This document shows positions 1 through 36,722 of a stretch of DNA of 36,722 nucleotides, one piece after another. The position numbers were made by a program, and so were the translations under genes. Positions within the stretch are counted from its first letter, which is position 1. Every line of letters starts with the position of its first letter. This stretch comes from Phoronis australis (Eukaryota; Animalia; Phoronida): NCBI GenBank assembly GCA_002633005.1, contig NMRA01001239.1:1-36722 (forward strand). The letters are read 5' to 3'. A model generated the notes under the pieces. It was not told where the DNA came from and made no database searches. It worked only from the letters and a program-made list of their open reading frames with translations.

Positions 1-1215
1 AGTCTAAAGGATTCCGGTCATTTGCTATTTCCATCCAACACATGACCTGGTAGTACACTCGAGACAATGAAACCTGGTGTCTGATTCCGTTGGTGGAAGA
101 CATTTGGTATTAGCGAAAGACATAGCAGCAACAAGCTTCTTTGTGAATATGTTGTAATGCACTACAAACCAAAGAACACGTGCTCTCTATACCAGACATT
201 ACACCCATCGCTTGGCTGCCTTAAGTTTCTTTCAGCGAAGCTCACGCCTTTCGTGGTGATTGTATCTGCACTTGACTGGAGGTCTTGGTCATCTTTCACG
301 AGTTTCTGAGAGACTGAAGTCTTTCCCACGCCACATACACGAGAAGTTAAGTTGCATACTGTAAAGGACGGTAGAAATAGTAACTGGGTACAAAATTTAA
401 TCCTGAGTACACACTTCATGCAATTGATGTCGTATATTTTCAGATTGGAACTTGACTAGTAGCCAGATCTAAAAAAATGGCGGTTTCCTGTCATCCATTC
501 AGTAATGGAGCATAAGGATGAACAAGACAGTGTCCTTGCCGATTACTGTGGTGGAATGCATATTATACTGTTTACTTCTGTCTTTGCAATGTCCACATCA
601 GCGTCCCCTTCTGCCTCGACGGCTGTGCATCCCCCTTTCTGCAGCTGGTAACTTATTAAGGCGATCAATTGTTGCTTGTTACTGCCAGTGTGTAGGAATT
701 CATCTCAACCATCAAATTCCGTTTCTCCGGTGAGGTTCACAGTCGGATAGCTGTTCGTCTCTCTTCGTCTCTGTGTTATCCTTTATCGAAGGACCTCCAC
801 CATAACCATCAAAGACAACAATGGCAGCCTCATAGTGCTTTGCCGTGAAGTCAGTGTATGCTCCGACAATTTTCCATAGGTATATCTCTTCTTCCATTTG
901 AGCTTGTGCAGAAAAGATTCCCCCATCAAGCGCTTACCTTTCAGTCTGGAGACTACTGAAGGTGTGGAGTTTGGCGCTCATTCAAAAGCATGGGCCTTGG
1001 AACAGCGGTCATAAGCAGCTTGAGCCAGTTGAGGTCTGTCTCAAGATCAGGTTGTCCTCATAGAGCGTCTGTGGGTGTGGACTGAGCTGGAAACTCACAA
1101 CTTACCGGAATTCCACCAGGATGGCTGGAAGAGAATTAAGCGAGGATCGATGGCTCCATTAGGACCAACCTGAGCTGCAGCTGAATTTCCCACGGTCTTA
1201 GCATCCTTTCTTCTC
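1..1215 (-). pseudogene. Degenerate DNA-transposon transposase, AcademX-like (XPG/PIN-like nuclease region), with frameshifts and stops
   Basis: Minus-strand fragments in colinear order: IDPRLILFQ, VVFDGYGGGPSIKDNTETKR, AEGDADVDIAK, LLFLPSFTVCNLTSRVCGVGK (decayed H3TH-like motif), and LPPTESDTRFHC/RVYYQVMCW..NPLD. The family assignment comes from recalled motifs, not a search. Confidence 0.6.
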
Positions 1216-1784
1216 TTAAAAAAGAAAGAAAACAGGTTGTCGAACCATTCTCTCAATGATTTGCCCCCATTACCATTCAGACATTGCGCTTGGGTTGCGA
1301 ATTTGTTACAACAAGAATGTTGTTGTAAGTAATTGATCATGTTTTGTTGTGGATGTACCTTACGTACCTTTGATATTAAGAAGTAAACAAACCGTGGCCG
1401 TTGGCGACGGCCTTTCCAAAACCAGAATTTTCATTAGAAAACAATCGTTTTGATTAATTTTCATTTATTAAAGTCATTTTTGTGAATTAAGTAAAGTTGA
1501 GCATAACATTAAGTGTCACTGTCCTCAAGAAAGTCAGGTTCCCCTTCCACAGACCGTCAGGGCAAAGGTTGTATAGTAACAATGATTTGAATAATGTATT
1601 TGTATTTCTAAATAAAAATTCCCCTAACAAGTGACCATAGCATATATTGAAAAACCAAGATTTCCCTTGCCCAACGTTAATCAGGTGACCCCCAGGCCTA
1701 AACATCCGTGTATCGACCATTGTTTAAAGATGGCCAATTGCGGGTATCGTGTTTGCTTATCCCAACCCCTGTTGCGGAGGAACC

Positions 1785-2188
1785 CAGTGACGGATTTGGA
1801 GGGGAGCCAAGACCCCCCTAAAATTCTCTTAGATTCCATTTGGCAGTTCGTGGGTGCGAAAGTCCGACTGGCAAATTCCTGTGTAACACATGGGAGCTCG
1901 GGGGGCTCATTCGAGCCCTCTCCCCTATTTGACAGAAGGGGCAAAAAGGTCCTTCTTAGAGAAACAAAAAGTCCGAGGAAACGAGAGAAAAGTCCACAGG
2001 AATTCGTCGCGAATGCATAATGCACGGGGTTGAACCTATAGTACCCCGCTTTTTAGTACTTGTCTTCTCGTTCCAGTAAATGATCCACATGTCCGCGAAA
2101 TTCGAGCCCCCTCTATATTTTAGGCTGGGTGAGCGCATGTGATCCTTTGCCTTGGTCCCCCTAAATAAAAATTCTGGATCCGCCCCTG
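1785..2188 (-). mobile_element. Non-autonomous TIR element (MITE), AGGGGCGGATCC-type ends
   Basis: Ends CAGTGACGGATTT...GGATCCGCCCCTG. The internal AAAATTCTCTTAGATTCCATTTGGCAGTTCG is an inverted match to 13670-13710 and 32430-32470. Confidence 0.65.
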
Positions 2189-3689
2189 TAACCGTTGAAT
2201 AATGACGCGACGGGTTTTCACGGGCGTGAGGTCACATTAAATTTAGACACTGTGAAAAAACTAGCCGGAATCATTTTTCCACTCGGTTTCGATGGAAAAT
2301 TTTGTACTTTAAGTATAGGTCGGATGCGCAATTCTGTCGCACAGGTTTGATATTTTGGTTCCTATGCACTTTCCATTTTTTGTGCAAGTTTTGAGTCACA
2401 AAACAAAGAGCTCGTAATCAAGCAGTGCAAATCCACAAATTTCCCAATATCAACTTAAAAATAAGTACAGATTTTACAGGGATATGTTTGTTTTAATACA
2501 ACAGAAGAAATCTGATTTTGGAATACTTATTGAGAAATGAATTTTTAAAGCAGTATATATTTCATCAGAGAATAAATTATTCACTTAGATGTACTGATTT
2601 TAATGGCTGGCGAGAAGGTTCTAGGATGTGATTTTTCAGAACAGGTAAAAATACATATGGTTGTCATTGATACCAAATATTTATTTAAGTACAATTAACA
2701 AAAAGCATCGTCATTGGATAGCAGCATATTCTGGTCAACAATTATCTTTTAATTGATCTGATATGATATCAATCACCAAGACTGATGTGGAAACACCGCA
2801 TAATCACTCCGCTTAAACTATGGTGGCGGAACATAAAAAATAGTGGCAGCAACTCTAAACTTATGGCCGAACCAAAAAACCCATGACTCAAAGGCAGGAC
2901 CAAAAAACTTAACTCTTTGGCTGCAAGCATATCACTGAGAGCCCCCATTTTTCTGACTGATTCCGTAGGGCTCCCAGTGTTTTCCGCCATTTTTGTCCTG
3001 TGTAACACTCTCCAATATGGCATCATATTGACAACGCGAGCTGTGTGTATCTTGAGAGGCGCGTGCCCGGTCTATGCGATGCCTATGCTTGTATCATTCA
3101 CCATGAAAATGGTCAGAATATTGTAATACGAACTGTAGGTTTTCGCCCGCAACCAACGCTCTGCATTCGATCACTTTATTGGACTCTATGAGATGACATT
3201 TGTAAGATAATGTCCACAGATGTCACTGACACCACTGCAGTAATGCACATAATGACTGATTAAATGCTCTCACAGTGCTAACAGTTGCAATGTTGTTAGT
3301 TGCAATATTCACGTATCTGCAGAGCACAATTTTGCATTGACCCATGGTGTATGGTTCTGCAGTGTTGGTTTTGGAGGAAGCAGTTGGAATCTTTGATGGT
3401 TTGAATCAACCCCAAAGCCAAATGTTTGTTCCGAGCAAAAACGGTCTTTGTCGAATTTCTTAACAAAAATCGTCAGATTCACTGTTTTTAAAACACATTC
3501 TTGTATGAACGATAAACTTTTTCATCCCATACTATTTGGAATTATCTGCCTCTAAATTATTATATACTCACATGTTCTAAATGAAGCCGGCACTCGGCTT
3601 CTTGGAACTGTAATGAGGTGACGTGCTTTTCCGTGCGAGAGAAAAACGATGAAGAGTAAAAACGTTTGAAAATAAAAAATTCTTTGATA

Positions 3690-4378
3690 AAACAGATATT
3701 CAAAATTTTTAAAACAAATGTAAAAATGCGTACTGGACAGCTTGATTTCTGCTTCAGTTGCAGTGAACCACCGAATAGTCGTTTTTTGCGTTGTATGCAA
3801 CTTTAACACGTCTGTTGTGAGAATAAAGGTTCCCAATACTTGACCAAGTGTGTTTAAGCCTTGTAGAATCGCGAAATGTTCATACTGATAAACGGTAGCG
3901 GAATAACGAAGGTGTGGCTTGAGCATAATAACACTGTGAACGCAGTGGATAAAGTGGGGTTCAAGTAGTTGTGTGGCAGAATTGAAATAAAAAGGACATG
4001 TAGATCTTATTTTCAATGAACCCTGTGTTTACGCTCATTTCGGCTAGACGTCCAACATTTAGTTTCTCACCTTATAATCAAGTTCTTACATTTTATAATA
4101 GCGCGATACCGGTACTGTTGTTAGTGAACGAGTATTGTGAAGTCTTGATTATTGCAGTCTATCAAAATATACTGTCACTGTTCACCTGTATTCAAAATCC
4201 TGACGAACGTAAATTAAGCTGCCAAGTGAACGGTTTGATTTCTGCTTCAGTGGTAGAAAACAAATTTAAAGAGTCCGTTGTTCACATTCTATGCCACTCT
4301 TACACGCCTGTTGTAAGAGTATAGACTCCCAAAACTTCGCTTATTGTGCGCATGCCTAATTCTAGAATAGCGGAATTT
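3690..4378. repeat. Diverged direct repeat, ~3690-3880 and ~4190-4378
   Basis: Shared TTGATTTCTGCTTCAGT, CTGTTGT.AGA.TA, TCCCAA.ACTT and TAGAAT.GCG.AAT in the same order. Confidence 0.55.
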
Positions 4379-4479
4379 TTCTTAATGAAAAACACATATT
4401 TGAAAGAAAATCATACCACCCGACATACATGTATATATTACTCAAAAACTTGTACTAAGATTTCATAATATCATAATAA

Positions 4480-5860
4480 AATCTCTTCAGCAGGCTTCTA
4501 GGACTGCATCAAGGGGTGGTTCGAATTTCTAAAACAGTGGACCTTTGATATTTTGCCAACTTCAATACTAAAGAATTTTCGATTAGGCATTTGACGCAGC
4601 TTAATTAGAAAGAAGGGAAATATGTATCCACAACGATGACTCTCAGCTCTATGCCCTGAGATAAAAAAGATTTTTACCACAAGAGATCAGTTTGCTGTTA
4701 TGATTGCTTGCAGAGAATTGGACTCATGTCCGGAAAAGGACTTTATCGTATTACCTACTGCCAAATTTCAAATCCGGCATTCTTAATCGGGTGATGACAC
4801 CTCATTACATACTCGTACAGAGATACATGTATGAAGTTTAGTCTGAGAATGACTTTACAAAATTGTTCATCTGGTTGTATTTTTGCATGTCACTGAAATT
4901 GCTTACATAACAGGAAATGGAACACCTCACCTACACCTGTATTTCGAAGGTTTACTGTTTTAAAGTTTTACTAATCCAAAGGTTCCCTGCTCCGAAAGTA
5001 TTTAAACTGTCCAACTCAAATGTTACTTTTATACTTTTATACGAAAAATACTTCGGTTATTAGATGCACTGAGTGGTGTAGGCCTACATACATGTATACC
5101 AAAACAAATCCCGGGTACTAAAACACATTGTTTGGATTTCATGTGCATGTGACATTGCCTTTTTGTCTTTTAAATACCGTACTTGCATTTTTAAAAGATT
5201 ATGGAGTAGGAATATTGATGAATTATCAACCACGATACGTCCAGTACTTCTATGTCAAGGGTTATGGCAACGCAAGTGAAAAGTTTAGGGCCGTTGCGCC
5301 TCAGTCTCACGGCCAGGTAGAAACTAAATGTAGTTGGTAGACCATCCTGTCCCTGGAAGTCTTCACGACGTCCGGGGTCTCATTCATTAAATTTAAAATT
5401 GCCGTTGGTCGCCTCATTCCTGACCCGTGCCCCAGATGCACCTGCGTGAGAATGAGACTTTAGTGCTGAGCCTACTTTTAAACAATGTCATCAATGTTTT
5501 AAGAACTATTAAACTCTTGCACACCCTTCAAATACGGTTACAAAATGGACAAAAGTCATCATTTTGTTCACGTCAGTTCCGACTCATTAGTAGAAAAGCA
5601 GAGTGAAGAACTGTCGGAGTTTTGGTTTTCAAAATTGTGTAACTTCGAAGTAGTGAACGTTTGAAGTTAGCAAACCTTCAAAGTAGTCATACATAACCTT
5701 CTATTCTAAGTTTAAGTGAACCTTCGACGTGAAAACGCGCGACGGGTATCCCTAGTGCGAGAAAATACGGTAGCTGAATGGCTGGTTTTTGAGCCCGACA
5801 GAAGACTGCCTGTAGTGAACTTCTCCGTTAGCATGTACTGAATTTAAAAGAACAGTTCCA
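4480..5860 (+). repeat. Long interspersed repeat family A, copy 1
   Basis: Colinear inverted matches to 25790-27900 (GGTGGTTCGAATTT..GGACCTTTGATATTTT; GGAATATTGATGAATTATCAAC; TGACCCGTGCCCC; CTCTTGCACAC) and direct matches to 13760-14300. Confidence 0.7.
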
Positions 5861-8154
5861 GGTCGCATGAAATTGTCCCAATCAGGGTCTCAACCAAGTT
5901 CCCTAAGTCTTTTGTCTGTTTGCATCTTCGTTTACTCACAGATGTAATCTTGTTTTGTCGTTTCATCTTTATTTTAGTCTCATCTTTGACTAGAGCCATT
6001 TTCTAATAATATGACTAAAAAGTGAGCCCTAAATTCATTGCAATTCATTAGGGACTTAGTCCTCAAGTTAAGAGCACTACATAAAAAGATCCCAATATAT
6101 TTTCGATAATAGTGAGAATTCAACATCGAGTTCACTCTCTATTTGAAGCAAAGCCAAAACTCGACTTAGCAATGAGACTCAAAAGCATAAAAAAGGACAA
6201 TCAATGTTTTCACAAGTCCACAAAGACCCACGACCCCCTCGACCCAAGTCTCACATTCCCCTCAATTCAGTTTACACAAGCTCGACTATATCTGAATATA
6301 GAATAAGCACTGACTTGAAAGACCTACGAGCAGGCCCGTGACCTCGGCTGGCTTTTACGTTTTTTGCATTTAAGAGAGTCCATTTGGCTAGATAAAAAAA
6401 CAACGCGACCAAATCAAATCAAAGACGTACGATCGTGAAACATGTCATTCCGGGCATAATGTACATGTACATGTACATGTATAATCCTCACGTCTGCCCT
6501 TCAGTGAATTACAGATTCAAGCTTTTTGGGAGAGTGCAGGAAAAGACGAATACATCATTTCTTCAGTAAATACAGTTTGAAAAACAAAGCGTTAACTCAA
6601 AGGTATTTCAACATTATGCGAGTGTATTGTAAAACAGAATACACTCATACACGTACAGTATTTTAGCCAAAAACTAGTGTGATTAGATTTTTTTACTTTC
6701 AGAGAATATAAGTTTCATTCACTTAAACAATGTAGTTTTGTAGTGGATACTTCCATAAATTCTCATACTAATAAACAAAGTTCTAACAATTCATTTGTTA
6801 CCCATACTGTTGGTTTTAATGCTGTGTCACTGATGCGTGATCGAGTTATAAAACGATCCCAAAATCTCTTCAGAACAGCCCTTTCAACTATTTCACTGAA
6901 CGAATTTGTCAAAAAGCACCCATTTTTTTAGAACATGACTGACTCGTTAAGCATTAATTAGGATATAATTTAAGTTTCAAAAAATGTCATGTAGGTTGAA
7001 AATGCTGTCTTTATTGCAATTTTTTTTATTTTGGTTACAATAGCGCGCAACATATAGTTATAACAGTGATGTCATATTAATTAATTTGCAATTAAAAATT
7101 GTAAAACAGTAGCATACACTCTAAACATTTCATGATAATTTGAATTGTGATATTCAGCATTAATATCCTCTATTAAAGCCATCCACACAGTGAGCGCCAT
7201 TACTCAGTAGCTCGTATCCCAAAACAGTTGTTTCGTAGAAGAATATATTTGCTTGGTGCCTGTGATCATGTGAACCTCCGTAACAAAAAATAAAAATACA
7301 AATTTGAAAAGCATTGGAGATGACTGCTTTTGACCTTTTTGAGATTTGGCTAATACACAATATTCATTCATGATTTCACTTTCACAATCAGAGAATGAAA
7401 ACGTTACTTTGTTCCAAACTATGATCTTTATCCCCATGGGAAATTTTGAAACGGTTTAAAATGATCAAAGTTAAATTAATGAACTATTTCATCAATTTCC
7501 GTCTTTCATGGTCAGTTACATTGTTGATCTTTCATGTGACGATTATTTATTGGGCCATGTGCTTTTTAAAGTTGATGCCTTTGCCAAATATTTAAGTCCT
7601 TCAAATTGTCAACCTACAGTCCTACCAGTTGCCAAAAACTCCCTTGTGCTCTAGTCAGAATCGATATGCATAACAATTTCTTTATTGTTTTGTGCCCAGT
7701 GCAAGTCAGAGATGGCCGTTGTGCAGAGAATAGCGACTTGTGTTGCTTTACACTCAGTAAAATCCTAAGTAATGCATAACATTATGGGTCTTATAGTCGA
7801 GACAAATGTAGGCAACCACATTGCTGAAATCATCAATGTTTTGTAGAACTTCTAAAATTCATTTCACATCGTTTTTTACACTATGATGTTAACGTCAACG
7901 TACTTGCTAGCAGAAATTATGAGATATGATGTCAGTATCTCATCATTTGCAAAGCATATAACTAATTATGGAGATCGCCCACATATCCATGTTTGCTCCA
8001 TACATGATACACATCGTCACATTATTCCTCACAGAGTATAAACAGCTGTTTTGTTTAGTGACAGCTTTGCAAATCAATATTGGAAAACACCTCCCAGTTG
8101 CTTCAATTCTGCATTTGTCTTCAGCGCATTGATTGTATTTCTTTTATTCATTAG

Positions 8155-8253
8155 GATGGCGAGTCCCCTCTCCACTATGCTTCACGTTCGTGCAACATTG
8201 AGACAGCCAAGTTGCTTTTAGCGAATGGAGCCGAGGTGTCTGTGCGTAATAAG
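8155..8253 (+). CDS. Exon: one ankyrin repeat
   Basis: 99-nt phase-0 exon (ttag|GAT...AAG|gtat) encoding DGESPLHYASRSCNIETAKLLLANGAEVSVRNK, a canonical 33-aa ANK repeat. Confidence 0.9.
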
Positions 8254-11200
8254 GTATACATACATGTGTATCACAAACAATTTGAAATGATTTTACCTTG
8301 TAAGACCAGAAAAAGCATCTGAAGGTAATACGTTACATTTAGGCAACAAAATGGGTGTATTTACGAGTAGTCTGTGGTTTAGGTTGTGAATTTCAAAGTA
8401 CGGTGTCCCATTAGTTCGTGCAAGATATCGAATGACATCAACTTTTAACAAGATGATTGCTGCTAAGTTTCATTAGTGTATAAAGTGTTTTATTACCCTA
8501 CCTGACTTACGGCATGATAGACAAGATGTCAAATTTCCCCCTGAGTCTGCTTGAGGTAGGTTTCTGGATCACAAAGCATTCAGGAAGTTCCCCACTGGTT
8601 AATCATTGTTCATGTTGATACATTGATATTTCCATATGCTATTGAGAATAGAGTATATTTCAACAGAAATGTGCAAGAAAATTTTTTTAAAACTTGTGAG
8701 GATCACAAAAGTATTGTTTGCGGAACGGTTCCGCATGCGAAACGGTTCCGCAACTGTCACTTTTAATAATTAATTATAGTTAGGGTACAAATTCTGATAC
8801 TTTTATGTTGAATGCTTGTTCCACATTAAGATTTGAATATTTCATGGCTTGTGTTAAGGTTCTACCAAAAGCGGTAAAATGTCAGACAACATGTCTATTT
8901 TCCCCGAGTCTGCTTGAGGTAGGTTTCTGCATCACAAACCATTCAGCAAGTTCCCCACTGATTAATCATTGCTCATGTTGACACATTGATATTTCCACAT
9001 GCTATTGAGAATACAGTATATTTCAACTGAAATGTGCAAGAAAATTTTTTTAAAACTTGTGAGGATCACAAAAGTATTGTTTGCGGAACGGTTCCGCAAC
9101 TATCACATTTATTAATTAATAATCGTTAGGGTACAAATTCTGATACTTTTATGTTTAATGCTTGTTTCACTTTAAGATTTGAATATTTCATGGCTTGTGT
9201 TAAGGTTCTGCCAAAAGCGGTAAAATGGCATAGACAAGATGTCAATTTTTCGCGAGTCTGCTTGAGGTAGGTTTCTGCATCACAAACCATTCAGCAAGTT
9301 CCCCACTGATCAATCATTGTTCATGTTGACACATTGATATTTCCATATGCTATGGAGAATAGAGTATATTTCAACTGAAATGTGCAAGAAAAAATTTTTA
9401 AAACTAGTGAGGATCACAAAAGTATTGTTTGCGGAACGGTTCCGCATGCGGAACGGTTCCGCAACTGTCACTTTTAATAATTAATTATGGTTGGGGTATA
9501 AATTCTGATACTTTTATGTTTAATGCTTGTTGCACGTTAAGATTCGAATATTTCGTGGCTTGTGTTAAGGTTCTACCAAAAGCGGTAAAATGTTTGCGGA
9601 ACGGTTCCGCATGCGGAATGGTTCTGCAACTGTCACATTGATCAAGTAAGTATTATTAGGATTGTCACATTGATACTTTCAAGTGGTATTGATTATGAAA
9701 TGCATTTTAACTTTATTGGTCATGAGAATTTAAAAAATTATGTTCTCCAAAAAACTATTCTGTTTGCGGAACCGTTCCGCATGTGGAACCCTTCTGCAAC
9801 CGTCACATTGATTAATATATTATTGAGAGTGGGCACATTATACTCTCAAGTACTATTGAGAATGGAATGTAATTCATGTTTATTGGGCCGGGAGAAAATT
9901 AAAAATTTTAGTCCTGTGCTAAACTTTTCTGTTTGTGGAACCCTTCTGGAACTTTCACATTGATTTTTAAAAGTAAATTATTATTTTGATTATTATTCCG
10001 CAAAATATACACAATATTTCTCAAGTCACAGTATTCCATAAAACTTGTGCAGTGCGTAATATTCCGCAAAATCTGCGTAATATTCCGCAAAATCTGCGTA
10101 ATATTCCGCAGTCAGTGCGTAATATTCCGCACTCAGTGCGGAATATTCCGCAAGGCAAAAATTGAACTTCTAATTAAGAAAATGCTAATTGAGGAAATAA
10201 AAATGTAACATTGTAAACATGTTTAGGGTAAGGTATAGATTTGTTACATACCATTTTTTATGGCCCTAAGTGGATATTAAAAAAGTGCGGAACCGTTCCG
10301 CACACTTTGAGACTAAATAATATTGTCTCATTTGAGAAAATATCGCCTTNATTTTACCTTGTAAGACCAGAAAAAGCATCTGAAGGTAATACGTTACATT
10401 TAGGCAACAAAATGGGTGTATTTACGAGTAGTCTGTGGTTTAGATTGTGAATTTCAAAGTACAGTGTCCCATTAGTTCATGCAAGATATCGAATGACATT
10501 AACTTTTAACAAGATGATTGCTGCTCAGTTTCATTAGCGTATAAAGTGTTTTGTTACCCTACCTGACTTACGGCCGTGTTGCTGACAGGCATACGTCAGT
10601 GTTAAACACGTGTAATCTTTCTTATTGTGGTAAGTGTGGCTAATGCACATCAAATTATTTAAAATGTCTTGCAGGCCGGGGAAAGTGCTGATCGTGTTTG
10701 TGGACGTGATCCCCGATATGAGATTAAAGTGTTTGCTAGGAAACCTAACGAGGAAAGCATCAAGAAGATGAAGACTTACTTAAAGGTGAAATGTCAAATA
10801 CATCTAACGGTGTTGAGTGATGGATGTGTAACTCCTTCACTAAACAAAAGAACTTGTTTGCTTTTATTTACATGTCTGTAAACATTGGCGCACACTGATG
10901 GTCTTACATTGCAAACAGAATCATATCTTTTCTCAGTGTTACTCATTCATTTGTATGTAACGTGAAGGTGATACATATTTCTCAAGTACACGTAGTGCCA
11001 GATTGACGTATCTCGATTCCCCCAAGTTACAAATAGCCAGGGGCCCAGTAATCTGACCTGCCCCAATGTGCACAACTTTTCGCTCCATTTCCACACAATA
11101 AAGTACTTCTGAATCGTCACATTTTTGGAACATCTACAGATACATTGAAATTAGAAGGATTTTTATAATGGCGTGGAATCAACATATTGTTGTGAGACCA

Positions 11201-11300
11201 TTTCTCATTAAATCGAATAAACGGAAGGAAAGAAAAGAGAATTGGAAGTACGAAGCATATTGCATCAAAAATGTGAAATTTCAGAAAGTACTGCAACGCG

Positions 11301-11335
<35 letters not shown>

Positions 11336-14300
11336 GAGGTGGAGCGCAAGTTTGCTGATGCCGCTGAAGAATTGTTGATGCAAAAACGACCAGACTGCGA
11401 TGACAGAGAAACTGGTATGAGGTTCATTTTGGAGCGTACCCAAGGCAACTCCGAATGTAAAGTAAAGGACTTGCAGTTCGTGTCTGCGGGTAATGGTACG
11501 TTATATTTATTCATGACATTTTCTATCGTTTGAAACGTTATAATGATCTGGTGTGGACACACAACATTTCCGTCCCACGGAAAGCTTGTACTGTGCATGA
11601 TGAATATATCCAAAGTGAGTTAAATTTATCCAACATATGTATGAGGACAATAACTGAAAATCTGCATCATTTAATTTAAAAATAGACAATTGGAAACTGA
11701 GAAATATCACAATGCATAAGATCTCAGAAAATATTGAATTTTAGAAATGTGAATTATGACTCAAATTTATTAAATGTTGTCAAATGCCTTATATTCCTGT
11801 CCCATTTTTTGAAGTAAGGGGAAGTAATGGCGAAACAGTTGGATAACTGTGCATTTAATTTTTCTTCTTTTCACTATCAGAGGTACTACAATATAGAATA
11901 CATGTAATACTATAACTACGAATATTGTCCTCAAGCGTAAAGCAGGGACCAGGCAGTGTAACTGAGGCGGTCAGATATGTTTACTGGAATAAATCTAATA
12001 CCGTAAAAATAAAAGAGAATAATAGTGTATCTACTGTTACAATGATAAATCTTCAGAGAATTAATATACTACAGTGTATAGAAAAATAAAACATGAAATG
12101 ATAAATCCAGCTTTATTTTTGTTATAAACATGTTATTATTTCAACTGGCAATTATTTTTTCAAGTGGCATTCCACATTTTGAGTTTTTCATTAAATCGTG
12201 ATTCAACGTTAGTCAAAATACTTATGCAAAACTAGTTGAAACTGATCAAACTTACTAATACTAAGTGATTGAAAGCTTTTTTGATTCGAAATAATGTCAG
12301 TTAGTCAGAATACTCCAACGTGTTGTTTGACTAACGTCAAAATTATATAATGTAGTTTTGTGCCAAGGAAAATGTTAGTTGCAATTCTCCTTTGTAGATG
12401 AACACCATTGACTAAAGCTATCCATTTGGAACGTTCGTCAGGATTCATCACTGCACATTTATGCCACGACTAACGCTATCCATGGGGAACGTTAGTCAGA
12501 ATTCACCACTGTACACTCATGCCATCGACTAACGCTATCCATGGGGAACGTTAATCAGAATTCACCACTGTGGAGTCATGCCATCGACTAACGCTATACA
12601 TGTGGAACGTTAGTCGATTGCATGGATGTATAAGTGGAGAATTCTGACTAACGCTATCCATGGGGAATGTTTGTCAAAATTCACCACCGTGCGATCATGC
12701 CATCAACTAACGTTTCCAAACTACACACTCATTATCATACTGTTTAGTAATGCATAATGATAGGAACATGACAGTAGGGTAAATATCCACAAACCAGAAT
12801 TCAATTCCTTGTTTGATGCTTGCCATTGGAATTTTAGTTGGTTTAGTTTACTTAGTGCACAACCTTCGTCAAACAATGTCAATCATCATCTCTACTTTCA
12901 AAGCTTTTGACATGACTGCTTTAATCTGGCAAGTTGTGTTTGTTAAAACACCCCAGCTGCCACATGTCTGTTCTGTCGACACTTTCTCAGTCGATGGTAC
13001 ATGGTCTCCCTATAGTGACTTGCCAATGTGAACCTTTTGCAGTCAGAATGATAAGCTTAATAAGACCGCATCTAAAATAACATATTTTTAATACTATTCT
13101 GATAATTCATGAACTACTACTTAGAAGCATTGATGTTCATACTTAGTGAATATATTCATTTTCTAAGTAATTGCATGGTATGGACTCCCTCTGTATTGAA
13201 GTTTGTGTAATGGTATCAACAATGCATTTCTGCTTGAGGGGTGGTCAGCATTTGACGCTTACCCATGGCTTTTATCCACTAAACTGCTGCATTACCTATA
13301 TTTATATAATTGACCAAAATATCAAACTATGTATCAAATAATTTGACAAAAAATACCAGTTAACCATGTGAGCTTTGATAAAAATTTACATGGCAGCACG
13401 ACTGAAATGTCATAGCGAGGCTGCGCCTGAACCTTTCCCGCCGGAATTAGGGGCGGATCCAGTATTAGGAGTTAGGGGTGCAGGGCGAAGGAATAACGAC
13501 AACTTCCCCTCATGGGCGCGCCTAGTCTAAAATGTATCGAAGTAGGGGGTCTCGAATTTTTGGGTTTGTGGACATTATTACAAAAAATGGGATTTGTTCA
13601 AGGCCTATGCGTTGTGCATTCATCCCCCGAGCCCCTCTGGGTGCGCGCATATGCTAGTCACCAATTCGCACCCTGAACTTCCAAATGGAATCTGGGAGAA
13701 TTTTAGGGGGGGCATGGCCCCTTTGCCCCCACCCCCAAAATCCGCTACTAGGAACCAAACACACGGCGGGTAGAAATTAAATGTAGTTACATATACATTT
13801 AGAAGGCTACCTTTTCCTTGCCAGTCTTCACGAAGTCAGAGAGCTTATTCAGTCTACTTAATTAAATGAATCCATATATTAAGAAGTAGTCAACTTTTGC
13901 ACACCCTTTAAATGGTTACTTAATCCAAACAAATACAATAATTCATCCAGGTTTGTTACGACTCATGGACAGACAATAAGAGTAATGAACTGAGTGGCTC
14001 AGTGATTTGATGTCGGGACTTCTGTTTTGGATAGACCCGAGTACGAATCTGGCTTCAATGACTGCCATTCGAGCATTGCACAAAGGTGTCTGCCCTCTGA
14101 GCACGGTCTTACTAGTGATTATGTGCAAGGGTGTGAATTAGACCCTGGATATAGCTCGAAAGTGTATCCTGAGGCTGTGCTTATATTCGAGAAAAAATAA
14201 ATCTCAGAGTTCTGGTTTTGGACGTTGGCATTCGAAATAGTGAACTTTCAAAGATGGCGAACCTTTGGAGTTGTGGAACTTCAAAGTAGCGAACCGTCGG

Positions 14301-17300
14301 CATTGGGGCACCTAACCTTGGAAATGTTTTTCATCAACTTTAAGTTGCTCACATGAAGTCTGTGAGGGTGTGCACCACTGACACTAGTGACAAGATAAGT
14401 CTATCCTCATTGAACAAAGTGTTTAGTGGGTCTAGAAATACTTTCCCCCCAAAATGTGAACGTGCTCATTTGTGTTTTCTCAGAGAAAGCAAACACGGTT
14501 ATAGTTAAATTCTGAGCGACTACGAAGGGTTTCCTATTGTTAACTTACCGTCGGCTTCTACTGAATTTAAAAGGACGGAAACTCACACACGTCTACACGC
14601 ATGCATATGAATCCACCCATCCACAATCGAATTGGACACTATATGAGAAACATACGTGTATTTGGCGAACACTTTCAATTCCAAATTTGAAGACGCCTGT
14701 CCTTTATCGTACTATGCTAGCAAGCAATATTAGATAACAAACGTTTTTTCTGCTGTTTTGTTTCTTGCTCGATTTTAAGGCATTTGCAACGAACTTTGAC
14801 TTTTTTGGAGCTCTCTCACTGCCATATAGCTTAGCCACGGAATTTAGTTCTAGACTTCATTATTTCCCTACGTTGTAACCACCACTCGTATTCAACGCTG
14901 TTGAGTAACATATGATGCCTCCTCTAATCGTCTGCACGATCTCAATGTCATCTACTCAAATACCACTCGGTCGAAGTTTGACGGATACGGCCGATGATTA
15001 CGTGAAGCAATTTGAATCAAAAGCAAATTCTAAATTATAACTAACTTAGTTAAGATTCGTAGTTAGTAGTACCAGTAGCTACAACAGTTTTGTTGTTGCC
15101 CATTTGTATCTTAACCTTAACGGATAGGCTAGGGCTGCACCTTTTTTCGCGGAGGGGGGGTCGTTCGAACCTCTCCTGGCTACGGGCCTGCAAAAGACCC
15201 ACACTACTGTTATACAAGTATCATTATCTTGGCAGAAAGTTTCATTTCAGCTTGGCTCCGTTCACAAGGGTGGGAAACCAATATCCCTTAATTTTAATTT
15301 TAATATTGGTTTCATTTTAGATCACTCTTCGCCGAGCAGGAAATCTTCAGCCGGCTTTGGATCACAAAGATGCGTTGGTAAAGATACGACGGCGGTAGAT
15401 TATCACAAGTCACTGTGTGAAGCATTCAAATCCATTGCTTTGATAGTTTGGGGTTCGCATCAAGGCACTGGTTTTGTAGTGGGCTGCAAGGGCTACATCA
15501 TGACTAACTGCCACGTTGTTCCGGATCATAATTCTGGTAAGACTTTGGCGGCTAAGATAGGGTGCAAATACAGACGCTGCAGAACTTCCGAAAGAGCCCT
15601 CTGAACACATTTGGGATATTCCTTTTTTCCAATATCTTCCAATAGGGGATTTTAAATAGCGGCGCTCTTTGGAGCTCAAAAGCGGCATCTCCTTGGCATG
15701 GGCGGCGCAACATAGGGGGGCTGGGGAGCCATAGGCCTAACTTTTTCCAGCACTATGCCGCACATGATCTATAGGCGGTGCACCACAGGGGAGCTAAAGG
15801 TGCTTTAGCCCCCTTTTTTCAGTGCTTCGCCGCCCCAGTTTGATCCTGGCTTGAAGTTGGTTGGCAGAAATCCGGAATTACAACTGAGTGGCTCATTAAC
15901 ACAAAATCAGAGGAATAAGGTCTACTGTCAGTTCTTCCCATTGTTTGTTAGTGTAAATGTGCAGTAAATTCGACAAATAAAATTATTTTTGATTTTTGAC
16001 ACATTCCGGGATAAAATGCCTCCTACTTTCTTGCCATTATGTTGGAGGTATGGTTATCAAAACGGTGTTTATACTTGTAGGTTGAAACCTCCCGTCCGCA
16101 TTACATGTTTTCTGTATGTGGCGCCCGTCAGTCCACCAAAGACCCGATCGCCGTCTGGCGGGATAGTGAATTTCAATGTGGCGGGAATTATTTCAATATT
16201 TAGCTATGTATTGCCAGTGGCAGTGCCAAGATTGAACTTGAACAACTAGCTAGGTTTTGCTTTTGTTGAAAGCTTGGCTACGAAGATAGGCCTGAATTGC
16301 TTTTTACAACTTATCAACAGAAAGCATATTACTGGCCCTCTTAAACAAGGGAAGAATGAGAAATTGATGACATTTTACGCACACTTCAAAATATTTTTCA
16401 AGTGCCATGAATCGCATAGAAAACGCACGATATCATATAGTAAAATCTATGGGCGTTTCCGAACATTGATTCCGAAATATCACCCATTTGGCTTATTCTT
16501 GTTGGAGCTTCTTCTGGAAATTCACAGTTAGGCAGTGTAATAAAATGGTTCAGTAGTGCACTGCACCTTGAAATGTCCAAATACACTTCCAAATTGCCTT
16601 CCATGATTTTAATTCGAAACAAATTGATACAATGTAGCGTCGATGTGTGTGTTCTTTTGCATGGTCTGAAAACGTTTTTTTCGTAAACATACGTTCCTTT
16701 TGAATTCCATCCTGCAGTTGGTAAAAGATCGGTATCTTTTATATTTTGAATATTTCGCATGCCAGCGGAGTGTTCGCTTGGGTTCATTACAGATGCATCC
16801 AAATTCTTGAGCAGGGCTTTTTACATATACACTATGTCTATTCCATAAGATGTGACTTAACATTAAGTCAAAATGTTAAACAGACCTATTCACTACTCAA
16901 ACACTGTACGATGTCCTAAACCTGAGTCTAAGCTCACATGAGTTCAGAATGCATCTGGCCGCCGCGGACCGCCCTCGGTTCTTCTCAGGATTACCCCAAG
17001 TATGACAGATTGAATTGAGCGCGAACAATTGAAACTTAGTTCCGCTGAAGATTAGTTAAGTATTAGCTACTATGGTGAAGACGGTTGAAGTGTAAAGATT
17101 AAAATACGAGCTTTCATTAAGCGTTGTCAACTATAGTAAAAGGAACCATTAGAAAGTCCTCAAAGATTGTAAATGTCTGGATTATAAAGATGGTATATTT
17201 ACTTATGTTGGTGACCTTAAATAATCACTACCAGGATGTTTTCAGTATAGTCAATCTGTCCTCTCTTATGTCATCCACAACAACTCCCGAGCCATAGACA

Positions 17301-18367
17301 GCATATACAATGTCTATGGTCCAAATAGTGACATTGACAGACTTAGCCTAATCCAATTGTTTTGTATCCTCTGTAAGTTATTCGGAATCCTGTGTTTGGA
17401 CTTTCAGTTTTCGAACCACCGTGTGCTGCAGTGTTTCACTACGACTCCCAAACATCAACCGATGTAAGTTGCTGCATGCTCGAACCATTCCCAGTCATCA
17501 AAAATCCTGACCTTGACTACGCAGTCCTAAAGCTGGACCCAAGTCGACCATTGCACAAGGACTTTGCCAAGTACAAGAAAACGGACCCTATCCCGGCCCC
17601 TCTAAAGGAGTTCATAGAGATCGGGGATCACAACAAAGTCACATTTGCGGGACACCCTTGTGCTAAAGAAAAAGTAGTTGACTTCCAGTGTGATGTTTAC
17701 CATAGTCATAAGGATCCGGAGTTTGAAAAAATGGTGTGTGTTTCATGATTACTAATTATGTATAATATGATTGCTTAAGAGTGTTATATGAACACTGACT
17801 TGTACAGTGTTCAGGGTAATAGTTCTTAATAAGCACTCTTTTGCTGACATCCTCTGTTTATTACAACGAGCAAAAGTTTGTGACTGTATGTGAAAATAGT
17901 TTCAGTTGTTTGCTGGGAGTTACTTATCGTTTTTGAACAAAGGTGGTTATCTACAACAATAAAATACGTATTTCTTAACAAAGAGGCTGGGATCTATGCA
18001 TGTCTGTATCAAGTGGATAACTACTTCATGTATTGCGTCATTTCAGCGTGATGAAAGAAAGCGTTGGTCCCATGACAACTTTCGCAGAGACATCTTCCCG
18101 TGCTTGGATGACCCCAACAGGGTGCTCTACCATTCCAGCTCATCCTTCACCAACGGGAGTTCGGGCAGTCCCGGTTTTGTCCCCGGCATCAACCAAGAGG
18201 CTCGCGTTTCTGTGCTTCACGCTTTTGCGCACCCGGATGTACCACAAGGATCTACTGTCACTATTCCGGTGGAGTACCGCATAGAGCAGGGGATCAAGAT
18301 TGAAGCAATATGCAAAGATATAAAGGGTAAAAATCCAGCTTTGTGTTTGGATATTTTTGGAGTTTAA
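8155..18367 (+). CDS. FAM111A-like: 5'-partial multi-exon gene: ankyrin repeat, poly-Q linker and FAM111-like trypsin-like serine protease (~400 aa traced)
   Basis: join(8155-8253,10675-10785,11285-11414,15321-15536,17408-17733,18047-18367). All introns are GT-AG with compatible phases 0,0,1,1,0. Triad motifs TNCHVV, DLDYAVLKL and GSSGSP, plus FAGHP, IEQG and a C-terminal DIK..N..L..DIF reminiscent of FAM111. Confidence 0.85.
8290..8513. repeat. 224-bp segment duplicated at 10351-10574 (probable haplotype overlap at an assembly gap)
   Basis: The copies differ at 7 positions by my alignment, and the second copy starts immediately after the only N in the window (10350). Confidence 0.8.
8514..10349. 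mobile_element. Intronic repeat insertion with ~350-370-bp tandem units and palindromic GCGGAACGGTTCCGC motifs
   Basis: Three units at ~8514-8880, ~8881-9226 and ~9227-9592, followed by degenerate units and a ~21-bp minisatellite TGCGTAATATTCCGCAAAATC at 10053-10152. Confidence 0.65.
10675..10785 (+). CDS. Exon: degenerate/capping ankyrin segment
   Basis: gcag|GCC...AAG|gtga, 111 nt, phase 0-0, encoding AGESADRVCGRDPRYEIKVFARKPNEESIKKMKTYLK. Confidence 0.75.
11285..11414 (+). CDS. Exon: poly-Q / coiled-coil-like linker
   Basis: tttcag|AAA...ACTG|gtatga, phase 0-1, encoding KVLQRE(Q)11EVERKFADAAEELLMQKRPDCDDRET. Confidence 0.75.
11303..11335 (+). repeat. (CAA)11 coding microsatellite
   Basis: Pure CAA x11 in the exon reading frame, giving Q11. 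Confidence 0.95.
12405..12715. repeat. ~59-bp minisatellite, about 5 units, each with an internal hairpin
   Basis: Unit GACTAACGCTATCCATGGGGAACGTTAGTCAGAATTCACCACTGTACACTCATGCCATC, with inverted arms GACTAACG/CGTTAGTC. Confidence 0.85.
13405..14990 (+). repeat. Long interspersed repeat family A, copy 2 (intronic), interrupted by a MITE
   Basis: Direct matches to 5290-5860 (GTAGAAA.TAAATGTAGTT, GTCTTCACGA, TACTGAATTTAAAAG) and inverted matches to 24520-26290 (ACGATTAGAGGA, TGCTAGCAAG, TTACCGTCGGC). Confidence 0.65.
13448..13750 (+). mobile_element. MITE of the same family as 1785-2188
   Basis: TAGGGGCGGATCCAG...AATCCGCTACTA termini and shared internal sequence. Confidence 0.7.
15321..15536 (+). 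CDS. Exon: protease N-terminal part with catalytic His
   Basis: ttttag|AT...TCTG|gtaaga, phase 1-1, encoding ...SIALIVWGSHQGTGFVVGCKGYIMTNCHVV. His codon at 15512-15514. Confidence 0.9.
15697..15837. mobile_element. Tandem dimer of ~70-bp palindromic mini-elements
   Basis: CATGGGCGGCGCA...TGCCGCACATG followed by TATAGGCGGTGCA...TCGCCGCCC; homologous to 18383-18522. Confidence 0.6.
17408..17733 (+). CDS. Exon: protease with catalytic Asp (alternative in-frame acceptor would start the exon at 17378)
   Basis: ctttcag|TT...ATG|gtgtgt, phase 1-0, containing NPDLDYAVLKL (Asp 17515-17517) and VTFAGHPCAKEKVVD. Confidence 0.85.
18047..18367 (+). CDS. Last coding exon: protease with catalytic Ser
   Basis: tttcag|CGT, phase 0, containing LYHSSSSFTNGSSGSPGF (Ser 18161-18163) and RIEQGIKIEAICKDIK. 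TAA stop at 18365-18367. Confidence 0.9.
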   Translation, partial: RDERKRWSHDNFRRDIFPCLDDPNRVLYHSSSSFTNGSSGSPGFVPGINQEARVSVLHAFAHPDVPQGSTVTIPVEYRIEQGIKIEAICKDIKGKNPALCLDIFGV

Positions 18368-18382
18368 ATATTCCCTACCTAG

Positions 18383-18522
18383 CACGGGCGGCGCACCAAA
18401 CGGGGCTTTGGGTGCAATAACTTTTTTTAGTGCTGCGCCGCCCATGGTCTATGGGCGATGCACCACAAGGGGGCTGAGGGGAGGCTATACCATCCCACTT
18501 TTTCAGTGCTGTGCCGCCCATG
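18383..18522. mobile_element. Tandem dimer of ~65-75-bp palindromic mini-elements in the 3' UTR
   Basis: CACGGGCGGCGCA...TGCGCCGCCCATG followed by TATGGGCGATGCA...TGTGCCGCCCATG. Confidence 0.65.
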
Positions 18523-19891
18523 TCTAGTTTATTGATACTTACATGGTTGAAGTGAGTCAAATTAGCATGACGACGGAGAGTTTCAACACGGAGAGACTCC
18601 GGAAAGGATCATTATGTGGTCCAATATTTTTTCTCCGATCTCTGTCTCAACTCACAAAGTCAGACTGGAAACACTGCCAGACATGCCACTGCACTGAGGC
18701 ACAAATTTCTACGTTTACTCGAAGCTATCCGTACGATTGGTGAGTTTTTAAATGGAGTTTCGAGTAAAGAGATTGGAGTAAATTTGTCGATGTCGCAGAA
18801 TTATATTTTTCAGCCAGATATTGTAATCAGTTTGTTTATGCTGCGGGTCTCTGTCTGTATTCCATCTAACCTGCTAACTGATAAACGAGTTGTAACATCG
18901 TTTTACTTAGTTTATGTGTTCCTCAATCTTGGGACTCTTCATTATCAAACACGCATCCACAGCGAAAGGTCTTCGAACTGGTATTCAGGAATCTTGAAAT
19001 AGTCTTTTAAAGCCTTGCCCTCACAGAATTGTGATAAAGATTTGGCTATTAATGGTCTTGTCTCATTTCATTCTATCTATAAATGTTATGTGAAATGTTT
19101 TGTAGAATTTTTTATTTTCCTTATTCAGTGGTGATGTCAACAATTTGTGCTCAAGATAGGGTGTAAACGCGTCAAACAATTAATTGCTTTTTCTTATATG
19201 TACAGTGTACCTTTACCAAAAATGAAACATGTCAATAATGTCTGTCGAACACGACTTCAAAATCCTTATTTTGATGTCACAGGTTTGTACACTTACACGT
19301 ATGTTAACATTAGAAAACTGCGTGACATTGCAGGAACTGGATGCATTCTACTCACACTACATGTAACTCGTTTTAAGTAGAAATGAGTAATATCGTTGCT
19401 TAGCACTGATTCGTTCATTATTTTGTAAACTGTTACATGTAACTGGTGAACAACGTGAGAACGTTGTGTAGTTTATAATTAGAGTTTTTAAACATTAAAC
19501 TATTTGCCATTGTTATAAGAAGTATTAGATGTTAACAGCCGGGAAGCGTGCTTTCCTGTGGAAGGATTTGATAGCTTACAAAATATTGTACTCCTGGGGA
19601 ATCGTTGGTTTACAATTATTGAAGTCGCCTAGCGTCCAAAAGGAACCCCCAAAAGCACGTGGGCTCTCTAGTTTGTATCTGAAGGGTATTTTCGCTGTAT
19701 CGTCACCTTGGCCTGACGTTGCTACTGGCAGATGATGAGTTTTAACGATTTCAGTAGTATTTCTGTAATAGGCATGCAACTGAAGCTGTTACTGCAGAGC
19801 CTCAGGGTACATGTAGTTTTTTGGGTTCTCTCTTGGCCTGGGCTTTTTCAAGTACCACGATACTGGGAACGTACCACAGCAACGGTACTAA

Positions 19892-21030
19892 TTTTTATGC
19901 ACCCATATATTTATATGTGGACGCATGTTGCCGTCATCTCCGTCCGTCCGTCCATTTGGGCGGCGTCCGTCCGGCGTCAGGCGTCGCTGCATTATCTCCA
20001 AAACCCTTTGACATACGTTCATGAAATTTGGCACATGTGTTCCATTTATAAATGGGACGGCATGTGCGAACTTTCGGACGGATCCGACTACCGGTGTGAC
20101 CCCTAGTGGCAATTTGAGTTTATTACGCTTACCTTTGTATCTTCAAAAGTCTTGAACGGATTTTCATGAAATTTGGTATGTACAGTGTAGGCACCTATTA
20201 GTGAGATGACGCTTTCCTGCCGTTTTCAGATGGATTCGACATAGTTTGCGCCACCTAGTGGCCATTTTTAGTGTTTTCGAGTCTGTTTTTGTGCGTCCAC
20301 CCCTCTCTCAACCAAACCGCTCAAAGGATGATTGTGAAAATTGGCATGTATATGCTTACTATGTAGAGGACGGTTGACGATGATTTTCCGACGATTTCGA
20401 CCACTATGGCGCCTCCTAGTGGCAGTTTTGTTTTTTGCGCCTATGGCTGTATCTCCTAAACCGTTCGCAGGATAGTTACGAAATTGCGTAAGTATATTTA
20501 TATGATGTTACAACGGAAGATGACGACTTTTGGACGGATCCGACTACCGGTGTGCCCACTAGTGGCAATTTTAATTTTTTTTACGCTTACCTCTGTATCT
20601 TCACAAGTCCTTAACGGATTTTCATGAAATTTGGTATGTAGGCACCTATTTGTGTGATGACGCTATCCTCCCGTTACCTAGTTTGCGACACCCAGTGGCC
20701 ATTTTTACTGTTTTTGAGTCTGTTTTTGGCGTCCACCCATCTATCAACCAAACCACTATAAGTATGATTGGCATGTATGTTCTTACTATGAAGAGGACGG
20801 TTGACGCTGAACTTCTTATGACTTTGATTACTGTGGCGCCTCCTAGTGACAGTTTTTTTTGCGCCCATGGCTGTATCTCCCAAACCGTTTGCAGGATCTT
20901 TACTCAATTTAGCAAATGTGTTTATGTGATGTTGACAACGGACGATGACGCCTTTAGGATAATTCTGACTACCGGTATGCCTCAAGTGGCAATTTTAGTA
21001 TTTTACATTGACCTCTGTATTTTCATAGGT
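19892..21030 (+). mobile_element. DINE-1/HINE-like non-autonomous Helentron-associated element with central tandem repeats
   Basis: Starts at TTTTT, then a short 5' hairpin (TGCACCCATATA..TATATGTGGACGCA), a GTCC microsatellite, and ~150-bp monomers (GAAATTTGG...CTAGTGGCAATTT) arranged in ~460-bp higher-order units. Confidence 0.7.
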
Positions 21031-21684
21031 CTTCAGGTGTATACTTTGTGTTACTTCGTGACTTTGAAGGAAAAGTTCCAAGTAGAAATTTGTTTCTGGC
21101 ATTCTAATGCTGTACTAAGCTCGTATGTTGGTAAATTTGTTTTTAATTCTAGGTTTCTGTTGTGCTTTCAGCAACTGATGTACATGTATAGGATGTGCTT
21201 GTATTATGAAGATCACTCACATTTTGCCCCTAGCCTGTTGAGGAGACAATGACCATGCCTTTCCATTTTGCAAAGTACAACATACTACATATACAGTGTA
21301 TGCCCTCTACTGGCCACTTTATGATAACAGTAAACAACCCTAGAAGGATACCGTATGCGGTGCAATTGTGGGCGCATTTCAACGCTCTGCGTTGCTCTTG
21401 TTCATTTTCGTATTAAAATTCCTGTTCATCATTTAGCTTTAAAATTTTGGGCATACGATAGGTCATACCTTTGAGCCGCTCCGTAGTCATTAGTAAATGT
21501 ACGTGTGTATACCAAGTGCAAACCAATGGTAGAAAAATTCATTTCTGAAAGCTTCACTAAACCTAAGGCCCAATTTCTATTTTTTCGCTTTCCTTTCATG
21601 CTGCAGTGTTGCAAATCAACTTTAATGAGGTCAAAACTCTATGTTAGTGTTCAACTTCTGTTTTTTTGTATTGGAGCGAATTGT

Positions 21685-21775
21685 AATGTGTGTTCCATAT
21701 TATTGCAGTGTGTTTTTCATAGTATTTTAATGTGTCTTTCATAGTATTGTTGTGTGTGTTTCATAGTAGTGTAAT
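21685..21775. repeat. Short degenerate minisatellite (GTGTGTTTCATAGTATT)
   Basis: About four ~21-bp units. Confidence 0.6.
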
Positions 21776-23204
21776 TTTGGTGGTACTCAACGGTTTTTGC
21801 TCTTTGGCTTAAAAAGCCAGTAAAATGTCCAACCTAACAGTCTGTTCCTAATCTTTGACCAAAGACCTCTAAACCTTACACAAATTCTACTGAATTTGAT
21901 TCTAAATTTGATTTTTCCATCTTGCAACTCCTGGATATTCAGCCAATCAATTGAAAACAACCAGCAGATATACAATATGTAAAGGCACTGAGGTCAGGTA
22001 AATCCAACTATTTCGTGCAAACCGTGTGTTGAAGAGCATTGTAATTTCTGCGTCAGAGTGTTAAATTCGTTTCTGTGACTATGATAAAAACAAGGTTGTG
22101 TAATCAACATTTTATTGTATTATGTAATTACCCTAGGTTTTGCGTAAACGTTGGTCTGAAGACGTCATTTTTTCGATTAGTGTCAAAAACAGCTTCAATT
22201 TGAGGCCTGTGCAGTTTTGAAGTCTCGAAGTGTTCACTACTTCAGTTTTTAGGGCTCTCTGGATTTTGGAGGAACTGACAATTCTTTATTGCCGGAGACT
22301 CCGGGTGTAAAATGAGTCGCTGGACCAAACTTATACTTATTGGGTCTTTAGCTGTCTTGAGAAATAAGCTTAACCAACTTGGAGTTCTTCTAAAGTCCAT
22401 AAATAACTTCTTGTCTGCCTATCTAACCAAAATGCACGAGGCTCTAATCCAAATTGAGAAGGTGGTCTTTTGATGCTGTGTACCCTTTAAACACAGTCGG
22501 AATTGCATAAGTACAAGTAGACTATGACATTACAAGACATGAGAGTTCAAGAAATACTGTGCAAGCCACTTATATGACGCAATGTCACATCATCGCTAGC
22601 TATATATACATGTACATTAACTTTCTCTTGTTATTGCATGTATGCTATATATCCTAATGCTACATGAGTTACCATTGTATGTGTTAAGCCGTTTGTGTGA
22701 TTTAGACATAAATTAAAGTTTGCTGCAGCTACATATGTTTCTATTGTTGCTTTCGGGACTTAGACGTAATTTAAAGTTTGTTTCCCCTGACTTGATCTAT
22801 GTACAGCATCAATTTGTGGTACTCAAAGTATTCCATTTGGTTGTCTTACAAAAGAATCATTTTTAAGTTGATTTATGAGGCAAATTTGTGTAAACAGATA
22901 TAAGCGTGTTGCGACAGTAAAAACTATGAATATGGAACCGTTTAGTGATCGATATACATGTCCCAACATTAGAGTTTTTGAAGGGTAGAGTGTGGGGAAG
23001 CAATACAATTAGCGATTTCTAGTGTCGCTGCACATTGGCGAAGTAATAGTTTACTTGTGTTGTTGGTTGGCCTATTACAAAACAGTTATTCAAGTTTATT
23101 CGATGTCGTACATGTATTCGTCAATTTCCATAATATGACGTTTTCAATTCTATCACTGCTTATTACCGTATTGATATACGTTGACAATAATTCCATGCGG
23201 TAAC

Positions 23205-24345
23205 TGACGAACAACGTGCTGACTGAACCTGCACTTATTTGTACTTCAACAAAATGTAATTAGCTGCAACATTAGAATAAAAAAGAACAGTGATCATCTG
23301 TAATTCGTATGTGTGTCTTGTTATTTAATAAAGTATTGAAAGTTGCTTGCCAAAACTTTAAGCGGTTCACTGAAATTTTATCCCAGGTGCTTTTATAATG
23401 ACAATTGGTCTTGGTTCCATTAAAATTGTGCCGAACACAGTTACTGAATCAAAGGGAGTTTCTCCACTGGAACTTCAGCTTTAGTCACACAGAAACCACA
23501 GAATAACAACAAACCCATCGAGTGAATTTAAAGGATAGCAACTAATACACCGCATGAACATTCGGGGCCATTTTAAATCATTTGTCGTATATGTATAACT
23601 TTTCAATCTCAAGCCAAATGTTGTATTTGATTAAGAACACACTCGTGCATAACGAAAAGCGAAGGCAAACGTTTGGGGAATCATTTTGTTTAAAACAGGA
23701 TTTTGTGGTTATCCTTATTTTGAAGCTCAAAAACTTTACTTAAGTCACTCTCAATAAGACAATATGACAGTGCCGAAACTCACGAACATCATCGTACTGA
23801 CTGAAAGTGCACTTATCTGTACACTGTATTTTGTACATTTCAACAAAATATAATTAGCTGCAATATAAGAAGAAAGAAATACAATGGTTCTCTGCATTCC
23901 ATGTGTTTGTCATGTTATTCGATAAAGCACCGAAAGTTTTGACCACATTCCCACTTGGTTCATAGGAAATTCGTTCGACGCAGTCATTTTTGTACCAAAA
24001 GTTGTTGTTGGCTTCCAGTAAAGGTTTGATAAACAAGTTATTGAAGCGAAACAAGTTTCCCCATGCCGAATTTCAGTTTTAGTCACGTAGAAAACAAAAT
24101 AACAGCAATTCACCGAGCCCATTAAAAGATAACAACTAATACACCGCGTGAACATACATGTAAGGGGTCGTTTTATTTCATTTTTTTGCACGTGTACAGT
24201 ATAACTAGTCAATCTCAAGCAAACGTTTGTGCGAACACACAAGAGCACAATGAAAGGAGAAGGCAAACGTTTTCTTTTTGTTTCTTAATCGTTTTTGGTT
24301 AAAATAGGATTTTGTGATTATTCTTAACAAACTTTGAAGTCCAAA
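23205..24345. repeat. Diverged tandem duplication with a ~570-bp unit
   Basis: GACTGAA..TGCACTTAT, TTCAACAAAAT.TAATTAGCTGCAA, CAACTAATACACCGC, CAATCTCAAGC and GAAGGCAAACGTTT each occur twice in order. Confidence 0.8.
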
Positions 24346-24676
24346 GATTACGTACATGTACGTCATTGCCGAATTGATGTTCGCTGCCAGGATCACTTTC
24401 CGCCATCTTTTAAGTCTACATTAATTCGTTGGATGAACATCCGTTGATTTTGCACTATGTATGACTTAGTTAGTAGTAATATTGAATTTGCTTTCATCGG
24501 TCCCTACCCGTCTCCATGGCTCAACTTCACCGTAGTAGTGTTTGCACAGATGACACGATTAGAGGAGACTGCGTCATTCATTGGCATTGAACGTGCGTGG
24601 TTGCTAAACCACTATCGCAAAAATATCGTTGGCCAAAACGGTGAACGTTAAGCACTTACATGTTCATTGCTTGTGT

Positions 24677-25170
24677 AAGCTGATTATTGCTAGAGGTGTG
24701 AAGTTATCTGCGGCGTAAAGTCGTTATTTACGTCTTAAAGTAATTATTTGAACGTCAAAGTAATTAGTTGTCAAGTTAAGTCATCAGTTACGGAAAAAAG
24801 TAATTATGTGTGGCGTAAAGTAAATATTTACTGCGTAAAGTAATTATTTATGACGTAAAAAATGATAAAGTACGACGTAAAGTAATTATTAGCTAAGCTA
24901 GAAGTTACTTTACGTCGTAAATATTTATTTTTGCTGCAAAAAATCCTTTACTCCGCAATCAATTACTTTACGTCTTGAATAATGACTACGCTGTAAAGAG
25001 TTACTTTACGCTGCAAATAATTACATTACGCTGCAAATAGGTTCGTTACGCTGCCATTATTTATTTTATGCAACAAATATTGTACTTTACGTCATAAGCA
25101 TTTCTTACGCTGCAATTAATTACCTGACGCTGAAATTAAGTATTCTACGCCTCTAACAAGAATTATCTTA
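24677..25170. mobile_element. Foldback element built from ~21-bp subrepeats
   Basis: Left arm repeats GCGTAAAGTAATTAT and right arm repeats AATTACTTTACGC. Imperfect TIR TAAGCTGATTATTGCTAGAGGTG / CGCCTCTAACAAGAATTATCTTA. Confidence 0.75.
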
Positions 25171-25795
25171 TGTTCATAATTATCTGTGTAATGTTCAACC
25201 ATTTGGTCAAGGATACACAATAGGGTATAAAGGGAGTCTAGAAGTAAATGTCAGTAATTGCTATAAAGCAGCGAAAGAGCTCCCAAAAAGTACACGTACA
25301 TGTAGTGTGGTTTGGATGCCGTAAAATGGACCCAGAAACAAAACAGCAGAAAATGCGTTTCTGCTATTTTGGTATACTTGCTAGCATGGTATGGCAAAGT
25401 GCAGGCATTTTCAGATTTCGAATTGAAGGTGATCGTCAAACGATTTTTGCTTATGCAGTGTCTATTTTGATTGTGGATTGGTAAATTGACATGCACGCGA
25501 GTGTGCGCTTGTGTGTGTTTTCACTCTTTTACATTCAATACACGCCGACGGTAATTCCACCATAGGCAGTTTTCTGCCGTAGCTCAAACAAAACCCAAAC
25601 ATTTAACACTGTGTTCCTGCAGTGAGAAAACCTTGGCGAGCATGTTCACAGTATTTGGGAAAAGTAGGTCCAGACTAAATAAAAACTTTGGCCCGTGAGG
25701 AAAAGTTCTCTTGCCAATCATTGTAAATGGTACACAGCTTTACACACTTCATACGAGCAACAAATTTGATAGAAAAGGCTTTTAAAGTTACACGT

Positions 25796-25903
25796 CACTA
25801 CTTCGAAGGTTCGCTACTTCGAAGATTCACTACTTCGAAGGTTCGCTACTTCGAAAGTCCACTTCTCCGAAGATTCACTACTCAGAAGGTTCGCTACTTC
25901 GAA
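25796..25903. repeat. 15-bp minisatellite (CTACTTCGAAGGTTC+A/G variants), about 7 units
   Basis: Direct reading; degenerate inverse copies at ~5640-5730 and ~14230-14300. Confidence 0.85.
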
Positions 25904-26419
25904 TTTCTTCACTTCATTAATCTGGTTGCTTGCTGGTGGGTCGGAACTGACCTCAAAAAGCATTCTACATGTATTAGTCTCCATCATGTAGTTACCATTT
26001 AAAGAGTGTGCAAGAGTTGAATAGTGTTAAAACATTGATAACATTGTTTACAAATGAGCTCAGTTCCAAACACCGAAAATCGTGATTGTTGGATCTTACT
26101 AAAGACTCAGTCTCAATCAGGGACAACATCCGGGGCACGGGTCAGGTTTCAAGTGACCATTGGTGGGATTCTCTGACTTTGTGAAGACTGCAAGGGAAAG
26201 GGTAGCCTTAATTCTAAGCAAATTTAGTTTCGACAGGCCGTGCGTGCGGTTAAGTCGGATGAAGTTGAGGCGCAACGGCCCTATATTACCTCATTGAAAT
26301 TATGCGAACTTGACATGGATTTGATGAATGTAGCGTTGTTGATAATTCATCAATATTCCTTGTTCAAATTCTTTTAACATGATACTAACCCTGTCACGAT
26401 TTCCACCACTCTTCGTTAA

Positions 26420-27100
26420 TGCACCTGGCGTCAATCTTCCAATTTGAAAATATACCAAACCCGGTTTTGCCCCATTGACAGATCCTAAAACGACTTTCCT
26501 GTCCAGAACTCTGAAACAAAATAATGCTTTGCAAAGGCTAGACAATTAACCTTTAAAAGCTTTTAGGAAAGTGAAAAATCCTTTTAAAGTCTGCTAAAGG
26601 GGCAAAAGTGACCTACTTTTAGGGAGTTACACGGCATCTGTGAGAAAAGACCACCCACCATAGACCATAATGTCCAATTGTGAGGTAGTGCCCATGAATT
26701 CTTAGTTTATTCCTACTTTTACCTTTCAAGATTGACGTCAATGATCCATCAGCAGGTGAGAGAACGAGGATTGTTTAAAATCATCTAAACAGGGTTTAGA
26801 ATCCTTTTTGGAGAAAAATGCATCGATTAATAGTTCATACACCGCATATCTCAGTTTGGACATTATGGTCCTTGGTGCGAGATCTTTTCCCACAGTTGCC
26901 GTGTAATTCGCAAAAAGCGTAGGTCAGAATTATCCGTGCAACAAAGTTCGAAAGAACTTTTCAAAACTTTCCGCAAACATTTGAGGGTTGTTTAGGGTTA
27001 CAGAGTATAATTTTTTTACAGAGAACTGGACTGGAAATTCATTTTTAGTATCTATCAATAGGTCAAATTCAGATATGGTATCTCTTTAAAAATGCAAAAG
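26420..27100. mobile_element. ~680-bp palindromic foldback element
   Basis: TTACACGGCA.CTGTG.GAAAAGA...GACCATAATGTCCAA (26627-26677) is inverted at 26855-26906, and outer arms 26440-26530 and 27000-27090 also pair. Confidence 0.75.
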
Positions 27101-28236
27101 CGCACTTATTTTTCCGTATTTGTAGGACATGCGGACAATTTCGTACGCTTTGAAATCAATAATACTTGGATGTTGTTTCGGTATAGGTACGCAACTCAAC
27201 GCATCTAATTACCAACGTAACGTTTATTTTTGCCTGCAAAAGTATAAAAATTGAACCTGATGTCGAAATTTTAGATATTTTTGGAGTTGTGAGCCTTTAG
27301 AATACTTTCTTCTTCCCATTTCCTGCGATGTAAGAAACGTGCAACAATACAACCAGATGAAAAATTTCGTCAAGTCATTCTCAGACTAAAAACTTAAGTG
27401 CAAGAATGTAATGTGGTGTAATCACTTAATTTACGCACTCCTGATTTGAAAGTTTGGCGGGAGGTAACGCGAGAACGTTCTCTTTATGGACCACATTACA
27501 AATCCGAATTTGAGTCGCATTCTATGCGAGCAACAGTCACGGCATCTTCAGTTCCGTCTCATCTCAGGAACATAGAGCTGAAAGTCATCGTTATATATAT
27601 AGATTTTCCTTTCCTCTAATTTACCTATTGCCAGGATTAACGGACAACTTAGAACGTAGTATTATTGACACACCTATGTTTCCAAGCCGCCATTTTATCC
27701 GACAAACAACACGTTGCCGGGTAAAACTTATTGTTTGTTAGTCGACGTTACGCAAGGGGCGGAGCTTACGATCTGTCAATTAAGCTGCGTCAAGGGCCTT
27801 TCTGAAAACTCTACAGTGTCGACCTTAACAAAATATCAAAGGTCCATCGTTCCACAAATTCGAACCACCTCCTGGCAATGCTGTCTACGGGCCTACAAAT
27901 GCGCGGGCCAACTTCACCAGCGCCGAGATCTAAAGTGGGGTTTTTGTTGGATGCAGTGGCTCAGAAGATTTTGAGGATAAAAACTTCATTCTCAACAAAA
28001 TTTCAAGTTAATAAACGAAATCCAATCAAAAATACTGAAGATGTCTAATAAGACAATTATTGATGTGAATTCTTTTGGTTTTAAAATAGCTTTTTATTCA
28101 TCGATTAAATCAATTTTTTGCTTCACTTCTTCAGTCCCTATAAATAATCGAGCCACGAGTAGTGAAATGTTTGGAAACCCCGTCATTTGAATTATGCTAT
28201 TGGAATCAACAAGTGCATTCTGTGATTTCATCAACA

Positions 28237-28740
28237 ACTATTTAGCACACACACACACGCATACACATGCGTAACATTGGTACCAATGTCAAACACAATT
28301 CTTTGAAATATGCCGAATGAAGTGTGGCTCCATGCTCTCGTGCAGCTCCAAAACCGATGCCATTTCTGAGCAATTTTCACGTACATGTACATGTATCTAG
28401 GAAATTTGAACACAGAGGCGTTCTCAGTCATAGTGTTATCACTGCAGCTTCCACAAACGCGCCTCTTTTCATTTCTGATCAAGGCAGTTTTCAGCGGACT
28501 TTCCTAACAACTCCTCACTAGTAAAAACAACGACGGCGGAGACGATCTTCCACCCATTATGTACAAACTCCAAAACATAATTTGTTTCTAATTTTTGGCT
28601 TGTTCCATTGAAAAGGGGTATTAAAGGCTATTCAACCTCTTGAGATGTATTAATAAAAATCTTTTTGAGACAAAGGGTCTTGGTGGTAACTATTTAACAT
28701 GCACACGCACGCATACACATGCGTAACTTTGGTACCAAGT
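28237..28740. repeat. Pair of ~50-bp direct repeats (28237-28288, 28688-28738)
   Basis: AACTATTTA.CA..CACAC.CACGCATACACATGCGTAAC.TTGGTACCAA occurs twice. Confidence 0.7.
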
Positions 28741-29928
28741 GACCGACTACACGTGTACAGCAGTAGCTTTGAACGCAAATTACTACTTGGTGTTCAAGGA
28801 ACTATAGTGAGGTAAAATTTTGCATGGTACTGCAAAAGTGTCTTAGGATTGTCACCGTATAAATAATTTATACAAATGCATCACATAAAAGCACACACAC
28901 ATAGTGTATATCATGCCAGTAGGAAGACAAAAAATCATTGGGGGGCACAAACTAATTTTACTTCGCCAAACTACTCCCCCTTTCTATTGCCACCACCTCA
29001 ACCAACCGCCCCTGTTCTCCGGATGCCGCCGTATTTGTAACGAACGTCCCACGTTCGCCATAGGTGGGGGGAGCAATTCCGGGGCTGCAGCCCTCAGGAT
29101 TTAGGTAGCCCGTGAACTAACAAAGTTTGGAGGGGAGTACAATGGGTCCAGAGCCAGCGCACTGACAGGTAGCGGGGAGCTTTCTAAAGTAACTGTAGTT
29201 GAGGTCTCACAATGTGAAGACACGAAAATCGATGAAATGAACCTCAGTTATGATACACTGGAGACAGGCAGCGTAGCTCGTACAGTACCTATCCGTCTGC
29301 GCTCTGGCTTTAAGGTCAAGATTCGCTTTATTATGATCCAGTTTCGGGAAAAGTTCGTTTTATTATGGTCATTGTTTGAAGGAATTTTTTTGAAAAGGTG
29401 AAGTACCGAGGTTCCTAGTATAGGGCCTTTGGTTCTGTTTCAAAATCCTTATGTAAAATACGGCCGGTAGCCCAATTTCAGGTGGCTGGGGAAAATGATA
29501 CAGAGTGTGTCCCAAAATGTACACACTTCAACGCTTGGAGTTCAAATTCAGTTCCCGTTGATATTTCAGATTCTGTGCAGGCCTAATGCATGGTAACACC
29601 ATATTTTTAACGTGGGTGTCTCAATCATGGCGCACTCCATCTGTGTAGTATGCACGGGAATGGCAAGCCAACGATTCAATCTTGAAGAACAAAAATTTAT
29701 TGCACAATACTACTGGAAACAAAGAACATCAAAGAAGTGCAAAAACGACCTTTCCAAGTTAATAAGAAATGAGTTTAATTTTACTTTCTAGTACACTTTT
29801 TTCGATCTAGGGTTTGTGACTTTACACCAGTAGACAATTTGAATTGTGAGAACATTTCGGTGCGACTTTGCAGAGCTGTCTGATGTTCATCAGTATCTTT
29901 TAGAATTATGTCAGAAAGAAAATCATTT

Positions 29929-30470
29929 AGTGTACTTTGCTATTTGAGATGTGATGATATTTCGAAGTTTCCCAATGTCAGCTTGCAACTAGATTCAGTG
30001 AAGCATCACCATTTCTTACAATATTAGCTTCTAATAGTAAAAAAATCATCTATCAATCAGTCGATTTTCCTGAATGCATGAACATGTAAATCAAAAGCAA
30101 ACATTCGATTCCTTGAGCAATGCGTTCACCTTGATTCCATTTTGATCTCCTGTTTGTGAGTGTAAACGGCAAATCTTGTACCAACGTCAAAAAAGCAATG
30201 CATTTATTGTCTTTTGAATTGTTAGTACATTTTTGGCAACTGTCAAAATTTCATCAATGTCTTTGGGAGTTTTTTTAGATGGGCAAAAACCGTGAAAGTG
30301 TACTTTACTATTTGGAGATCAGGTTATAAAGTTTTTCCAACTTCAGGCTGCAACTAAATCCTCTGAAACGTCATAAAATCTTACAAAATTAGCTTTTAAA
30401 TGCCAAAAATAATCTATTACGAAACTGTCGATTTTCGTAGATACATAGGCTAAACATGTAAATCAGAAAC
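29929..30470. repeat. Diverged direct repeat, ~29929-30100 and ~30297-30470
   Basis: AGTGTACTTT.CTATTTG, TGCAACTA, TCTTACAA.ATTAGCTT, GTCGATTTTC and AACATGTAAATCA are shared in order. Confidence 0.75.
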
Positions 30471-31836
30471 CACCAACCGGGGGAACATGGGAGATGTAGC
30501 ATGTATGCTCATTTCAAAGGTAACTGTAACTGCTCACGAATTAAACTTTAACTTAAAATAGCTGAATACTTTGTTTAGACTGCGAGTACCTTGAGTATAG
30601 TCATTCGACATCAACACGGTCATCACAAATTGTAGACCCAACAGTCTTTTCGACATGTGCGAATGCTTGAAAAACAACACTCCTAGTAACAACAAATACT
30701 ATTCTTGTTATACTATAGATAAAGGTAACAATGTTTTATAAATAATCAATGGAAATAGTTATTTTGTGTAAATAACAAATAATGGTCTTCACGTTCTTCA
30801 AAATTCCACCTTTTCGATGGCGGTCAATCCTATTGTATTTTTCAAACTTTTGGTTGTTTGGGTCGAATGTCTTGATACTGCTGTGCTGGGCACACGTGTT
30901 TTGTGCTTTGGTGAATTTGGAATATCAACTTCCCCTCGAGATTCGTTTTACTCACCAGTGCCGGATTTACACGTACAGAGGGACAAAGGGACAATTCCCC
31001 GAATAGCCCCGCCGAGAGAAGGCCCCCTGTGAAAGGGGTCACTTTAAGATGAAAAGCTAAACATCATTAAGCTTGGAAAAGCGTTACACTTCATTCCATC
31101 TTCGTGTGACCCTGCAAGAAGAGAGCGCCCTAAACATTAAAGCCGGTTGCACGATTTACAAAAAAGTAAAAACTAAAGATAATCGATTCCAACATTGGGC
31201 TCTCTCTCCGGGAGTATTGCCTTAATAATTTGTAAATAAAAAGAGTCACGTAAAGGGGGCCACGTGAATGCCATTAATGCCACCTTCAAGGACTGGGCCC
31301 CTAAATATGAAAAAGATATATACTTTCAAAGATCAGGCAATGTGCTGCAATTAATGTTATCTGTTGGATCATCAATTTTTTTCAAGTGATATAGATACAC
31401 GCAATTTCGAGAAAAAAATAGAGCGATGGTTGTCTTCGGTATCCCTTGCCAGAGAGGAGCCTCTCAAAATTGTTTCATTGAATATAAAGTTATCTCAATT
31501 TTTCAAAATACATGTATGAATTGTTACGTGCACGTCTTCAAGTGCATTTAGACGACCTACACTGTATGCTGCAAAAACTGAGACCCTAACAAAAACATCC
31601 TGCCACGTCCCACAAAAGGTAAACCGTGCCCTGATACTGAGTTGTCAAGTGTTCCATTGAATTTTGTCTCTTACCTGTATTCATAGTCCTTCTTTTCTCG
31701 ACTGTCTGCGGCTCCATGCCCATGTCAGTTGCCATGGTTTAACACTAACCTTCGCTCCCTGCGGCCGTGTATATTGAAAGGCCACGTGTGACCTCGTGTG
31801 GTATATAAAGACAGCCATACACCATCCGGGCACCTC

Positions 31837-32929
31837 TTTTTACCCGCCCACATACTTACAGGTTGGTCGGGTGCATATTACCGTCATCTCTGTCTGGGCG
31901 TCCGTCGTTCGGCGTCCGCAGATGTTATCTCCTAAACTCCTCAAAGATCTTGACCGGATTTGGTAGATGTGTTCCTGTGAAACTGACAAAGGATGGGGAC
32001 GAATTTTGAACAGCTCGGAACACCAGTGTGCCCCTTTCCCCCAAATTGCAATATTTGTTTTTTTACGTTTACCTCTTTATCTTCAAAGGTCCCCAATGAA
32101 ATTTTGAATATGGAGACTGATTAGTGAGATGACTCAACTTTTCTATTATTGGATGGATTCGAGGTATTTTTCGCCACCTATTGACCACCTTTATTGTTTT
32201 CGAGTCCGTTTCAGCGTCCTCCCCTCTATCAACCAAACCACTCAAAGGATGATTGTGATAATTGGTAGATATGTTCTTAGTGTGAAGAGGACGGTTGACG
32301 ATGGCCGACGACTTGGACTACTGTGGCGCTTCCTAGTGGCAGTTTTCAGGTTTGGACACTGGATTTTGAGTTAGCGGAGGGGGGTAGGGCAGAGTACTAG
32401 CCAGGATTCTGCCCGTCAGACATTCGCAATCCGGAACCTTCTAATGGAATCAGGGAGAATTTTAGGGGGGCCGTGGCCCCCTCTAAATTCGACACTATTT
32501 TTTGCGTCCATACATGTAGCTGTATGTGCTATGCCCATCAGGATCTTTATTAAATTAAGCAAGTGTATTTATAAGCGGATGACAGCAGACGACGACTGTC
32601 AGATGGATTGAACACATTTTGCGCCACTGATCCAGTGTTTTTGAGTCTGTTTTTGCGTTGTATCAACCAAAGCACTCAAAGGAAGATTATGAAAATTGGC
32701 GTAGGGCCTACATGTTCTTAATGTCAGGAGGACGGTTGACGATGATTTGCAGACTTCGACAACTCTGACGCCCCCTTGTGGCAGTTTTGTTTTTTTGCGC
32801 CACAGCTGTACATCTATCTCTTAAAACTAATGCAGCCTTTTCATTAAATTTAGCTTGTGTATTAATATGAAGTTAACAACGAAAGACGTCGAGTTTCATA
32901 TGGATTCTACGAACGTTGTGCATCCTACT
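31837..32929 (+). mobile_element. Second DINE-1/HINE-like element, carrying a MITE fragment (~32371-32497) and interrupted by the LTR retrotransposon
   Basis: Homologous to 19892-21030 (CCGTCATCTC, GGCGTCCGTC, ATCAACCAAACC.CTCAAAGGATGATTGTGA, GAGGACGGTTGACGATG). Homology stops at ~32929. Confidence 0.75.
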
Positions 32930-33015
32930 TAGAGAATTATGACATATAGATGGCGCTTGCTATTCGCCCTAGCCGCCATGTTTCTTTTGTCTCTAAATCC
33001 ATTGTTTAATTAGCG

Positions 33016-33129
33016 GTAAGATTCCCTCATTTATTATAGCCTTAGCACATCTCTAGCGTTGTTAACCTATTGTAATCACACGTCACTTGTTAGCGACCTA
33101 GTATTTACCCCCTGTCTCTGTTCTTTCAG
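33016..33129 (+). other. Predicted 114-nt spliceosomal intron inside the LTR
   Basis: Donor GCG|GTAAGA and acceptor CCCCCTGTCTCTGTTCTTTCAG|G. The spliced junction is complementary to the PBS position. Confidence 0.75.
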
Positions 33130-33158
33130 GTTACGATCATTCGTAGTTTGCTGTAACC

Positions 33159-33164
33159 AATAAA
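33159..33164 (+). terminator. LTR polyadenylation signal AATAAA
   Basis: Canonical hexamer about 30 nt upstream of the inferred LTR end. Confidence 0.6.
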
Positions 33165-33195
33165 CAGTGAAGAAATACTTGCGAGTTATTTTCTA

Positions 33196-33212
33196 TGATC
33201 GTAACCGCTAAT
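33196..33212 (+). promoter_or_regulatory. Putative self-priming primer-binding site
   Basis: TGATCGTAACCGCTAAT lies directly after the inferred LTR end, lacks the TGG of tRNA PBSs, and is complementary to 33009-33015 + 33130-33139. Confidence 0.7.
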
Positions 33213-33222
33213 CCTCCACACG

Positions 33223-36200
33223 ATGCCCACCGTCCAGTGTCCCTACCCCGGGTGCAGCTATGAGACTGGCGACAACGAAGTAACGCTAGCCGTTGAACTC
33301 TTAAAGATTCACGGACTCACACACACCGCCCAGCCCAGCGCCAGCGTCAAGCTCGACAGAGTCAACCGGCCGTCCATCACCACCGACGTGAGTTCGGCGG
33401 ACTGGCAGTATTTCATGACGAGATGGAATGAGTATGTAGAGGCCACTGGCATTACAGGGAAAACCAAAACCATCCAGCTCCTAGAATGCTGCGACGAGAG
33501 ACTGAGAAAGGACCTCACACGTAACTCCGTCGACCCCCTGACATCACTGGACATTAAGGCGATCCTGGCTTCCATGGAGAAATTGGCTGTGCGCGCAGAG
33601 GCCCCGATGGTAGCCCGAGCTCAGTTGTATACACTGACCCAAGACCACAACGAGCCAGTCCGTGCTTTTTGCGCCCGCGTACGAGGCCAGGCCGCTGTGT
33701 GCCAATACTCCTTGCCCTGCCCATCATGCAACCACCCTGTTGACTACACCGACTCGGTGATAACCGATGTGGTTAGCCAAGGCCTCGCAGACAAGGACAT
33801 CCAGCTCGACTTATTGGGTGACTCCAACCAGTCACCATCCCTAGAAGAGGTCCTCTTATTTGTCGAGAAGAAGGAAACAGGCAAACGATCTGCCACACGC
33901 CTCGCCGAACCCACACACGTCCACGCGGTTAAGAGCACGTACCGCAAAAACCGGGACGCACGCCCGAAACCCCACGACAACATTTTACCGGATCCGCGTC
34001 CTGACGACACATGCACATACTGCGGCCAGACTGGCCACGGCAGAAAAGCACCGACGAAGACACGCCGTACTTCTTGCCCAGCCTTCGGCCACACTTGCGA
34101 GAGATGCAGCACCAAGAACCACTTTCCAGCCGTGTGTCGCGGCGGCCGCCGCACCGACCGTCAGGACGCCCACACTCAACACGGCCATGCATCCTTCGAC
34201 AGCCTGTGCCACATCGACGACGCCACTGGTATCACCCTCGACCACCACGTCTTCGACCACTCCTCCGACGCATGGGTCAAGGGCAAATCGATGTCGCAGC
34301 CCACGGTCACCTTATCCGTAAGCGTCGCCCATGACGATTACCCCTCACTCGGCGTCCACCCCACCACGTCAGCCACCATTGGTGACGCCACTTTCACCTG
34401 CATAGCAGACACCGGGTGCCAAAGTTGCCTGGCAGGCACGTTCCTACTCACTCGGCTGCGCATGTCGCTCGCGGACCTGCTTCCCGTCACCCTGACCATG
34501 AGAACGGCGAACAACGGCGACATCACCATCCTCGGGGCGGTTATCGCCCGTCTATCGAGCCTTCAGCCCCCCAAACGCAGCACTAAACAGATCATCTACA
34601 TCTCTGACTCTACAGATAAATTCTTCCTGAGTAGGCAGGCCTGCCTAGGGTTAGGTATAATTAGCGCTGAATTCCCAACCATCGGCGAGTGCCTCTCGAC
34701 TAAAAACGACGGCGAAGACACGCCTTGCAAGTGCCCACCTCGGGTCAAACCCCCTCCCCGTCCTACGACACTTCCGTTTCCCGCTACCGTCGACAACCGG
34801 GAACGCCTACAACAGTGGCTTTTGGACCATTATGCGTCCTCCACCTTCAACACATGCGAACATACCGCACTCCCGATGATGGACAGCCCCCCGCTCCGCC
34901 TCATGATCAATCTGGACAACGATCCGACACCTCACCACACACCCATCCCCGTCCCCATTCATTGGCAGGACGAAGTCAAAGCCGGCTTGGATCGGGATGT
35001 CAGCCTGGGTGTTATAGAACCTGTGCCCATCGGAACTCCAGTGACCTACTGTCACCGTATGGTCATATGCGCGAAGAAGTCTGGGAAACCTCGTCGCACC
35101 GTCGACATGCAAAGCCTAAACGCGCACGCGACAAGGGAAACCCACCACACGCCATCGCCTTTCCACCTGGCGAGATCTGTCCCCTGTAACACTAAGAAAT
35201 CCGTGTGTGACGCGTGGAACGGGTATCACAGCATTCCACTGCACGAGGACGACCGACACCTCACCACGTTCATCACGCCATGGGGACGCTACCGATATCG
35301 TGTCTGCCCCCAGGGTTATGTTGCCTCCGGTGACGCGTACACACGTCGCTTCGACGACATTATAGCCAACATCTCTAACAAAGTGAAATGCGTCGATGAC
35401 ACGCTTTTATGGTCGGACACCATTGAAAACTGTTTCCACCAGATGACACTGTTCCTAGACACTTGTGGCAACAACGGAATCACTCTGAATCCAGACAAGT
35501 TCGTTTTCGCCAGCGACTGCGTGGAATTTGCGGGGTTCGACATCACCGCCACCACAGTACGACCGAGTCAGAAATATTTACGGGCAATCCGCGAGTTCCC
35601 AACCCCTCAGTCGACTACCGATGTCCGCTCATGGTTCGGCTTAGTGAACCAAGTCTCCTACGCATTTTCCATGGCGACTGTCATGGCGCCATTCCGGGAA
35701 CTCCTGAAGCCGAGACAAAGCTTCTACTGGGACGACACCCTAGATGCACTTTTCCGGGCGTCCAAGTCCAAAATCATCGGCGAGATTTGCCATGGCGTTC
35801 AGATATTCGATAAGACGAAGCCAACATGCATCGTCACCGACTGGTCGAAAGAGGGCCTCGGGTTTTGGCTCCTGCAGAAACACTGCAATTGCGCAACAGC
35901 AACCCCAAAGAAACTATTCTGCTGTCCTGACGGATGGAAGGTGGCCCTTGTAGGTAGCCGATTTACCCACCCCGCTGAATCGCGTTACGCCCCGGTTGAA
36001 GGCGAGGCCCTCGCTGTTGCGGATGCCCTCGACCGAGCACGATACTTCGTACTTGGATGTGCCAACCTCATTGTCGCTGTCGACCACAAACCACTCCTGG
36101 GCATATTTGGCCCGAAACCCCTAGACGAAATCAGCAACCCCCGCCTCCGCAACCTCAAGGAAAAGACGCTACGTTACAAATTCCAACTCGTCCACATACC

Positions 36201-36722
36201 TGGAGCTAAGAACAAGGCCTCTGACTGCATGTCGCGCTTCCCAACCGGACCACGTTCCCCGGACAAATACCATCTCGAAGACGACATTGGTGCCGTCGTC
36301 CCCGGGTCCACTGCCGTCTGCGCACCTCTACAGATTCTGCGGCAACGATCCCCACTCCCAATCTCAAGCCTCGACGACCACTTGGAGCGAGTCGCCTCCG
36401 CCTCCTTGGAAGACTTACCCTCTATCACCTGGGACAAAGTCCGCGTGGCCACAACTAGCGACCCGGACTTGTCACGTCTAGTAGCCATGCTCGAGAATGG
36501 CGCCCTGCCGGACTTATACCCCGACTGGCCCGAGGGGATGCGCGAGTACCACCCATTCCGGCACCATCTCTACTCCATCAATGGCGTCCTGATGTACAAA
36601 GACAGAGTAATTATCCCACGGCCACTACGGGAAAACTGTCTACAAGCCCTCCACTCCGCCCACCAGGGAGTCTCGAAGATGACGGCCCGTGCCGAGACCT
36701 CAATATTTTGGCCCGGTATCAC
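33223..36722 (+). CDS. gag-pol: Gag-Pol polyprotein (single ORF, 3'-partial, >1160 aa)
   Basis: ATG at 33223 with no stop seen to the window end (hence absent from the ORF track). Zn knuckles CTYCGQTGH..CPAFGHTCERCSTKNHFPAVC; protease ADTG (Asp 34408); RT DAWNGYH, TPWGRY..PQG and CVDD (35389-35400); RNase H TDWS, YAPVEGEALAV, VDHKPL; start of the integrase Zn domain LHSAHQG..FWPGI. Confidence 0.95.
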   Translation, partial: MPTVQCPYPGCSYETGDNEVTLAVELLKIHGLTHTAQPSASVKLDRVNRPSITTDVSSADWQYFMTRWNEYVEATGITGKTKTIQLLECCDERLRKDLTRNSVDPLTSLDIKAILASMEKLAVRAEAPMVARAQLYTLTQDHNEPVRAFCARVRGQAAVCQYSLPCPSCNHPVDYTDSVITDVVSQGLADKDIQLDLLGDSNQSPSLEEVLLFVEKKETGKRSATRLAEPTHVHAVKSTYRKNRDARPKPHDNILPDPRPDDTCTYCGQTGHGRKAPTKTRRTSCPAFGHTCERCSTKNHFPAVCRGGRRTDRQDAHTQHGHASFDSLCHIDDATGITLDHHVFDHSSDAWVKGKSMSQPTVTLSVSVAHDDYPSLGVHPTTSATIGDATFTCIADTGCQSCLAGTFLLTRLRMSLADLLPVTLTMRTANNGDITILGAVIARLSSLQPPKRSTKQIIYISDSTDKFFLSRQACLGLGIISAEFPTIGECLSTKNDGEDTPCKCPPRVKPPPRPTTLPFPATVDNRERLQQWLLDHYASSTFNTCEHTALPMMDSPPLRLMINLDNDPTPHHTPIPVPIHWQDEVKAGLDRDVSLGVIEPVPIGTPVTYCHRMVICAKKSGKPRRTVDMQSLNAHATRETHHTPSPFHLARSVPCNTKKSVCDAWNGYHSIPLHEDDRHLTTFITPWGRYRYRVCPQGYVASGDAYTRRFDDIIANISNKVKCVDDTLLWSDTIENCFHQMTLFLDTCGNNGITLNPDKFVFASDCVEFAGFDITATTVRPSQKYLRAIREFPTPQSTTDVRSWFGLVNQVSYAFSMATVMAPFRELLKPRQSFYWDDTLDALFRASKSKIIGEICHGVQIFDKTKPTCIVTDWSKEGLGFWLLQKHCNCATATPKKLFCCPDGWKVALVGSRFTHPAESRYAPVEGEALAVADALDRARYFVLGCANLIVAVDHKPLLGIFGPKPLDEISNPRLRNLKEKTLRYKFQLVHIPGAKNKASDCMSRFPTGPRSPDKYHLEDDIGAVVPGSTAVCAPLQILRQRSPLPISSLDDHLERVASASLEDLPSITWDKVRVATTSDPDLSRLVAMLENGALPDLYPDWPEGMREYHPFRHHLYSINGVLMYKDRVIIPRPLRENCLQALHSAHQGVSKMTARAETSIFWPGI

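Follow-up and report, generated by a model that had tools for sequence, protein, structure and literature searches.

The LTR retrotransposon near the end of the 36,722-nt stretch of Phoronis australis DNA analysed here (contig NMRA01001239.1, called the window) raises the question of which primer it uses. The priming modes that the open sources describe for LTR elements are tRNA, half-tRNA and Tf1-type self-priming, and an original prediction for this DNA had proposed that the spliceosome assembles the primer by removing a GT-AG intron from the leader. In the analysis described below, the element's primer-binding site (PBS) equals the exact complement of a predicted exon junction in its own LTR, and it is probable that the element's RNA, through its spliced 5′ end, serves as the primer, in the style of Tf1.

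The element and its leader

The window element is a Ty3/gypsy LTR retrotransposon, and the positions of its features are collected in Table 1. Its single open frame encodes a Gag with two Cys/His knuckle-like motifs, which we take to be Mag-like, followed by a protease-like motif, reverse transcriptase (RT), RNase H and the start of an integrase. The domains stand in Ty3/gypsy order (RVT_1 at 658-774, RT_RNaseH at 863-977 and Integrase_H2C2 at 1131-1166), relatives carry rve (PF00665), and the closest solved RT is that of Ty3 (E 1.9e-25), ahead of all retroviral RTs. Two LTRs, a polypurine tract and a target-site duplication are present in relatives, the 3′ end of the window's own element lying beyond the window edge. 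A search with Gag returned 157 proteins at E values up to 1e-10, with Mytilus, Actinostola, Paramuricea, Diadema and Clytia among the named hosts; one of the matches carries a bacterial MAG label.

The window is full of dispersed and tandem repeats (31943-32890 and 19993-21033; 8290-10574; 12409-12712; 24684-25150; 25779-25922), and the element adjoins one dispersed repeat cluster, lying directly behind it.

Table 1. Features of the element in the window, with predicted features marked as such
Feature	Positions	Strand	Basis or remark
5′ LTR, 266 nt, ends TAG...CTA, not TG...CA	32930..33195	+	reads and contigs of other copies enter unlike DNA outside both ends
Predicted U3/promoter part, 79 nt, with TATA-like stretch at 32943-32950	32930..33008	+	sequence; putative role
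Exon-1 part of predicted primer, 7 nt	33009..33015	+	7/7 pairs with 33206-33212
Predicted GT-AG intron, 114 nt	33016..33129	+	donor GTAAGA at 33016, pyrimidine tract, AG ending at 33129
Branch-point candidate	33104-33108	+	
Exon-2 part of predicted primer, 11 nt	33130..33140	+	11/11 pairs with 33195-33205; cleavage expected near 3′ end, by analogy with Tf1
Predicted R/U5 hairpin stacked on primer helix	33141..33184	+	fold of in-silico spliced leader
AATAAA	33159-33164	+	mostly within loop of R/U5 hairpin
PBS, starts TGA right at LTR end, not tRNA-type	33196..33212	+	
C behind PBS, candidate copy of primer 5′ cap	33213..33213	+	single base, a 1-in-3 chance
Single open gag-pol frame, 1166 codons, cut by window end	33223..36722	+	ATG at 33223

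Folding of the in-silico spliced leader gave a z of -6.49 against 100 shuffles, with pair probabilities of 0.57-1.0. If the RNA starts upstream of 33000, bases 33000-33005 can form a 6-bp helix with 33220-33225 over the gag start codon, a helix that appears in one fold only and is missing in another.

A primer-binding site complementary to a predicted exon junction

The reverse complement of 33195-33212 is identical, at 18/18 positions, to 33009-33015 joined in silico to 33130-33140, as the original prediction had claimed with the right coordinates and sequence. Since the LTR ends at 33195, the PBS proper comprises 33196-33212 and the eighteenth pair is made by the last A of the LTR, a point that the original prediction did not contain.

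Several comparisons single out this junction. Among the 78 GT-AG pairs inside the LTR, 33016/33129 gives the top junction with 18 nt and the runner-up gives 6; when the acceptor is fixed, donor 33016 adds 7 pairs and the next-best of 339 GT sites in the window's last 6.7 kb adds 3. Only 3/5000 dinucleotide shuffles of the upstream LTR reached 7 extra pairs. Ranked by splice consensus alone, blind to the PBS, donor 33016 is the highest of 8 GT sites, and the consensus elements of a GT-AG intron (donor, candidate branch point, pyrimidine tract and AG) are present in the window and kept in relatives. Duplex energy places the window junction at rank 1 among 151 junction positions, energy rank being a weak discriminator in that ranks 2-4 are also found in L036, L044, L045, L061 and L081, none of which needs an intron.

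A primer supplied in trans (a host tRNA, a tRNA fragment or another small RNA), with the LTR match secondary, is very improbable. TGG is absent directly behind the window LTR, in agreement with the earlier claim that no TGG-type tRNA PBS lies between the LTR and the gag ATG. No tRNA genes were found within the window, and no Rfam family matched over the primer or PBS at E values up to 10; the three Rfam hits near the leader all lie upstream of the primer and PBS, fall below the gathering score and are at chance level.

The leader also has pairing potential when unspliced. The 12-bp repeat to which the original prediction had limited unspliced pairing is present, but it is not the limit, as 33009-33017 with 33204-33212 gives a further 9-bp repeat. 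In the predicted fold of the unspliced leader a three-way junction covers most of the PBS, the minimum-energy structure placing 9 + 9 bp on it, so the RNA might remain unspliced, with exon 1 and exon 2 pairing to the PBS as two helices and the 114 nt between them looped out. This arrangement, which the original prediction had not considered, seems quite unlikely. The boundaries of the supposed loop coincide with a consensus donor and acceptor in three lineages, and if the primer were copied unspliced, bases of the intron would end up in the PBS. Pairing maintained by selection only should, moreover, tolerate G-U pairs, yet the primer/PBS pairing of the window and of L026-L028 is purely Watson-Crick.

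Self-priming across the lineage

Relatives were collected as 93 loci, namely the best 80 of 172 metagenome hits and 13 from genome contigs, of which 63 were kept; the other 30 were left out because they lacked a usable gag start or had insufficient DNA upstream. A perfect inverted repeat of 11-19 nt between LTR and PBS was found in 53/64 leaders (the 63 loci plus the window), a count that includes L023, whose top repeat is an intron decoy; in controls (62 coding, 64 shuffled) the inverted repeat reached at most 10 nt. When the loci were collapsed loosely into families, 0/31 had TGG at the LTR end. Across the 31 families the 3′ arm starts at the last A of the LTR and its sequence varies between families in step with the LTR arm, and both the missing TGG and this covariation speak against a primer in trans. 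The whole lineage, which is broad among marine invertebrates, looks self-priming from its sequences, and most of its members are intronless.

The LTR ends of the lineage are TA-type, with 5-bp target duplications matching at 4-5 of 5 positions in 12/16 loci checked; four gypsy loci of remoter kinship, taken from the same genome bins, have LTRs of the TG...CA type followed by a TGG start. No inverted LTR piece lies beside the PBS in the 63 loci, the only inverted hits being unrelated ones in L085, and no relatives were found among viral contigs.

The base that follows the match carries further information. The A of a TCAGT-like initiator is where the match begins in most families, and the PBS base that comes after the match is C in 13/16 A-starting families as against 3/15 of the others. 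RTs copy an RNA cap as C, and the PBS therefore likely records the whole capped primer. By the same token, the C at 33213 and the relatives suggest that exon 1 of the window element likely begins at or next to the capped transcript start. At 79 nt into the LTR, position 33009 falls in the range of 36-126 nt at which matches start in 27 intronless loci. Counting against the predicted start, its base -1 is an A and no pyrimidine.

The initiator motif lends itself to another reading, in which transcription starts at the acceptor-like AG at 33128-33129, the primer is an ordinary Tf1-type one of 12-13 nt, the exon-1 match is a relic or reflects a minor upstream start, and splicing is dispensable. 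We give this a small chance of being right. The TCAGT-like motif at whose A many relatives begin their match resembles a 3′ splice site, the short-LTR loci L042, L047, L049 and L054 show a pyrimidine tract and an AG but lack a donor that would account for their PBS, and under this reading there is no need to keep an intron in the 3′ LTR. After the 12-bp match, however, the window PBS has G and not the C of a cap copy, and the match is continued by six more exact pairs, made with the exon that precedes the top donor. For short-LTR relatives the rest of the element was searched for a donor, and none rose above chance.

Intronless relatives with self-primers of 14-15 nt, an initiator-like A and the extra PBS C include L003, L010, L017, L045, L048, L051, L058, L061, L082, L087 and L091. 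Another intronless locus, L081:3218-3360, has a contiguous 16-nt primer that resembles the predicted spliced primer of the window and is followed by the same next five bases; it is not the window's sister in trees.

Intron-bearing relatives and covariation

LTRs measure 109-209 nt in 27 intronless loci, compared with 266 nt in the window, 288 nt in L099, 310 nt in L026-L028 and about 330 (331) nt in L013, L021 and L023; removal of the intron brings the intron-bearing LTRs to 152-211 nt. L001 has the same layout as the window, on a contig that starts inside the LTR. All 8 intron-bearing loci tested (window included) have an acceptor-like AG, placed 9-14 nt ahead of the primer end, and in L027 (310/310 identical) and L099 (288/288 identical) the intron is kept in both LTRs.

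The link between donor and PBS was evaluated by ranking donors by consensus, without regard to the PBS, and then scoring exon-PBS pairing. This donor-blind test gave 7/7 pairs across the junction in the window, 6/7 in L001 after one bulge, 4/5 in L099 with a tied top donor, and 6/6 in L027 and L028 at the second-ranked donor, the first-ranked one lying 7 nt from the LTR start. Shuffles matched the observed pairing in 10/5000 cases for L027, 4/5000 for L028 and 77/5000 for L001. L013, L021 and L023 have an intron-like segment and showed no pairing across the junction. Complementarity of the PBS across the junction is thus seen in five of the eight loci (the window, L001, L027, L028 and L099) and is lacking in L013, L021 and L023.

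The nearest relative, L001 (75% protein identity), retains GGTAAGATT on the donor side and TTTCAG, while the intron interior diverges. Its primer differs from that of the window by 6 changes, 3 per exon, which are mirrored in the L001 PBS and leave one G-U pair, one mismatch and one bulge. These compensatory changes in the exon-1 part speak against the proposal of a start at the acceptor-like AG, under which a relic would be expected to decay. When L027 is set against L028, the tail of exon 1 stands out, together with the donor, as an island of conservation. A more distant family is represented by L099:999-1286, in which an 80-nt GTAAGT..AG segment is accompanied by an 11-nt primer match that is extended across the junction.

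In L013:5015-5352, L021:626-956 and L023:263-560 the introns contain an 11-13 nt decoy complement of the primer, located 38-44 nt before the acceptor. Judging from these sequences, the decoy could hide the primer and acceptor in a hairpin until splicing, so that priming would depend on splicing by another route. The PBS tail of the same three loci can also pair, with G-U and as judged by eye, to an upstream non-donor stretch of the LTR, which would suit two helices on an unspliced RNA.

A further locus, L038, was considered as a junction case (16 nt) and dropped as likely chance; its donor is probably outside the short LTR, and another GT scores higher. In trees made with FastTree and a quick IQ-TREE run, the intron state needs at least 3 changes, deep branches being weak and L099 and the outgroup forming long branches.

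The observation is real, and comparison of relatives supports a splice-built primer well; where the transcript starts, that the primer is cleaved and that priming depends on splicing are predictions.

Evidence from RNA and DNA reads

RNA runs were chosen by species label and comprised three raw runs (X5, X6 and X7) and an RNA-like contig set (X8); about 18-19 in 100 of each raw run was read, with a threshold of 3 reads and 2 starts for a joint. Two contig sets from the same sample (X2 and X3) are DNA by guess. Reads aligned in the three raw runs numbered 112, 90 and 131. RNA reads over the 33015/33130 junction had been named in advance as a check on splicing, and this joint is none of those listed in X5, X6, X7 and X8, or in X2 and X3; a 7-nt capped first exon is not alignable as a joint, which together with the low depth of full-length RNA limits the sensitivity of the check.

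LTR reads in both directions cross both splice sites unspliced, at a depth of about 6-28. They derive mostly from other LTR copies inside host transcripts, and depth in 5′ gag is only about 0-4 in most bins. The neighbouring repeat is read almost wholly in one direction, suggesting that the libraries are stranded and therefore that sense copies inside transcripts are mostly unspliced. Unspliced sense copies fit a requirement for a cap-proximal donor, and they fit an absence of splicing equally well. Splicing of a 3′ LTR copy should produce an intronless LTR joint in DNA, and there is none among the joints listed for the DNA contig sets. The lack of a spliced read in the RNA runs is in line with a start at the acceptor-like AG, and unspliced reads with no intronless copy listed are in line with an unspliced three-way junction.

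A different product was found in these data. In this fold-back form the LTR and the PBS (33196-33212) are continued by inverted U3, the complement running from 33008 downward, away from exon 1; it is present in 3/3 raw RNA runs and 2/2 DNA contig sets. It appears as a strand-changing joint at 33017/33203 in X7 (4 reads, 3 starts, shorter side 48) and X5 (1 read), as a loose end in 4 reads of X6, and as a loose end of 13 identical letters carried by a single contig in X2 and another in X3. Summed contig depth in X3 is 331.9 at 33207 against 30.4 in gag, which gives no copy number but indicates that the fold-back form is not rare. No fold-back at the longer 12-bp unspliced repeat is among those listed.

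The fold-back form reaches at least 32970 and has no C at the join, which implies either an RNA start upstream of 33009 or annealing of the 9-nt repeat at the DNA level. Such a product would be expected if plus-strand synthesis copied a spliced primer extended far on its 5′ side, as could be supplied by a read-through RNA, by a start further upstream or by splicing of a 3′ LTR; alternatively, a single-stranded PBS end annealing to the 9-nt repeat, or library making, could do so. The fold-back form supports self-priming chemistry at the PBS and is no proof of splicing. Judged by this form, the start site may lie anywhere between 33009 and 32970 or earlier, and both positions are upstream of the donor.

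Taken with the comparative data, the proposal of a spliceosome-assembled primer is strengthened by self-priming across the lineage, by conserved splice signals, by covariation and by its recurrence in two further lineages. Weighing on the other side are the lack of a listed joint in RNA, the three intron-bearing relatives that show no junction pairing and the many relatives that need no splicing.

Five X7 reads carry a PBS with three differences (33201, 33203 and 33207), two of them at CpG sites; no matching primer changes are among those listed, and the variant is likely a decayed copy. RNA reads also skip 251 nt in the window interval 33088-33340, from the intron interior into gag (X7, 11 reads; X5, 1; ends GT..GC), and these probably come from a deleted copy without primer and PBS.

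A proposed mechanism

In the mechanism that we favour, transcription would start in U3, most likely at 33008-33009, and the spliceosome would then remove 33016-33129. The joined 18 nt are predicted to fold onto the PBS beside the R/U5 hairpin, after which, if the element behaves like Tf1, RNase H would cut near 33137-33140 and RT would extend the primer into U5. Plus-strand synthesis would copy the primer up to the cap in each cycle, so that the PBS would be rewritten every time to match the spliced RNA, with one C added. Since the intron is present in both LTRs, its 3′ copy has to escape splicing; it would stay unspliced in the RNAs that found new copies, perhaps with a donor that works well only near the cap. 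The resemblance of the TCAGT initiator to a 3′ splice site would also offer an easy path between the intronless and the spliced state, in either direction.

Putting these elements together, we lean, by a little more than even chances, towards a joint reading in which reverse transcription requires splicing by the host in some members of a large and apparently undescribed self-priming Ty3/gypsy lineage with TA-ended LTRs. The primer would be built at the capped 5′ LTR and the identical intron of the 3′ LTR would be spared, the PBS would be a DNA record of the spliced and capped RNA end, and LTR-PBS-inverted-U3 by-products would be left in the genome where a 3′ LTR or a read-through copy is spliced by accident.

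Relation to known systems

Tf1 provides the closest mechanistic precedent. Its RNA anneals to the PBS through the first 11 bases and is cut by RNase H between bases 11 and 12 (PMC7175516, PMC4600332); the original prediction had described Tf1 in the same terms, as priming by the 5′ 11 nt of its mRNA, annealed to the PBS and then cleaved, which agrees with PMC7175516. About half of Tf1 cDNAs keep a single-stranded copy of the PBS, and Tf1 cDNA inserts at PBS homology (PMC11042837). A stem-loop beside the primer helix, U5-IR, is a requirement in Tf1 according to a title cited in PMC7175516, and the predicted R/U5 hairpin at 33141-33184 may be its counterpart in the window. In Tf1 and Tf2 of S. 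pombe, in Tj1 of S. japonicus and in the Tf1/sushi group, the PBS is complementary to the element's own LTR-encoded 5′ RNA end, as is predicted for the window element. The window primer differs from that of Tf1 in being 18 nt long and split by an intron-like segment, and the relatives of the window element are found in molluscs, cnidarians and echinoderms. Its LTR also differs from that of Sushi, which has TGT...CA ends (PMC3601003, Table 3), whereas the window has TAG...CTA ends and its lineage starts with TA.

For Tf2, a choice made at the RNA level decides whether a usable self-primer exists (Persson et al. 2016, PMC5341516), and the same is proposed here, except that the switch in Tf2 is the choice of start site by nucleosome position (PMC5341516) and in the window element would be splicing. 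Self-priming has also been predicted, as in the window lineage, for separate lineages in plants, namely the gypsy element Tcn1 and the copia elements TAR, Houba and Osr-1; these belong to other hosts and clades, and the available text of PMC6317226 describes no primer intron in them.

The single gag-pol frame, the marine invertebrate hosts and the 5-bp target duplication of the window lineage are shared with the Mag lineage and with the MolGy clades of mollusc Gypsy elements, and the end motifs of tubeworm elements include TATA and TACA (PMC6238403, PMC8220671). Mag A and C elements have LTRs ending in TGT...ACA (PMC3601003), unlike the window's TAG...CTA. Judged by its sequence, the window element would work like the self-priming Tf1, Tf2 and Tj1, but it lacks the LTR-end motifs of both Tf1/sushi and Mag. 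In the open literature, a scope outside which subscription journals and Repbase reports lie, no description was found of a splice-built primer, for which the original prediction had likewise known of no case, or of self-priming in the window lineage. In insects, additional gypsy groups that self-prime may already carry a name (Ronin).

If the mechanism is correct, replication of these elements is tied to the host spliceosome, and through splicing both host and element could switch the RNA between a translatable and a replication-competent form. The mechanism would also pose the question of how, in every cycle, one of two identical introns on one RNA is removed and the other kept, and would illustrate how an intron residing in an LTR can survive reverse transcription. 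With this lineage, predicted self-priming comes to include many elements of marine invertebrates, in which the PBS of each family would directly give the primer and the start site. Their TA ends and non-tRNA PBS have likely caused them to be missed by annotation that expects TG...CA and TGG. The prokaryote genome bins G001-G008 contain 13-89 animal-type retrotransposon matches each, which points to host contamination.
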